DNA from: Chlamydiota bacterium
GTDB taxonomy: Bacteria > Chlamydiota > Chlamydiia > Chlamydiales > RGXB01
Length of the DNA stretch: 64,000 nucleotides
Assembly (NCBI GenBank): GCA_947494155.1
Contig: CANLTW010000005.1
Coordinates: forward strand, 16,793 to 80,792
Direction: 5' to 3'
Each line of letters begins with the position of its first letter. Position 1 is the first letter of the stretch. Shown one piece after another: positions 1 through 64,000 of this stretch. Under the pieces are notes generated by a model. That model did not search any database and was not told the DNA's origin. It worked only from the letters and a program-made list of their open reading frames with translations. The position numbers and the translations under genes are program-made.

Positions 1-2
1 TC

Positions 3-1508
3 TATGATAAAATCCAGAATCAGGTGAAACTCCTCAGTGAGGAGGGTTTTTACGAAAAAGATAAAAAAAGCTCCATATCAGAGGCGAAATCGAGGCTTTT
101 TGTCTGTTTTGGAATGAATCAATACAAATCCATCGACCAGGCCTTAAACAAGGAATTTATCCGAGCCGTGAACAACCTTCCCGTGCAAAAAGGGCTACAC
201 TTCGAAGCTGAGGGGTTTTTCTGGAAAATTCCTTTTAGCTACAAAAAAGGGGGAAAAGCCCCCGCTTTCCTTGATAAGCCACGTAAAGCCTTTAAAAAGG
301 TGAAGATCCTTGATCCGAAAAAAGCGGTTGTATTGCGTCAAGAACTGGAGCTTAACGGCCAGGGTAAACTGCATCCCACAATTTTAGAAAGAATCCCTTT
401 TTGCAAAATTCGTAATCGGATTCTTAAAAGCGAGGCAACAGACCGTTTGACCGACACCTTGATAAACGCAGCTCCTGAGAATACCCATTACTTTTTGACG
501 ATGGATGATGATGCCCTCTCTTTAAAGGGGGAAAAAGGGTACTTTAAGCTTCTGGATGAGACTATTTTGGATGCTCTTGTTGAGGCGAATCCCTTCCCCT
601 CACTTGTCAGTTTTGGTTACAGCCTACCAGAAACTGCTGGAAAGCTTTCCAAGGTTGCCACAAAAATCGATATGGCTGTCCGCTCGGCGATGCACGCCTG
701 TTTTCCCCTCTCCTGTTACATGCCGGAACCTGGGGTCGCCTACCTTAGCGGCTACGGAGGAGATGAACTGAAAAACTTCCTCCAAAATGCTACTTTTGAA
801 CCCCAAAAAGTTCCTAGTAGAGACATGGAATCAAGGCGAATGATCGAAAGTCTGGAACAATCGGGTCTTTTAGACCCCAAAGAGACTATCTTCAAAAACG
901 TTCGTGCCTTAACTACTTCCGAGCCCCCCAGAATGGCCGCAATTTCCCAGAAATTTGCTCTAATAAGCCCTGAAGACTTGAAAAAAACAGATGTGATAAA
1001 AGAGCTCAAAAAACAGTCTCAAAACCATTTTAAAGCAAGGAGCTTTGCTCAAAATCTCTATTTTGCCCTCCCCGATAAATTCAAGTCTTTCGTAGGCGCT
1101 TATGGGGCCATCGTTATACCCATTTCTCAAATTTTTAAGGTTTTTGATCCGCTAGAGTTGCAAAAACTTTTGTTGGAAAACAAATTTATTTTGGATGAAG
1201 AGACTGCTTTCAATGCAGCTTTTGAACTTTACCTCCCCTATATCTCAGCGCTTAAAGACAAAAACAACACCCCTGACGATTGGCTAACCCATTCTGTTTT
1301 GACAAAAGAGGAGATTCAACAGATTTTTGCCATAGGGAGACAATCCCTATTAGACGCCTTTCAAGCCTTTGAGACGTACTTTTTGCAACACGATGTTGCA
1401 TGGAACAATAATGAAAAACAAAAAGTTGAAAAAACGGCACAAGCCGCCTGTTTAGCCATTTACGAAACGCTCCAAGTCATCCTAGAAAAAAATTCGTTCA
1501 ATTTCTAA
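3..1508 (+). CDS. Hypothetical protein, 5'-truncated by the window edge; possible GT-A-like (DxD) effector domain
   Basis: Frame is open from position 3 (YDKIQNQVK...), so the GTG at 24 need not be the start; contains RIPFCKIRNRI and YFLTMDDDA. Confidence 0.6.
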   Translation, partial: YDKIQNQVKLLSEEGFYEKDKKSSISEAKSRLFVCFGMNQYKSIDQALNKEFIRAVNNLPVQKGLHFEAEGFFWKIPFSYKKGGKAPAFLDKPRKAFKKVKILDPKKAVVLRQELELNGQGKLHPTILERIPFCKIRNRILKSEATDRLTDTLINAAPENTHYFLTMDDDALSLKGEKGYFKLLDETILDALVEANPFPSLVSFGYSLPETAGKLSKVATKIDMAVRSAMHACFPLSCYMPEPGVAYLSGYGGDELKNFLQNATFEPQKVPSRDMESRRMIESLEQSGLLDPKETIFKNVRALTTSEPPRMAAISQKFALISPEDLKKTDVIKELKKQSQNHFKARSFAQNLYFALPDKFKSFVGAYGAIVIPISQIFKVFDPLELQKLLLENKFILDEETAFNAAFELYLPYISALKDKNNTPDDWLTHSVLTKEEIQQIFAIGRQSLLDAFQAFETYFLQHDVAWNNNEKQKVEKTAQAACLAIYETLQVILEKNSFNF

Positions 1509-1540
1509 ACCCTCTTCTATTAGAAAAAACTCACAGCCAT

Positions 1541-2833
1541 TTAATAAATTCCTGGAAGAATTTTGTAGGGGACTTTTTTGCAATAACGGGCCCAGTCCTC
1601 TTTATATCTTTTTTGGCATCTTTGGTCATTTCGATTTGCTCTATCAACAAGCAGGGCCAATAAAAAAACAAAATAAAACCACGGGAGCGCCAGCGAAAAC
1701 CCAACAGGGATAGTCCATAAAAATGCTCCTGAAAGCTCCAGTACATACCTGAAATTACGAGAAATACCCCATAGCCCCCCGGTAATCAGAGGATACAAAT
1801 TCCCCTTGTCCTCCCCCTCTTTTGAGACCGCCTTGATATATTCGATTTCGAAAAGCTTTTGATTTTTTTGGAATTGCTCTCTCAAAATCATACGCTGGTA
1901 ATCACACCAAAAATTCATCAAAATGGCGATAGAGCCCGTTGTAAAAATCAAAATAGCCGTAAGTAGATGAAGGGTTTCGGGCATTTGTACTAAAAAAAGG
2001 GGCACTGAGGTGTAGATAACAGGTAGCCATACTAAACAGCCCCAACAAATATAGTAGCCTGCCCGATCATGCATAATATCGATTGAACGCATATACCCTT
2101 TTTCCCAGATGAAAAATTTTGTAATGTAGACGAGTTGTAAAGCGACACTCACCCACATGGCATGTGTTAAACCCCCTCCCCCCTTTTGGGCATACAAATA
2201 GGATAAAATAATCAGGGGCCAGCTCATCATTCCAAATCGGCAGTTGGTCCACTGTTTAAGGTCTATACCCCACATACGCGGATACAGCTCAGTGCCCCAA
2301 TAAAAGTCGAAAATAGGGTTGTTTGTCTTGCCTTGATCAGATGAAGAGGGAAAATAGATCCCTTTAAGGTATAAAAATGCACAAAAACCTAAACTAAACA
2401 GATTCATAGTCCCTATGCATTCCCCAAAGTGGGTGTAGAGCAGCTCAGGACGAAAAAAAGTTGTTGTGTGGGTGAGAATAAAAAAAAGTGCCACAGTAAT
2501 TAGGAAACAGGCTAACCCATTTTCTTTATACACAGGGATATTCCCGTTTGCTGTCCTGGGGCCGAAAAACTTTTTCCCCGGGATAAACTTCATCAAAAGG
2601 ATCTCCAAAACCATAAAGCACCCAATGGATATCCAGGAAAACTTGGAACCAAAAAAAACGGGGCCGATGATTGTAATCAATCCAAAGAAAAATCCCTCTT
2701 GAGAAAAAAAATGGATTAAGTTGACTAAAGAGCCCTGTAACTCAGTGGCTGTGTACCAGAAAACAAAAGCAAAAAGCGGCGTAGCCACCATCAAAAAAAG
2801 GGGAGCTAAAGTATAACGGAAAAAATGGGCCAT
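1541..2833 (-). CDS. 7-dehydrocholesterol reductase (ERG4/ERG24 sterol reductase family)
   Basis: Multi-TM protein with GPRTANGNIPVYKENG, FDFYWGTELYPR, SIDIMHDRAGYYICWGCLVW and C-terminal YCKKVPYKILPGIY. Confidence 0.92.
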   Translation of the reverse strand: MAHFFRYTLAPLFLMVATPLFAFVFWYTATELQGSLVNLIHFFSQEGFFFGLITIIGPVFFGSKFSWISIGCFMVLEILLMKFIPGKKFFGPRTANGNIPVYKENGLACFLITVALFFILTHTTTFFRPELLYTHFGECIGTMNLFSLGFCAFLYLKGIYFPSSSDQGKTNNPIFDFYWGTELYPRMWGIDLKQWTNCRFGMMSWPLIILSYLYAQKGGGGLTHAMWVSVALQLVYITKFFIWEKGYMRSIDIMHDRAGYYICWGCLVWLPVIYTSVPLFLVQMPETLHLLTAILIFTTGSIAILMNFWCDYQRMILREQFQKNQKLFEIEYIKAVSKEGEDKGNLYPLITGGLWGISRNFRYVLELSGAFLWTIPVGFSLALPWFYFVFLLALLVDRANRNDQRCQKRYKEDWARYCKKVPYKILPGIY

Positions 2834-3681
2834 TAAAGCGAAATCCTTACCTCGATGGAGGCGTTTTTTTGTGTAACAATTCTGGGGTTAATAGCCGCGA
2901 TCGGCTCAATACAGATAAAAGGGCTATCCTCACGACGGTAGAGCTGGAAGGAGAGATCAGGGGACGCTTTTGCCTGAATCAAGAGAATGGATCCCCCCAT
3001 TCTTATTTCCACTTCACCGAAGCCCTCTTTATCCAGTTGCGGAGAGAAAGTATAGTCTAAAGGTTTATCCACCGGTATTTTTAGCCCCCGATCCCCTAGC
3101 CATTCGGGAGGAACCGACTTCTTATTTAGCTTATCATAGTAAAAAGGGGCACCAACTAAATCTACAGTCTTCATCGAATGGTCTAGAGCGTAGTAGGTGT
3201 GTAGACCTACAACTACAGGTTGGGAGGTGCTTTTAGCTTTGTAGACAATTTTTAGTTCCCGATTCGAGACTGTTGCCTCAAATTCCATAACAAAATCAAA
3301 ACCCTCAATCTCACCAAGAGTGATCCCTTCAATCGTATCGTGTGAATCCAGTATGGCATGAAAGGAGTTCTTTTGTTGTCGAGTCACTTTCCAAGGAACA
3401 TACCTGGCTATCCCGTGCGAAAAGGGCTCGGCCTCCCTTCTAAACTGGAGTTTTGTTGCGAGTTTATCCAAGATGCCGTCGTCCAAGTAGGGTATAGTAT
3501 CTATCACTCTGTGATGAAAATGGGGGCCAATAAGAGGTCCCAGCCCTCTTGAACTCTCTAAGAATTCTTTTTGTGTCGATTGCTCAATCAGCTCATGACC
3601 CTCAATAATCAGGCTCATTAAGTTCAAACCCTTTTGGGGATTGAAAGTAGCTTTTACCCCTTTATCCTCTAAAATAATCAT
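2833..3681 (-). CDS. Aldose 1-epimerase / galactose mutarotase-like protein
   Basis: HGIAR, GLHTYY, LDYTF and FICIEP motifs. Confidence 0.75.
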   Translation of the reverse strand: MIILEDKGVKATFNPQKGLNLMSLIIEGHELIEQSTQKEFLESSRGLGPLIGPHFHHRVIDTIPYLDDGILDKLATKLQFRREAEPFSHGIARYVPWKVTRQQKNSFHAILDSHDTIEGITLGEIEGFDFVMEFEATVSNRELKIVYKAKSTSQPVVVGLHTYYALDHSMKTVDLVGAPFYYDKLNKKSVPPEWLGDRGLKIPVDKPLDYTFSPQLDKEGFGEVEIRMGGSILLIQAKASPDLSFQLYRREDSPFICIEPIAAINPRIVTQKNASIEVRISL

Positions 3682-4022
3682 GAAGACACCCTGCAGATTT
3701 CATCAATTTTTTTGGCTAAAATAAAATCATTGAGATGCAACCCCTGAATTTTGTGCGTGAAAATTCTTACAAAAAGACGCCCCCAAGAAAGCTCCATGTC
3801 GGGGTGGTGCCCCTGGATCTCACTCACAAAAGCTATAGCATTGAGCAGCTGAAGAGGCTTTACAAAATCTTTGAAGTAAAAAGTCTTCTCCAATCTTTTT
3901 TCCCCCTCAACGACCCAGCCCTCCAATTGGGCTAAAAGGGGCGAAATCTCTTTTAAAGAGAGCGGTTGTGAGAGCCCTGAGCAGGCAGAACATGTTTTGG
4001 ATTCTAAAAACTCTTTGCCCAT
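3678..4022 (-). CDS. phhB: Pterin-4-alpha-carbinolamine dehydratase
   Basis: GHHPD, THKIQGLHLNDFILAKKID. Confidence 0.9.
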   Translation of the reverse strand: MGKEFLESKTCSACSGLSQPLSLKEISPLLAQLEGWVVEGEKRLEKTFYFKDFVKPLQLLNAIAFVSEIQGHHPDMELSWGRLFVRIFTHKIQGLHLNDFILAKKIDEICRVSS

Positions 4023-4090
4023 TAAAAGAATTCTCCCTTCAGTTTATCTTCGGTGATAACTGAAGAGAGAAATAGGGATCAAGTGTTTTT

Positions 4091-5815
4091 TTAGCTCGTT
4101 TTGACCCTAAGAACTCCCGCATCCAAAAGAACCAAAGCAGCCCCTTTTGTGGTCAACTGCAGATACTCTTGGCCCGAGTCATTCTGTGTCATAGTAAAAA
4201 ACGCAGAGTTGAAGCTAAAGTTTTCGTCTACGAGTGGGTATTTTTCCTGGTTTTTTGCTACCCATTCCATAAGATCCTGTGAGGGTATTTTTTGGAAGGC
4301 TTTTGCAACTTTTCTTGCTCCCTGCATCTCAGAACTAACTACTACCTCGGGTTTCATCGCCTCCTGTAGAGCTTCAATCCAAGTTTTTACGTCTTCGATA
4401 TGAGGCATAGATTCTTTGGTTTTAGCAGCAAAATGGTTGTAATACTTCCCACTGAGGATACTTCCCAGATTCTGATGGTTCGAGGTGGAGTTAACAGCAA
4501 ATTCCGCTAGCTTAGTTCTCCAGACAGGTCTCAAGACGAGATGCATATGTTGGATAAAATGGACATTATTCTCACCTCCTGTCAAATCAATACATTTATT
4601 TAAAAGGCCGAATAATTTGGTTTTAGAAACCTGTAACATGAACCTGATCTTCTCATTCAGCTGCTCTGTTCTGATTTCCGCAAAATGGGCATGAATTTTA
4701 TTAATCAAGCCGGAGTACTGGGTATCGGGATAAATAGCTCCAAGTTCTCCTACCCACGCATCCACACAGTTATTTCCGATTGAGTTGAGTTCTTTCAAGA
4801 TAGGCTCCAACTCCGCTTTATCCAGTGTCAATAAATGCCTTAGAAAAAGGCCAAACATCTTTTCATATTTGTCCCAATGCACAGGTAACACATCAGATCC
4901 ACCCCCAAGGAGGTAGGATTTCTTTAATCTTAAAAAACCCTCTTGTAAAGCTCCTTCAAGCGAGTATTCTTCGATTTTTTTTGTCAAAGCCCCCATGATT
5001 TGCTCCTTACTTGCCTCATGAAGATCATCTTGAATAGTAATATCGAGATATTGGGGTATTCTATGCACAGAAGTGGAATCGTATTCCAATTCCAGTTGAA
5101 GAGGCAAAAATTCCAGTTGAAGAGGCAAAAAAGGTGCAGAACTAAGCTTTTTTGCATACAACTCTACTTGATGAGCGTTTACGCAATTTGGTTTAGCACA
5201 AAGCGACGCGGCCAAATCGATTCCGTTACCTTGTCTCAATAAATAGATGTTGAGCTTCTCTGCCAAGGCCATAAACAGGAAAAATTTGGAGAGCAAAGAG
5301 AGTAATCCCGTTATGGGGGAACTTAAAAAATCCATAACGAGAAGGGGTGTGGTAAAAAACTCAATCGCACGATAGATTGCTGGGGGAAGTTTGTTGTTTT
5401 TTTGCAAATAAGCCAGTGTTAATCCTACAAAAATTGCCGTTGCGGCTTGAAAAGAATGTAAATAAAAAAGGGCAACGGTCCCTACTAGCTTGGCAACATC
5501 CAGCCACTTTGTAGACCTTTTGATGGTTTGATCTATTTTTTCTAAATGCAGCGATTTTTGAAAAAACAACCCGAGATAAGCTACGGGCAAAAAATTTAAA
5601 ACCAAAGACACCTTTCCCCAAGAGCGGGAAAAAACGGTGGTTGGTTTTGCAGCTTTTTTTATTAAAGACCCAATCAGATCCAATGATTGACATTCTAAGG
5701 ACAACACACCCATATTTCTCTGTCCGTCTAATTCATCTTGCCTTTTTAGGATGTCCAGAAAGAAAACGTTTTGTGATAGGCTTAAAGTCCTACAAGCTCC
5801 AACAGCTAGATGCAT
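4091..5815 (-). CDS. Hypothetical membrane protein, possible effector
   Basis: 574-aa ORF; several N-terminal hydrophobic segments followed by a helical soluble region. Confidence 0.6.
   Translation of the reverse strand: MHLAVGACRTLSLSQNVFFLDILKRQDELDGQRNMGVLSLECQSLDLIGSLIKKAAKPTTVFSRSWGKVSLVLNFLPVAYLGLFFQKSLHLEKIDQTIKRSTKWLDVAKLVGTVALFYLHSFQAATAIFVGLTLAYLQKNNKLPPAIYRAIEFFTTPLLVMDFLSSPITGLLSLLSKFFLFMALAEKLNIYLLRQGNGIDLAASLCAKPNCVNAHQVELYAKKLSSAPFLPLQLEFLPLQLELEYDSTSVHRIPQYLDITIQDDLHEASKEQIMGALTKKIEEYSLEGALQEGFLRLKKSYLLGGGSDVLPVHWDKYEKMFGLFLRHLLTLDKAELEPILKELNSIGNNCVDAWVGELGAIYPDTQYSGLINKIHAHFAEIRTEQLNEKIRFMLQVSKTKLFGLLNKCIDLTGGENNVHFIQHMHLVLRPVWRTKLAEFAVNSTSNHQNLGSILSGKYYNHFAAKTKESMPHIEDVKTWIEALQEAMKPEVVVSSEMQGARKVAKAFQKIPSQDLMEWVAKNQEKYPLVDENFSFNSAFFTMTQNDSGQEYLQLTTKGAALVLLDAGVLRVKTS
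5088..5129. repeat. Perfect 21-bp tandem duplication (FLPLQLE x2) inside the 4091-5815 CDS
   Basis: aattccagttgaagaggcaaa occurs twice back to back. Confidence 0.95.
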
Positions 5816-6101
5816 AAAAATCTCAAAAATTAATTATTATAAAAAACAATTTTTATTTACCCGGTTTTTTTAGCCCCCCATGTGGAGCCGGGGTTTGCAG
5901 CTGATCCAAATTCGTCAAATCTGGGCTAGCTTAGCGGGACATTTTAACATAATCTTCATTAAAATACCTAGAAATTGCCCTGCATGGCACCCTGAATTTT
6001 TTATTTTTGCACCGTTTTTTCTAGGGCACTTTTGTTTGTTCAGTAAAAAAAAGGGCTGTTTATTTGTTTTCTAACGCCGTTTTGAGTTACACTCTAGCCT
6101 T

Positions 6102-8315
6102 ATGCTTGAAACTCTTGCCGGAACGATCGATCAGATCGTCTTTCAAAATGAAGAAAACGGCTACACCGTTGCGCGATTAAAAAGTCCCAGTCTTAAAGAA
6201 CCGGTTGTCGTGGTCGGGAATTTGATGCCGCTCTCTTCAGGTGAAATTATCACAGCAGAGGGTCTTTGGAAGCACCACCCTGCATTCGGCCGACAATTTG
6301 TTGTGGAGGCATTTGAGGTTAGTCTTCCGAAAGATCTCAAAGGGATCGAGAGATACCTTGAGTCGGGTGTGATTAAAGGGATCGGCCCTACATATGCCAA
6401 ACGGATTGTGGACTATTTTGGGACGAAAACCTTTGATATTCTGGATCAAAATATTGGACGTTTGGAAGAGGTGGAAGGGATCGGGGAAAAAAGGTTACAA
6501 AAGATCAAAGGTTCTTGGACTGAGCAAGGGGCTATTCGGAATGTGATGGTTTTTTTAAGGGGTCACAATGTCAGCCTCTCTTTAGCCCAAAAAATCTATC
6601 GACGCTACAAAGAGGGGGCTCTTGAGGTCATCCAAACAAACCCGTACCAGTTAGCTCGGGATATTCCGGGGATAGGATTCAAAACTGCCGATGCATTAGC
6701 GCAAGAGATTGGTATCGAAAAAAATTCCCCTGACCGGATCCGATCTGCCATCGAACACATCCTGAGAGTTCTTTGTGACGAGGGGCACACCTGCTATCCC
6801 CTTAAAGGTTTATTAGAACATGGAAAAAACCTCCTCGAGGTGGAACAGGATCTGATCGAAAAACAGGTCCAGCCCATCGTAAATGAAGGGCGGCTTGTAT
6901 CGATCAAACTGTTTGAAAATGCCCAAGATCAGATGCTTTGGACAAAAAACCTTTTTGAAACCGAAATGTCTATTGTTGACGAGCTCAAAAGGCTTGAAAG
7001 CCACTCTTGTTGTTTGCGTTCAGTGGACACCTCAAAAGCGATCCCATGGGTAGAGGAGCAGCTCGGGCTGGAGTTTGCTAGCGAACAAAAAATGGCGATC
7101 ACAAAAAGTATGGAAGAGAAGATCCATATTATAACAGGCGGCCCCGGAACAGGGAAGAGCACCATCACCAAAGCTATTTTAACCCTTTCAGAAAAACTCA
7201 CCTCAAAAATCCTGCTTGCTGCCCCTACTGGTAGAGCTGCAAAAAGATTGAGTGAGATCACAAAAAAGAAAGCCTCCACGATTCATAGCCTTCTAGAGAT
7301 GGATTTTACACAAGGGGGATTCAAAAGAAACAGGATGAACCCGCTTGCTTGTGATCTCCTTATTTTAGATGAAGCAAGTATGATCGATACGCAACTGATG
7401 GGGCATCTTCTTAAAGCGGTTCCCACAAAAGCTCGTATTTTGATTATTGGAGATATCGATCAGCTCCCCAGCGTTGGAGCAGGTAGTGTCTTAAAAGATC
7501 TCATCGAATCGCAAACAATCACTACAACTCGCCTCAAAGAGATCTTTAGGCAAGCTAAAGGGTCGAGGATTGTGCGGAATGCGCACAGAGTCAATCAGGG
7601 ACTTTTTCCCGAACTTGAAGAAGATCCCAAATCGGACTTCTGGTTTATCCCTTTGGAAAAACCAGAAGATATTTTGAATAAAATCCTAGAGCTTGTATGC
7701 AATAAGCTTCCCCAAGAGAAAAATGCACACCCCTTTGAGGAAATACAGGTCCTATCCCCTATGAAAAAAGGGGTTCTGGGGACATTAAACATCAATATAG
7801 CCTTACAAGACAGACTCAATCCCTCTCTTAAAAGAATCACAAAAATGGGGCGCACCTTTCGCCTTGGAGATAAGGTGATGCAGATCCGCAACAACTACGA
7901 CAAACTCGTGTTTAACGGGGATGTGGGACGAATTGTAGAGATTGATGAAGAGAAAGAGGGGCTTGTCGTCCTTTTTGATGGGCAGGAGGTGGAGTATGAT
8001 TTCACAGAGATGGATGAACTGATTTTGGCCTATGCTGTGAGTGTTCATAAATACCAAGGGAGCGAGTGCCCGGTAGTGATTATGCCGGTACACACTAGCC
8101 ACTTTAAACTTTTAGTCAAAAACCTGGTCTATACAGGTATCACAAGGGGGAAAAGGCTTGTGATTTTAGTCGGATCCAAAAGGGCTGTGGCAATCGCGGT
8201 TAAAAGCGTCGCAGTGGATCAAAGATTCACCGGACTGAAACATTTTTTAAAAGAGAACCTCAAGAAAAATGGCCCACGCGTAGTCGAATCCACCCAAGAG
8301 ACCCTGTTTGTGTAA
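6102..8315 (+). CDS. recD2: ATP-dependent RecD2-like DNA helicase
   Basis: N-terminal OB and HhH region (GIGPTYAKRIV), Walker A GGPGTGKST, DEASMID, YAVSVHKYQGSE. Confidence 0.95.
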   Translation: MLETLAGTIDQIVFQNEENGYTVARLKSPSLKEPVVVVGNLMPLSSGEIITAEGLWKHHPAFGRQFVVEAFEVSLPKDLKGIERYLESGVIKGIGPTYAKRIVDYFGTKTFDILDQNIGRLEEVEGIGEKRLQKIKGSWTEQGAIRNVMVFLRGHNVSLSLAQKIYRRYKEGALEVIQTNPYQLARDIPGIGFKTADALAQEIGIEKNSPDRIRSAIEHILRVLCDEGHTCYPLKGLLEHGKNLLEVEQDLIEKQVQPIVNEGRLVSIKLFENAQDQMLWTKNLFETEMSIVDELKRLESHSCCLRSVDTSKAIPWVEEQLGLEFASEQKMAITKSMEEKIHIITGGPGTGKSTITKAILTLSEKLTSKILLAAPTGRAAKRLSEITKKKASTIHSLLEMDFTQGGFKRNRMNPLACDLLILDEASMIDTQLMGHLLKAVPTKARILIIGDIDQLPSVGAGSVLKDLIESQTITTTRLKEIFRQAKGSRIVRNAHRVNQGLFPELEEDPKSDFWFIPLEKPEDILNKILELVCNKLPQEKNAHPFEEIQVLSPMKKGVLGTLNINIALQDRLNPSLKRITKMGRTFRLGDKVMQIRNNYDKLVFNGDVGRIVEIDEEKEGLVVLFDGQEVEYDFTEMDELILAYAVSVHKYQGSECPVVIMPVHTSHFKLLVKNLVYTGITRGKRLVILVGSKRAVAIAVKSVAVDQRFTGLKHFLKENLKKNGPRVVESTQETLFV

Positions 8316-8535
8316 TTGCGTTTCTCCCCTTGTTATCCTACTCCCCTCGATGTAGAACAATATTTTTTCATATGCTCTTTTGGAAAAATTGCACCTTTTT
8401 TCTATTACACTGCCATATCTTAAGAATTCCCTTTTTATGGTGAAGTTTTTTCCCTAATTTCAAATAATAGGTATCTAACAAATTCAAAATGACAGAACTG
8501 CCTAGGTAAGAACCCCTCAACAAAGGAGGACCAGA

Positions 8536-9186
8536 GTGCGAGCTGCGGTGATATTTTCAGGGTGCGGACAAAAAGAGGGGACCGAAATTAGTGAGGCGGT
8601 TTGCTGTTTACTTGCCTTAGAAAAACGGGGGATTATTTGGGAGGGTTTTGCCCCTAATAAGACCTTTATGGCCTGCTCATACATTAAGGGGAGCAAAAAA
8701 GAGTTGGGAGAAAGGGGGATTATTGACGAGGCTTGCCGAATAACTCGACGTGATGTGCACCCTCTTGAAGGACTTAAAGTGGAAGAGTTTGACCTTTTGT
8801 GCCTTCCCGGGGGATTAGGAGCGGCTAAAATACTTTCTAATTTCAAAACTCATGGATTTCAAGGTGAGGTTCTTGAGAGTTTAAAAGAGATTATCCTCTC
8901 GTTTCACAAACAAAAAAAACCTATTGTGGCTATTTGTTTATCCCCTGCAATCGTGGCGATTGCGTTAAAAAACGAGAAAAACATAAAAATTACCATGGGA
9001 ATGGACAAGAGTTATCAAACTGGATGCTCCTGGGCAGTAATAAAAGAATCCGCAGCAACCGATTGTGTTCTAGACCCTTTAAACCGGATCGTCTCCACAC
9101 CCGCATTCATGATAGAAAACGCTACACGTTATGATGTCTTTTGCGGTATTGATAAGGCGATAGAAGAGGCTACAAAACTTTTGTAG
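8536..9186 (+). CDS. elbB: ElbB / ES1 glyoxalase (DJ-1/PfpI family)
   Basis: SGCGQKEGTEISEA, LPGGLGAAKILS, AICLSP, IVSTPAFM. Confidence 0.88.
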   Translation: MRAAVIFSGCGQKEGTEISEAVCCLLALEKRGIIWEGFAPNKTFMACSYIKGSKKELGERGIIDEACRITRRDVHPLEGLKVEEFDLLCLPGGLGAAKILSNFKTHGFQGEVLESLKEIILSFHKQKKPIVAICLSPAIVAIALKNEKNIKITMGMDKSYQTGCSWAVIKESAATDCVLDPLNRIVSTPAFMIENATRYDVFCGIDKAIEEATKLL

Positions 9187-9211
9187 CCCCTTAAGCCATT
9201 TTGAAAAAGAA

Positions 9212-11239
9212 CTAGCCGATTCTTCCCCCTGAAGGGGCACTTTCAAAAGAGAGCATTTCAAACGTCCCCTTTTCAACTACAGAAAGGATCATTCCGTGAC
9301 TCTCGATGCCCATCATTTTCCTAGGCTTTAGATTCGCAACAATCGCCACTTTTTTTCCTACTAAGGATGAGGGATCTGCCACAAAGTGGCGGATGCCCGA
9401 GAGGATTACCCTTTTTTCTCCCCCCACATCAAGAGTAAACTGAAGAAGCTTTTCACTCTTAGGAACAACCACACAATCTAAAACATCGGCCACCCTAAGG
9501 TCAACTTTTTCAAAGTCCGCAAATTCAATCATCGAGTAAGGGGTTTCTGCAGGATGGGAAATTGTTGCCGTTTTTGCAGTCTCAAGACCGCTAGGAAGGG
9601 GAGAATCGCTCACTATACCCTCTGTAAGTTCTAGTTCTAATTTTTGAAATAGGGGATAAGGATCCTTAAGCTCCTGAATTTCCAAGGCGGTAGCCCTGTT
9701 TCTTAACGGAACCTCGGATACACCTAAAAATCCCCAAGCCTCTTTTGTCGCATGGGGTAGTATTGGTTGCATTTGAGCCAACAGCGCTTGGACCGCCTTA
9801 ATACAAACGGCAAGAATAGTCTCTAGACGCTCTCTTTGGGAGGAATCTTTAACTAAACTCCAAGGCTTTTGTTGGTCGAAATATCGGTTGCAAGTCTGGG
9901 CCATCTCCAAGAGAGTTTCGGCCGCTTTCTTTATGGAAAAGTTCTCATAATGGGCTGCCCCCTCATCAAGTAAAGAGTGAAGCTGTGCGATAAAGCCCTG
10001 ATCCTCTTGCGTCATTACCCCCATCTTAGGCACAGACCCTAAACGGGATTGGATAAAGCTCAAAGTTCTGTGGATAAAATTTCCCAGCTTACCTACAAGC
10101 TCGGAGTTCACACGCACAACGAGATCTTCGAAAGAAAAATCGCAATCCTGGTGTTCGGGTGCGATCAAACTCAAGTAAAAACGGAGCCCGTCAGGGGATA
10201 TCCACTTAAGCATCGCATCAAGATCTAGGGAATTGCCCGATGATTTGCTAAACTTCTCCCCTTTAAGATTCAGAAACTCGTTCACCACAAGGTCATCTAC
10301 AAGTTTATAGGGAGTGTTTTGCCCCATGAGCATGGCTGGAAAAAGAACCGAATGGAAGGTGGTGTTATCTTTACCCACGAACTGCACGTAGCGTGTTTTA
10401 GGATCGAGCCAATAATCATTAACAAATTGGGGTTTAAGATCGTATGTGGCGCTAATATACCCAATCGGCGCATCGTACCAGACATACAAAACTTTCCCTT
10501 TTGTCCCCTCAATTGGCAAAGGGACGCCCCAATCGAGATCTCGCGTGATGCAACGGGGTTTAAGATCCTCTATGTATTGCCTGCTAAAGTTCATCGTTGA
10601 GGATTTAAAATTTTTTGTCTCAAGCCACTCCTTAAGACGCTCTTTGAAAAGGTCGAAACGGAAAAAATAGTGCTCAGTCTCCTTGAGCTCAAGCGGTTTT
10701 CTAGTCATTTTAGACAACGGATTTATAAGATCGGTCGCCTCAAAACTTGCTCCACATTTTGTACATTCATCCCCTCTAGCCTCATGAAAACCACACTTGG
10801 GGCAGGTTCCTACAACATACCGATCCGCTAAAAACCGCCCCTCAACAGGAGAATAGAGCTGATGGATCGTTTTTTTTTCGATCCAGCCGTTTTTAAGATG
10901 CTCTTTGAAGATCTCTTGTGTTCTATCGGCATGATGTTTCAAAGTCGTTCTGGAAAAATGGCTAAAATCTATCCCCATCCGTTGAAACAACTTTTTATTA
11001 ATCTCATGGAAGTGGTCCACCTGCTGCTGCGGAGTCCTTTTAGCCTCTTCCGCCTTAATCGTTATGGCGATTCCATACTCGTCAGACCCACAAATAAAGA
11101 GGCTTTCATCCCCCTTACTTAAAAGATAGCGATGGTAGATGTCTGCAGGCAGGTAAGCACCAGCAAGATGGCCAACATGAATTTGCCCGTTCGCATAGGG
11201 CAAAGCTGCGGTAATCAATGTTTTAGCGTGTCGTTTCAT
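9212..11239 (-). CDS. metG: Methionyl-tRNA synthetase with C-terminal tRNA-binding domain
   Basis: ALPYANGQIHVGH (HIGH), zinc knuckle CPKC...CTKC, KFSKS, C-terminal NLKPRKMMGIESHGMIL. Confidence 0.97.
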   Translation of the reverse strand: MKRHAKTLITAALPYANGQIHVGHLAGAYLPADIYHRYLLSKGDESLFICGSDEYGIAITIKAEEAKRTPQQQVDHFHEINKKLFQRMGIDFSHFSRTTLKHHADRTQEIFKEHLKNGWIEKKTIHQLYSPVEGRFLADRYVVGTCPKCGFHEARGDECTKCGASFEATDLINPLSKMTRKPLELKETEHYFFRFDLFKERLKEWLETKNFKSSTMNFSRQYIEDLKPRCITRDLDWGVPLPIEGTKGKVLYVWYDAPIGYISATYDLKPQFVNDYWLDPKTRYVQFVGKDNTTFHSVLFPAMLMGQNTPYKLVDDLVVNEFLNLKGEKFSKSSGNSLDLDAMLKWISPDGLRFYLSLIAPEHQDCDFSFEDLVVRVNSELVGKLGNFIHRTLSFIQSRLGSVPKMGVMTQEDQGFIAQLHSLLDEGAAHYENFSIKKAAETLLEMAQTCNRYFDQQKPWSLVKDSSQRERLETILAVCIKAVQALLAQMQPILPHATKEAWGFLGVSEVPLRNRATALEIQELKDPYPLFQKLELELTEGIVSDSPLPSGLETAKTATISHPAETPYSMIEFADFEKVDLRVADVLDCVVVPKSEKLLQFTLDVGGEKRVILSGIRHFVADPSSLVGKKVAIVANLKPRKMMGIESHGMILSVVEKGTFEMLSFESAPSGGRIG

Positions 11240-11287
11240 AGGTATAATCAGTGTAGCATTTTAGTAAGATTTATTTAAAAATAAAAA

Positions 11288-11437
11288 TTACTTTTGAAAG
11301 AGTCCATTAAGTTTCACCTCTTTGCCTGCACGGATCTCGTGTCGCGCCTTCCCTATAAGGGCCTGGGCTAATTTAAAAAGATCTTTTGTTTCGACTAAGT
11401 AGGATTCTGTTGTCAACGGTTTATGCTGATTTTTCAT
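11288..11437 (-). CDS. rpoZ: Small RNA polymerase omega subunit-like protein (49 aa), absent from the ORF track
   Basis: Translated by hand: MKNQHKPLTTESYLVETKDLFKLAQALIGKARHEIRAGKEVKLNGLFQK*; overlaps the gmk stop and occupies the gmk-rpoZ-metG slot. Confidence 0.7.
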   Translation of the reverse strand: MKNQHKPLTTESYLVETKDLFKLAQALIGKARHEIRAGKEVKLNGLFQK

Positions 11438-11966
11438 GGGATAGTATGTACTCCTTCACTGTGTTATAACATGTTTGTAGATCTAAATTAACGACCTGTT
11501 TGTCGTAAAAATCTTTTTTCGCCATCTCGTAACCGGCCCGCTCGATTCTTTTTTGGATCTCCTGGGCGGAGTTCGCGCCACGCCGCTCAAGCCGCTCTCT
11601 CAACGAATCTAAACTAGGGGGGAGAATAAAAATGGTAATTAATGGGACCTGGGCATTTTTTAAAGAGAGCATTCCATCAACATCAACAACAAAAACCAGA
11701 GGTTTTTTGGCCTCAAAAATTCTTTTCTTTTTTGTTCCATATAGATGGCCAAAGATCTCTTCCACCTCCGCAAACTCTGCGTTTTTCACACACTCATGAA
11801 ATTGTTCATCGGTGAGAAATTCGTAATCGAGCCCCTCAATCTCTAAACCCCGTTTGGGCCGTGTGGTGCAAGAGATACTCCGTTCACATATCCCCTCATG
11901 GATCAAACGCTCGGCAATAGTAGATTTTCCCACTCCGGAGGGTCCGGATAAAACTACATGCTTCAT
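11421..11966 (-). CDS. gmk: Guanylate kinase
   Basis: SGPSGVGKST, SCTTRPKRGLEIEGLDYEF, YGT. Confidence 0.96.
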   Translation of the reverse strand: MKHVVLSGPSGVGKSTIAERLIHEGICERSISCTTRPKRGLEIEGLDYEFLTDEQFHECVKNAEFAEVEEIFGHLYGTKKKRIFEAKKPLVFVVDVDGMLSLKNAQVPLITIFILPPSLDSLRERLERRGANSAQEIQKRIERAGYEMAKKDFYDKQVVNLDLQTCYNTVKEYILSHEKSA

Positions 11967-11967
11967 T

Positions 11968-12735
11968 TTATTTCAAAGTCTCCATCCGGTTCAACATATC
12001 CCAATCCATTTGTTCTAGCAAGAGCTCCTTAGGAAGTTTTTTGTTTTCTAACGAAATGCGCACGGGACCAAAGCTTTTTCTATGAATAGGGCTTACCCCA
12101 TGCAGTTTGATCTTCTCAAGGTGCTCTTTTGTACCATACCCCTTGTGCTTGAGAAAATTCCAACTAGGGTACATTTTATGGTATTTAAGCATCAAACGAT
12201 CTCGTGTCACCTTAGCTATGATCGATGCGGCTGCAATAGAGGCCGATTTTTTATCTCCATCGACAAGTGTTTTGTGTGGGCATCTCAAAGTGGGAGAGGC
12301 ATTTCCATCTATAAAGATGAAATCGGGCCGTTTTTTTAGCTTGCGTACGGCTAGCTGCATCCCTTTTAAGGTGGCTTGGTAGATATTTATCCGATCAATC
12401 TCTTCGTGATCTAGAATAGAAATCGAAAAGGTGACATCCTCTCTTTGAGATAATAGGTGGTACAACTCCTCCCGCTTCTTTTCGGTCAACAGCTTGCTAT
12501 CATTAAGTCCGACTATAGGGAAATCAACGGGAAGGATACAGGCAGCGACAACAACCGGTCCGGCAAGGGGTCCACGACCCGCCTCATCAACACCAGCTAT
12601 ACAGCTGTAACCGGCCTTAAGAGCACATTTTTCATAATGATAAAGATCGAAAGAGTCCTTAAAAGGGAGATCCTCAAAATCTACATTCTTTTCGGTGCCT
12701 TGCTCAAGAGCAATGTTTGCACTTTCCGAATCCAT
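11968..12735 (-). CDS. rnhB: Ribonuclease HII
   Basis: GVDEAGRGPLAGPV, NDSKLL, SIAAASIIAKVTRD, HKGYGT. Confidence 0.97.
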   Translation of the reverse strand: MDSESANIALEQGTEKNVDFEDLPFKDSFDLYHYEKCALKAGYSCIAGVDEAGRGPLAGPVVVAACILPVDFPIVGLNDSKLLTEKKREELYHLLSQREDVTFSISILDHEEIDRINIYQATLKGMQLAVRKLKKRPDFIFIDGNASPTLRCPHKTLVDGDKKSASIAAASIIAKVTRDRLMLKYHKMYPSWNFLKHKGYGTKEHLEKIKLHGVSPIHRKSFGPVRISLENKKLPKELLLEQMDWDMLNRMETLK

Positions 12736-12792
12736 ATTTTGAGGATTTCCCTTTAAATTTGCTGCCTTAGATCACTAAAGAAGAAAAAGATT

Positions 12793-13149
12793 TTACTTTG
12801 CTCTTGGACGAATCTTATCTTTAACGCGAGCTTTTGCACCCGTTTTGTGTTCGAGGTAGTTTAACTTGGCACGTCGCACTTTACCTAGGCGCTTCACCTC
12901 AACAGTGATTTTTGGGCTATGTACAAACATAGTGCGTTGAGTTTTGTAACCGCCTGCTACTCTCAATACTGTAAAAGTCTCGGAGATTCCACGACCTTTG
13001 CGGCCAATTACGGTACCTTCGTATACCTGTGTGCGCTCCTTCTCACCCTCTTTGATTCTCAAGAGAACTTTGACGGTGTCGCCGGGAACAAAATTAGGCA
13101 AGGATTCTTTCACATGCCCTTCGTTAATTTTATCAATGAGTTGGTTCAT
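12793..13149 (-). CDS. rplS: 50S ribosomal protein L19 (likely start at ATG 13149)
   Basis: PGDTVKV, EGEKERTQVYEG, GKVRRAKLNYL. Confidence 0.96.
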   Translation of the reverse strand: MNQLIDKINEGHVKESLPNFVPGDTVKVLLRIKEGEKERTQVYEGTVIGRKGRGISETFTVLRVAGGYKTQRTMFVHSPKITVEVKRLGKVRRAKLNYLEHKTGAKARVKDKIRPRAK

Positions 13150-13834
13150 AGTTTTTTTTCTCAAAATTCAAGTCGGGTCGAACCCGAAGTGTCTTAGCCT
13201 TCCCCTCTTTAGCTCGCCACTCAGAGATCTTTTTGTGATCCCCTTGGGTTAGAACTTCGGGCACTTTGACCCCACGAAATGCGTAAGGTCTGGTAAATGA
13301 GGGATAATCAAATCCCCCGTCGTTTGTGTGAAACGAATCTTCAAACGCTGAGAGCTCGTCGCCAAGAACACCGGGTATAAATCGTATCAGGGCATCCATG
13401 ACAATCAGTGCTGCGGGGCAACCGGAGGTGAGTACAACATCGCCGATGCTGATCTCTTCAGTGACATTGAGGTCAATGACTCTCTGGTCAATCCCCTCAT
13501 AGTGCCCACACAACAAAACTACATGCTCTTTTTTTGCCAGCTCTTCGGCCTTTTTAGCGTCAAAGAGCTTTCCTTGAGGCGTCAAGTAGACAATGTGAGC
13601 GTTCTCAGTTCGTACGAAATCTATAGCTTTTTGAACCGGCTCAGGCATCATTACCATTCCCGGCCCACCTCCGTAGGGGCGATCGTCGACTTTACGATGT
13701 TTATTATCGGCAAAATCTCGAATATCTACCCTTTGGATGTCCACTATCCCTTTTTCCTGGGCTCTTTTCAAAATACTTGTATTGATAGGAGTCGTAAAGA
13801 AATCGGGAAATAGGGATAAAATGCTAATCTTCAC
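13133..13834 (-). CDS. trmD: tRNA (guanine-N1)-methyltransferase
   Basis: VDDRPYGGGPGMV, LCGHYEGIDQR, ISIGDVVLTSG. Confidence 0.97.
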   Translation of the reverse strand: MKISILSLFPDFFTTPINTSILKRAQEKGIVDIQRVDIRDFADNKHRKVDDRPYGGGPGMVMMPEPVQKAIDFVRTENAHIVYLTPQGKLFDAKKAEELAKKEHVVLLCGHYEGIDQRVIDLNVTEEISIGDVVLTSGCPAALIVMDALIRFIPGVLGDELSAFEDSFHTNDGGFDYPSFTRPYAFRGVKVPEVLTQGDHKKISEWRAKEGKAKTLRVRPDLNFEKKNYEPTH

Positions 13835-14129
13835 GTTTCTTTTTTAACTGCTTTTCTCTTCTATTACGGATCAAATCCAAAATTTCAGGGAAGCGGGTTC
13901 TAAATAGATCATGTACACTATCAGTGAGTTCGGCGCCTACGCTTACCCAGTATTGCACTCGTTCTTTATCAAAATGCGCTTTTAAAGAATCTTCTACCTG
14001 GTGAGGGTCATAGCTGCCTAAATTTTCGATCAAACGCCCGTCTCTAGGAAAGCGGGTGTCCGCAGCAATCAAGCGAAACTTGGAGCAATTTCTGCGACCG
14101 GTTCGCGACAAACGGATTTTCACTGCCAT
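13824..14129 (-). CDS. rpsP: 30S ribosomal protein S16
   Basis: MAVKIRLSR, RDGRLIENLGSYDP. Confidence 0.96.
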   Translation of the reverse strand: MAVKIRLSRTGRRNCSKFRLIAADTRFPRDGRLIENLGSYDPHQVEDSLKAHFDKERVQYWVSVGAELTDSVHDLFRTRFPEILDLIRNRREKQLKKKRED

Positions 14130-14462
14130 AATTGGTTTATAGTCTCCTTAAAATGTTTGACATTCTACAGTAAAACGGAAATAACGAAAAGAGAAAATCG
14201 GTGAAAAAAGGGTCCCAAACCGGTTAAGAGATCAAATTTTATTTTTAATTCCAGAATATTTTTTTTAAACAGCGTTGTTCATCTTAAATCCACATCAAAA
14301 AAGGGGGATTAGGTATGCGCTATTTCGATCCGATGGCAAGGAATTTTAGGGGGGCGACTTGGGGCCTAAATGAGGTTTTACAAGCCAAATTTTTTGAAAT
14401 TTTAAAGATTTTTTTCGATTTTTCGTGAATAAATGGATGCTTTGCTATCAGGCAAAAAAAGC

Positions 14463-15584
14463 TTAGTGAACACGAGCGACTCGTGTAGCGCGAGCCCCGA
14501 TTTTGGACAAAATTTCGTAGGAAATCGTCCCTGCCGCTCTGGCCCAATCGTCAGCAGTAGCGCTCTTATCACCCCCGAATAACACAGCTCGATCTCCCGC
14601 TTGCACCGTCGTTTCTGCACCCAAGTCCACCGTAATCTGATCCATCGATACCCGCCCTATCAGGGGAAATTTTTCCCCTTTAATAGTGCACCAGATTTGC
14701 ATAGGGCCGTCCAGCCTTCGGGGGATGCCATCGGCATACCCTAGCGCAATCAATCCAATATATCGATCCTCAAAAAGTCGCACTGTTGCGCCATAACCGA
14801 TCGAGGCACCGGCAGAAACTTTTTTCACCAAGACAACGACAGCACTTAATTCCATCACCGGCAGCACGTTCGGACAGCCTTTAAATCCAGTTGAAGGGGC
14901 ATAACCATAAAGAAGTATCCCGGACCGTACCATATCATAATACAAGTGCGGAAAATGGATTACCCCTCCCGAGTTGGCTATATGCCGAATTCCAGGAGAA
15001 ATTCCTTTTGCCTTGAGATATTCCAAAGCGGCTTGAAATCGCTCCCCTTGCTGCTGATTCAACGGGTGTTCTGGTTCATCGGAGCACGCCAGATGCGACC
15101 AGGTTCCTACAAGTTCTATACGCTTTTGATCAATGAGTTTTCCGATTGCACCCACCAAAGCAGGGAATTCTTCCAGAGCTCCCCCCCTCGTCATCCCTGT
15201 ATCCACCTCTAAATGAATTCTTGGTTTACAACCTATGACATCTCCTTGGGAAACAATCGCTTGAAGTTGGTCTAAAGAGGAGACCGAAAGATCAATTCCC
15301 CAATCTAATGCCTGCCGAAAATCTTCACTTGGGGGTGACAGCCAGGCTAAAATGGGTGCAGTAATCCCCCCTTGACGTAGCTTGATTGCCTCATCCAAAA
15401 AAGCGGTGCCTATCCAGGTAGCTCCGCCAAAAATCGCAGCATGCGCAGACGGTACGATTCCATGACCATAAGCATCAGCTTTTACCACTGCCATCAAAGG
15501 GGTCTCGGTAAAACGAATGATAGATCTAGCGTTTGCTGCTATTTGGCCATAGTCTATTGTCGCAATGATATTTGATTTAGCCAT
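14463..15584 (-). CDS. alr: Alanine racemase
   Basis: PLP lysine motif AVVKADAYGHG, DTGMTRGG, GYADGIPR, GRVSMDQ, GTISYEI. Confidence 0.96.
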   Translation of the reverse strand: MAKSNIIATIDYGQIAANARSIIRFTETPLMAVVKADAYGHGIVPSAHAAIFGGATWIGTAFLDEAIKLRQGGITAPILAWLSPPSEDFRQALDWGIDLSVSSLDQLQAIVSQGDVIGCKPRIHLEVDTGMTRGGALEEFPALVGAIGKLIDQKRIELVGTWSHLACSDEPEHPLNQQQGERFQAALEYLKAKGISPGIRHIANSGGVIHFPHLYYDMVRSGILLYGYAPSTGFKGCPNVLPVMELSAVVVLVKKVSAGASIGYGATVRLFEDRYIGLIALGYADGIPRRLDGPMQIWCTIKGEKFPLIGRVSMDQITVDLGAETTVQAGDRAVLFGGDKSATADDWARAAGTISYEILSKIGARATRVARVH

Positions 15585-15759
15585 GTGCCCTCTTCCCCAC
15601 TATCAAAAAAGAGGTGGCTTGTTCAAAAAGATCTAAAAAAGATTTCACCAGCTCCACTTCTAAAAGCCACCCATTCTAACTCTTTAAATTCTTCTTCAAT
15701 ACCCTTGATGTCTGTGTAAGGTATTTAAAGAAAAAAGGGAATCATGGAGAAAAAATAGA

Positions 15760-17091
15760 TTAGAAAAGGCCTCCAAACCCACCAAAGGATTTAAATTTCT
15801 TTTTTAACTGAGGGATGTTTTTGGAAAAGAGTTTAGCTTGCTTGAACCCTTTAACCAACCGATTAACATCGTCGATCATCGTCCCCGACCCTTTTGCGAT
15901 TCTTTGCCGGCGCCCATGGTCTATTTCGGTGTCGCCCTGCCTTTCATGGACAGTCATGGATAAAATAATCGCTTTGGCTTTTTTGGAATCTTTTTCAAAA
16001 TCGATATCGTCCGGAAGTTCGGGCATACCCGGGATCATCTTTAAAAGCCCTTTCATGGGACCTAGTTTACTGAGCTTGGTGAGCTGTTCAAGAAAATCTT
16101 GGTAGGTAAAAGAGCCTTGCAGTAGTTTTTTTTCCATGTCGGGTTGCTCATCGCCGTCGAAAGTGTTTTGCACCTTTTTGACGAGATTAATCACATCCCC
16201 CATACCTAGGATACGGTCAGCCATTGAGGCTGGATTGAAAAGCTGGATATCTTGAATCCCCTCTCCGATCCCCTCAAATTTTAGAGGACACTTTGTCACC
16301 TCAAGAATTGAAATCGCGGCCCCTGCTCTTGCAGTTCCATCAAGCATAGTCAATATTGAACCTGTAATCTCTACAGCCTTGTTGAACTCATCTGCAGTTT
16401 TTACCGCATCCTGACCGGTTGCTGCTGAAGCTACAAAAAGAACCTCATCAGGATTTGTCCTCTTTTTAATTTGGCAGATCTGGTCCATCAATGCCTGATC
16501 AACATGCAGTCGGCCGGCAGTATCAATCAAAACAAGATCATGTTCATTTTTTTTGGCGTACTCAAGCCCTTTTTCGACAACGTGCAAAGGATCTTTTTCC
16601 TCAAGATTTGCATAGACAGCAACGTTTGCTCTGCCTGCCAATATTTTAAGCTGTTCTATCGCAGCGGGTCTTTGTAGATCCGCAGCAATAATCAAAGGAC
16701 TTTTGTTGTATTTTTTTCCCTTTAGAAGGTTAGCTAACTTGACCGCTTGCGTTGTTTTTCCTACCCCTTGAAGCCCTACAAGCATCCAGACAGAGGGGCT
16801 CCCTTTCATCCTAATGGAGGGCTCGGTAGAACCCATCAACTCGACAAGCTCATCGTGGACGATTTTGACAAACAAATCTTTGGGCTGAAGGTGGTGCGAG
16901 GCTATGGAACCTAAAGCCTTCTCTTTTACCTTTTTTACAAACGCGCTTACGATGGGGTAGCTCACGTCGGCATCAAGAAGCGCCATGCGCACATTGCGCA
17001 CCGCTTCAGAGACATTCTCCTCTGTAAGCTTTGTAACACCAGTTAAAGAAGAAAAAATATTGCGGAACTTATCCGATAAACCTTGAAACAT
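15760..17091 (-). CDS. ffh: Signal recognition particle protein
   Basis: GLQGVGKTT, DTAGRLH, RILGMGDV, RRQRIAKGSG. Confidence 0.97.
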   Translation of the reverse strand: MFQGLSDKFRNIFSSLTGVTKLTEENVSEAVRNVRMALLDADVSYPIVSAFVKKVKEKALGSIASHHLQPKDLFVKIVHDELVELMGSTEPSIRMKGSPSVWMLVGLQGVGKTTQAVKLANLLKGKKYNKSPLIIAADLQRPAAIEQLKILAGRANVAVYANLEEKDPLHVVEKGLEYAKKNEHDLVLIDTAGRLHVDQALMDQICQIKKRTNPDEVLFVASAATGQDAVKTADEFNKAVEITGSILTMLDGTARAGAAISILEVTKCPLKFEGIGEGIQDIQLFNPASMADRILGMGDVINLVKKVQNTFDGDEQPDMEKKLLQGSFTYQDFLEQLTKLSKLGPMKGLLKMIPGMPELPDDIDFEKDSKKAKAIILSMTVHERQGDTEIDHGRRQRIAKGSGTMIDDVNRLVKGFKQAKLFSKNIPQLKKKFKSFGGFGGLF

Positions 17092-17094
17092 GCT

Positions 17095-17742
17095 TTAAGA
17101 TTCTATGAGAGGTTCCGACTGAAAAACAAGCGAAAAAAATCGATCGTGCCCACTATAGTCTTTCTCGACTTTGAGTTGGTGATAAAATGGGGCAGAAAAA
17201 ATCTCTAAAAGTTTGGACCCTTGGCGAAATCCTATTTCAAAATAGACAAAAGCCCCCTGTTTCAACACCCTAGGCAAATCTGTCGCCAGGCGCCGATAAA
17301 AATCGAGCCCATCCTCGCCGCCAAAAAGGGCGATTTTTGGCTCTTTTAAGGCCTCCTCATCCATGAAATCCACCTCATCTAGTGCAACATAGGGTGGATT
17401 GCAAACTAAAAGATCTACCTTGATGTCTTTATGGATTAAAGGCTCCAGAAGATCCCCTTGAAAAACAGGAGCTTGAACAGCATTAAGCGCTAGGTTTTTT
17501 TTCAATATTTCTAATGCGTCATGGGAGATGTCGGAAAAATAGGGTTGAGATGTTTTGAAAACAAGACTTAGAGGAATACCTATTGTGCCACATCCACAAC
17601 AGATGTCAGCAAACGATTGCGGAGGATTTTTTTTGTGATGGAGAGCTATTTTTTCGACCAACAGCTCTGTCTCTAATCGTGGAATTAAACATTTTTGGGG
17701 ATCAACAAGAAGGCGACTGTGATAAAACTCAATCTCTTTCAT
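17095..17742 (-). CDS. prmC: Release factor glutamine methyltransferase (short N-terminus)
   Basis: LIPRLETE, DICCGCG, NPPY, GGEDGLDFYR; directly downstream of prfA. Confidence 0.9.
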   Translation of the reverse strand: MKEIEFYHSRLLVDPQKCLIPRLETELLVEKIALHHKKNPPQSFADICCGCGTIGIPLSLVFKTSQPYFSDISHDALEILKKNLALNAVQAPVFQGDLLEPLIHKDIKVDLLVCNPPYVALDEVDFMDEEALKEPKIALFGGEDGLDFYRRLATDLPRVLKQGAFVYFEIGFRQGSKLLEIFSAPFYHQLKVEKDYSGHDRFFSLVFQSEPLIES

Positions 17743-17815
17743 AGAAATTTAAAAAAACCTGTTTTTAAGATAATTCGGTTACAGAGTCGATAAAAAAAAG
17801 GGGTTGGAGGCGTTA

Positions 17816-18892
17816 CTATAAAGCTTCGCTCAAAGCGCGCGTGGCTTCATCGGAAAGTAGAGCATCCGTCACCTCATTAAGATAGCCATCCATCACTCTA
17901 TCGAGATTGTAAGAGGTAAAATTGACACGATGATCGGTGAGCCTGTTTTGAGGAAAATTGTATGTGCGTATGCGCTCTGAACGCTCTGCAGAACCCACTT
18001 GATCAAGCCTTAATTTAGCCCTTTCGCTCTCTCTCTCCTGGCGCTGTTTATCCAACATGCGCGCCTTTAAAAGAGTCATCGCTTTCGCTCGGTTTTTAAT
18101 TTGCGAACGCTCCTCCTGGCAATAGACCACCATTCCCGACGGAACGTGTGTTATGCGCACAGCAGAATCGGTGGTATTTACGTGCTGACCACCGGCTCCC
18201 GAAGAACGGTAAGTATCGATTTGCAGGTCTTTTTCATTGAGATCGATCTCCTCCTCCTCGTCGGGCTCGGGCATGATCGCCACAGTAATGGTGGAGGTAT
18301 GGATGCGCCCTTGCGCTTCGGTCTTTGGGACTCTTTGGACACGATGGGTGCCCGCCTCGAATTTCATAAATTTGAAAACGTTTTCCCCTTTTACAGAAAA
18401 AATGGCCTCTTTAAGACCACCCATATCAGCCTCAGAAAGGGACATGGTTTGAAAGCTCCAGCCTTTTGTATCAGCGTACATCCGATACATGCGCACGCAA
18501 TCGGCCACAAAAAGGGCCGCCTCTTCACCACCGGTACCGGCGCGAAGCTCTAAAATCACATTACGATGGTCATCCGGGTCGGGTGGAACCAAAAGCTGAA
18601 CGAGCTCTTTTTCTAAAACAGGGATAGAGATCTCCAAACGGCTGATCTCGTCTTTGAGCATCTCCTTCATCTCGGGATCGTTTTCGATTTCAAGGAGCTC
18701 TTTGCTCTCTTGAATTCCTTTTTGAGATGAGATAAGGGTGTCTTGGGTCTGCTTGAGCTGCGACAGTCTCGCATGTTCGGAGGAGAGTTTTTTGAACTCT
18801 TTCACGTTTCTTGCCACCTGCTCAGTGGAAAGAAGCGCTTCTACTTCTTCTAAGCGATCTAGACGCTGACGTATTTTTTCTTGCAGACCCAT
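17816..18892 (-). CDS. prfA: Peptide chain release factor 1
   Basis: GTGGEEAALF, RVPKTE (PxT), GAGGQHVN. Confidence 0.98.
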   Translation of the reverse strand: MGLQEKIRQRLDRLEEVEALLSTEQVARNVKEFKKLSSEHARLSQLKQTQDTLISSQKGIQESKELLEIENDPEMKEMLKDEISRLEISIPVLEKELVQLLVPPDPDDHRNVILELRAGTGGEEAALFVADCVRMYRMYADTKGWSFQTMSLSEADMGGLKEAIFSVKGENVFKFMKFEAGTHRVQRVPKTEAQGRIHTSTITVAIMPEPDEEEEIDLNEKDLQIDTYRSSGAGGQHVNTTDSAVRITHVPSGMVVYCQEERSQIKNRAKAMTLLKARMLDKQRQERESERAKLRLDQVGSAERSERIRTYNFPQNRLTDHRVNFTSYNLDRVMDGYLNEVTDALLSDEATRALSEAL

Positions 18893-18905
18893 AGGTTAAG
18901 GGAGT

Positions 18906-19157
18906 TTATGCCCCTTTTTTGCCGTACTTTTTCAAGAACTGCGCAGCTCTACCGTATTGCGAGCCTTTTTGCCCTTTGTCCCCAAGATAAAAACTGTGGG
19001 AGTGGGAGCTAACAGCCAGCTTCACCATAGGATACTCTTTCCCCTCGTGGCTACCTGTCAAATTTGTTTTTCGTGTGGAATTAACCACAAACTTGTCCCC
19101 TGTCGTCTGGTCCTCAAATAGAACCGCACGGTATTCTGGGTGCTTACCTTCTTTCAT
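18906..19157 (-). CDS. rpmE: 50S ribosomal protein L31, type B (no Cys)
   Basis: MKEGKHPEY, SSHSHSFYLG, GRAAQFLKKY. Confidence 0.9.
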   Translation of the reverse strand: MKEGKHPEYRAVLFEDQTTGDKFVVNSTRKTNLTGSHEGKEYPMVKLAVSSHSHSFYLGDKGQKGSQYGRAAQFLKKYGKKGA

Positions 19158-19273
19158 GAGTGCCCTTTTTTGTTCTAAAAGGCTTTTATATTACTCAATC
19201 GATGTGGATAAAAACAAGTATTTTCGGTAAACTAAAGGTCTTAAATCTTCCAGGGAACTTTTCATAAGGTAAT

Positions 19274-19987
19274 ATGCATAAGTACATCCAAAGAATTCTT
19301 ATAGCTTCCGTGATCGTAAGCCTTTTGCCGACTCTGCTTCGCGCCTTCCAAATACACGCCCCTATTCTGGAGTGGTTGTCCCTATCCAGCTTTGGGATCA
19401 AAGAGTGGAAATTATTTCAAATATTTACTTATCCTCTCCTTTTTTCGTTCGATATCCGCATGGACGCCCTTGCCCTTTTGGCCCCCCTTTTTATGGTATT
19501 CGTGGCGCGACTGGCCAACTTTTTTCTGGAGGTTGAAGGCCCAAGAAATCTTTTAAAGTTCTACCTGGGATCTTGTTTAGCCCCCTTTTTAGTCCTATTT
19601 GGAATCTTTTTGGCTACAGGACAAAATTTTATTTACTTTGGACCCCAGCCCCTATTTTATGCCCTGATCAGCTATAGTCTATTTGTATTGCCCGATTTAG
19701 AGCTTTTGTTCTTTATCTTTCCCATCCGCGCACGCAACTTTATATGGCTGGGTCTTGCACTCTCGCTCTTCTTCTCCATTGAATCGGGACAATATACCAC
19801 CCTGATCGCTACGGCAACCGGCGTTCTGTTCGGCTACCTCTACGGGTTGAAAACGCTCAAAAGGCACTCCCCCTTTACCGGCCTTAAGTTTCTCGAAAAA
19901 AGGCTCTTTCGCCTTTTCGAGTTTTTCAAAGCTCGCCAAAAATGTGTGATTGTCGATTTTAAAACGGGGCGCCAGATTCTAAAATAG
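19274..19987 (+). CDS. Rhomboid-like membrane protein, catalytic residues not evident
   Basis: WKLFQIFTYPL, multiple TM segments, FIFPIRAR; canonical GxSG and His are not seen. Confidence 0.55.
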   Translation: MHKYIQRILIASVIVSLLPTLLRAFQIHAPILEWLSLSSFGIKEWKLFQIFTYPLLFSFDIRMDALALLAPLFMVFVARLANFFLEVEGPRNLLKFYLGSCLAPFLVLFGIFLATGQNFIYFGPQPLFYALISYSLFVLPDLELLFFIFPIRARNFIWLGLALSLFFSIESGQYTTLIATATGVLFGYLYGLKTLKRHSPFTGLKFLEKRLFRLFEFFKARQKCVIVDFKTGRQILK

Positions 19988-20020
19988 CGACCCACAGGAT
20001 TATGTAAGGGACTGGTATCT

Positions 20021-20235
20021 ACCTAGCGCCAGGTTTAAAAGATTGCCCTTAAAACGATTGTGGGATCACTATAGCAGCCATCTAGCGCCAGGTTTTTGTA
20101 GGATTGGCCTTGAAAGAATTGTGGGATCACTATAGCAGCCATCTAGCGCCAGGTTTTTGTAGGATTGGCCTTGAAAGAATTGTGGGATCACTATAGCAGC
20201 CACCTAGCGCCGTGTTTTAAAAGATTGCTCTTTTA
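20021..20235. repeat. Intergenic ~61-bp tandem repeat, about 3.5 copies
   Basis: attgtgggatcactatagcagcca at 20057, 20118 and 20179; ctagcgcc at 20023, 20082, 20143 and 20204. Confidence 0.95.
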
Positions 20236-20261
20236 AGCCTTTTTACAAAAAAAGGTATGGC

Positions 20262-20501
20262 CTAACCTACGGGGGCCTCTTTAAGTAGGCTGCGCACTAA
20301 ACTGAGCATCCCTAACTGGCCGTGATACACCCCCTCTTCATAGAGAAATTCCTCATCTTTTGCCAGAGCAGGCCAGTCGAAGGGCTGGTTGAGCTCCTCT
20401 TCAGTAAACGGTTGCACCTTTTTTTGGCCGATCAACAGCAGTTTTTCTTTTTGATAAGAGATGGCCTTTTCTATCTCAAAAATAAGCTCACTTGTCTGCA
20501 T
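20262..20501 (-). CDS. Small conserved chlamydial hypothetical protein that follows tadA
   Basis: EELNQPFDWPAL...FLYEEGV resembles the small protein downstream of tadA in Chlamydia; overlaps the upstream ORF. Confidence 0.65.
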   Translation of the reverse strand: MQTSELIFEIEKAISYQKEKLLLIGQKKVQPFTEEELNQPFDWPALAKDEEFLYEEGVYHGQLGMLSLVRSLLKEAPVG

Positions 20502-20820
20502 AGTGCTCCCTTTCCAATTTGTGGACTAAAAACCTATCTAAAAAGCTTAGGTCCTGTAGATGTGTTTTTTTTAAAAAAATTACTTTATCCACTCGAGACA
20601 AAAGCAATAAACCCATCTCTTTTAAGGTGGGTTCTAAGACGCAATAAAGGGTGACGCCGTTTAGACGAAAATTTTTAAGCTCTTTATTCATAAAACACAC
20701 CGCTGAAAAAACCCCGTTTTTTCCCGAAAAAGAGCGAAATGTCTTCTCCTTAGTCAAAACCCAGACATGGTTCTCTTTTTCATGAAAATAGAGGGAAAAG
20801 AATTCCTCAATCGGGCTCAT
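20488..20820 (-). CDS. Catalytically dead TadA-like (deaminase fold) paralog
   Basis: LKNFRLNGVTLYCVLEPTLKEMGLLLLSRVDKVIF aligns with the TadA core but lacks HAE and PCxxC; ATGA overlap with tadA. Confidence 0.7.
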   Translation of the reverse strand: MSPIEEFFSLYFHEKENHVWVLTKEKTFRSFSGKNGVFSAVCFMNKELKNFRLNGVTLYCVLEPTLKEMGLLLLSRVDKVIFLKKTHLQDLSFLDRFLVHKLEREHYADK

Positions 20821-21257
20821 TTATTACGCCTTTGCTTAAAAAAACTTTGAATAATCTCTTTACACTCCTCTTGTAAGACAAATCTGGTAACCTCAATAGA
20901 AAGTTCTTTTTGTAAATCCACCACACTCCCCAAACATCCCCATCTGGGTTCGAATGTGCCGTAAACAATTTTTTTAACCCCCCTTTCCACAAGAGCCATC
21001 AGGCACATCAAGCAAGGCTCGTGCGTAACATACGCAACAGCATCTACCAAGATTTCCTTTTCTATATGAGATAGGGCAACCATCTCCGCATGGTAGGTTT
21101 GAGACCGGTTTTCTTCACAAGAATTACTTCCAATAGAGACGATCTCCCCCTGGTCAACGATCACCGCACCGATTGGAACCTCCCCTTTTTCAAAAGAATT
21201 CTTTGCAGCTTTTAGGGCTATTCTCATAAACCCCTCATCAATGGTTGCTTTATTCAC
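20817..21257 (-). CDS. tadA: tRNA adenosine(34) deaminase
   Basis: GEVPIGAVIV, HAEM, EPCLMC, C-terminal FFKQRR. Confidence 0.9.
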   Translation of the reverse strand: MNKATIDEGFMRIALKAAKNSFEKGEVPIGAVIVDQGEIVSIGSNSCEENRSQTYHAEMVALSHIEKEILVDAVAYVTHEPCLMCLMALVERGVKKIVYGTFEPRWGCLGSVVDLQKELSIEVTRFVLQEECKEIIQSFFKQRRNK

Positions 21258-21306
21258 TTTGATATGTTAAAATCCTTGAGATTAGTCTTGACGGAGATGA
21301 TTATAC

Positions 21307-21576
21307 ATGTCGCTAGATAAAGGCACAAAGCAAGAAGTCACAAAGAAGTTCCAATTGCATGAAAAAGACACCGGATCGGCCGATGTTCAGATTGCGATCT
21401 TGACTGAAAAAATTGCTGAGCTCAACGAACACCTCAAAATCTATACTAAAGATCACGCAACACGTTTAGCACTGATCAAAATGGTAGGACAACGCAGAAA
21501 ACTTCTCGACTACCTTAATACTACAGATACAGCGCGTTACACAAGCTTGATCACACGTCTCAAATTGAGAAAGTAG
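21307..21576 (+). CDS. rpsO: 30S ribosomal protein S15
   Basis: [25 protein letters not shown]. Confidence 0.98.
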
Positions 21577-21580
21577 TTCC

Positions 21581-21627
21581 TTTTTTCGCTCTTTTTTTCT
21601 ATATGTCAGAAAAAAAGAGCGAGAAAG
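21581..21627. terminator. Hairpin between rpsO and copN (terminator-like)
   Basis: ttttcgctctttttttct / agaaaaaaagagcgagaaa inverted repeat. Confidence 0.6.
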
Positions 21628-21630
21628 CAT

Positions 21631-22809
21631 TTGTCAGACGATCGGGTTCACGGGATCAACCCAGCCGGTGATGCGGCGCAAAAAATTCGCCAGCAACAAC
21701 AGGCTCAAGAAAATTCTGCTCTATTAGCTGAAGAAGTCATGATCGAGGCCTCCGATGAGGAGTTTCAGGAATGGTGTGAAACTGCCGCTTTTAACCCCTT
21801 AGCAGCGAATAATCGGGCTCAAGAGCTCGCAAAGCGACTACGGAATCCGAAGAAAGAGGAGTCGAGCGAGACCAAAGAAAAAGAGTTGGACCTACAGATC
21901 GTTGAAGAGATCTCGCAAGTAGCCGAAGAATTTTCGAGAAAAAACCCCGAATTCAATACCCGTGCTTTGATAGCACTTAGCCTAATCATATCGGCTGAAG
22001 ATTCCATAGAAACTATTTTAGAAAAATTATTTGCCAGCTATCCCGATGCCTATCTAGTGGACGAGGCTATCGAGTTTCTTTTAAGGATTACCAAAGAGAC
22101 AAATTCCCTTTTTGCCAAGCTTCTCGAAGCAAAAGCGCTTTTGCAAAAGAATTTTGAGCGGGAGATTCTCATTGGAAAAAACATTTCGCAAGAAGCGAGG
22201 GAGTTTTCTGAAAAGGGGCTGGGAAATGCCACAGGATTAAGAGATCTTTACAAGTGGGTCACTGGTACCGAGCAGGAACCTCTCAGGGTTTTTGAGGATT
22301 TGGTAAAAAAATTCCCCTATGAACAAATGAAGTCGGTACTGGCGTTTCTTTTGCATTCGTTAGGTTCTGATATAAAATCCAAAGGGCCGTCAATGGATCC
22401 TTTGGAGCTGCAAAAGCTTTTTGCCGAAACGCGCACGATGCAGGCGATTTTGGGAGTTTATCTGTTTTTCATGGGGCGCATGAATTTTCTTGAACGGCAA
22501 TTTGGGCGTTACGGCGAACCCAAACCTGAAGAGATCAACTTTGAAACTTTAGCCAAAATTTTTATCCAGTTACTTGCTGAAAAATATCCTAGTGTAGGGA
22601 GAGTGCTGCAACTTGCTGCGCAGCTGCAAATTAGTAATTCTCTCATTGCCCAAATGATTATTTTTTCTAATTACCGCGATTCTTTAAGGTATGTATCCCC
22701 CCGCCTTTTTAAAAACGAGAAACAGCGCCAGGATCTTTTGCAAGCACTCATAGAGTGTGTGAGCGAGCTTGACGAAAAAATTGAGGAGATGGACGAGGAG
22801 GAGGAATAA
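21631..22809 (+). CDS. copN: Type III secretion gatekeeper CopN/SctW
   Basis: FSRKNPEF, YPDAYLVDEAIEFL, IGKNI, LRDLY, DIKSKGPS, VSPRLF; followed by a chaperone and malQ as in Chlamydia. Confidence 0.88.
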   Translation: MSDDRVHGINPAGDAAQKIRQQQQAQENSALLAEEVMIEASDEEFQEWCETAAFNPLAANNRAQELAKRLRNPKKEESSETKEKELDLQIVEEISQVAEEFSRKNPEFNTRALIALSLIISAEDSIETILEKLFASYPDAYLVDEAIEFLLRITKETNSLFAKLLEAKALLQKNFEREILIGKNISQEAREFSEKGLGNATGLRDLYKWVTGTEQEPLRVFEDLVKKFPYEQMKSVLAFLLHSLGSDIKSKGPSMDPLELQKLFAETRTMQAILGVYLFFMGRMNFLERQFGRYGEPKPEEINFETLAKIFIQLLAEKYPSVGRVLQLAAQLQISNSLIAQMIIFSNYRDSLRYVSPRLFKNEKQRQDLLQALIECVSELDEKIEEMDEEEE

Positions 22810-23273
22810 TGAACTTTGCTCAACTGGTCGATGAGTTATCCGAGTTGCTTGGAATGGAGCTATCCATCGATAAAAATAGGGCCGTACGCTTTGTTTTGGA
22901 TCGCACAATAAAAATGCAATTAGAGTTCCACTCTTTCAAAGAGGCATTTTGCCTCATCATACCGCTTGAACAGCTCCACCAAGGGATGCGTAGGGAGGAG
23001 GTTTTAAAAGCTGCTTTAAAATCCAATCACACCTTTCGTCCTAAAGGGGGGCATTTTGGATACGTGGAAAAAAAAGGGTACCTTGTTCTCTTTAGTTATA
23101 TCCCCTTATCCATAGCAACAACTAAAATCGTTTTTGACGAGATGGTTCTTCTTTCGCAACAGGCTAGAGCCTGGCTTGAGGCCTTCAGTTCGGGACAAAG
23201 TGCCCCCCAAGGCGCTTTTGAAGAGAAAAATTTACCTCGTACTTCCCTTTTTAATGCGTTTGAAAAAAAATGA
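22809..23273 (+). CDS. scc1: Type III secretion class I chaperone (CesT/SycE family, Scc1-like)
   Basis: Small protein coupled to copN; VLKAALKSN, GHFGYV. Confidence 0.78.
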   Translation: MNFAQLVDELSELLGMELSIDKNRAVRFVLDRTIKMQLEFHSFKEAFCLIIPLEQLHQGMRREEVLKAALKSNHTFRPKGGHFGYVEKKGYLVLFSYIPLSIATTKIVFDEMVLLSQQARAWLEAFSSGQSAPQGAFEEKNLPRTSLFNAFEKK

Positions 23274-24688
23274 TCGGAATCGCAACACCCCTCTCCTTTT
23301 TAAGGTCTCATAAAAGCCAGGGCATTGGGGATCTGGAAGATCTCAAACAGCTGATTGATTGGGCAAGCTCGCTCAAATTAAACGTGATTCAACTCCTCCC
23401 CATCTCAGATACCGTTTTTGAGAGCTCCCCCTACTCGGCTATCTCCTCAATTGCTCTTCATCCGATTTACCTAAGACTTCCCCAGTCCACCCCGTTTTTA
23501 GACTATCTCAATCAACAAGACCGGTTGAGTTACTCAACGGTCTACCAGGAAAAAATGCGTCTTTTGAGTCTATTACCTTTTGAATCTCTAGATCCCAATT
23601 TTTTAGAAAAATACCCCTCACTTTTGGAGTACGCTGTCTATAAAACTTTGAAAGAGGAGTCCCACTTTACTAGCCACGAAACCTTTATTTTCCAAAACTG
23701 CACCCCCGAGGAGATTTTGAAAGAAAAAGGTTCCTCGTTTTCCCAAAGAGTGGAGTTTCACCTAAAACTCCAGCAGCACCTATTTAAAAAATGGAAAGAG
23801 ATCGCGACCTACGCTCGGCAAAAACAGGTGCATTTGATGGGGGATCTTCCTATTTTGGTTTCCAGAGAGAGCCACGAAGTTTTTTTTCATCCGGAACTTT
23901 TTGATCTGCATTATGACGCCGGAGCCCCACCCGATGCGTTTGCCCCTCAAGGGCAAAACTGGGGTCATCCAATTTACAACTGGCCCAATCATGAGAAGGA
24001 TGGTTTCACCTTTTTCCTTCGCCGAAGAGATCTTCTACAAGAGTTTTTTACCCTCTATCGGATTGATCATGTGATCGGTTTTTTCCGATTTTGGAAAATA
24101 CCTAAAGGGGAAAAAGGGATTCACGGAGCATTTAGTTCTGATGACCCCAAAGAGTACCTGCCTAAGGCTAAAAAAAGGCTTGAAGCGCTTTTAAAAAATA
24201 CACTCAACCCAGATCAAGCGGTGACAATCAAACCGATTGCAGAGGATCTTGGCGCAAAACCCCCTGGGATGGAGGAACTGCTCAAAGAGATGCGTATCCC
24301 CGGGATGGCGGTTTTACTCTGGACAGAGGATCCAAATAACAACCCAGTCGAGAGCCTTTCCACCCTTTCTTTACATGACACCTCGCTTTTAGCCTCCTGG
24401 TTTCGTCAAGAGACGGGGCGCACTATAAATGATGAGGAGCGTTTTACCCTTTTCAAGCTTTCTTTACAAGCACCCTCGATGTTCAAAATAAACCTTCTGC
24501 AGGAGTTTTTAGCTCTTGTACCCGAGTACAGATTTTTGTATGACGAATTAGAACAGATCAATATCCCGTCGACAGTTTCACCCGCAAACTGGACAGTGCG
24601 TATGAAGGGATGCTTAGAACAGATCCAAGAAAATACAGACCTTGCCACAAAGATCACATCTTTGTTAGAGTCAGTTTATGATCCTTAG
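23270..24688 (+). CDS. malQ: 4-alpha-glucanotransferase (amylomaltase, GH77)
   Basis: QLLPISDT, SSPYS, GAPPDAFAPQGQNWG, RIDHVIGFFR, AEDLG, HDT. Confidence 0.95.
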   Translation: MIGIATPLSFLRSHKSQGIGDLEDLKQLIDWASSLKLNVIQLLPISDTVFESSPYSAISSIALHPIYLRLPQSTPFLDYLNQQDRLSYSTVYQEKMRLLSLLPFESLDPNFLEKYPSLLEYAVYKTLKEESHFTSHETFIFQNCTPEEILKEKGSSFSQRVEFHLKLQQHLFKKWKEIATYARQKQVHLMGDLPILVSRESHEVFFHPELFDLHYDAGAPPDAFAPQGQNWGHPIYNWPNHEKDGFTFFLRRRDLLQEFFTLYRIDHVIGFFRFWKIPKGEKGIHGAFSSDDPKEYLPKAKKRLEALLKNTLNPDQAVTIKPIAEDLGAKPPGMEELLKEMRIPGMAVLLWTEDPNNNPVESLSTLSLHDTSLLASWFRQETGRTINDEERFTLFKLSLQAPSMFKINLLQEFLALVPEYRFLYDELEQINIPSTVSPANWTVRMKGCLEQIQENTDLATKITSLLESVYDP

Positions 24689-26195
24689 GTCCTTGGCATT
24701 TTTATTTTTATCCATCACTTCAAAAGAGAAAATCGACACGCTTTATCATAAAATTGATCCCTATTCTATCTCCAAACAGCTCGCATTTTATGAGCTTTAC
24801 CCGGAAACCCCAATGGGGAAAAAGGCCTTGCAAAGGGCTCTCGATCTCATTAATATCCATCGCCCGCTGTCAGACCAAATCGATTGTAAAGTAAAAATTC
24901 CCCCTTTTAACCCCAATCTAATCATCAGCTTATCCTCGCAACTCCCCAAAAAAGGGATGGAAAATATCACCGAAAGTGAACTTTTAACCATTCAAAAAAT
25001 GGCTTCGCATCTAAGCAATAGAAGACTCAAAGGTTTTAATGTGAAAAACCTTGAAGAGGCCAAAGAGATCGAAACTGATCAGATTGATCTAACCCGTTTT
25101 CTTTTGCTTGAGCTTGTTGAGGACCCAAAACAGCGCCTTTTTTACGAGGCAACCGTCGACTTGATGGCACTCGAAATTTTAGCCCATTTGCCAAAAGGGG
25201 CCAGCTTAGAGGAAAAATTGGAAAAAATTTCCTCGTACGTTTTTCACGACATGGAGTATAGATTTCCTCCCCAATCCATTTGGGTAGAAGAGCTCAATTC
25301 CTACACCCTTTTGCCGACGATTCTCGATAGCAGATTTGGGGTTTGCCTCGGTGTAAGTACTTTGTACCTAGCCTTAGCTCAAAGACTTGATCTCCCGCTA
25401 GTCCCTATAACGCCGCCAGGGCACATTTTTGTACGATTTGAAAATCGAAATACGGCGATTAATATCGAAACGACTGCAAGGGGGATTCATCTTCCCGATT
25501 CCCACTATCTTTCAGTACAAACAAAATCTTTGCAAAGAAGAACGATTCGTGAAGTGATTGGGCTCAATTTTATGAACCAGGGGGCGCTATTCTGGCAACA
25601 AAACAATCATAAAAAAGCGATTGAAGCCTATACTATCGCCGAAAAATATATGGGAGAAGATCCCCTGCTTATGCGCTTTAAAGGGCTTCAACACCTCTTT
25701 TTAGGCGAAGAAGAGATCGCACTAAAAATTTTGAAAAAAATTCGTCATGTTACACTTGAAGGGTCTACATGTAAAGATTCCCAAATCGATGATCTCATTG
25801 CAAAAAATATCGATGCTGAAGGGATCAAACTATTGTACGATAAAGAGGGAAACGAGCGTAATGATATCGAAAAACAGATCCAACGTCTCGAAAATAAAGT
25901 GGAAAAGTTTCCAAAGTTTAGAGACGGCTTTTTTCATCTTGCAGGTGCGTGGCTTGGTCTGAATAGAACAAAAGAGGCCTATGAGGCGCTTTTAAAGTAT
26001 CACCAAATAGACTCTAATAATCCTGTTGTGGAGTATTATCTAGCAGCTTTGGCTTTGGATCGGATGCTACTTAAAGAGGGTAAATTCCATCTTCAAAAAG
26101 CACAAGAGCTTTTGAAAGAGCAATCCTACTCGCCCGATGTGTTAAAAACTCTCTATCTCTCCTACAAGAAAGAAGATCCTACTTTTGATTTTTAA
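24678..26195 (+). CDS. Transglutaminase-like (SirB1-type) domain plus TPR protein
   Basis: GVCLGVSTLYL, TPPGHIFVR, INIETTARG, C-terminal TPR-like helices. Confidence 0.75.
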   Translation: MILRSLAFLFLSITSKEKIDTLYHKIDPYSISKQLAFYELYPETPMGKKALQRALDLINIHRPLSDQIDCKVKIPPFNPNLIISLSSQLPKKGMENITESELLTIQKMASHLSNRRLKGFNVKNLEEAKEIETDQIDLTRFLLLELVEDPKQRLFYEATVDLMALEILAHLPKGASLEEKLEKISSYVFHDMEYRFPPQSIWVEELNSYTLLPTILDSRFGVCLGVSTLYLALAQRLDLPLVPITPPGHIFVRFENRNTAINIETTARGIHLPDSHYLSVQTKSLQRRTIREVIGLNFMNQGALFWQQNNHKKAIEAYTIAEKYMGEDPLLMRFKGLQHLFLGEEEIALKILKKIRHVTLEGSTCKDSQIDDLIAKNIDAEGIKLLYDKEGNERNDIEKQIQRLENKVEKFPKFRDGFFHLAGAWLGLNRTKEAYEALLKYHQIDSNNPVVEYYLAALALDRMLLKEGKFHLQKAQELLKEQSYSPDVLKTLYLSYKKEDPTFDF

Positions 26196-26302
26196 AAAAA
26201 TGGTCTTAAACTAACTGAGAATCAATTTAAAATATTTTTTTGAAAAATCCTTTGAATTCTAAAATTCAAATCTTTATGGGAAAGAAAAAAAGGATCAAAT
26301 AA

Positions 26303-26839
26303 ATGCTGAAAAAAATTCTGTTTTTTTCCCTATTTTGTGCGCTTTTGCACGCTGAGCCCATCGTTCTTGTTGAGATAAAAGGGCCAAAACTATTTTTTAA
26401 AGATGGATCGGTCTATCGGTTAAATAAAGAGAGTACCGCCCGCTTCTCAGAAAAATCTCTCGGGGGCACTTTTGATGTTGTTCGCCTTGGAAAAGCGGAT
26501 CGAAGAAGATCCTACGACACCCAAATCAAAAATTCCTCAGGTACGTTTTTTGCACAAAGGGTTGCCGAGAAAACCGAGTGGAGACAGGTTAGCTTGATGA
26601 AAAAAAGCGGAGTTGTGAAAGCTGATAAGCCTATCAACTACTCCCGTCTTGTAGTTATTAGTCAAAATGATCGGGTTGTAAAGCTTTCTGACGGTAGCAT
26701 CTTTGAAGCCCAAACCATCCTGCCCGAGCGAAAAATCGAGGGGGAAGAGGTTTCTATTGAAAAAGTAGAATTCTACCAAATCAAAACAAAACCGGGCGAA
26801 AAGATTTTGATGAAACAGGTAAGACGTAACAACTCTTAA
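26303..26839 (+). CDS. Hypothetical exported protein
   Basis: Signal peptide MLKKILFFSLFCALLHA; internal repeat FFKDGSVY / KLSDGSIF. Confidence 0.65.
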   Translation: MLKKILFFSLFCALLHAEPIVLVEIKGPKLFFKDGSVYRLNKESTARFSEKSLGGTFDVVRLGKADRRRSYDTQIKNSSGTFFAQRVAEKTEWRQVSLMKKSGVVKADKPINYSRLVVISQNDRVVKLSDGSIFEAQTILPERKIEGEEVSIEKVEFYQIKTKPGEKILMKQVRRNNS

Positions 26840-26865
26840 TCTCTCATCTATGTTTTTGTAAAATT

Positions 26866-26898
26866 AAAGGGGTTTGCCAGGGCAATACCCCTTTTTTT
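26866..26898 (+). terminator. Rho-independent terminator
   Basis: aaaggggtttgcc-ag-ggcaatacccc followed by a T run. Confidence 0.7.
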
Positions 26899-27073
26899 AT
26901 CCCATCAAACCCTCCTTAAGTTTTTTTAACGTTTTAGAAATACTGGAAATTTTAGTCCAAAGAGTGCTTAATATAGCCCTAAAAATTGTGATCTTGAATA
27001 TTTGTATTAAAAAAGCTTGCCAAAATGCAAAATAATTTTTATCAACGATTTCAAGGTTAAGGAGGATTCAACT

Positions 27074-29620
27074 ATGGACGTCGATTTTTCCGCATCCATC
27101 ATTCATATTCTCAACAAAGCCTTTTTTTTGGCCAAAGAGGAAAAATTTACCGAAGTAAGCGATGCCCTTTTTTTAAAAATTTTGCTTGAGGAGGGGGCGA
27201 TCTTTTCCTCTTTGGTACACGATTTCGAAACCAAACTCCCCTCATATAAAGAAAAGTTAAGTGAAGAGATAAAAAAAACGCCCCGTTTTATCCAAGATAT
27301 TGGGGAGCCAAAACCCTCCGCCTCTCTACAACAGCTCCTATTTAAAGCCGAAAAAATAAAAAAACAACTAAAAGACTCTTACACAAGCGAGCCCCATTTT
27401 CTCCCCCCCTTTTTAGAAAAATTTGGGCTAACTGAAGATGAGGGATTAAAAAAAATTCAAGCATTTACTTTAGGGAGATCTATGGACAGTCCCACAAGTG
27501 ATCAGACACTGAAAGCATTGGAAAAATATACCAGAAACCTCTCTGATCTGGCGGTCAAAGGGAAGTTAGATCCGGTTATTGGACGCGATGAGGAGATTTT
27601 AAGGACCATGCAGGTACTTTGTCGGCGGACAAAAAACAATCCTATTTTGATAGGGCAACCAGGGGTGGGTAAAACAGCGATTGCTGAAGGGTTGGCAGTG
27701 AAAATAGTCCAAAAAGAGGTCCCCGATGCGATCGCAAATAAAACGGTACTCGCCTTGGATTTAGCCGAGCTCGTAGCCGGAACTAAGTTCCGTGGAGAAT
27801 TTGAAGAGCGGCTAAAAGCTGTTCTTAAAGAGATCGAAGCTAAGGAGGGTTCGGTTATATTGTTTATAGATGAGGTGCACACGCTTGTTGGGGCCGGTTC
27901 CGCAGAGGGCTCCATGGATGCAGCGAACCTGCTGAAACCTGCCCTTGCAAGAGGGGTGCTGCACGCGATTGGGGCCACAACTCTGGCAGAGTACCAAAAA
28001 TATATCGAAAAAGACCCTGCCCTCGAACGACGATTCCAGCAAATTCTTATTGAAGAGCCAACCCAAGATGAGGCCCTAGCAATTTTACGCGGACTTAAAG
28101 AGCGTTATGAATCTTTTCATGGGGTGCAAATCACTGAGGAGGCCTTGCGCGCTGCAGTGCATCTTTCCTATCGCTACATCAGTGATCGATTCTTACCCGA
28201 TAAAGCGATCGACTTGATCGATGAAGGGGCTAGCTTAATTCGCATGCAAGTAGGATCTACCCCGCTACCTATCGATCAAATGAAGCGAAAAATAGCCTCT
28301 TTGATGATCAAACTTGAAAATGTCAAGGGCTCAAAAGCGGATGAAGCGTCTATTGAAGAACAGATTACGCAACATCAGCGCCATTTGAAGGATCTTTCGG
28401 ATCAGTGGGCCCTTGAGAAAAAGTTCATCGATGCAATCAATGCCAAAAAAAACCAACTTGAGAAAATCAAATTCCAAGAGGAGCTGGCTGAGCGTAATGC
28501 GGATTATACCCTTGTCGCAAAGCTCCGTTATAAAGATCTTCCCGAAGTGATGTCTCAGATGCATGAGATGCAAAAAAAATTGCACGAGCTCCCCTCCCGA
28601 CTGGTGCGAGAAGAGGTTGATGAAGCTCTGATTGCACAAATTGTGGGGCGTATGACCTCAATTCCTGTCGAAAAGATGGTGGAAAAAGATAAAGAGACTC
28701 TTCTAAGACTTGAAGAAAGACTACACGATCGGGTGATCGGGCAGCATGAGGCGATTGTTTCCATTGCTGAAGCGATAAGAAGAAGCCGTAGCGGGCTGTC
28801 CGATCCTAAAAGGCCTATTGGATCCTTTCTTTTTATGGGTCCGACAGGGGTAGGAAAAACCGAGCTTGCGAAGGCTCTCGCTGAACTCTTATTTAATCAA
28901 GAAGAGGCGTTGATACGGCTGGATATGTCCGAGTACATGGAAAAGCATAGCGTTTCCAAACTCATCGGCTCACCCCCGGGGTACGTAGGTTACGAGGAGG
29001 GGGGGCAACTCACCGAAGCGATTCGGCGACACCCTTACGCGGTTATTCTTTTGGATGAGGTGGAAAAAGCCCATCACGACGTTTTCAACATTCTTTTGCA
29101 AGTTCTTGACGACGGGAGAATCACCGATAGTAAAGGGAGGGTCGTCAACTGCCGAAATGCTTTATTCATTCTGACTTCTAATATCGGATCTGACAAAATT
29201 TTGGAGGAACTCGAACAAAGAGGCGAGCTCGATCAAAAACAGATGCAAACCCTCCTTGAGCCGGTATTAAGAAGCTATTTCAGACCCGAATTTTTAAATC
29301 GTCTTGACGCAATCATCCCTTTCCACCCCTTGAGATTGGTTGATATGGAAAAGATTGTACTGCTACAGATGCACCAGGTGGAAAAAAGGCTTGAGGAGAA
29401 AAAAATCCAGCTCTCGTTAACAAAAAAGGCGGTTGAGTATCTTGCTCAAAAAGGGTACGACCCTATTTTTGGCGCAAGACCTTTGAAGAGATTGATCAGC
29501 CAAGAGATTGTGAATTTAATGGCCAAGGAAATTCTTAACGGGCATATAGGTGCTAAAAGCCACATCCGCATCGATAGGAAAAATGACAGACTTATACTTG
29601 AAACTATAGAAGAGACATGA
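27074..29620 (+). CDS. clpB: ClpB disaggregase (likely start at ATG 27074 after aaggagg)
   Basis: [20 protein letters not shown]-domain coiled coil, [27 protein letters not shown]. Confidence 0.96.
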
Positions 29621-30765
29621 AAGAACTTAAGAAAAAACTTTTACCCCCCATCCTTTCCCTTTTTTTAGGGACCATAGGAAATAGCTTTTTTGGGACCCTA
29701 CTCTCTTTAGACCTCAGAGAACTAGGTTTTTCCAATCTCGCTGTAGGGGGAATTGTCTCTATTTATTACACGGGGATGATGCTTGGCTCCTGGTTTCTGG
29801 AGAAAAAAATTCTCAAATTTGGATTTTCTAAGTCGTATCTCGCGCTAGTCTTTTTGAACATCCTCTTTATTGCGCTGTTTCCCCTAAGTGGAGAACTTAG
29901 CTTCTTGTACTTCATCCGCTTCTTTTTAGGGGTGATTCTTGGGGGAATTTTTGTGATTGTGGAGAGTTGGATTCTCCTTCTGGCTCCACCTGAAAAAAAG
30001 GGAGAGGCGATGTCATGGTATATGATAGGGCTCTATTCGGGCTCCTCTTTGGGGCAAATGATTTTAGGAGATACAACAAAACTGTTTCCGTTCAACATCT
30101 TAATTCCGGTGAGTGCATGTCTTATAGGTATGGTCGTTTTATTTTTTCAGACGCAGACTAACGATATTAAACAAGCTGAAGAGCCACCCAAATTATCAAC
30201 ACGAACAGTGCTGCAGCTCGCCCCTTTAGGTTTTTTTGGCAATCTTCTATCAGGATCCACTCTCAGTGTTTTTTACGGCCTAGTTCCGCTATACGGAAAA
30301 ACTCTAGGATTTTCTACTCATGAGGTCGGTTTGCTTATGGCAACCACTATTGCCGGGGGATTCGTAGGGCAATTGCCGATAGGGCGACTCTCTGACCGGT
30401 TTTCTAAAGACCTGGTGCTGATGATCAACGCTTTTGCTCTATTCTTTATCTCGATACCGATGCTTGTTGGGGGCAAGCTCCCTTTTGTTGTGCTCCTCGC
30501 CATCATGTTTATTTTTGGTATCCTTGCTTTTACCCTTTATCCTCTGTCCATTAATAGTCTTTGTGAAAAAATCCCCTCCAACCAAACGATGAGCGCTGTT
30601 ACTAAGGGAATCGTTGCCTATGGGATTGGTTGTGTGTTTGGACCCATAGTAGCTCCATTTTTTATGGATCTTGAGCTCAAAGAAGGGCTCTTTTTTTATT
30701 TTCTTCTCAATACATCCCTTTTTGTCCTTTTATTCGGCAAAAGAGGTCTGACAAAGTTGAGCTGA
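29617..30765 (+). CDS. MFS transporter (YcaD-like)
   Basis: About 12 TM segments, [22 protein letters not shown]. Confidence 0.85.
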
Positions 30766-31869
30766 GGGGAAAATTCCCCTCTTGTTTTTAAAGTAGAGAT
30801 TTCTTGAAAAAGACTCCTCTATACGTTTAAGAAATACAGGATCCTTTTTTGCCTTTTCGGTGAGGGTTTTATGGATTGCCTCTATACGGGGTAAGGGGAG
30901 CGTTTTTTTAGATCCGACTGGGCTTTCTCCCCCAAAAAGAAGGACGTCAGCCCCGGCCTCAATCGCACAAATAGCAGCCGTTTCCAGGCTCTCGTACTCT
31001 TTTTGTACTGCATCCATCACCAGTGAATCGGTAAAAATCAGCCCCGAAAAGTTCATATCATTTCTAATAAACGCGTTCCATTTTGAGGAAAAAGAGACCA
31101 TGAATTTGGGATCAAAATCTTTTACTATCATGTGGGCTGTCATGATCGCATCCACATGCTGGCTTAGACAGATAAAGGGGGCTAAATCCTCTTTCAGTAA
31201 AAGGGAAAATTTTTTTTCTGTCACAGGAACCTCTTTATGAGAATCCTCATTGACAGCACCGTGGCCGGGAAAATGTTTTATGACCCCGATAAGCCCCTCA
31301 TGTCTAAACCCAAACAAAAGAGACTTTGCTATAGCGATCACCTCATCAGCAGAGCTGCTTATTGTCCTAGAATGGAGCAGGTTGCTGTTTAGGTTGGTTA
31401 AATCTACAACGGGGGAAAAGTTTATCGAAATCCCCCCCTCTTTAAGCTCTTTTCCTATCAGTTCTCCCATAGCGACTATCGCATTTGAGCTCATGCATTT
31501 CCAAAAGGAGGCCTCTGGAATTTTGCTAAACCCCTTTGTTAGCCTCTGTACTCTCCCCCCTTCTTGGTCCACGGCAATCCAGCGCGGTATTCCACGAAAG
31601 CTTTGGATCTGGTGTGAAAGGCGCTCTACTTGAGATCGGCTGAGTTCACCGTTTAAAAAGTTAAAGTAAATGACCCCGCCGATGTGAACTCTATCTATGA
31701 TCTCTTCTAACTCTTCAGTCACCTCATTTCCATGAAAAGAGATCATAAAAAGTTGGCCCACCTTCTCCTCAAGAGAATATTCCACCTGGGCACAAAGCCC
31801 GTTCAAGTATAAAAGAAAAAAGGGGAGAAATTTGAAAAACATAAAAGAAAGACCGAAAAAAAGACCCAC
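30730..31869 (-). CDS. nagZ: GH3 beta-N-acetylhexosaminidase
   Basis: EEKVGQLFM, VDQEGGRVQR, KHFPGHGAVNEDSH, FTDSLVM. Confidence 0.88.
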   Translation of the reverse strand: MGLFFGLSFMFFKFLPFFLLYLNGLCAQVEYSLEEKVGQLFMISFHGNEVTEELEEIIDRVHIGGVIYFNFLNGELSRSQVERLSHQIQSFRGIPRWIAVDQEGGRVQRLTKGFSKIPEASFWKCMSSNAIVAMGELIGKELKEGGISINFSPVVDLTNLNSNLLHSRTISSSADEVIAIAKSLLFGFRHEGLIGVIKHFPGHGAVNEDSHKEVPVTEKKFSLLLKEDLAPFICLSQHVDAIMTAHMIVKDFDPKFMVSFSSKWNAFIRNDMNFSGLIFTDSLVMDAVQKEYESLETAAICAIEAGADVLLFGGESPVGSKKTLPLPRIEAIHKTLTEKAKKDPVFLKRIEESFSRNLYFKNKRGIFPSAQLCQTSFAE

Positions 31870-31914
31870 CTAAAAGCTTTTTAGGGCTTTTTTGTAGGTC
31901 TTCAATACCTAACT

Positions 31915-32367
31915 TCACACGTTAGGAAAAATGTCTCTGAATTGATCTTTCAAAGAGGAGGGCACGATCTCATCCACCCCTGTTTTATCGTACATTAAAA
32001 AGTACATGCAGGAAAACATGATCCCAAGAGCTGGACTAAAAAGGGCTACAGCGAGAGCGATACCACAAACTAGGGATCTTTTAAAGGAGAGAAACGAGCG
32101 ATTCAAGGACTCTTTAAGGGACTGAAATTTATGAAAAGTGAGCATCATCAACACACCCTTCACTAATAAAGCCAAAGCCGAATAAAGACCCCATACAATA
32201 TCCGCAAGCAAAAGGACGAAAAAGAAGAGTCTTGCTGCAAGAGCACTGAAAAAACTCCCCTTATCTTCTACAACGGCTTTTGGCGCTTGAGGGATAAAAA
32301 GCTGTTCCTCTTTTTGCCCTTGGAGCGTGCCGTAGTCAAAGATATTGTAAATCGCCATATTCCTCAT
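31915..32367 (-). CDS. Hypothetical membrane protein
   Basis: 150-aa ORF with long hydrophobic hairpins. Confidence 0.65.
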   Translation of the reverse strand: MRNMAIYNIFDYGTLQGQKEEQLFIPQAPKAVVEDKGSFFSALAARLFFFVLLLADIVWGLYSALALLVKGVLMMLTFHKFQSLKESLNRSFLSFKRSLVCGIALAVALFSPALGIMFSCMYFLMYDKTGVDEIVPSSLKDQFRDIFPNV

Positions 32368-32472
32368 CCTAATTTGTACTTATTGATCACAATAGCAAAC
32401 AGGGCTCTTTTTGGTCATTGTTGCAACTTTGTTGATAAGTTTTGAACATCCTAACCTATTGATTTTCAATGA

Positions 32473-33990
32473 TTAAACATCAAAATTAGGCTGAAGTTTT
32501 TTTTCATCGACAATCTTTTCCCCTTTTTCCACAATCGGAGCGTCCTTAAACCAAAAAGCCCCTAATGCATAAAGAACAAAAGGGACCAAAAGAACACTAA
32601 AAAACTGAGAAGCCTTTTCCATAAACGGTTTTGGATAGGTTGTGGACCAGTAAAGATCGGGAAAAAGCGTAAGAGAGACTAAGGTGATCAGCGCAACCAA
32701 ACTAAGGTGTTTTGCCAAACTGCGGATAGGGTAAGGAGCATTCAATTTTCTTGCAAGATATGCCCACTGCAACCAAAAGCTGATCGAGGTTGTCAATGCA
32801 ATAGCCCAACTCCCTGCATTCCATACAAAAACCAGGATCATGTTCAGTATCGTGTTAGTCACTACTGCAATAAACGTCCCCTTCATTGGGGTTTTGAAAT
32901 CTTGCGCCGCATAAAAAGAGGGGGCCAAAAGCAAGATCAGACCAGAGGGAATGAGACCTATTGTGTAAAAAGCTAAAGCCTGTGCTGTGATCGTTACATC
33001 CGCATCTAAAAAGGCGCCCCTGCCATAGATAAGACTTACGAACGGGGGTGCTGCAACAAAAAATAGAAGGGTAAAGGGGGCTAGAAGTTTGAGTGTAAGC
33101 CTTAGACTTTTTTCCGTTAGGTAGTGGTACTGATCTAAATCCTTCCCCTGGTAGGCTCTCGCAAGCAACGGGGCTATGGCCTGGCTTACTGCAACCCCAA
33201 AAAGACCCATTGGTACCTGCTCTAATTTGATCGCATAGCTCAAAAAAGCTGCCCCTTTTGGGTCAGCCCATTTTGCAAATAAAAGATCAATCGCTCCATT
33301 TAACTGAGTAGCTGCAACACCGGTAAGGGTCAAAAAGAGAGGTTTCAAAAGTTCTTTTACCTCTATGGAAAAAGGGCGGAATTGGAACCAATCCCTAAAA
33401 CTGATCTTTAAGCATTTAATTGTTTTGGGTAAGAGGATCAGCCATTGGAACAAAAACGCTACCGAAATAGACAAGGCAATCCCCTTAAGCGCCTGAGATT
33501 GGTCTTCGGCTGCAAACAAAAAGCAGCCACCTACCCAAATAAGATTGAAAATAGTAGGGGCTACAGAGGGGAGAAAAAAATGTCCATGGCACTGTAAAAA
33601 AGCCATAAATAGAGCATATAAAACGATAAAGACTACACCCGGAAGCATATAGCTTGCTACGGATCCAAAAAATAGCAGTGTAATCAAAAAAATAGTTGGC
33701 ACTAAAACAAAAACAAGTGACCAAAAAAGATCTCGAAAAAAAAGGTCGGCTTTTTTTTGTTCTAATTGACGATACCTTTCATAAACAGGGATGAATCCAT
33801 TGCTTACCCCCCCCTCTCCCAAAAGGCGCCGAAAAATATTTGACCATCGGTAGGAGATAAAAAAATCCCCCACTAAAGCGCTTGCCCCAAAACAGATGGA
33901 CATCGAAAGTTCTCTTAAAAGTCCCCCCAAACGACTGATCAGAGTTCCTAAAAAAAAATGGACTGCCTGACGAATCATACTCTCCCTCAC
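32473..33990 (-). CDS. murJ: Lipid II flippase MurJ (MviN)
   Basis: GTLISRLGGLLRE, RRLLGEG, QVPMGLFGVA, FYAAQDFKTP. Confidence 0.93.
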   Translation of the reverse strand: MRESMIRQAVHFFLGTLISRLGGLLRELSMSICFGASALVGDFFISYRWSNIFRRLLGEGGVSNGFIPVYERYRQLEQKKADLFFRDLFWSLVFVLVPTIFLITLLFFGSVASYMLPGVVFIVLYALFMAFLQCHGHFFLPSVAPTIFNLIWVGGCFLFAAEDQSQALKGIALSISVAFLFQWLILLPKTIKCLKISFRDWFQFRPFSIEVKELLKPLFLTLTGVAATQLNGAIDLLFAKWADPKGAAFLSYAIKLEQVPMGLFGVAVSQAIAPLLARAYQGKDLDQYHYLTEKSLRLTLKLLAPFTLLFFVAAPPFVSLIYGRGAFLDADVTITAQALAFYTIGLIPSGLILLLAPSFYAAQDFKTPMKGTFIAVVTNTILNMILVFVWNAGSWAIALTTSISFWLQWAYLARKLNAPYPIRSLAKHLSLVALITLVSLTLFPDLYWSTTYPKPFMEKASQFFSVLLVPFVLYALGAFWFKDAPIVEKGEKIVDEKKLQPNFDV

Positions 33991-34034
33991 CTAAAGCTCT
34001 CTTATCCTCATTAAATAATAAAGATAGAATAAAG

Positions 34035-34790
34035 TTATTTTACCCTTTTTAGGATCGTGAATCCATGACTATTTACATAATCCTCAAATTTTTCCCATGC
34101 AGTGTGGGAAACTAAAAAATCGTCTATTGCCCCTTTCAGCCCCTTTTTTTCTTTATTGAACTCTAAAATTGGTCTATACCTCTCAATGGAGTAGTCGGGT
34201 TCATCTTCATATTCCCAATGACCATGGGTATGCAGAATAGCTATATATTTTTTTGTTGAATCGGCGAAATGTTCTAGTTCATGGTACAACCTAAAGTAGG
34301 AGTGGTGCGAGTTGATGTAGACTAGATCGGCTTCTATGGGTTGTTGAAATAACAATTCTTTTGCCTCAAATCTGCAATCGATCGCTCTTGGAATACTTTT
34401 TTTTAGCCACTTTTTCTCTCTAATCTCTACCCCTTTATGAAGATAGATAGTGATTGTTTTTTCTGACTTCCCATTCTCCAAGAGGCCCAAAATCAGGCTT
34501 AAAGTCCCCCCTTGCTCACCCCCCCCCACCTCAACAATAGCTGAGGCATCCTGAGCTAATTCTTTAAGCCTTGCCATGAATGGGCTTACCTCATTAAAAA
34601 GAAAGCTCTTTTCAGACTCTTTTAGATATTCTTGCGCGATTTTTTCTGCCCCATGTCGTTCCCTTTTTTTTGCTACTCTTGTGAAAGAAGCCTCCACAAA
34701 AGGGGACCAAAGAAAGAGAAACGCTAGTGCCAGCTGTTTTGTTTTTAAAATTCGCAATCTATCCCCTTCTTTTAAATACTGTAAATCCAT
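34035..34790 (-). CDS. Class I SAM methyltransferase-like paralog, degenerate; true start uncertain
   Basis: VEVGGG, DLVYINSHHSY..LYHELE and NSHGFTILKR parallel the upstream paralog. Confidence 0.6.
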   Translation of the reverse strand: MDLQYLKEGDRLRILKTKQLALAFLFLWSPFVEASFTRVAKKRERHGAEKIAQEYLKESEKSFLFNEVSPFMARLKELAQDASAIVEVGGGEQGGTLSLILGLLENGKSEKTITIYLHKGVEIREKKWLKKSIPRAIDCRFEAKELLFQQPIEADLVYINSHHSYFRLYHELEHFADSTKKYIAILHTHGHWEYEDEPDYSIERYRPILEFNKEKKGLKGAIDDFLVSHTAWEKFEDYVNSHGFTILKRVK

Positions 34791-35469
34791 GACAATTTGT
34801 GTAGCGCTCGGCCAATTCCCACTCTGGATGCCTTACTAAGAAATCATCTGCTGCTGCAAGAAGACCTCTTTTATCACGATCTACCCACGAGGGGTAATGA
34901 CTCTTGTCGTTCCCGTAGGGTGCAGGCTCATCTTCGAAACCCCAAGGGGCATCCGTATCATGCATCGTGATATACTTTTTCACAAATGGGGAGAACTTTT
35001 CCAATTCAAACGTTAATTGCGCATAGGTGTGCAGTGTATCGATAAAAAGCATATCCACCTCGATAGGATCAAGGAAGGCGTCATCTTTGAGAATGAATAA
35101 AAACGAGATATTGGATTTTCTTGCATTTTTTTCCAGTTTACTTAGAGTAGCGATCGGGGGGAAGAAAAGATCTACTCCTATGTAGCGTTTATTTGAAGCT
35201 TTGCTTTTATCCAGCCCCGCCAAAATACCATAGGTGGAAACCATCCCTCTCACACCCAATTCTAAAACAGAATCGCATTCGGACGAAAGTCGTCTAAGGT
35301 GCTTTAAATGTTCGTGAATATCCCCTGGACCCCTTTCCATTAGCTGGCAAAGGCCCTGCAATTCCCGATTTTCTCCCCCTCTTAGCGGACATAAAGACAA
35401 ACAGGCAACACCCCAAATGATATACTTATAAAATGCACGCATAAAAACCTTTATGTAATTAACACTCAT
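34759..35469 (-). CDS. Class I SAM-dependent methyltransferase (Methyltransf_24-like)
   Basis: DIHEHL, VLELGVR, DMLFIDTLHTY, HDT, NCHGFTVFKR. Confidence 0.75.
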   Translation of the reverse strand: MSVNYIKVFMRAFYKYIIWGVACLSLCPLRGGENRELQGLCQLMERGPGDIHEHLKHLRRLSSECDSVLELGVRGMVSTYGILAGLDKSKASNKRYIGVDLFFPPIATLSKLEKNARKSNISFLFILKDDAFLDPIEVDMLFIDTLHTYAQLTFELEKFSPFVKKYITMHDTDAPWGFEDEPAPYGNDKSHYPSWVDRDKRGLLAAADDFLVRHPEWELAERYTNCHGFTVFKRRG

Positions 35470-35554
35470 TAAAGCATATTCAAATCTTGAGTATTAAGCA
35501 ACTTCGAGGCAGTCTAATTAAAACTTTTAATTTAGATGTCTTTCTTAAGCTTTT

Positions 35555-37282
35555 TTATTTTACGATCGGACGCCTGTGTTTGATTTCATCAAAGCTTTTA
35601 GCCAGCTCCTCTAAAAGAGGCTCGTCGTGGGGATTATTTTGCATTTTTTTAATGATGGTTTCCCTCTGTTTCAACCAATTGCGCTCCAATATTTTTCGCA
35701 CAGTTTCGATCATCAGAATTTCTGCTCTTTCAATAGGGATTTTTTTTGAGAGGATTCTATCGATAAAAGGTTGCAAATTTATCGATTCGGGATGGGAAAG
35801 CACCTCCATTAAATCCCCCTTTTTTTCCATCAAAAGCTCGTAGAGTTTCTGCATTTCAGGGTGGATGAGATCTCTATTTTCAAGATTTTTAAGGGCGATA
35901 TCTTTAGTCAGCTCATAAGCGACAATTAACCAACGGACTAGATCTCCCTCTAAAATGAGATCAAAATCGACAACCTCTTTAGTTGCAGCAATAGGATGCT
36001 CCACTCTTAAATCCTCGTTGGATTCGATAAAATCCAGGGGGATTTGAAACATGTGTGCGATCCTTTTTTTCCCCTCATGACGCATCACTGGATCGATCCA
36101 ATCATTAACGAGGTGAACCATCTCCTTGATCACCTGGCTTTTCACAGCAGGTAAATTAAGGTCTTTATTTTTCACCAGGACCGACTTGAAAAAATCGAGA
36201 TAGGAGAGCGATTTTTCCAGAAGCTCTTCGAATGACTTTTTCCCTTTTTTTAACAAAATCGTGTCGGGGTCCTCCCCTTTCGATAGCACGGGAATCAGCA
36301 CCTCTATCCCCTGTTTAAGGAAGAGTTGCCCCACCTTTAAAGCTGCCCGTTGCCCAGCAGTATCCCCGTCAAAAGCTATAAACACCTCCTCCACACCAAG
36401 ATCTTTGACCTGCAACACATGCGTCTCGGTAAAAGCGGTTCCTTGCCCGGCTAGAGTAAAATCGAATCCCTCATGAATAAGGCGCATCGCATCGATCTGC
36501 CCCTCAACGATTAGGGCTTTTTTTTCTTTTACAATCCTTTTTCTCGATTCGTTAAGTCCAAAAAGGATTTGTGATTTTTTAAAAAGGGGCGTCTCTTTGG
36601 TGTTGATATATTTAGGCCCACTCTCCTCCTCATGAAACCTCCGCGCTGTAAAACCTAAAACATTTCCGTGGGAATCTTTAATGGGGATGGTGATTCGATC
36701 CATAAAAAAAGGAAGGTTCCCTTTCCCTTTCATCGCACCAGCTTCAAACAAAGCCTCTAGGTCTATTTTAAAATCCTGCCTCCAAGCGTCAAACAGCCTG
36801 AGATCTTTAGGGGCTAACCCCATTTCAAAAAGGCGTATAAAGGAGAGATCCATCCCTCTATCGTAGAGGTAGCTTAGGGCAAGTTGCCCTTCAGGGGTAT
36901 GCAAAAGAGTAAAATGGTAAAAACGGTTAAGCTCTTTGAGGACCTGCTTGAGAGGCATCAGACTTGGCCCCTTTTGCACCTCCTCAACGTAACGCATCTC
37001 CACACCGAATCTTTCGCAAAGGGTTTGCACCGCCTCTTGAAAAGGGAGTTTGAGATGCTGCATCAAAAAACTGATCCCATCTCCATGAGCCCCGCACCCA
37101 AAACAGTGGTAGTGCATGTCTTTTCTTTGAACTACAAAGGAGGGGGTATGTTCAAAGTGGAATGGACAGAGGGCTTTAAATCCCCCAGGCGCTTTTTGAA
37201 ACTGGACATAAGGAGATAACACATCGACGATATCGATCTTTTTTTTCAGCTCTTCCAGCATTGCCGGATCAAAAAGGGGCAT
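35555..37282 (-). CDS. dnaG: DNA primase
   Basis: CPFHFEHTPSF...CFGC, KYINTKET, EGQID, FDGDTAG. Confidence 0.97.
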   Translation of the reverse strand: MPLFDPAMLEELKKKIDIVDVLSPYVQFQKAPGGFKALCPFHFEHTPSFVVQRKDMHYHCFGCGAHGDGISFLMQHLKLPFQEAVQTLCERFGVEMRYVEEVQKGPSLMPLKQVLKELNRFYHFTLLHTPEGQLALSYLYDRGMDLSFIRLFEMGLAPKDLRLFDAWRQDFKIDLEALFEAGAMKGKGNLPFFMDRITIPIKDSHGNVLGFTARRFHEEESGPKYINTKETPLFKKSQILFGLNESRKRIVKEKKALIVEGQIDAMRLIHEGFDFTLAGQGTAFTETHVLQVKDLGVEEVFIAFDGDTAGQRAALKVGQLFLKQGIEVLIPVLSKGEDPDTILLKKGKKSFEELLEKSLSYLDFFKSVLVKNKDLNLPAVKSQVIKEMVHLVNDWIDPVMRHEGKKRIAHMFQIPLDFIESNEDLRVEHPIAATKEVVDFDLILEGDLVRWLIVAYELTKDIALKNLENRDLIHPEMQKLYELLMEKKGDLMEVLSHPESINLQPFIDRILSKKIPIERAEILMIETVRKILERNWLKQRETIIKKMQNNPHDEPLLEELAKSFDEIKHRRPIVK

Positions 37283-37960
37283 TCAGTAACTCTCCCTTTG
37301 CCGAAGATAGCCTAATTCATATAAAGAAAGAAAGTTTTGTTGATGCACGATAAGATGATCTGTCATTTCAATTTCCAAAAAACCGCCCACTTTCTCTAAC
37401 GTTCTTGTGCTGATAACATCCTCCTGAGAAGGAGTCAACACACCTAATAGATGGTTATGCACTAAAACGAACCCTGCAGCGTCGTGATATAGAAGGGGTT
37501 GAAAAATATCTCTCATACGACAAAAAACTTTTTGGTTATCTCCGACACCAATTTTTTGCACAAAGATAGACTCTTTTTGTTTATTTCGTCCCACCAGCAA
37601 ACAGATTTCAAGATTTTGCCCCAGAAAATCCGATTCTACAAGATCAAAAATTTTTTTAGGGCTATCCAAAAGATGTTTTTTTTCACAAGTTGATCCCCTT
37701 TTTCTCATCTCCTGAAAAACTCTCCATACAAGGGCCTTTTTACCGTGAAACAAAGACTCTTGATCCGACTTTGCCAAGGAGGAATCAAAAAACGCCTTCA
37801 AACCTCCGGCGCTTTTAAGTTCCAGCTTCGCAGCACACAAAGCTTCTTTACCGTTTCCCCAAAATAAGGACCAGAGCTCCTCATTTGTAAGGGAGCCTTC
37901 ACCATACAGCTCTAGTTTTTTTTCGAGAGAAAGCCCTTTTTTAGACAAGCTTGATCCCAT
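37283..37960 (-). CDS. radC: RadC-like JAB domain protein
   Basis: LTNEEL, LVHNHLLG..TPSQED, DHLIV. Confidence 0.8.
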   Translation of the reverse strand: MGSSLSKKGLSLEKKLELYGEGSLTNEELWSLFWGNGKEALCAAKLELKSAGGLKAFFDSSLAKSDQESLFHGKKALVWRVFQEMRKRGSTCEKKHLLDSPKKIFDLVESDFLGQNLEICLLVGRNKQKESIFVQKIGVGDNQKVFCRMRDIFQPLLYHDAAGFVLVHNHLLGVLTPSQEDVISTRTLEKVGGFLEIEMTDHLIVHQQNFLSLYELGYLRQRESY

Positions 37961-37961
37961 T

Positions 37962-39248
37962 TCACCCCTTTTTATAAGGTAGAGCTTTATACTCCAAAGA
38001 CTGGGGTATTTCGATCGTTAAGAGGATGTCATTCCCCTCGTATTCTGTCTCAAGGACTCTCCCCTCTTGCATAAGCTCTGAAGCCACATGGTAATGGCTT
38101 TGGGGGATGCGCAATTCCATCACCTTCCTTAAAGATTGAATTTTCTCAATCATCAGACGAAATAGCTCATCATACCCTTGCTTTGTGATTGTAGAAATCA
38201 CCACGGTATCTGGGTAGCGGTATCGCAGCTCCTCGAGATTTTTCTTGTCTTCAACTTTATCCGCTTTATTAATAACGGTAATAATCGGCTTATCTTTTGC
38301 CCCTATCTCCTCTAATACTCGTATGGATTCTGTGGCATGCTCCAAAGCTTCAGGGTGGGATGCATCTACGACATGGAGTAAAATATCTGTATATACAGAC
38401 TCTTCAAGTGTGCTTCTAAACGCATCGACCAGCTTATGTGGCAACTTTCGGATAAATCCCACGGTATCGATCAATAAAACATTTTGGTGGTTAGGCAACT
38501 GAAAACGGCGAGTAGTAGTATCTAGGGTCGCAAATAATTTGTCTTCAGACAAAACCCCCGCATCCGTCAAGCTATTCAATAAACTCGATTTCCCCGCATT
38601 CGTATACCCCACAATGGCAAAAGCAGGCACATGCGTGCGAAGCCGCTGCTGCCTTTGCAAAGCGCGATGGGCTCTTACCTCTTTGATTTCCTGTTCCACC
38701 ATGACCAGACGCCTGTCCAAAATACGACGGTCTATTTCGATCTGCTTTTCCCCCTCCCCTTTCAGGTATCCGCCCCCTCCGCTTCCGCCTCCGCCCCCAG
38801 TGCGCTGGCGGGATAAGTGGGTCCAAAGGCGCTTCAACCGGGGCAACTCATAGCGGATCTTTGCCGATTCCACTTGCAGGCGAGCCTCTTTAGAGTGGGC
38901 TCTTTGGGCAAAAACTTCGATGATCAACCCTGTCCGGTCAATCACAGGTTTTTTTAAAATGGCTTCAATATTCCGTTGTTGGTTGGGAGAGATCTCCTCA
39001 TCGAAGATCATGCAGTCATAGCCTTCGGCCACCATCCGCTCATGAATCTCCTCCACCTTCCCCTCCCCGATATAAGTTGCAGCCTCCACTTTTTTGATCG
39101 GGCAAGGCTCAAATCCAAACTCGGTAAAACCATAGGTTTCACCCAAGGCCTTGAGCTCTTCTAACGAATCCAGGCAAGCCTGTTTTGCGGATGCACCGCT
39201 AAAGGGGCCAACAAGTAGGGCTTTTTTTAATGAGGCTGTCATACGCAA
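37962..39248 (-). CDS. hflX: GTPase HflX
   Basis: GEGEKQIEIDRR, GYTNAGKSS, DKLFATLD, DTVGFI, NKAD. Confidence 0.97.
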   Translation of the reverse strand: MRMTASLKKALLVGPFSGASAKQACLDSLEELKALGETYGFTEFGFEPCPIKKVEAATYIGEGKVEEIHERMVAEGYDCMIFDEEISPNQQRNIEAILKKPVIDRTGLIIEVFAQRAHSKEARLQVESAKIRYELPRLKRLWTHLSRQRTGGGGGSGGGGYLKGEGEKQIEIDRRILDRRLVMVEQEIKEVRAHRALQRQQRLRTHVPAFAIVGYTNAGKSSLLNSLTDAGVLSEDKLFATLDTTTRRFQLPNHQNVLLIDTVGFIRKLPHKLVDAFRSTLEESVYTDILLHVVDASHPEALEHATESIRVLEEIGAKDKPIITVINKADKVEDKKNLEELRYRYPDTVVISTITKQGYDELFRLMIEKIQSLRKVMELRIPQSHYHVASELMQEGRVLETEYEGNDILLTIEIPQSLEYKALPYKKG

Positions 39249-39282
39249 CTCTTCGAAAGGGGTCTAAAGGATCTATCCATTT

Positions 39283-40086
39283 TTAAGAAAGATTGATCGC
39301 TATTTTCATCCCATCATACCCAAGTTGGACATTCGGGGGCAACCGCTTTGAAGCTTCTGGGTAATCGACTGAGTGGTCGAGATGGATAAAAAAGGTTTTT
39401 TCAGCCCCCGAGAGCTTACTGAAATGGTGTGCCTCCTCAAAGGTAAAATGGGCAATCGAGTCCCCATCGCGCACAGCGCCTAAAACAAGGGTCTTTATCC
39501 CTTTCAATTCTTGGATCAACCTGGGCTCATAGCGCTTGATATCGGTTAGAAACGCAAAATCTCCCAGCCTAAAACCGGTGACTTGGGTCGGCCGTGTGTG
39601 CCCCTCATTTTGCTGAGAGTACTCTAAAGTTTGAATTTTGCAGCCGTAAAAATCGAGCATCTCCCATCTTCGGATCTGCTTTAAATAAAAAGAGGGGGAA
39701 TTTCCCCCAAGAACAGGCTTTAAAAGATAATTAATCCGTTTTTTTAGGTCTGAATATGTCGACCTGTTCGCATAAATCGGTAGAGATTGATTTGGATAGC
39801 CGGTGATCCATTTCACATCATCGATACCCGCGATATGATCAAAATGGTTGTGTGTTACAAAGAGGGCATCAATATGACACACCTTTTGCTCCAAAAGTTG
39901 ATTTCTTATATCGGGCCCAGCATCCACAAGGAGTTTTTTATCGCCAATCTCAAGCAAACCGGCGACCCTTTGACGTCTGTTTTTGGGTTCAATGTCCGTT
40001 TTTGTGCAAATAGCACACGAACACCCTAAGCGCGGTACGCCTGATGAGGTGCCGACCCCCAGAAGAGTGAATAGAGCTTGCGTCAT
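39283..40086 (-). CDS. phnP: PhnP-like metallo-beta-lactamase hydrolase
   Basis: LGVGTSSGVPRLGCSC, THNHFDHIAGIDD, GYDGM. Confidence 0.85.
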   Translation of the reverse strand: MTQALFTLLGVGTSSGVPRLGCSCAICTKTDIEPKNRRQRVAGLLEIGDKKLLVDAGPDIRNQLLEQKVCHIDALFVTHNHFDHIAGIDDVKWITGYPNQSLPIYANRSTYSDLKKRINYLLKPVLGGNSPSFYLKQIRRWEMLDFYGCKIQTLEYSQQNEGHTRPTQVTGFRLGDFAFLTDIKRYEPRLIQELKGIKTLVLGAVRDGDSIAHFTFEEAHHFSKLSGAEKTFFIHLDHSVDYPEASKRLPPNVQLGYDGMKIAINLS

Positions 40087-40173
40087 AACTTCCCATAGTA
40101 CACCGCTTTGAATTTTTTTGTGAAACTGCTTCGAAAAAAAAATGTAAAAAAAAGTTCGAGGGGCTGCTAAAAA

Positions 40174-41106
40174 TTAAGCGTACGCGCTGACAATCTCTTT
40201 AGCATATAGAGCGTGGTACAAAAGCCCTTTCGATCCAAGGCCGGTTAAGGCAACTTGATTAGCCCCCAGGGGAACAATTTGAGGAAGCCGCTCTTGTTTT
40301 TTTGAATAGACCCTTGTCCCCTCATACACACCCAAAGGGCTCAAAAAGGCCACTTCGGGAAAAATTTCCCGATTGCGCTCAATTAGCTCCTTCACTGCCC
40401 CTTCTTTGTCGCTAGGTAGATCCAAATTTGTCCTTTCATAGGTGGAGCCCACATGGTAAACGGCGGGATCGCTATCCAAAGCTATGTATCCTTTGTGGAC
40501 TTTAGGGAGGCTAAAAATAGATTCCCCCCTTTGTACCTGCATAGCTTGCCCCCTAATCAATTGGAATTGGCCGGGAAGCTCTTTGTCTATCTCTTTACCG
40601 ACCGCATAAAAAATCTGTTTGACCGTTGGATCATGGGGAACTTTTTCGGGGACATATTGAACCCCCATAGATAAGACCAAGGAATAGAGAGCCTCAAGAT
40701 AGTCTCTGGAAAATACGTTCACCCCCTCTTTGACCAAAAATTCTCCCCCTTGGGTCCACTCGAAATACTGGGGATTTTGAACCCTTTTTTTTTCAAATAC
40801 TACCCTTTGCTCAGCTGAGATGGGTGCATGTAGCACACCCCCGTCTTTATAAACTTTTTTCCTCACATGGCAACTTGCCGCATCCAAAAGCTCTTTTGTC
40901 GCCTTCAACCCGTCGCTTGCTCTAAGCGATCTGGCTGCAAGGCGCCCCCCGATCGGTTCCAAAAGACCACTCGCCGCAGCGGAGGCAGATGCAAAAAGGG
41001 GGTTGGGATCAAAAAGGGAGATTTTTGAACTAGGATACTTTTTCTTCAAGTGGTAGCAGATGGCAAGGCCCCCAAAACCTCTACCAGCAACAAAGTACTG
41101 ATCCAT
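40174..41106 (-). CDS. FAD-dependent oxidoreductase, DAO family (likely start at ATG 41106)
   Basis: VAGRGFGGL Rossmann motif, ASAAASGL, TGLGSKGLLY. Confidence 0.8.
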   Translation of the reverse strand: MDQYFVAGRGFGGLAICYHLKKKYPSSKISLFDPNPLFASASAAASGLLEPIGGRLAARSLRASDGLKATKELLDAASCHVRKKVYKDGGVLHAPISAEQRVVFEKKRVQNPQYFEWTQGGEFLVKEGVNVFSRDYLEALYSLVLSMGVQYVPEKVPHDPTVKQIFYAVGKEIDKELPGQFQLIRGQAMQVQRGESIFSLPKVHKGYIALDSDPAVYHVGSTYERTNLDLPSDKEGAVKELIERNREIFPEVAFLSPLGVYEGTRVYSKKQERLPQIVPLGANQVALTGLGSKGLLYHALYAKEIVSAYA

Positions 41107-41329
41107 TTTTGTAGATGAGTCTCTCACTTTCCTTACCTTAAAAAGAAAAAACAGAATAGCACAAGAGGGGTTATAGTAAAAGCCAAAGCAAAATAAACAA
41201 AGGGCGTCAATTGACGATTTTTTCAAAAACTCTTTAGAAGTAAACTGTTGTGTAAATTTTATTTTAATTTTACCAGACATCTTTTTTTGACAATTAATTT
41301 TGTTGCTAGTAATAAAAAATTAATTATTT

Positions 41330-42400
41330 TTGAGATATTTTGTGGAAAAAAATAACGGCGATGATTCTTCAAAGGAGAAAACAGAAAAAGGGCAAAATCA
41401 TCAGGAAAAAAATATAAATAATTACGATTCTCCCCGGTATAGAAAAGGGAAAGAAGACAAATTCCTCTCACCCGATGATCTCAATGTTTTAATCCGAATT
41501 ATCCGACCCAAAGAATGGCTAGGCCTCGGTTGTTTAGGACTCATGGTCCTCTTTTTTTTTATTTGGCTTTTCAAAGGGGAAGTCGTTTCCGAAACCGATG
41601 GAAAGGGAATTGTTTTAACTTCTGAAGGGTTACAAACCATATACTCAAGAAATGAGGGATTGGTCCAATCGATCCCACTTTTAGAAGGGGAAATTGTATA
41701 TAAAGATACCATAGCAGCTAAAATTTACGACAAAGACTACCTAAATTCTTACAATGCCCAAAGTACCAAAATAGCAGAGATCCAACTATCTTTAAACCGC
41801 ATGAAGTCTCAGGAAAGCTCTTCCAAAGTGGAGGCTCTCCAGCTAGAACTCGAACAACAGATCGAAATTTTCAACGAATTAGAGGCTAATCCCCTCCTAA
41901 TCCCTATTTTTTCTGAGGTGCAGGGCGAGGTTGTAGCAAAGTATGTTGGGCCAGGAGAATACGTTTACGCCGGGAGTGAAATCTGCCTGGTTGACCCCCT
42001 TTTTAATAAAGGGGATGACATCCTCGTTTACGGATTTTTTGATATCTCGAGTGGGCGTAAAATACAACCGGGGATGACGGCTTACATCTCCATGCAAAAG
42101 TATGTTGACCCTGTTTACGGTAGCATAGTTGGTAAGGTCGTATATGTGGATCCGTACCCGGGAACCTCTGAGCGTTTTTTGAACTATTTAGCAAAAAACG
42201 AAGCTTTTCAAAAATTTATCGGTGAAAACAGTCCTAAATACAATTTAAGAATAGAAATACAAAAAGATCCTAATGATCCCTCCGGTTATCGATGGACCTC
42301 CAAGGAAGGTCCGAAAAATTTTCGTTTTACACCTGAATTTTGCAATATTCGGGTTCATATTTCGAAAAAACGTCCTATAGATTTAATTTTTCCGTGGTAG
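41330..42400 (+). CDS. NHLP bacteriocin-system secretion protein (HlyD-like membrane fusion protein)
   Basis: LSPDDLNVLIRII, single TM, KIQPGM, YGSIVGKV, PSGYRWTS.EGP. Confidence 0.85.
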   Translation: MRYFVEKNNGDDSSKEKTEKGQNHQEKNINNYDSPRYRKGKEDKFLSPDDLNVLIRIIRPKEWLGLGCLGLMVLFFFIWLFKGEVVSETDGKGIVLTSEGLQTIYSRNEGLVQSIPLLEGEIVYKDTIAAKIYDKDYLNSYNAQSTKIAEIQLSLNRMKSQESSSKVEALQLELEQQIEIFNELEANPLLIPIFSEVQGEVVAKYVGPGEYVYAGSEICLVDPLFNKGDDILVYGFFDISSGRKIQPGMTAYISMQKYVDPVYGSIVGKVVYVDPYPGTSERFLNYLAKNEAFQKFIGENSPKYNLRIEIQKDPNDPSGYRWTSKEGPKNFRFTPEFCNIRVHISKKRPIDLIFPW

Positions 42401-42409
42401 GAGTCTGGT

Positions 42410-44632
42410 TTGAGACCCTTTTTGCATAGGATGAAAGAGTTAATACGCCTGAAATTTCCCTCCCTTTGGATAGGGGCCAATAGAGTCCGAACTCCAACTA
42501 TTATTCAAATGCAAAATGTCGAATGTGGCGCTGCTGCTTTAGCTATTATTCTCGGGTATTATAAATTGTTTGTCCCATTGGCTGAGCTGAGAGTTATATG
42601 CGGTGTCACAAGGGACGGTACTTCGATAAAAGATATTGCGAATGCCGCCGAAACTTTTGGTCTTAAGACAGAGGGTCGAACGTACGAAATGGAGGATCTT
42701 GATAAAATTCCTCTACCATGCATAGTGTACTGGAATTTTAACCATTATCTAGTTTTCGAGGGGATGGATAAGAATTTTATCTATGTAAATGATCCGGCGG
42801 GGGGGCCAAAAAGGGTCACGCGCGAGGTATTCGATGAGGGGTTTACCGGGTATGTTCTCACCTTTACACCTACGGAAAATTTTCAACCGAGGGGAAAACC
42901 GGATAATTTTCTAAACCTTTTGGTAAGGCGCTTGAAAGGATTTCATAAACCGATCCTATTTTTGTCGATTTGTAAAACGTGCCTTTTACTTCCCTGGTTT
43001 TTCATCCCGATTTCCACGCAGTTTTTTTATGACCAAGTGCTTGCGACCTCAAATGCACAAGCGGGATATTTGCTGATAGGACTATTATCAGCTGTTTTAC
43101 TTGTCACAGTGTTATTGTATCTATTCGCTTATAACATGATACAGAAATTATTCACAAAAATGACCATAACTTCCACGACCTCATTTTTTTGGCATATCTT
43201 GAAGCTCCCCTTGCTTTTTTTCTCCCAAAGATCTACCGGGGAGATCGCTTGGAGATACACTTTAAACGAAATTGTATCTTCGGTGCTTTCCAGCCAATTT
43301 ATCTATTTGGGTATAAATATTTTATTGCTGGTTTTTTACCTTTCTACCATTTTTTTATTTAGCGGCCCCATAGGTCTTTTAGCTTTGGTTTTAGGGGTGT
43401 TAAATGTCCTTGTGTTTTTTTTGATCAACCGCTCCCGCAAAGATGCGTTCACAGCGATGCAGCAGGAATATGGTAAAACTGTCGGTTACGCCTACAGTCT
43501 TTTAAGATCTATCGAGGGAATAAAATCGGCCGGAAATGAGATGACCTCATTTGGAATTCTCAGCGGCTATTACGCAAAAATGACAAATGCGTCATTCAAT
43601 ATGCAATTTAAGACTCTCATCCTCACTATGTTTCCTACGGTATCTTTGCAGTTTGGGAGAACGGCTCTTTTAGCGATTGGGGCACTACAGATCTTAGATG
43701 GGGAACTCACGGTTGGTATGCTGATCTCGTTGCAATCGTTTTTTTTCTATTTTATGACCCCCATAAACAAATTAATGAATGTCTCAAGCCAATTACAGAC
43801 GATGTTTATCGATATCAAAAGATTGAATGACGTGATGGACAATACCCCTGAAACGTTGCTTGAACGCCCCAAATGCATCGAAAATGGGGCATCTTTAGAA
43901 AATTTGAAGGGCTATGTGGAATTCATAGACGTTTCGTTTGGTTTCAGTAAAACAGAGGGGCCAAGAATAAAAAATATCAACCTCAAGTTAGAACCTGGTA
44001 AAAGAATCGGGCTTGTGGGGCCTGTTAGTTCTGGCAAAACAACAATAGCACGCCTGGCAGCAGGTTTATACAGTCCCTGGACAGGTCAAATCCTTTACGA
44101 TGGTAAACCGATCGAAGAAATCCCCAATGAGGTTTTTAGATCCTCTATTTCCTTTATAGATTCCTCTTTATTCTTTTTTGAGGAAACCATAAAAAACAAC
44201 CTCACTTTTTGGGATGAGTTAGTGAGTGAGGAGGATTTGACGAAATCCTGTAAAGATGCTTGCATACACGACGTCATTATGAAGAGGAGCAAGGGCTACG
44301 AGAATGTGATTTGCGAAGGGGGTACAGTTTTTAGCGGAGGCCAACGGCAAAGAATGGAAATAGCCCGGGGTTTAGCAAAGAACCCTACTGTTTTAATTAC
44401 CGATGAGGTTTCCAGCGCCTTGGATTACAAAACTGAAGCTATGATAAGCCTCAATTTACGCACCAGAGGTTGCGCCTCGATCATTATAGCCCAAAGGCTT
44501 GCTACCGTAAAAGATTGTGACGAAATTATTGTCCTAAATAAGGGTGAGATAGTCCAAAGAGGGACGCATCAGGAGCTCATGCTTCAAGGTGGATACTACA
44601 AAGATTCAATCTTAGCTGAGGTCATCGAATAG
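42410..44632 (+). CDS. NHLP-family ABC transporter with C39 peptidase, permease and ATPase domains
   Basis: RVRTPTIIQMQNVECGAAAL, CGVTRDG, WNFNHYLV, VNDP; GPVSSGKTT, FSGGQRQR. Confidence 0.9.
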   Translation: MRPFLHRMKELIRLKFPSLWIGANRVRTPTIIQMQNVECGAAALAIILGYYKLFVPLAELRVICGVTRDGTSIKDIANAAETFGLKTEGRTYEMEDLDKIPLPCIVYWNFNHYLVFEGMDKNFIYVNDPAGGPKRVTREVFDEGFTGYVLTFTPTENFQPRGKPDNFLNLLVRRLKGFHKPILFLSICKTCLLLPWFFIPISTQFFYDQVLATSNAQAGYLLIGLLSAVLLVTVLLYLFAYNMIQKLFTKMTITSTTSFFWHILKLPLLFFSQRSTGEIAWRYTLNEIVSSVLSSQFIYLGINILLLVFYLSTIFLFSGPIGLLALVLGVLNVLVFFLINRSRKDAFTAMQQEYGKTVGYAYSLLRSIEGIKSAGNEMTSFGILSGYYAKMTNASFNMQFKTLILTMFPTVSLQFGRTALLAIGALQILDGELTVGMLISLQSFFFYFMTPINKLMNVSSQLQTMFIDIKRLNDVMDNTPETLLERPKCIENGASLENLKGYVEFIDVSFGFSKTEGPRIKNINLKLEPGKRIGLVGPVSSGKTTIARLAAGLYSPWTGQILYDGKPIEEIPNEVFRSSISFIDSSLFFFEETIKNNLTFWDELVSEEDLTKSCKDACIHDVIMKRSKGYENVICEGGTVFSGGQRQRMEIARGLAKNPTVLITDEVSSALDYKTEAMISLNLRTRGCASIIIAQRLATVKDCDEIIVLNKGEIVQRGTHQELMLQGGYYKDSILAEVIE

Positions 44633-44634
44633 GT

Positions 44635-47613
44635 ATGAGCGATCAAATGTTTCTCTTTGAAAAATTGAAAGATTACAATCTCGAGGAGATTGGAATCGAG
44701 ATCAATAAAAAAACTTTCTTTGATACGGAAGAGTGCTTTTGGCTTATTAAAGAGGGTATTGGCGGTCTCTTTTTGACAGAAAACATCCCCAATCCAGAGA
44801 TAAAAGGGATTGAAAAGGGGCAATTAAGATTTTTACGCCCCTTGAATCCTGGCGATCTTTTTTTTATAGCTACCGAGCGTCCCGATGAGCATCAAGGACT
44901 GGCCCTTTTCAATTTTACTCCGATGAAAATTTTAAAATTGACCCGCGGTAAAATTGAGGAAATCATTCATAAAGAACCCGATCTAAATATAGAGATCCTA
45001 AAGCTCATAAATCGGACAATTTTAAATTACAGAAGATTATTTACAAAAAAAGAGTCTTTCAAAAATAACGACCTTTTGATTGATTTTGAGCAACCTGTTG
45101 AATTGGAGGCGAATCAAAGATTCGCTATCAAAAAAAAACCCCTATCAAACAATTTGGAACATGAGCACTGGATGGAAATTGTTGAGGGGCGATTGGATCT
45201 TGACTCCTCTTATACCTTAGACTGGGACAAAAATATTCAAATCTATCCCTATCTAGATACCTGGAGTCTGATCGCTTTAGAAAAAACAAAACTAAAGCCT
45301 TTGCCCCCCGAAAAGGTCCTGCTCCACCCCGGAGTTTGGCAGGCTTTCAACTGGATCCGTAATCGAGTTTTAGAAAGCGCCATCCATCACTATTTTCCAG
45401 AAAAGAAAAAGTTAGAGATAGAGTCTAGAGAAAAAAAAATCGCGCTGAAAAAGTATTCCATCACGAAAGGGTTAAAATCGTTTATTCCGAAAAAAAAGGA
45501 TAGTAAAGGGGAACCTTTGGATAGTAAGGAGGCTGTCTATAAAGTTTGCAGCTGGATCGGACAAGAGATGGGTTTCACTTTCGAAAAACATTCTACTCCT
45601 CAAACGAATCCTTTCCTTGAGATGAATGAAATTTGTGAAAAAAATGGGGTCCGATACAGAGAAATCAAACTTGAGGTTGGTTTTTGGTCCCATGATTGCC
45701 TCCCTATATTTGCCCTAACAAAAAAGGGAAAGCCGGTAGCTCTATTAAATAATAGAGGGAAAAAATATTTTTTGCATGACCCCGAAACAGAAGATAAAGA
45801 ACCCCTCTGCAATACTGTCATCGATAGACTACAAGAGAAAGGATACATTTTTTACATTCCGTTTCCCGAAAAGAATATGACGATTAAAGATATTCTGAAA
45901 TTTTCATTTTCCGGAAATCTAAAAAGTTTTTATTATATTTTGTTTTTCGGAACTCTCGGAGGTATTCTTGCGGCAACGGTCCCCTTTTTGGTTCAATTCC
46001 TTTTTACAAATGTGATCCAATTGGGGCATAAAAGTCAGTACCTAGAGGTCATTCTAGCCCTTTTTTTAATTATTTTCAGCGGAATGATCTTGAATATCAT
46101 CAATGGACTCATTCTCATTCGGATGTCGACTCTTTTTTCTTTAAAAGTCGAGTCAGCTATTTGGGATAGGCTTTTAAAGCTCCCAGTAAACTTTTTCAAG
46201 AAATATCCTGTGGGGGATCTGATCCAAAGGGCCTCTTCCATCAGAGAGATACAAGAAAAATTTAGTCAATCCACCTCAAACATTCTTTTAACAGGATTTT
46301 TCTCTCTATTCTATTTTTTTGCTATGTATTACATCTATCACAAATTAGCCATATTGGGTTTGTGTATCGTCTCAGTTGTTGCCGCGGTAAACTCTTTTCT
46401 TTTGATTAATAAAGTACTTATCCAGAGAAAAGTACTCGAATTAAACGGCTTCATCAATAGTGTAATTTCTCAAGTAATTTCCGGTATTTCCAAGATCAGA
46501 TCGCATGGTGCAGAAGCTTACGCTTTTGAGTACTGGTGTCCGTTTTTTTCTAAACAGCGACTTTTATTAAAAAAATCTCTGATTTTAACAAACTTCGTAG
46601 AAATTCTAGCAAGTATTGTCCCTATTGTCTCTTATTTAATATTTTTTGGAGTGATTACAAAATATCTCATCTCGACTACTGATCATATTCAAGATTATAT
46701 ATTCACGATTGGAAAGCTTGCAGGTTTTTTTTCTGCTTATCTCCCGTTTGCTCTTGGGATCACAAATTTAGTGCAAATTTTCATGGATTTAGCTCAGGTC
46801 ATCCCTTTATGGGAAAGGGCACAGTGTATTTTAAAAGGGGAAATAGAGTCTGAGAAGGATAAAATCAAGGTGGACGATCTGGAGGGTTTGGTGACTGTGG
46901 ATAACGTCACCTTCAGCTACGGGAAAGATTTACCTTATATATTGGAAAATATCTCGCTCCAGTTTTATCCAGGAGAGTTTGTTGCTATAGTCGGAGCTTC
47001 GGGTTGCGGAAAATCAACATTAGTCAGGATTCTTCTGGGTTTTGAGACGCCTCAGATAGGCACTGTTTTTTTCGATAATCAGGACATTCTCACTCTCAAT
47101 AAAAGAGAACTGAGGCGTAAACTTGGCGTAGTACTTCAAAATGGTTCCATTTTTACAGGAACTATCTATCAGAATATAATTTGTGGCGGCCTCTACTCAA
47201 AAGAAGACGTGGAGAGGGCTGTGAAATTGGCCAACTTAGAGGAAGATCTTAAGAAAATGAGTATGGGACTGCATACTTATTTACAAAGCGATGCGCTCAC
47301 ATTAAGCAGCGGGGAGGCACAGCGGATTTTGATCGCAAGGGCCTTAATCAGTAAGCCAAGGGTATTGATCTTAGACGAAGCCTCAAACTGTCTGGATGCT
47401 CATTCTCAAGAAATTTTATCTAAAAATGTAGCAGAGCTTAATATAACAAGAATTGTCATCGCCCATAGACTTAGCACAATCGTTGATGCAGATAGGATCT
47501 ATGTGATGGATCAAGGGAAAGTTGTCGACAAAGGAACATATACGGATTTGATTGCTAGAGAGGGTCTGTTCAAAGATCTGGTTTCTCAATCGAAAAAACA
47601 AAACTCTCTCTAG
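44635..47613 (+). CDS. NHLP-system second ABC transporter with long N-terminal extension, permease and ATPase
   Basis: WDRLLKLPVNFF, GASGCGKSTL, ILDEASNCLD, IAHRLST; N-terminal peptidase-like region has no recognisable catalytic motif. Confidence 0.88.
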   Translation: MSDQMFLFEKLKDYNLEEIGIEINKKTFFDTEECFWLIKEGIGGLFLTENIPNPEIKGIEKGQLRFLRPLNPGDLFFIATERPDEHQGLALFNFTPMKILKLTRGKIEEIIHKEPDLNIEILKLINRTILNYRRLFTKKESFKNNDLLIDFEQPVELEANQRFAIKKKPLSNNLEHEHWMEIVEGRLDLDSSYTLDWDKNIQIYPYLDTWSLIALEKTKLKPLPPEKVLLHPGVWQAFNWIRNRVLESAIHHYFPEKKKLEIESREKKIALKKYSITKGLKSFIPKKKDSKGEPLDSKEAVYKVCSWIGQEMGFTFEKHSTPQTNPFLEMNEICEKNGVRYREIKLEVGFWSHDCLPIFALTKKGKPVALLNNRGKKYFLHDPETEDKEPLCNTVIDRLQEKGYIFYIPFPEKNMTIKDILKFSFSGNLKSFYYILFFGTLGGILAATVPFLVQFLFTNVIQLGHKSQYLEVILALFLIIFSGMILNIINGLILIRMSTLFSLKVESAIWDRLLKLPVNFFKKYPVGDLIQRASSIREIQEKFSQSTSNILLTGFFSLFYFFAMYYIYHKLAILGLCIVSVVAAVNSFLLINKVLIQRKVLELNGFINSVISQVISGISKIRSHGAEAYAFEYWCPFFSKQRLLLKKSLILTNFVEILASIVPIVSYLIFFGVITKYLISTTDHIQDYIFTIGKLAGFFSAYLPFALGITNLVQIFMDLAQVIPLWERAQCILKGEIESEKDKIKVDDLEGLVTVDNVTFSYGKDLPYILENISLQFYPGEFVAIVGASGCGKSTLVRILLGFETPQIGTVFFDNQDILTLNKRELRRKLGVVLQNGSIFTGTIYQNIICGGLYSKEDVERAVKLANLEEDLKKMSMGLHTYLQSDALTLSSGEAQRILIARALISKPRVLILDEASNCLDAHSQEILSKNVAELNITRIVIAHRLSTIVDADRIYVMDQGKVVDKGTYTDLIAREGLFKDLVSQSKKQNSL

Positions 47614-47664
47614 TCTCTAGTTTTTAAAGATACAAACCGGTCGAATGGGATCGGCTAAAGGAAC

Positions 47665-48450
47665 CTACCCTTTCTTGTAGAAATGTCTGTAGCTTTCCAG
47701 TCCGAAGTGAAAGAAGAATAGGACAAAAGGGGTTAAATAAAAAGAGAAGGGGGCAAGTAAAAAAAGTCTTTGAAGAGATAGGGCAACAATATTATTGGTT
47801 ACCCCGAAAAGATCCATCGTTGCCCAGTAAATCACCCCGAGCACAACTCCACCCAGTAAAAGGGGGACTGTCCCAATAGCAAAGTGCTTTGCAATTGTCA
47901 GGGGGTTTTCTTTCAAACAGTCTAGGTCGACTTTGAGGTCAAAGGAAAAGAAGGTAGAGCCGTAAAAAAGGATGAAAAAGGCAAACAAAGGGAGGATCGT
48001 CATGATCATCATAAAAGCGAAAGGGAGCATCGAAAACAGGACCGCAACAATAGGACCTGCGTAGGGCACCCCCTGCAATAAATAAAAAAGACCCATTAAA
48101 ACCCACAAGATCACATGAGTTAAAATCAAAGGAAGCGCTAGAAAAACACCATTCCACATCCGATTCATCGAAGCTTTAAAAATCTCTTTGTAATCGATTG
48201 TTTCCCCTTTGAGCTCATGATAATAGAGACGATGGATAAAGACCGAAAGCGATCCCATCAACCCTATGCTCAGATAAACAGGGACGCTTATGGCGCCAAA
48301 CACCACCCAATCGTGGGCGTTGTCAAGGATAGCAAGCACAAAAACCGAGATAAGCGTAGTCAAAAGAAGAATCGGATACGCAAGAAAAATCTTCTCTTTT
48401 TTTAAGGAGGCCTCTAATGCCCGTTTCGCCATCTCGTCTAGAGTCATCAT
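47665..48450 (-). CDS. Hypothetical integral membrane protein
   Basis: About 6 TM segments; overlaps the stop of the citrate synthase-like gene. Confidence 0.7.
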   Translation of the reverse strand: MMTLDEMAKRALEASLKKEKIFLAYPILLLTTLISVFVLAILDNAHDWVVFGAISVPVYLSIGLMGSLSVFIHRLYYHELKGETIDYKEIFKASMNRMWNGVFLALPLILTHVILWVLMGLFYLLQGVPYAGPIVAVLFSMLPFAFMMIMTILPLFAFFILFYGSTFFSFDLKVDLDCLKENPLTIAKHFAIGTVPLLLGGVVLGVIYWATMDLFGVTNNIVALSLQRLFLLAPFSFYLTPFVLFFFHFGLESYRHFYKKG

Positions 48451-49394
48451 CCGTTTTCATCCCTTCTTCTATAAAAATAATAGGGGTGGATTTCCAACTT
48501 TTTATGCTGGCTATCCTCTATCAGCTGCGCCCCAATCCCCACAATTCGAGCTAAAAAAAGCAACACGCTATATAGGCGCACCTCCTCAAAACCCCTGTAA
48601 AAAAGATACAATCCCGAAAAGGCGTGGCTATGGGGAACTTTTTTCAGACTCTGTTTCAACAGCTGGGCTTTTTGAAACAGGGGCTCATCCATAAACCGCT
48701 CCATAAGTGCCTTCTCAAATAGAACCGCTCTCGTATCGATTTTAGTGAAGGGGAAAAGATCATAACCAAAAACTAGCTTCTGATCCCTTTTCAGCTCCTC
48801 TATTTCCTCCTCCATCGCATCCTGATCAATATTTTGCAACTGCCTAAGGGCATTTTCCATCTCTTTTCCTATACGGGGGGCACTGAAAGCGGTCAAAGCA
48901 CCCTGAACGCTTTTGTAGGCGTTGCAACCGTTAGAGGCGAGAGTTTTGGCCACAAAAGCGGGTGGAGATCCCCCCCCTTCGTCAAGGTGAAGCATATAAA
49001 ATAGGGGATCAATGGGTAACGGACCAAAAAGGATCTCAGCCACCTCTTTAAGGGAACCTAAAACTACTTGCAGCTGGTCAAAAAAGGTCTCTTTCCACTC
49101 CTCAATTTCCAAAATTTCGAGCGCTTGATGCAGCTGCTCCAAAGGCTCAAGGTGTCGATCTATTCGATCGATAAGCACCTTTGTCTCCTGCCTTAAAATA
49201 TGAACGGGAATCTGCCCAAGAAATTTTTCTACAAGATCATCGAGAGGCATATCCAAAAAATTTTCTACCGGCTCCCCTAAATACATGAGTCCCAGCTCCG
49301 GATCCACATGCGAGGTTCCGCAAAACCCCATAGGAATCGAGCGGGGCCCCTCAAGAAGGTGATCTTCCGTTAGTTCGAAAAGAGTATCGTGCAT
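48447..49394 (-). CDS. Citrate synthase-like protein with catalytic residues substituted
   Basis: N-terminal GFCGTSHVDPELGLMYLG and C-terminal ARIVGIGAQL are citrate-synthase-like; motif positions read LHLDEGGG, APRIG, VFGYDL, PHSHAFSG. Confidence 0.75.
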   Translation of the reverse strand: MHDTLFELTEDHLLEGPRSIPMGFCGTSHVDPELGLMYLGEPVENFLDMPLDDLVEKFLGQIPVHILRQETKVLIDRIDRHLEPLEQLHQALEILEIEEWKETFFDQLQVVLGSLKEVAEILFGPLPIDPLFYMLHLDEGGGSPPAFVAKTLASNGCNAYKSVQGALTAFSAPRIGKEMENALRQLQNIDQDAMEEEIEELKRDQKLVFGYDLFPFTKIDTRAVLFEKALMERFMDEPLFQKAQLLKQSLKKVPHSHAFSGLYLFYRGFEEVRLYSVLLFLARIVGIGAQLIEDSQHKKLEIHPYYFYRRRDENG

Positions 49395-50251
49395 GCGATT
49401 TGTCGCTCCTTTTTCATCTCATCTTCAGTGATAAGTAACATCTCTTTTTCCTGTTGGGATAAAGGCAATTTCAAAATACCTTTTTTATTTGAATAGGGGA
49501 AAGAAAAAACCAGATCCTCGTCTACACCGTAAGGGTTTTTTTCGCTGTAAAGTGCGGCGCTGTACCGGCGCTCATCCTTGCTCATCCAATCCTCAAGATG
49601 ATCCACGATCGCTTTGGCAGCCGATGCTTGAGAGGAGACTCCTCGGGCTTTGATCACCTCAGCACCCCTTTTGCGCACAAATTCGGTCACCTCGCTTGTA
49701 GCCTCATGAACAAAAATTGTTGGGGAATGGTTTCCGAAAACAAAAACCTCCTCTCTTTGTTTTGCGGCTAAATTTAGAGCGCTTTTTGCTCTATTTTGAT
49801 CCAAACGCATCAAGGCCTGAATCTGGTTTTTGAGCCTATACTCCCCCCCTCTTATAAGCATCAAAGCATTCGTATTAGCAGGATTGCCCACCACTATCGC
49901 CTTAACATTAGGGTTCGCAACGTCGGCTAAAATTTTACCCTGTCTATAAAATGTGGCCGCATTCGTAGTGATCAGATCGCCCCGCTCCATCCCTGGCCCC
50001 CTAGGTTTTGCACCCAAAAAAATAGCTACATCCGCCCCTTTAAAAAGGGTTTTCTCATCGGAACCCGACGCCACTTTTTTTACTTGGGGGAAACAAAAAT
50101 CTTCGATCTCCATCTCCAGCCCGCGCAGTTGGCCCACTTTTTCCTCAAGATCAACTAAAGACAGCTCAATAGGAAATTTAAAACGTTCTAAAAGAAGCGG
50201 TATCAGGGCGTAGCTTATTTGCCCTGCAGCTCCGGTAATCGCAATTTTCAT
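49370..50251 (-). CDS. mdh: Malate dehydrogenase (compact)
   Basis: ITGAAGQISY, PRGPGMERGDL, VGNPANTN, RLDQNRA, GNHS. Confidence 0.92.
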   Translation of the reverse strand: MKIAITGAAGQISYALIPLLLERFKFPIELSLVDLEEKVGQLRGLEMEIEDFCFPQVKKVASGSDEKTLFKGADVAIFLGAKPRGPGMERGDLITTNAATFYRQGKILADVANPNVKAIVVGNPANTNALMLIRGGEYRLKNQIQALMRLDQNRAKSALNLAAKQREEVFVFGNHSPTIFVHEATSEVTEFVRKRGAEVIKARGVSSQASAAKAIVDHLEDWMSKDERRYSAALYSEKNPYGVDEDLVFSFPYSNKKGILKLPLSQQEKEMLLITEDEMKKERQIACTILFSN

Positions 50252-50357
50252 GTTTACTAGAATGAAAGAAGCTCTCCTCGCCTGTCAATACTATCTTTTA
50301 GTATTATCTTTTTTTAGACAAAGGATCGCCTCCGCTCTTTTGTAAAAAAGGGCTTTT

Positions 50358-51041
50358 TTGGTATGCTTTCAGGCCATCTCTATGAATGAAATGATTTTTG
50401 TTTTACACCTTTTGACCCTAGCCCTTCTGGGTCTTGTAGCTCTAAGACTTGGAAAGGAGACTCTGATCGCTTTTTCGGCTTTGCAAGCAATTTTGGCAAA
50501 TCTTTTCATCCAAAAACAGACCTTTCTTTTCGGCCTTGAGGTCACCTGTACCGACGCTTATGCCATTTTAAGCCTTTTTTCCCTCAATCTTGTGCAGGAG
50601 TATTTTGGAAAAGAGGCCGCAAAAAAGGTGATAAAAATAAATTTCTTTTTACTTCTCACTTTTGCCCTAATGGCTAAACTCCATCTGGCCTATTCCCCCT
50701 CGCTGCACGACGAATCGCACAACGCCTTTTTCACCATACTCAACAACTCTCCCAGAACTCTTCTCGCCTCCTTTTCGGTCTTTTTTTTGGTTCAAAAACT
50801 GGATGTAAGGTTTTTTTCCAAAATCCGTGCCCATTTTTTCCCCAACTCGCTCCCTATTTCGATCTTCTCCTCCCTGCTTATTTCGCAAACGATCGATACC
50901 GTCCTGTTTACCTTCTTAGCTCTTTGGGGAATAGCCGGTTCTATTGGGGAGGTGATCCTTTTGAGCTTAATTGTAAAATACGTGGTGATCCTCTTCATGA
51001 GCCCTTTCGCCAAATTGACTAAACGACTGGTGCCGGTATGA
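50358..51041 (+). CDS. yhhQ: Queuosine precursor transporter (YhhQ/VUT family)
   Basis: ILANLF, QEYFGKEAA, SQTIDTVLF; overlaps tgt. Confidence 0.85.
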   Translation: MVCFQAISMNEMIFVLHLLTLALLGLVALRLGKETLIAFSALQAILANLFIQKQTFLFGLEVTCTDAYAILSLFSLNLVQEYFGKEAAKKVIKINFFLLLTFALMAKLHLAYSPSLHDESHNAFFTILNNSPRTLLASFSVFFLVQKLDVRFFSKIRAHFFPNSLPISIFSSLLISQTIDTVLFTFLALWGIAGSIGEVILLSLIVKYVVILFMSPFAKLTKRLVPV

Positions 51042-52180
51042 CGACTCTTACAAATACTTTCTCTTTTGAGATTCTTCACCAATCTAAAAAATCGGCTGCA
51101 CGAGTCGGGAAAATCACGACACCCCACGGCTCTTTTTTGACCCCGGCTTTTGTAGGTGTGGGTACAAACGGCGCCCTTAAATCACTTGGGCATGATGAGG
51201 CTATGGAGAGCGGTTTGGATCTCATGTTTGCAAACACTTACCATTTAATGGTCCAGCCTGGTGAAGATACGATTGAAAAAATGGGGGGGATACACCGCTT
51301 TTCTGGCAGAAACAGACCTATCATCACCGACTCTGGCGGTTTTCAAGTGTTTAGCTTAGCTTACGGCTCGGTTGCTCAAGAACTCAAAAGCCAAGGGACA
51401 AAAAAGCATGCCAATAGCGTGCTGAAAATCAATGAGGACGGCGTCACTTTCCGCTCCTACCGTGACGGAAAAACCATCTTGCTTACGCCTGAAACCTCCA
51501 TAGGAGCACAAAAGAAAATCGGTGCCGATATCATGATCTCTTTTGACGAATTGCCCCCGTATCATATTGCAGAAAAAGCGCTTAAGTCCTCCTTTGAAAG
51601 GACCCATAGATGGGAAAAGCGCTCATTGGAGCACCACAAAAACAACCCGACCAATCAGGCGCTATACTCTGTAGTCCATGGGGGAATCATTCCTGAGTTG
51701 AGGAAAAAAAGCTGTAGCATATTGTCACAAATGGATTTCGACGGGCATGCCGTTGGGGGAAGCTTGGGGAAAAATCGGGACGAGATGGTAGAAATGCTTC
51801 AGTATACGCTACCCTGTTTACCTAAAGAGAAGCCGGTGCACCTTTTGGGGATTGCCGACCTCCCCTCTTTATATTCCTCGATTCCCCTAGGCATCGATAG
51901 TTTCGATAGCTCCTACCCGACGAAAGCGGCCAGACACGGGACACTCCTCACCGACAACGGCACCTTGAGGATTGTCTCGGGGGCCTATAAAGAGGATGCG
52001 CGTCCCATCGAAGAGGGTTGCCTTTGCCGCGCCTGCAGAACCACAAGCCGCTCTTTTCTACACCATCTGTTCAAAGCGAACGAGCTTCTGGGGCTCTCCC
52101 TTGCCAGCTCCCATAACCTCCATTATATGGTACGCTTTATGGAAAGGGTGAGACAAAAAATTCTTTTAGATGAGATGTAA
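51038..52180 (+). CDS. tgt: tRNA-guanine transglycosylase, chlamydial type
   Basis: ANTYHL, TDSGGFQVFSL, VVHGG, GGSLG, DSFDS, CLCRAC..HN zinc site. Confidence 0.96.
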   Translation: MTTLTNTFSFEILHQSKKSAARVGKITTPHGSFLTPAFVGVGTNGALKSLGHDEAMESGLDLMFANTYHLMVQPGEDTIEKMGGIHRFSGRNRPIITDSGGFQVFSLAYGSVAQELKSQGTKKHANSVLKINEDGVTFRSYRDGKTILLTPETSIGAQKKIGADIMISFDELPPYHIAEKALKSSFERTHRWEKRSLEHHKNNPTNQALYSVVHGGIIPELRKKSCSILSQMDFDGHAVGGSLGKNRDEMVEMLQYTLPCLPKEKPVHLLGIADLPSLYSSIPLGIDSFDSSYPTKAARHGTLLTDNGTLRIVSGAYKEDARPIEEGCLCRACRTTSRSFLHHLFKANELLGLSLASSHNLHYMVRFMERVRQKILLDEM

Positions 52181-52275
52181 AAATTGTGTGGCCCTTGGGG
52201 TAAATTTCGGTTGAAAAGCCGTTTCTAAAAACGAAAAACTACCCTTTTAACCTGTTTTTGGAGTAACCTATATCC

Positions 52276-53205
52276 ATGATGATTTGGATAATTCCTTTGC
52301 TTTATGGGATCTGGTCTTTAGCCTTCCCGATCGGGAAAACACTGGTCTTTTACGCTGACCCTATTTTCACTGTTGCAATAAGGATGCTTCTAGCCTCTCT
52401 TATTTTACTGGGGTGGCTTTACATCAAAAATTCCAACTCTATCAAAATATCTTTTAAAGAGGCCCTCTCCACCTTTATCCTCTCCCTATTCAGCATCTAT
52501 TTTTGTAATATTTTCGAATACTGGGGGCTCAAATACCTCTCCTCAGCAAAAACCTGCTTTATCTACAGCATGTCCCCCTTTTTTACGGCCCTTCTCTCCT
52601 ATATCCATTTTAAAGAGAGAATGACCTGGACCAAATGGCTTGGGATGTGCGTGGGATTTTTAGGGTTTCTTCCGGTATTGGCTCTGCAAGAGGGTTCTGA
52701 GGATCTTTTGAAAATTAACACCTTTTTTTCCTGGCCCTCCCTCTCGGTAATTTTTGCCTCCTTTTGTGGCGTCTACGGCTGGATTCTGTTACGTTTGATG
52801 GTCAAAGATCAACAGATGAATCCGGTCAAAGTGAATGCTTTCAGCATGCTTTTTGGAGGGGCATTGGCTTTTATTACCTCTTTTATTATAGAAACTAGCC
52901 CTCTGACACAAATGTATCAGCTGGATGCGCCCCCCTATTTTGGGTGGTTGGCACTGATCATTTTTATCTCGAACATCGTTTGCTTTAACCTCTACGGCTT
53001 TTTGCTGAAAAAGTTTTCTGCGACCCTTTTATCGTTTTTTGGCCTTTTGAGCCCCCTGTTCACCTCGTTAAATGCCTACCTGTTTTTCAATGAGCCATTC
53101 CATCCGATCATCCTTTTGAGTACAGTGCTAGTCTCGTTTGGGTTGTTCATTGTGTATCGGATTGAATTACAGCAGGGTTATGTTCGTAGCTCTAGTAGCG
53201 ATTAG
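52276..53205 (+). CDS. DMT/EamA family transporter
   Basis: About 10 TM segments, SSAKTCFIYSMSPFF, SFFGLLSPLF. Confidence 0.85.
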   Translation: MMIWIIPLLYGIWSLAFPIGKTLVFYADPIFTVAIRMLLASLILLGWLYIKNSNSIKISFKEALSTFILSLFSIYFCNIFEYWGLKYLSSAKTCFIYSMSPFFTALLSYIHFKERMTWTKWLGMCVGFLGFLPVLALQEGSEDLLKINTFFSWPSLSVIFASFCGVYGWILLRLMVKDQQMNPVKVNAFSMLFGGALAFITSFIIETSPLTQMYQLDAPPYFGWLALIIFISNIVCFNLYGFLLKKFSATLLSFFGLLSPLFTSLNAYLFFNEPFHPIILLSTVLVSFGLFIVYRIELQQGYVRSSSSD

Positions 53206-53223
53206 TAGTACTGTTTTTAACCG

Positions 53224-53985
53224 ATGGGACGCTATCTTGGACAACATTTTCTCAAAAATAAAAGCGTAATCGAGCACGCCGTTCAGGCCATCACCCCCCA
53301 ACCAAACGGAATTTTAGAGGTTGGCCCGGGAGCGATGGCTCTTACTAATCTACTTATAGAGTCGTTTACCCCTCTAATTTTGGTAGAGAGGGATCCAAAA
53401 CTTATTCAACCTATCCGAGACAAAATTGCTCCTTTCACCCATATTAGTTTAGTCCACCAGGATGTACTTGAGTATGATTTTCAGTCGGCCTACGAACAGT
53501 TTCAGGGTCCGTTTGGTTTAATCAGCAACCTCCCTTATCTCATCAGCACCCCATTTTTAGAGAGACTTTTACCGATAAGCGGTCTATTCACAAAAGTCTA
53601 TTTGATGCTTCAAAAGGAGGTTGTAGAGAAGGTTTTAGCCCCATCGGGTCCGAAAAGCACAAGACTTTCTCATCTTTTACGCCTCTTTTACACTGTAGAA
53701 AGCGGGCCTATTGTCCCACCAAACGCCTTTGCCCCCCCTCCAAAAGTCGACTCCCAATTCCTTCAGCTTACCCCTATTGCACCCCATATCTCGGTTGAAG
53801 AGCTCACCCTATTTAAAAAATTTCTACAGCAGGGGTATAACCACCGGAATCACACACTCTCCTGGTTTTTAAAGAAATTTTTGATCGATTCTCCCCCCTT
53901 GTCTAACCAAAAGTTGGAGGATCTTTCCACTTTTGACTGGTGTAAGATATTTAGGTACAACCTCAAGACGAAAGTATACTCTTGA
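53224..53985 (+). CDS. rsmA: 16S rRNA dimethyladenosine methyltransferase
   Basis: LGQHFL, LEVGPG, SNLPYLIST, MLQKEV, FAPPPKVDS. Confidence 0.95.
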   Translation: MGRYLGQHFLKNKSVIEHAVQAITPQPNGILEVGPGAMALTNLLIESFTPLILVERDPKLIQPIRDKIAPFTHISLVHQDVLEYDFQSAYEQFQGPFGLISNLPYLISTPFLERLLPISGLFTKVYLMLQKEVVEKVLAPSGPKSTRLSHLLRLFYTVESGPIVPPNAFAPPPKVDSQFLQLTPIAPHISVEELTLFKKFLQQGYNHRNHTLSWFLKKFLIDSPPLSNQKLEDLSTFDWCKIFRYNLKTKVYS

Positions 53986-54332
53986 AAAAACTATCTTTAA
54001 TACTACCGCTACCCCAAAAAGCCCCTTTGGCTTTCCCCCCACCCCTAGAGGGATATAGCCCCTAGGGTCAAGCTATTACAAAACCTCAAAAATAGGGTAT
54101 TTTTCTAGAAAAACACTTAAATTCGAGGACCCCTAGTTCGTTTAATCAGCCCTTTTTCCTAAAACTTTTTCCCCTCTTTTATCCCTCAAATTGACTAGAA
54201 AAGCAACCGACCTAAAAAAAGTTGTTTTTCTATCCCCTTTAAAAAGAGTTCTATAGGTTTTTTTGTAAAAATTTATATAAATAAAATATTAATAATAATA
54301 TATAATCAATCTCTTCAACAAGGAGAAATAAT

Positions 54333-55166
54333 ATGACAGTATCTAATATCCAAAGTGTGGCAACAACTCAAGCAACTATCCAATCTAATAGAAAGGTTTG
54401 GAGTATAATAGTTGATGTTGCTCTATCGGCCCTTAAAAAAATTAAGGAAGCATTTGCTGCTTGTATGGATGCATTTGTTGCTTTTAAAGCAAAAGTGACG
54501 GGCTTACTTAGACCGGCCCACAACCAACAGCTATCAGAAGCACCAGTCAGCTCAATTAATACTCAAACCTCAAACCTAGATGAAAGAGCTGCAGTGGGAC
54601 CCATAAATCGTAAACGAGCGAATTCTTTTAGTGCCATAACTTCAAATTCCCCTACTCAAAGACCCCAATTGAGACGATCGCTTTCTGAAGGTAACCTACG
54701 AGATGCAACGGTCAGCTCAATTAATCCTCCAACATTAATCCCCAATAGACACGCTGCTGCAACAATAATTCAAAAAAATTTTAGAGTCCATAGATCAAGA
54801 GTTGCAAATCCAGTAAAAAGCGAAAATGCATCTTTGGCACCAGTGAAAGCTGCAGTAATCCCCGAAAATACTGTCAACCAAAGCAAAAACTTGAAGTATG
54901 GCACTGCTGCACTCGCAGTAGTTGCTGCTGCAACTGGCGCGGTGCTCCTAAAACAAAATCCTGAAGCATTAAATCAAATACTGAAAGATAGCAAAGTTCT
55001 GGCTGGATTAGCTTTAGAAACAGGTACTCGCCTATCGGATACAGTTGTTGATGGTGTCTTTTCTGGAGTTAAAGTCGCTGGGGAGGTCGCTAGGAAGATA
55101 GTGGCGGAAAATTTCCCTAACATTCAACCTATTAAAGGTGGTTTCGCTTATAATTTTAGATCGTAG
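54333..55166 (+). CDS. Putative secreted effector: low-complexity region, IQ-like motif, hydrophobic anchor
   Basis: RBS aaggag; S/T-rich N-terminus; AAATIIQKNFRVHRSR; TM TAALAVVAAATGAVLL. Confidence 0.7.
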   Translation: MTVSNIQSVATTQATIQSNRKVWSIIVDVALSALKKIKEAFAACMDAFVAFKAKVTGLLRPAHNQQLSEAPVSSINTQTSNLDERAAVGPINRKRANSFSAITSNSPTQRPQLRRSLSEGNLRDATVSSINPPTLIPNRHAAATIIQKNFRVHRSRVANPVKSENASLAPVKAAVIPENTVNQSKNLKYGTAALAVVAAATGAVLLKQNPEALNQILKDSKVLAGLALETGTRLSDTVVDGVFSGVKVAGEVARKIVAENFPNIQPIKGGFAYNFRS

Positions 55167-55185
55167 CAGTCGGTAAATTTCACGC

Positions 55186-55213
55186 AAAAGCCCTGCTAAA
55201 AGTAGGGCTTTTT
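55186..55213 (+). terminator. Rho-independent terminator
   Basis: aaaagccctgct-aaa-agtagggcttttt. Confidence 0.8.
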
Positions 55214-55521
55214 ATTGATTAAAGTCAAATTAGCGTGACTTTTAGAAAAAAATATACTAATTAACCTCCTGCAAAAAAGATAAATCCCCACCACAGGGGG
55301 TATCTTTTAAAAAGTTTTTAGCGACCTTCTATTTTAAAGCCCTACCCCCCCTTTAACCTTGAGGTGTTTTAACTCCCTGCTTTTCAAACTGTTACCTTTT
55401 ACGGCACAACAATCGAACCCCTGAGACCCCCAATTTGGGGGCCTCTTTTTTTTACCTTTTTTCCATTAAATAAACAAAACCCATTCACCCTAAACCGTTT
55501 GTTACATTTTAAAAGTTTTTT

Positions 55522-55550
55522 TTGATAAATATATTTATTTATAGTATACT
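55522..55550 (+). promoter_or_regulatory. Sigma70/sigma66-type promoter
   Basis: ttgata-N17-tatact upstream of ATG 55584. Confidence 0.55.
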
Positions 55551-55583
55551 TTTAATTGTAATCAAAACTAATAGGGGTTCAAT

Positions 55584-56033
55584 ATGTCAGTTTCAAGTTT
55601 ACAAGCTCACATAACAAAATTAAATACACAAATAGGTTCATTAAAAGAGGATCTAGCCGCACAAGAACTATTAACTGCTTCACTAAAGAATTGTTTAGAA
55701 CATAATGAAGTACATGATATTGTAACATCTATAGTATCACAAGTAGTATCACAAGAAGTGGAAACTACTCTGAATCAGCAAGTTACGGATCTTACCGCTG
55801 AAAAAGCCTCTCTGGGTGATCAAGTTAAGGATCTTACCGCTGAAAAAGCCTCTCTGGGTGATCAAGTTAAGAATCTTACCGCTGAAAAAGCCTCTCTTGC
55901 AACTACAAATAGTCGCCTAAAAGCTGCACTTGTCACTGTTGCTCTCGTTGCTGGTGGTGTTATTGCGGTTGTAAAAAATCCCGGTGCCGTTAACTCAACG
56001 CTTGACTCCCTAAAAGCTTTAGTCAAGCGTTAA
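55584..56033 (+). CDS. Coiled-coil protein with near-C-terminal TM segment
   Basis: Heptad repeats, TM AALVTVALVAGGVIAVV. Confidence 0.75.
   Translation: MSVSSLQAHITKLNTQIGSLKEDLAAQELLTASLKNCLEHNEVHDIVTSIVSQVVSQEVETTLNQQVTDLTAEKASLGDQVKDLTAEKASLGDQVKNLTAEKASLATTNSRLKAALVTVALVAGGVIAVVKNPGAVNSTLDSLKALVKR
55779..55897. repeat. 42-bp coding tandem repeat, about 2.8 copies (QVxDLTAEKASLGD)
   Basis: caagtta..atcttaccgctgaaaaagcctctct at 55779, 55821 and 55863. Confidence 0.95.
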
Positions 56034-56066
56034 GCTTTATTCATCCTAGACGAGTGACTATCTTTT

Positions 56067-56091
56067 AAAACCCTGCCAAAAGCAGGGTTTT
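56067..56091 (+). terminator. Rho-independent terminator
   Basis: aaaaccctgc-caaaa-gcagggtttt, near-identical to the hairpin at 55186. Confidence 0.75.
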
Positions 56092-56153
56092 ATGGATCGT
56101 AAATCAAAAAAAAATCGCAACAACCATAACTTTCTCACATAGCAGGGGTTCAT

Positions 56154-56678
56154 ATGCATAAAATAGGCGCCTTTTTTTCACCATCCAATCGATCAGTGGA
56201 ACCTGATCCGGTGCATGAGCTTCTAACCCTTAATCGTGAATTACAGAGCCAGATTAGAGAACTATCAGCAACCAATAACTTACAAAGCTGTAGTATCTTG
56301 AAATTGAACGCTAAAATTGAAAAAAATCAAATGTTAGTTCAGTCGCAAAAGGCTCAATTAGAGGATTTGGAAACAAAAAACAGTGAATTAGCAAACCTAA
56401 ACGACGACCTTCAAAAGCGTAATCTCGAATCTGAAAATGAAATCTTCCGCCTATTTGATCAAACGGTTCCAAGAGCAGCAGCTGTTAGTGAGGTATTAGG
56501 TTCTTTAGTAGATTCTGCAATGGATATTGCAGAGCGCAAAACAAATGATGAGCATCTAAAGACCAAAGTCCAAACGCTTGAAGCCGATCTAACCCGCATA
56601 AAAAATCAACGTAATGTATTAGTGGTAACGCTCACGGCCTTAGTGGCCGGTTCTGTGCTTTTTTGTTTAAAAAAATAA
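56154..56678 (+). CDS. Coiled-coil tail-anchored protein
   Basis: Heptads, C-terminal RNVLVVTLTALVAGSVLFCLKK*. Confidence 0.75.
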   Translation: MHKIGAFFSPSNRSVEPDPVHELLTLNRELQSQIRELSATNNLQSCSILKLNAKIEKNQMLVQSQKAQLEDLETKNSELANLNDDLQKRNLESENEIFRLFDQTVPRAAAVSEVLGSLVDSAMDIAERKTNDEHLKTKVQTLEADLTRIKNQRNVLVVTLTALVAGSVLFCLKK

Positions 56679-56906
56679 CCACTAAGCCTTTAAATCCCAA
56701 GCAATTCCGCTTTAAATAGCTGATAACAAGTGTTATTTGAAAAAAGTTCCTTATAACTTTTTTGCTCTTTTAGTCTTATTTTCCCAAATTATCCTTATAG
56801 CCTAGTATAAAGCTAAATTCTGCAAAGTTGTAACTGCAACCTCTTGTTAACCTACACAGTCTTAGAGAGAAAAGCGCGAGAATAGATAAAAATGCAAGTT
56901 TTTTTA

Positions 56907-56935
56907 TAGACAAATAAATATTTTAACCCTATAAT
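56907..56935 (+). promoter_or_regulatory. Sigma70/sigma66-type promoter
   Basis: tagaca-N17-tataat upstream of ATG 56957. Confidence 0.55.
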
Positions 56936-56956
56936 AGGAATTTGGGGGGATAAAAC

Positions 56957-57454
56957 ATGTCTCATATTACTAATAATAGAAATGTACCCGCAATGGTACA
57001 AAACGAAAATCCTAAAGGTATAGATTCACAAGAAAACAAAGTCCAAGGTTTGGCAAAAGAGCTTTTCGGCATGTTACAAACGGAAGGCGGGGCAGAAGAA
57101 CTCGCAAATTTCTTTTTGAATGCGAAAACCGACTTAATCAATCAGAACTTAGAAATTGCTACGCTTAGAGCTGCTAATACCGGTTTAAAACTGAAAGGCA
57201 CCAGTAGTGAAGTTCAATTAGATATCGCAAAGACTGAAATCGGTAATTTAAAGGAACGTGTAACCTATCTGACTGGTAGGCTCAAAGAAGTTAAAACTGA
57301 TCTGTCTGGTAGGCTCAAAGAAGCTAAAATAGGGGAGTTGGAACGTTCGCTATCAAATGCACAAAAACAAAACTTAGTCTTGAAAAGGTTGATTTTTGGA
57401 GTCGCTGCAGTTGCTGGCGGATTCTTTGCCTATTTAGGTGTGAAAAGGGCTTAA
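56957..57454 (+). CDS. Coiled-coil tail-anchored protein
   Basis: Heptads, 33-bp internal duplication at 57269/57302, C-terminal KRLIFGVAAVAGGFFAYLGVKRA*. Confidence 0.75.
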   Translation: MSHITNNRNVPAMVQNENPKGIDSQENKVQGLAKELFGMLQTEGGAEELANFFLNAKTDLINQNLEIATLRAANTGLKLKGTSSEVQLDIAKTEIGNLKERVTYLTGRLKEVKTDLSGRLKEAKIGELERSLSNAQKQNLVLKRLIFGVAAVAGGFFAYLGVKRA

Positions 57455-57486
57455 ACATTCTCGCCCTTTCTAACCTTTTTTTCAAC

Positions 57487-57516
57487 AAAAGGCCCTGTTT
57501 GTGACGGGGCTTTTTT
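57487..57516 (+). terminator. Rho-independent terminator
   Basis: ggccctgt-ttgtg-acggggc followed by tttttt. Confidence 0.7.
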
Positions 57517-57591
57517 ATTCCCTTCAATGGTCATCCCTTATTTTTTATTTCTATCTTGAAAGGAAAGAGGAAAAGGATCATTTTATTTTGC

Positions 57592-58908
57592 ATGAGTGCA
57601 ATTGTTTGGTTTCGTCAAGATCTTCGTCTAGAAGACCATTATCCCCTTCTTTCGGCGATAAAATTGGGGCGCCCTTTAGTCCTCGTTTACATTTTGGATA
57701 AGACAAAACACTGGTCTATAGGACGTGCTGCCCAATGGTGGCTAGAGCAGTCCCTAAAAGTGTTTCAGGAGTCGATCGAAGAAAAGGGTGGATGCCTCCA
57801 TTTTTTCCATGGGGACACGGAACAAATCATGGAAAAACTGGTTCAAAAACATAAAGCTGAAGCGGTCTACTACGGCGCGAATTACGAGCCCGACGAGCGG
57901 AAAATAGAGCAAAAAATGGAGGCTCTATGTAAGAGGTTGGGTATCGAAACCCACCGCTTTCACCATAACCTGCTGTATAATCCAGAGCTTATTCTTACAA
58001 AAGAGGGGAAACCCTATCAGGTCTACACCCCATTTTGGAACAGAACGCAGCAATTCTCCCAGCCGGAAAACCCTTTACCTGCTCCCCGATCCCTTGAAAA
58101 TTGCCTTAAAGGGGCCTCTGAGCCTCTCTCTAAGCTTCACCTTCAACAAACATGGGATCTTCACCTCATCCCCTCATTGTGGGAGCCGGGGGAAAAGGGG
58201 GCGAAAAAACGCCTTCGGATGTTTGTAGATAGAGGGAGAGTCGAAAATTACGCCCATGATCGGAACTACCCTGCAATTGAAGGGAGTTCTAAACTCTCCC
58301 CCCACCTCCACCTTGGTGAGATCAGTCCAAGGACTGCCTGGCATGCAACTGGGGCCTCGTTAATCTATAGAAAAGAGCTTGTTTGGAGGGAATTTGCAAA
58401 ACACCTTTTATTTCACTTCCCCCATACTACCGATAATCCGCTAAAACCCGAATTCGATGCCTTCCCCTGGCAAAAAAATGCCAAGCTTCTCCATGCCTGG
58501 CAAAAAGGGGAAACGGGCTTTCCGATCGTAGACGCGGGAATGCGAGAGCTTTGGCATACCGGCTGGATGCACAATCGGGTGAGGATGATCGTCGGCTCTT
58601 TTTTAATCAAAGATCTGAGAATCCATTGGTTGGAAGGGGCAAAATGGTTCTGGGACTGCCTTGTGGATGCAGATCTCGCCTCCAATACTCTTGGATGGCA
58701 GTGGGTGGGGGGCTGTGGTGCTGATGCGGCACCTTTTTTCCGCATCTTTCATCCCGATCTGCAGGAGGCAAAATTTGACCCCACCCATGAGTATATAAAA
58801 AAATGGATTAAAGAGCCCTTACCCCGAATCGTCGATCATAAAGAGGCTAGAGAAGAGGCGCTAAAAGCCTACCATTCGATAGTTGCCCACAAAAAATCTG
58901 GCAAGTAA
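57592..58908 (+). CDS. phrB: CPD DNA photolyase (likely start at ATG 57592)
   Basis: WFRQDLRLED, SKLSPHLHLGEIS, TGFPIVDAGMREL, WMHNRVRM, DADLASNTLGWQW. Confidence 0.95.
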   Translation: MSAIVWFRQDLRLEDHYPLLSAIKLGRPLVLVYILDKTKHWSIGRAAQWWLEQSLKVFQESIEEKGGCLHFFHGDTEQIMEKLVQKHKAEAVYYGANYEPDERKIEQKMEALCKRLGIETHRFHHNLLYNPELILTKEGKPYQVYTPFWNRTQQFSQPENPLPAPRSLENCLKGASEPLSKLHLQQTWDLHLIPSLWEPGEKGAKKRLRMFVDRGRVENYAHDRNYPAIEGSSKLSPHLHLGEISPRTAWHATGASLIYRKELVWREFAKHLLFHFPHTTDNPLKPEFDAFPWQKNAKLLHAWQKGETGFPIVDAGMRELWHTGWMHNRVRMIVGSFLIKDLRIHWLEGAKWFWDCLVDADLASNTLGWQWVGGCGADAAPFFRIFHPDLQEAKFDPTHEYIKKWIKEPLPRIVDHKEAREEALKAYHSIVAHKKSGK

Positions 58909-58935
58909 CCCTTTTTTGATCCTATAAAGGCCTTC

Positions 58936-59937
58936 TCAGTGATGCCTTAAATAGAAGTAGTTTTTTTGAGAAACTGCAGGGACAAAGTGGAACCCCAAGA
59001 GATTCGCTGTAGGGCTGATCTGTTTTGCAAAATAGATCTCTTTAAGGGCAGTTAAAACAAATTCCTCGGGCAACCCCGAGACAAAAGGGGTTCCTATTTT
59101 TACAAGCTCCCGGTGATCGTCCAGAAAAGCTTGAAACCATTTCAAGTTTGTATCTATCCCAAAAACCGGCATGCGCAGGTGGCGGCATTGCAGCACATCA
59201 ATACCTGTAAATAGCCTGATATCTTGCCTAGTCTGCTCCAGCAAAAATTCGGGCAAAGGGGCAACGTCTTTGTACAAAACCCCTTTTTGACGGATCACAT
59301 CAAATAGAGGTTGGGGATTTTTTAGAGGAAATAGTGACGAATCGAGCCAGAGCAAATAGCGAAATCCCAAATTTCTTGCCTCCTCAAGCATGAACAGTTT
59401 GAAGGCATAAGGGACACCTGTATAAACCAGTTCTGATTGCGTGGGCTGGGGATACCCCCCCAAGCGGTAGTAGACCCACCCTTGAAATCCCACCTCTTTA
59501 AGAGCCTCAATAAGAGTTAAGAGATAGTGGGGATATATCCGATCATAGGAGGAAAAAAGGACAATACAGTCGGAGCCTCCACCATTGATTTCCACAAGCT
59601 TTTTTTGAGGAAATCTCCCCTCTTTTTGATCAATAAGCGTCTGCCAGACCCCCTTATGCAACCGGTTGAAAAAATCATCATACTTGATCACCTTTTGAAA
59701 AAAATTCCTTGTGTTTTTCTGATCTGCATACCTTTCAGACAGAATTTTATCTACTTTGATCAAACGCAAAGCCTCCTGAAAAGCACCAAGCTCCTCATCA
59801 TTTGGCGTACTTGAGAGTCTAAAATCGGCTAAAAAGGGGTTCGAAAACTCTCGAACTTTAACTATATTTTCTTTTTCGGCAAAAGCAGCCTTACAAAAGA
59901 TCAAAAGGAAAACTATTGAAGAGCAAAAATGAAACAT
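58936..59937 (-). CDS. Exported putative glycosyltransferase-fold protein, array member 5
   Basis: Signal peptide; VPYAFKLF, WLDSS, PEE, terminal FYLRHH. Confidence 0.65.
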   Translation of the reverse strand: MFHFCSSIVFLLIFCKAAFAEKENIVKVREFSNPFLADFRLSSTPNDEELGAFQEALRLIKVDKILSERYADQKNTRNFFQKVIKYDDFFNRLHKGVWQTLIDQKEGRFPQKKLVEINGGGSDCIVLFSSYDRIYPHYLLTLIEALKEVGFQGWVYYRLGGYPQPTQSELVYTGVPYAFKLFMLEEARNLGFRYLLWLDSSLFPLKNPQPLFDVIRQKGVLYKDVAPLPEFLLEQTRQDIRLFTGIDVLQCRHLRMPVFGIDTNLKWFQAFLDDHRELVKIGTPFVSGLPEEFVLTALKEIYFAKQISPTANLLGFHFVPAVSQKNYFYLRHH

Positions 59938-60887
59938 TAGTGGGCCCTTATAATAAATTTACACCCTTTTTTGAGGGCATCGATATAGGAGTTATTATTG
60001 TTCGTGCAAGTGATCATGAGACTTTTTTTGATTTTTGGAAGAACACCATTTTTCAAAAGGACACTTGTTATCACGTACTCCTCAGGATTGACCGATAAAA
60101 AAGGGACTCCCAGTTCTACTAGGTGCCTATAATCTTGGAGTATCTTTGTTGTCCGTGAATCCAAGGCGGACATCCCCATAATCCAACCGGCAACTTTACG
60201 CTCTTTTGTTATATCTTTACCCGTATACTCTTGAATGATTTGGCTCGCCTGCGGAAGAATTCCAAAAGGATTTGGCTTTCCCCAGTCAAATAAAAAACCC
60301 TCTTTTTTGATTTCGTCAAAAAGATCGTCAATTGAACCCAAAGGCCACGATGCCGAATCAAGCCACAGTACCTGTTCAAACCCTTTTTGAAAAGCCTCTT
60401 GGATCATGAAGAGCTTAAATGCGTAGGGCACTCCGGCAAATTTAAGCTCGTCTCCCTGTGGAGAGGGGTAACCCCCAATCCGATAATAGATACCTCCTTG
60501 AAAACCCACCTCCCTTAAGCCGATCTGAAGCTCCTCAATCATGTCCGGGTAGGGGCCATTGCAAGAGCTGAAAAGAACCACGCATCTTTTTTTATCCATC
60601 CCTTCCGAAAATACCGTTATGGGCTCAACACAAAAAAGCACCTGTTGTAAGCATCTTGAACAGCGCAAAATGAAATCATCTCTATCATAATGGTGCTTGG
60701 TCAAAAGCCTCCCCTCTTTTTCCCACTCCAAAGGATAGAATTTGTGGATAGTCTCCTCGATGTTTATCCTTCTCAAGGCTTGCTGAGCTCTTGAGAGATC
60801 CTCTTTTGTCGGATTGGGGGTCAGGGGGATATCGATTGCAAAAGGGTTACTAAAAAACAAAGATGCAAAACAAAAAAAAGCTAGCAT
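59937..60887 (-). CDS. Exported putative glycosyltransferase-fold protein, array member 4
   Basis: VPYAFKLF, WLDSA, PEE, terminal FIIRAH. Confidence 0.65.
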   Translation of the reverse strand: MLAFFCFASLFFSNPFAIDIPLTPNPTKEDLSRAQQALRRINIEETIHKFYPLEWEKEGRLLTKHHYDRDDFILRCSRCLQQVLFCVEPITVFSEGMDKKRCVVLFSSCNGPYPDMIEELQIGLREVGFQGGIYYRIGGYPSPQGDELKFAGVPYAFKLFMIQEAFQKGFEQVLWLDSASWPLGSIDDLFDEIKKEGFLFDWGKPNPFGILPQASQIIQEYTGKDITKERKVAGWIMGMSALDSRTTKILQDYRHLVELGVPFLSVNPEEYVITSVLLKNGVLPKIKKSLMITCTNNNNSYIDALKKGCKFIIRAH

Positions 60888-60898
60888 AAGTCCTCACA

Positions 60899-61852
60899 TT
60901 AATGGGAACGAATTAAAAAACGGACCCCTTTTTCTCTCCCCTCCATCAAACGCGCATCATGATATTTTCCCGCGATCATAAGATTTTGATGGGTGGGTAA
61001 ACAGGGTGCATGCTTAGCAATTAAAGCAGTTAGAACCGATTCTTCGGGTGTAATAGATATAAAAGGGGTCCCCTGTCGCACCATTTTATAGTAATCTTGG
61101 AAAATTCTTTTTACGAAGGGGGCCTGCATATCAAATCCAATCAACCAGCCGGCCACATGTGGGGCTTTTGAAAAATCCATACCAAAGGTTTTTTCAAGGA
61201 TGGCTCTTGTTTGCGGAATCAACACCTGCGTATTAGCCCTACCCGATTCGACAATCAGCCCCTCTTTTTCGATCCTTTCAAAACAGTAGTCTAGCGGTTT
61301 TAAAGGCCAGGCAGAGCAGTCCAGCCAAAGAACATGCGGATATCCTAATTGGTGCGCTTCATATAACATAAACATTTTCATCGCATAGGGCACAGCAGCA
61401 AATCGGATCTCTTCTCCTGTCGGATTGGGATATCCCCCTAAGCGATAATAGATACCCCCTTTGTAACCAATTTCACGCAAACCCTGTACTAGTTCCAAAA
61501 GAAGTTTAGGATAACTTTTGTCGTATGAACAGCCCAAAACGATGCATCTACAGTCGGAAAAATCCCCGCGTAAATGGACGACTTGCGGAAAAAGATTTTT
61601 CTCTTTGACTATCATCGTCTGCTTGGTAAAGGAGGAGATGCGCCTCAGAAGGTCGTTTTTGGAGTATGGGTAACCACTTGGATAGATCGACTCAACAAGC
61701 TCCTCCAGGTTTTTTTCCCTAATTTGATTTTGAACGTACTCGTAATCATCGTGTGTTAGTTCCTTTTTTTGGGGAAAATCTATCTCGAAGGGGTTCCAAG
61801 CCTCCCCCCACAAAGCATGAAAAAAAAGGGTGATTAAAAGCGTCTTTTTCAT
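60899..61852 (-). CDS. Exported putative glycosyltransferase-fold protein, array member 3
   Basis: MKKTLLITLFFHALWG signal; VPYAMKMF, WLDCS, PEE, terminal FLIRSH. Confidence 0.65.
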   Translation of the reverse strand: MKKTLLITLFFHALWGEAWNPFEIDFPQKKELTHDDYEYVQNQIREKNLEELVESIYPSGYPYSKNDLLRRISSFTKQTMIVKEKNLFPQVVHLRGDFSDCRCIVLGCSYDKSYPKLLLELVQGLREIGYKGGIYYRLGGYPNPTGEEIRFAAVPYAMKMFMLYEAHQLGYPHVLWLDCSAWPLKPLDYCFERIEKEGLIVESGRANTQVLIPQTRAILEKTFGMDFSKAPHVAGWLIGFDMQAPFVKRIFQDYYKMVRQGTPFISITPEESVLTALIAKHAPCLPTHQNLMIAGKYHDARLMEGREKGVRFLIRSH

Positions 61853-61875
61853 TTATCTATAGCTGTTTTAGGTTT

Positions 61876-62838
61876 CTAATGCTTACGGAGGAAAAAAAAG
61901 TACCCCTGTTTTTTTGCATCCACAAATAATTTATTATCCTCGCTTGAGGGGAGAATCATTTTCTCCAGTTTGGGCGGAATATGGTTTCTATATTTGTACG
62001 CTAGACTCGAAATTACATGCTCTTCAGGATAACAGGAGATAAAGGGTGTCCCCAAACGGACCATTTTGTAATAGTCTTCAATAAAGTCCTGCACCCAAGG
62101 CAAATCCATTTTCAATCCAAATACCTGCATACTCACATGTGCAAAAAAACTGGGCTGATAGCCAGTTAATTCGTGCAACATTTTTTGGGTTTTGGGGAGA
62201 AGTGCATTTTTTCGAAATTTTTTCCAGCTAAAAACAGCGCCATCCTCCCGAATTTTTTGAAATATCAGCTCCAGATTTTGCAAAGGATACACTGAAGCAT
62301 CCAACCAAAGGACATTTTTATAGCCCAGATTATAGGCTTCAATCATTGTGAAAATTTTGAAAGAATAGGGGACCGCTACATATCTCACCTCTTCCCCGGT
62401 CGGATTGGGAAACCCCCCTATGCGATAGTAGATAGCCCCCCTAAAACCAATCTCCTTTAAAGCCTCAATCAGGCTCAATAGCAAAGCCTCATATTTGGGA
62501 TGAATAGGGCAGCTTAAAACCACACAATCATCTCCACCTCCATTCACCTCAATAAGCTCTTTTTTGGGCATATGCCCTAAAGAGCGGTCCACAAGGGTTT
62601 GTCTGGCCCCACGCATCGACCTGCGATAAAAATCCTCTTTGTCGTTGAATCTAGTCCCCAAAAGTGTTTGCGCAGGATAGATTTTTTCAAGCTCCTCGCG
62701 GATGTCTATCTTGGACATGGCCCGTTGTAGCTCTTCTAAAAACTCCACATCTTGATCCGGGCAACAGGGTATATCGACTAGAAAAGGGTTGGCTCTTAAA
62801 ACAACGCTAATAAAAAAAAGACCTTTCCACATAAACAC
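61876..62838 (-). CDS. Exported putative glycosyltransferase-fold protein, array member 2
   Basis: VPYSFKIF, WLDAS, PEE, terminal FFLRKH. Confidence 0.65.
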   Translation of the reverse strand: MFMWKGLFFISVVLRANPFLVDIPCCPDQDVEFLEELQRAMSKIDIREELEKIYPAQTLLGTRFNDKEDFYRRSMRGARQTLVDRSLGHMPKKELIEVNGGGDDCVVLSCPIHPKYEALLLSLIEALKEIGFRGAIYYRIGGFPNPTGEEVRYVAVPYSFKIFTMIEAYNLGYKNVLWLDASVYPLQNLELIFQKIREDGAVFSWKKFRKNALLPKTQKMLHELTGYQPSFFAHVSMQVFGLKMDLPWVQDFIEDYYKMVRLGTPFISCYPEEHVISSLAYKYRNHIPPKLEKMILPSSEDNKLFVDAKKQGYFFFLRKH

Positions 62839-62841
62839 CTT

Positions 62842-63834
62842 TTAATGTCCCCTCACCACAAACATATACCCCTCCTCTTTAGCTCTCCAAAAATTCTCAG
62901 AATCCCCATCATGAGTTTTTACCACTTTCCCGTAGCCCTGCTTTGGAACTAGCGTCGGATCCTGCAAAGCGGGAAAATGCTGCGCGTATTTTTTCACCAG
63001 GCCGGACAAAACATACTCCTCGGGAAAGCAGGAGATAAAAGGGAAACCCAAACGCACCATCTCGGTATAGTCTCGAAAAAATTTTTTCGCCCAAGGTGCC
63101 CCCGCGTCCAGCCCAAAAACCCACATCCTAACGTGAGGGCTTTCGGTTAAATCGACCCCTGTAAGGGTTTCAATACTTAAAAGAGTAGAAGGCAAGATAG
63201 AACTTCTAGGGTGACTACGATGCAGTAAAAAAGAGCCCTCTTTTTCAATCCTCTCGAAAAGAGGTAGAGGATCTTTGAATGGAAATAGGGCGCTATCTAA
63301 CCAAATAATCTTATCAAAACCTAGGTTGTGGGCCTCCATCATCATAAAGATCTTAAATGCATAGGGAACACCCGCCCACTTTGCCTCATGCCCGGTGGGA
63401 TTCGGTACGCCTCCAATTCTGTAATATATGTGGCCATCAAAACCAATCTCTTTAAGCCCCTCGATCAAACTCTGTAAAAGGGGGGGGTACTTATTTCCCA
63501 ATGGGCAGCTCACAACAAAGCAGTGTTTACCCCCTTTGTTGATCTTCACGAGGTTTGTTTCGGGATATTGACCCCTTAGAGGGTCTATAAGGACCTGCTG
63601 CATACAGCGGTTTATTCTCCCCTCAAATTCCCCTAAAGGCTTGAGCTCGAAAAAAACACCTATTTTCTGCATATAAAGCTTTTCAAGTGTGCTGTTTACA
63701 TCCTGTTTGCGTAAAAGTGATTGAATGTGAGAGACATCCTCTCTAGTGAGGTTCTGTTTGTCCTCAAAAGGGATCACAAACGGATTTGTTAAGAGGGTTA
63801 AAAATACTGAAAGCAGGAGGGGGCAAAAGGGCAT
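62842..63834 (-). CDS. Exported putative glycosyltransferase-fold protein, array member 1 (likely start at ATG 63834)
   Basis: MPFCPLLLSVFLTLLTNPF matches the paralog N-termini; VPYAFKIF, WLDSA, PEE, terminal FVVRGH. Confidence 0.65.
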   Translation of the reverse strand: MPFCPLLLSVFLTLLTNPFVIPFEDKQNLTREDVSHIQSLLRKQDVNSTLEKLYMQKIGVFFELKPLGEFEGRINRCMQQVLIDPLRGQYPETNLVKINKGGKHCFVVSCPLGNKYPPLLQSLIEGLKEIGFDGHIYYRIGGVPNPTGHEAKWAGVPYAFKIFMMMEAHNLGFDKIIWLDSALFPFKDPLPLFERIEKEGSFLLHRSHPRSSILPSTLLSIETLTGVDLTESPHVRMWVFGLDAGAPWAKKFFRDYTEMVRLGFPFISCFPEEYVLSGLVKKYAQHFPALQDPTLVPKQGYGKVVKTHDGDSENFWRAKEEGYMFVVRGH

Positions 63835-63879
63835 AAAACAGAAGGTAAGGGGTTTTTTAGAATTAGGATATCTTTGTAA

Positions 63880-64000
63880 ACAATTGAAATTCAACCAGAA
63901 GAAGCGTATGGTGAAGTTAATCCACAACTTACTCAAGAAGTTACTTTGGATAAGGTTCCTGATAATGTGAAAGTTGGGGATATGTTACAAGGACAAAATC
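63880..64000 (+). pseudogene. slyD: Internal fragment of an SlyD/FKBP-type PPIase gene, lacking its 5' part
   Basis: Translated by hand: TIEIQPEEAYGEVNPQLTQEVTLDKVPDNVKVGDMLQGQN; in-frame TAA at 63877-63879 and no start codon. Confidence 0.7.

Follow-up and report, generated by a model that had tools for sequence, protein, structure and literature searches.

An active tadA overlapping the gene of a catalytically dead TadA derivative in a chlamydial genus: a candidate asymmetric tRNA deaminase dimer

The window analyzed here, a 64,000-nucleotide stretch of a Chlamydiota contig (CANLTW010000005.1), bears a compact three-gene operon on its minus strand. The first gene, tadA146 (21257..20817), encodes a TadA of 146 residues, and the second, ORF110 (20820..20488), a TadA-derived protein of 110 residues that is catalytically dead, zinc-less, and devoid of the C-terminal helix. 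Both genes share the four bases ATGA (20817–20820, read directly from the sequence)—the stop codon TGA of tadA146 and the start codon ATG of ORF110—which suggests translational coupling of the two. The end of ORF110 in turn overlaps by 14 bases with the last gene of the operon, ORF79 (20501..20262; 79 residues), on which the initial annotation was silent although the region it described, 20262..21257, includes it. The order tadA146–ORF110–ORF79 is kept in all five relatives that have the locus, and so is the four-base ATGA overlap (loci L002–L006). ORF79 homologs adjoin tadA in 10 of the 16 loci read from other chlamydial families, where such a homolog lies directly 3′ of an ordinary tadA.

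TadA146 is a putative active tRNA adenosine(34) deaminase, as judged from its motifs. HAE (21084–21092) and PCLMC (21003–21017) are intact, as the initial annotation had stated, and the protein matches PF00383 (4e-26, 91 bits; cut-off 25), PF14437 (5e-30, 105 bits), and the profile of ordinary chlamydial TadA (hhalign E 8e-44); it is also the sole PF00383 match in the genome. Its match to the NCBIfam TadA model NF008113 (5e-30, 104.4 bits) stays under the equivalog cut-off of 150 bits. In the alignment, the protein is trimmed by two four-residue deletions, one removing the NWRL segment and the other the HPxH loop; the loss of NxRL from the active copy, noticed earlier, thus takes the form of a deletion, with IEKEILVD standing at the NWRL place. 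Where ordinary TadA has LSR, TadA146 reads ERG. The C-terminal FFKQRR helix is kept, with F139, F140, and R144 being invariant in 18 aligned TadAs. The HPxH loop is also missing in 9 of the 39 other TadAs among the best 51 matches and in those of a further genus of chlamydiae (L030, L031). These HPxH-less TadAs have no known dead partner at the loci read, and, hence, the loss of this loop alone does not call for a helper. As a separate observation, R92 of TadA146—within ERG and one residue off—might replace the lost arginine.

For ORF110, all motif readings proposed earlier can be followed in the sequence: NGV (20710–20718) takes the place of HAE and PTLKE that of PCxxC (within EPTLKE, 20617–20634, at the place of EPCxxC), while NFRL (20662–20673), TLY, LEP, and LSRV (LSR at 20593–20601) are retained. 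Set in register by the conserved part of the protein, the HAE place corresponds to N35–G36–V37 at the start of predicted helix 2; these positions vary within the ORF110 family (N/D/E–G/P–V/I), and the PCxxC place reads P–T/S–L–K–E. Lacking both motifs, ORF110 is a TadA-family derivative rather than a functional member. With neither the His/Cys/Cys ligands for zinc nor the catalytic Glu nor a C-terminal helix, ORF110 is incapable of catalysis. In the available text of one account, TadA depends on its long C-terminal helix for binding of the anticodon stem-loop (PMC8216470).

The proposed alignment of ORF110 to the TadA core is borne out by profile comparison: the ORF110 family profile matches that of ordinary chlamydial TadA with a hhalign probability of 97.5% and an E of 7.9e-12 over 54 columns, a likeness that clearly exceeds chance. 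Toward TadA146, the E is 5e-4. Homology between the two neighbors is visible through profiles only, a direct BLASTP comparison being not significant (E 0.45), and the ORF110 profile picks up ordinary TadA in 116 further genomes of the order but leaves TadA146 in its own genomes unmatched at E ≤ 0.001. ORF110 is thus closer to ordinary chlamydial TadA than to its neighbor. ORF110 matches 16 PDB sequences at E < 0.003, each of them a TadA, a guanosine deaminase, or a deoxycytidine deaminase; the score against NF008113 is 19.4 bits (cut-off 150). The expected deaminase fold, of the cytidine deaminase type, is seen in the AlphaFold2 model of ORF110 (pLDDT 80.8; order α1-β1-β2-α2-β3-α3-β4-α4-β5), whose best Foldseek matches are TadA chains (TM 0.73), headed by 1wwr (E 7e-7), and whose chain ends right after strand 5 with no helix beyond; in four of the five ORF110 models, the mean pLDDT is just 64–72.

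ORF110 is intact in six of the seven genomes of one genus of uncultured freshwater chlamydiae, with a length of 109–117 residues and identities down to 44–48%, which answers the earlier concern that it might be absent or decaying in relatives. The suggested survey of selection and synteny gives dN/dS values of 0.07–0.10 (0.097 for the genome pair G000–G006 and 0.069 for G001–G003) in a kept gene order, and the remaining 13 pairs show pN of 0.29–0.41 versus pS of 0.67–0.97. ORF110 is under purifying selection. A full-length ORF110 was not found in 144 other genomes of the order. Among 1.84 billion representative proteins, five were matched at E ≤ 1e-10, of which four are family members of 110–117 residues and the fifth is a protein of 1104 residues matched in 16 short stretches; a search for fused or longer forms, which counts as weak evidence, found none.

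The complementary motif retention described by the initial annotation holds, as ORF110 keeps NFRL and LSR and TadA146 is without both. Among the best 51 matches, the four-residue xWRL segment is absent in all 12 TadA146-type proteins and kept in all 39 other TadAs, 35 of them with Arg. Within the ORF110 family, N50, F51, R52, L53, L74, S75, and R76 are invariant. R52, L74, and R76 correspond to Arg70, Met92, and Arg94 of Staphylococcus aureus TadA with identical spacing, and the match of ORF110 41–82 on residues 62–103 of the 2b3j chain fits this constant offset. For S. aureus TadA, Arg70 and Arg94 are described as hydrogen bonding to the backbone of nucleotides 36–37 (PMC3711424) and Met92 as being supplied by the second protomer (PMC9643335), whereas the accessible parts of these sources do not describe the two arginines in this way. 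More generally, the RNA is reported to be contacted by both TadA subunits (PMC7713142, in its available part). The dead copy, hence, retains RNA-gripping residues that are missing from the active copy, and the two proteins probably work jointly.

Modeling of the complex points in the same direction. TadA146 and ORF110 reach an ipSAE of 0.86 in three of three runs—compared with 0.01 for the best of three controls—with at least 98% contact agreement between runs and a partner pLDDT of at least 89. Of 157 solved complexes, 116 attain this mark, as do 2 of 215 mismatched pairs. The predicted interface is the helix-3 face of TadA. Solved TadA homodimers and ADAT2/ADAT3 resemble this pair, however, and the pass may stem from this likeness alone. 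The AlphaFold heterodimer model called for at the outset supports binding with this reservation. The interface is enriched in invariant ORF110 columns (10 of 25 invariant versus 14 of 85 other columns; Fisher p 0.016). Across it, the model pairs the invariant E91 of TadA146, at the ancestral Leu of LSR, with the invariant K67 of ORF110, at the ancestral Met of PCxMC, while the mirror contact M84–L74 keeps the ancestral residues—an asymmetry that would favor the mixed dimer. At further predicted contacts, L83/P83 of TadA146 switches along with L73/S,H73 and L94/W94 of ORF110, which corresponds to one split of the genus tree. On this model, TadA146 may bind ORF110.

An altered substrate range, which had been raised as a possible consequence of the pairing, is not borne out by the tRNA genes. 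Among the 34 tRNAs found in the genome (97.6% complete), tRNA-Arg(ACG) is the only one with A34, and it carries the ordinary anticodon loop CUACGAA. This loop is identical in all seven genomes of the genus and recurs in 19 of 21 tRNA-Arg(ACG) genes of other families; the row L044 of this survey counts as unread. The enzyme is needed, as CGT and CGC make up 36% of the Arg codons and tRNA-Arg(ACG) is the sole tRNA expected to read them.

Taken together, we propose at slightly better than even odds (a probability of about 0.55) that the products of tadA146 and ORF110 together form an asymmetric TadA dimer, one subunit each, which converts A34 of the single substrate tRNA-Arg(ACG) to inosine. For the adenosine bound in its own pocket, TadA146 would provide the zinc ligands and catalytic Glu, the Asn for adenine binding, and the FFxxRR helix at the C-terminus. 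ORF110 would contribute the TadA dimer face together with those residues that a second protomer lends to the RNA pocket of its partner—Arg52 of NFRL, Arg76 of LSR, and Leu74, exactly those lost by TadA146. The ancestral homodimer had two composite active sites, of which one would thus survive, built from both proteins, with the retained arginines of ORF110 presumably acting in trans and each protein presumably needing the other. Such a system might have arisen by tandem duplication of a chlamydial tadA in the ancestor of the genus, followed by complementary loss—a subfunctionalization without gain of substrate—and this appears to be the most economical origin. A stronger version can be put forward tentatively, at somewhat less than even odds: an obligate active/dead heterodimer would have evolved independently in a bacterium by complementary loss alone, i.e., by constructive neutral evolution on an unchanged substrate, repeating the first step toward ADAT2/ADAT3. 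TadA146 would then need the arginines and the Leu of ORF110 in trans, and the sole purpose of ORF110 would be the completion of its partner's RNA pocket. The entire reading is computational; what is shown is homology, fold, loss of catalytic residues, selection, synteny, the complementary motif pattern, and the single canonical substrate, while binding, action in trans, mutual need, and the duplication are inferred.

Other functions of ORF110 have to be weighed against this dimer. That it is a decaying pseudogene or a chance open reading frame might be suspected from the lack of a Pfam match and the tiny size of its family (five proteins among the 1.84 billion representatives), yet its intact length in six genomes at such low identities, the low dN/dS, and the confident fold prediction make this scarcely tenable; operon conservation, intact alignment, and dN/dS contradict it. 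ORF110 might instead have a role independent of TadA146—as a small RNA-binding protein or as a partner of ORF79—with TadA146 being an ordinary homodimer. Its position beside ORF79 would fit this, given that ORF79 homologs are found alongside tadA in many chlamydial families, and trimmed TadAs without a dead partner do occur elsewhere. We nevertheless regard an independent role as unlikely, given that the conserved ORF110 positions cluster on the predicted TadA-type dimer face, that the charge pair E91–K67 spans this face, and that the xWRL loss is confined to the TadAs of this clade (12 of 12 versus 0 of 39 among the best 51 matches). The evidence from the complex model applies equally to the idea that ORF110 binds TadA146 as a brake, which would replace the second active protomer and halve or tune the deaminase—for example, limiting off-target editing of mRNA. 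A protein without catalytic residues and C-terminal helix would suit this role, and bacterial TadA is reported to edit mRNA as well (PMC11472039, in its accessible part). But a pure brake would have no need of precisely those residues absent from TadA146, namely the RNA-backbone arginines and the Leu, and the ATGA coupling would hold the two proteins at a roughly constant ratio, as befits a subunit more than a regulator; a brake is, hence, improbable.

A further alternative concerns the origin and fits either function: ORF110 could be the degraded ancestral tadA, and TadA146 a foreign or far-diverged tadA that has taken over catalysis. ORF110 does sit beside ORF79, i.e., at the place of the ordinary tadA in other families, and in the shared part it is more like ordinary chlamydial TadA than TadA146 is. 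Measured with the profile of chlamydial TadA, TadA146 (E 1e-36 to 1e-41) also scores far below most other families (1e-52 to 1e-84), although a few genomes do worse yet. Against replacement, a donor search with one genome per species returned eight loci, two from within the clade (at 97% and 68% identity) and the others partial matches at 52% identity or below; the best matches outside the clade—45–49% identical over most of the length—do no better than ordinary TadAs at large. TadA146 moreover adjoins rpsO, its ancestral place, and groups with the chlamydial TadAs, away from the outgroup TadAs (three only), with a support of 100/99. This placement comes from a maximum likelihood tree of 31 TadA-like sequences (6 active, 6 dead, 16 chlamydial, and 3 outgroup), in which both groups remain unresolved inside the chlamydial set, TadA146 and ORF110 are not joined, and the stem of the dead group, with a length of 10, is saturated, where the program warned of long branches meeting. 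With unresolved groups and such a stem, the tree is silent on duplication versus replacement; within the genus, the branching of TadA146 and ORF110 is congruent. Overall, we consider replacement a minority view, albeit one with a real chance of being right.

Compared with the bacterial TadA homodimer (1wwr, 1z3a, 2b3j), the proposed dimer shares the fold of both proteins, the substrate tRNA-Arg(ACG) with its CUACGAA loop, and the predicted dimer face with helix 3 against helix 3, and TadA146 keeps HAE, PCxxC, the adenine-binding Asn, and the FFxxRR helix. It differs by consisting of two gene products instead of one, with each dimer having a single active site at best rather than two: ORF110 is without zinc site, Glu, and C-terminal helix, and in TadA146 the xWRL segment and the HPxH loop are missing along with the arginine of LSR. 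Trimmed solitary TadAs, as in Mycoplasma capricolum (6l2l) and the chlamydial genus g20 (L030/L031), are likewise short proteins of reduced genomes in which loops have been lost or the residues contacting RNA have changed; in the M. capricolum enzyme, both Arg70 and Arg94 are described as replaced (PMC3711424). These proteins have no known dead paralog alongside and keep the xWRL segment or its place, whereas in the present case a second, coupled protein still carries the residues that were lost.

The eukaryotic ADAT2/ADAT3 (Tad2p/Tad3p) likewise combines an active with an inactive TadA-derived paralog. In both systems, the C-terminal helix of the inactive member is shortened or absent, and this member keeps RNA-contacting elements of TadA lost by the active one—for ADAT3, a loop is described as retaining such an element lost from ADAT2 (PMC9643335). 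Yet ADAT3 keeps His/Cys/Cys and zinc with only the Glu changed to Val, whereas ORF110 is without every ligand; the accessible parts of the sources describe the ADAT3 zinc site as capped by the protein's own C-terminus (PMC8216470, PMC7713142) and as apparently needed for stability (PMC7713142). ADAT3 further bears a large N-terminal tRNA-binding domain, where ORF110 is a trimmed deaminase core with none, and ADAT edits seven or eight tRNAs, compared with one A34 tRNA here. The pair would also have an origin independent of ADAT2/ADAT3, within one chlamydial genus. In the available passages of PMC8266599, PMC8216470, and PMC7713142, bacterial TadA is presented as homodimeric and the heterodimeric form as an innovation of eukaryotes linked to the expansion of inosine tRNAs; our full-text literature search found no bacterial active/dead TadA pair. 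If the two proteins bind and depend on each other, they would offer a small and tractable natural experiment with two proteins (146 and 110 residues) and one tRNA. If true, this would bear on whether heterodimerization of this enzyme requires an adaptive driver at all or may come about by duplication and complementary decay, with substrate expansion following later, and would reveal the TadA residues with a genuine role in trans. Since adenine base editors are built on TadA, such residues are of practical interest.

As to expression, scanning for promoters and terminators gave no site on the minus strand upstream of tadA, with site counts at shuffle level, and an Rfam search of 19900–21400 gave no match. 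Contigs from RNA libraries of four studies, identical or nearly identical to the window, span parts of ORF79, ORF110, and tadA and leave 20342–20512, 20855–20911, and 21197–21253 of the operon uncovered; they mark presence in RNA libraries, with DNA carry-over being possible, and strand, level, and co-transcription are not readable from them. Pfam has no match for ORF110, ORF79 (E < 0.01), or a membrane open reading frame of 237 residues. For ORF79, there is also no match among PDB sequences (E < 0.5) or in Foldseek (E < 1), and Atlas scores stay below 0.9. Its AlphaFold2 model is nonetheless confident (pLDDT 91.9) and shows a small helical hairpin of two long helices, and its dN/dS is 0.11–0.28.

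Three genes joined by head-to-tail overlaps lie on the minus strand of the window: tadA146 (21257..20817), which encodes a trimmed TadA of 146 aa (TadA146), ORF110 (20820..20488, 110 aa), which shares the ATGA at 20817–20820 with tadA146, and ORF79 (20501..20262, 79 aa), which overlaps ORF110 by 14 bases. The operon is flanked upstream by a divergent rpsO and downstream by a 237-aa membrane ORF, rpmE, and prfA, in an assembly of 1.41 Mb and 97.6% completeness. The convergent spacer between the membrane ORF and ORF79 is filled by a 61-bp tandem repeat (20023–20218; 3.2 copies, 91% matches), which has no match in Rfam and contains two identical 42-base cores, where none are expected by chance.

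The initial annotation described the 110-aa ORF as a dead paralog of the active TadA that it overlaps, and this description is borne out. Pfam gives no match to ORF110, and the NCBIfam TadA model gives a weak one (7e-4, residues 46–83). The alignment of the ORF110 family (11 rows, 9 distinct), compared as a profile with 12 ordinary chlamydial TadAs, yields an hhalign probability of 97.5% and an E-value of 7.9e-12. Residues 45–98 are paired with TadA 72–127—NFRL with NWRL, TLY with TLY, EPTLKE with EPCMMC, and LSRV with LSRV. Each of the 16 PDB sequences matched at E<0.003 is a TadA, a guanosine deaminase, or a deoxycytidine deaminase, headed by Aquifex TadA (1.1e-4). The best AlphaFold2 model (pLDDT 80.8, pTM 0.73; the other four 64–72) shows the deaminase order a1-b1-b2-a2-b3-a3-b4-a4-b5 and stops past strand 5, without a C-terminal helix. 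With this model, Foldseek retrieves 54 PDB chains at E<=0.001, led by the TadA structures 1wwr (E 7e-7, TM 0.73), 7cph, 2b3j, and 1z3a, with ADAT2/3 chains lower in the list. All three zinc ligands (one His, two Cys) and the catalytic Glu are missing: the HAE position varies across the family (N/D/E, G/P, V/I), and PCxxC is replaced by P-T/S-L-K-E. Sequence profiles and predicted fold hence identify ORF110 as a catalytically dead TadA.

ORF110 is a maintained gene that occurs in a single genus. It is intact in five of the six other genomes of this genus (109–117 aa, 44–89% identity), and the gene order and the 4-base overlap are kept at all five loci. The sixth genome, G004, has a completeness of 72% and lacks any tadA match; hence, the locus is simply unassembled there. 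Purifying selection is seen in the two unsaturated ORF110 pairs (dN/dS 0.097 and 0.069), while the remaining 13 pairs show pN of 0.29–0.41 versus pS of 0.67–0.97; where measurable, dN/dS is 0.02–0.21 for tadA146 and 0.10–0.28 for ORF79. When 151 genomes of the order are searched with the family profile, only the six genomes of this genus give full-length matches; 116 others give one match each, to part (within residues 19–105) of their own ordinary tadA. Among 1.84 billion representative proteins, ten match the family at E<=0.001; four are full-length members, and the others are long or repetitive proteins matched over short stretches. A search for fused or longer forms of ORF110 found none.

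Judged by sequence, TadA146 is a clear but fast-evolving TadA. It is the sole PF00383 match in its genome, with hits to dCMP_cyt_deam_1 (4e-26) and MafB19-deam (5e-30) in Pfam, to NCBIfam TadA (5e-30, 104 bits, below the equivalog cut-off of 150), and to the chlamydial TadA profile (E 8e-44, 38% identity). In genome searches its E-values are 1e-36 to 1e-41, versus 1e-52 to 1e-84 in most other families. One database protein of 155 aa (P0029) combines a TadA146-type N-terminal half with an unrelated C-terminal half beyond the conserved Gly; a frameshift or a chimeric gene call on an 833-base contig may explain it.

The two copies retain complementary motifs, as had been suggested. Relative to the 12 ordinary chlamydial TadAs, TadA146 bears two 4-residue deletions—of the NWRL segment and of the HPxH loop before strand 5—and reads ERG in place of LSR. 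Among its best 51 database matches, every one of the 12 from its own clade lacks the NWRL-type segment, which the 39 others all keep, 35 of them with the Arg. The HPxH-loop deletion is not special, as it also occurs in nine of these 39 and at loci L030 and L031 of another chlamydial genus. In the ORF110 family, N50, F51, R52, L53, L74, S75, and R76 are invariant. The spacing R52-L74-R76 equals that of R70-M92-R94 in Staphylococcus aureus TadA, and the 2b3j match (ORF110 41–82 on chain 62–103) is consistent with a constant offset of 3. Hence, the residues matching Arg70, Met92, and Arg94 are kept by ORF110 and lost from TadA146. In the S. aureus enzyme, Arg70 and Arg94 hydrogen-bond the backbone at nucleotides 36–37 (PMC3711424). 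RNA is contacted by both TadA subunits (PMC7713142); according to PMC9643335, the second protomer supplies Met92 to the active-site pocket, and a TadA loop touching nucleotides 38–40 is conserved in ADAT3 and not in ADAT2. From their position beside the Met92 counterpart and from the modeled interface, we infer that R52 and R76 of ORF110 act in trans on the RNA of the partner. The C-terminal helix of TadA is described as essential for stem-loop binding and as much shorter in ADAT3 (PMC8216470).

A model of the TadA146–ORF110 complex, built from 18 TadA146 rows and nine distinct ORF110 rows, reaches an ipSAE of 0.86 in each of three runs (best of three controls 0.01), with at least 98% contact agreement and partner pLDDT of at least 89. 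Of 157 solved complexes, 116 attain the mark applied, as do two of 215 mismatched pairs. Since TadA homodimers and ADAT2/3 have been solved, this pass may reflect likeness to them rather than binding by this particular copy. The predicted interface (TadA146 47–54, 82–91, 105–106, and 112–113; ORF110 38–51, 65–75, and 93–99) is the helix-3 face beside the zinc site of TadA146. Three further observations agree with the model. Invariant ORF110 positions are enriched at this interface (10/25, versus 14/85 of the remaining positions, Fisher p 0.016); TadA146 shows no significant enrichment (p 0.18). In the model, invariant E91 of TadA146, ancestrally the Leu of LSR, contacts invariant K67 of ORF110, ancestrally the Met of PCxMC. 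The ancestral residues persist at the mirror contact M84–L74; either homodimer would place a charge opposite a hydrophobic residue, twice. Finally, position 83 of TadA146 (L,L,L,P,P,P in six species) covaries with its predicted contacts 73 (L,L,L,S,S,H) and 94 (L,L,L,W,W,W) of ORF110—weak evidence, as it reflects a single split of the tree.

The altered substrate range that the initial annotation considered possible is unsupported. Among 34 tRNAs found by ARAGORN, A34 occurs only in Arg-ACG, the other Arg tRNAs being CCT, TCG, and TCT. Its anticodon arm (CATGG-CTACGAA-CCATG) has an ordinary loop: of 21 tRNA-Arg(ACG) genes from other families, 19 share CTACGAA, one has CTACGGA, and one row is unread, and the gene is 100% identical across all seven genomes of the genus. 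As CGT and CGC account for 36% of the Arg codons within long ORFs, a TadA enzyme is needed, and nothing indicates new substrates. These Arg tRNAs lie on contigs C2, C3, and C11; as a CCG tRNA was not found, CGG must be read by Arg-UCG. If Arg-UCG reads further CGN codons, the need for inosine-34 could be weaker, and this might have permitted the decay of TadA; a comparable situation is discussed for Mollicutes in PMC3711424.

A candidate ADAT2/3-like pair, in which the two proteins would bind and depend on each other, is therewith partly supported by sequence and modeling: the active/dead pairing, complementary retention, selection, and the passing complex model speak for it, and the substrate change is unsupported. 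By its defining features ORF110 stands outside the ADAT3 kind, because it lacks both a zinc site and an N-terminal domain and serves a single substrate here, but it may still work like ADAT3. Full-text literature searches found no bacterial active/dead TadA pair.

RNA-library contigs (four libraries, four studies, 0–3 differences) cover ORF79 (20173–20337), ORF110 (20554–20692 and 20606–20808), and tadA146 (20959–21179) at depths of 2.5–7, versus 17–41 for rpsO; they show presence in RNA libraries only. The organism seems widespread in lakes, as 14 metagenome runs from fresh or lake water, under 10 study codes, carry near-identical DNA (0.83–1.00 of sampled words, window 20200–21300), one run possibly being the source.

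Tandem duplication is the simplest reading of the origin of the pair. At 16 loci from other chlamydial families (L007–L020, L030, and L031), tadA encodes 142–177 aa where the start is clear, always with NWRL-type and LSR-type motifs, and an ORF79 homolog adjoins it in ten—nine directly downstream, often overlapping, and one on the opposite strand (L017). Compared with this ancestral arrangement, the present genus has one additional deaminase-like gene between rpsO and ORF79, with TadA146 in the slot beside rpsO and ORF110 in that beside ORF79. In hhalign, the ORF110 profile is much nearer to ordinary TadA (E 7.9e-12) than to TadA146 (E 5e-4). In a tree, the two groups fall among the chlamydial TadAs, apart from three outgroup TadAs (100/99); nothing finer is resolved, and the ORF110 stem is saturated. 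Database searches found no donor for TadA146.

Beyond rpsO, this genus carries ORFs of 392 and 154 aa with a one-base overlap (21631–23273, plus strand); pnp follows rpsO in seven of the 16 other-family loci (L007, L010, L012, L015, L018, L030, and L031), and L016 has a second rpsO-like ORF between rpsO and pnp. The ORF79 family is chlamydia-wide (71–101 aa; homologs in L008, L009, L011, L014–L018, L030, and L031), with an invariant or near-invariant motif Q-P-x-D...L...F-x-Y-x-E-G...G and a predicted two-helix hairpin (pLDDT 92); it has no Pfam, PDB, or fold match, and may be a candidate TadA-associated factor. The TadAs at L030:2245–2685 and L031:2354–2782 (142–146 aa) are short as well: they have no dead paralog and lack the whole strand 4–strand 5 region, keep NWRL/GWRL, and are each followed directly by an ORF79 homolog.
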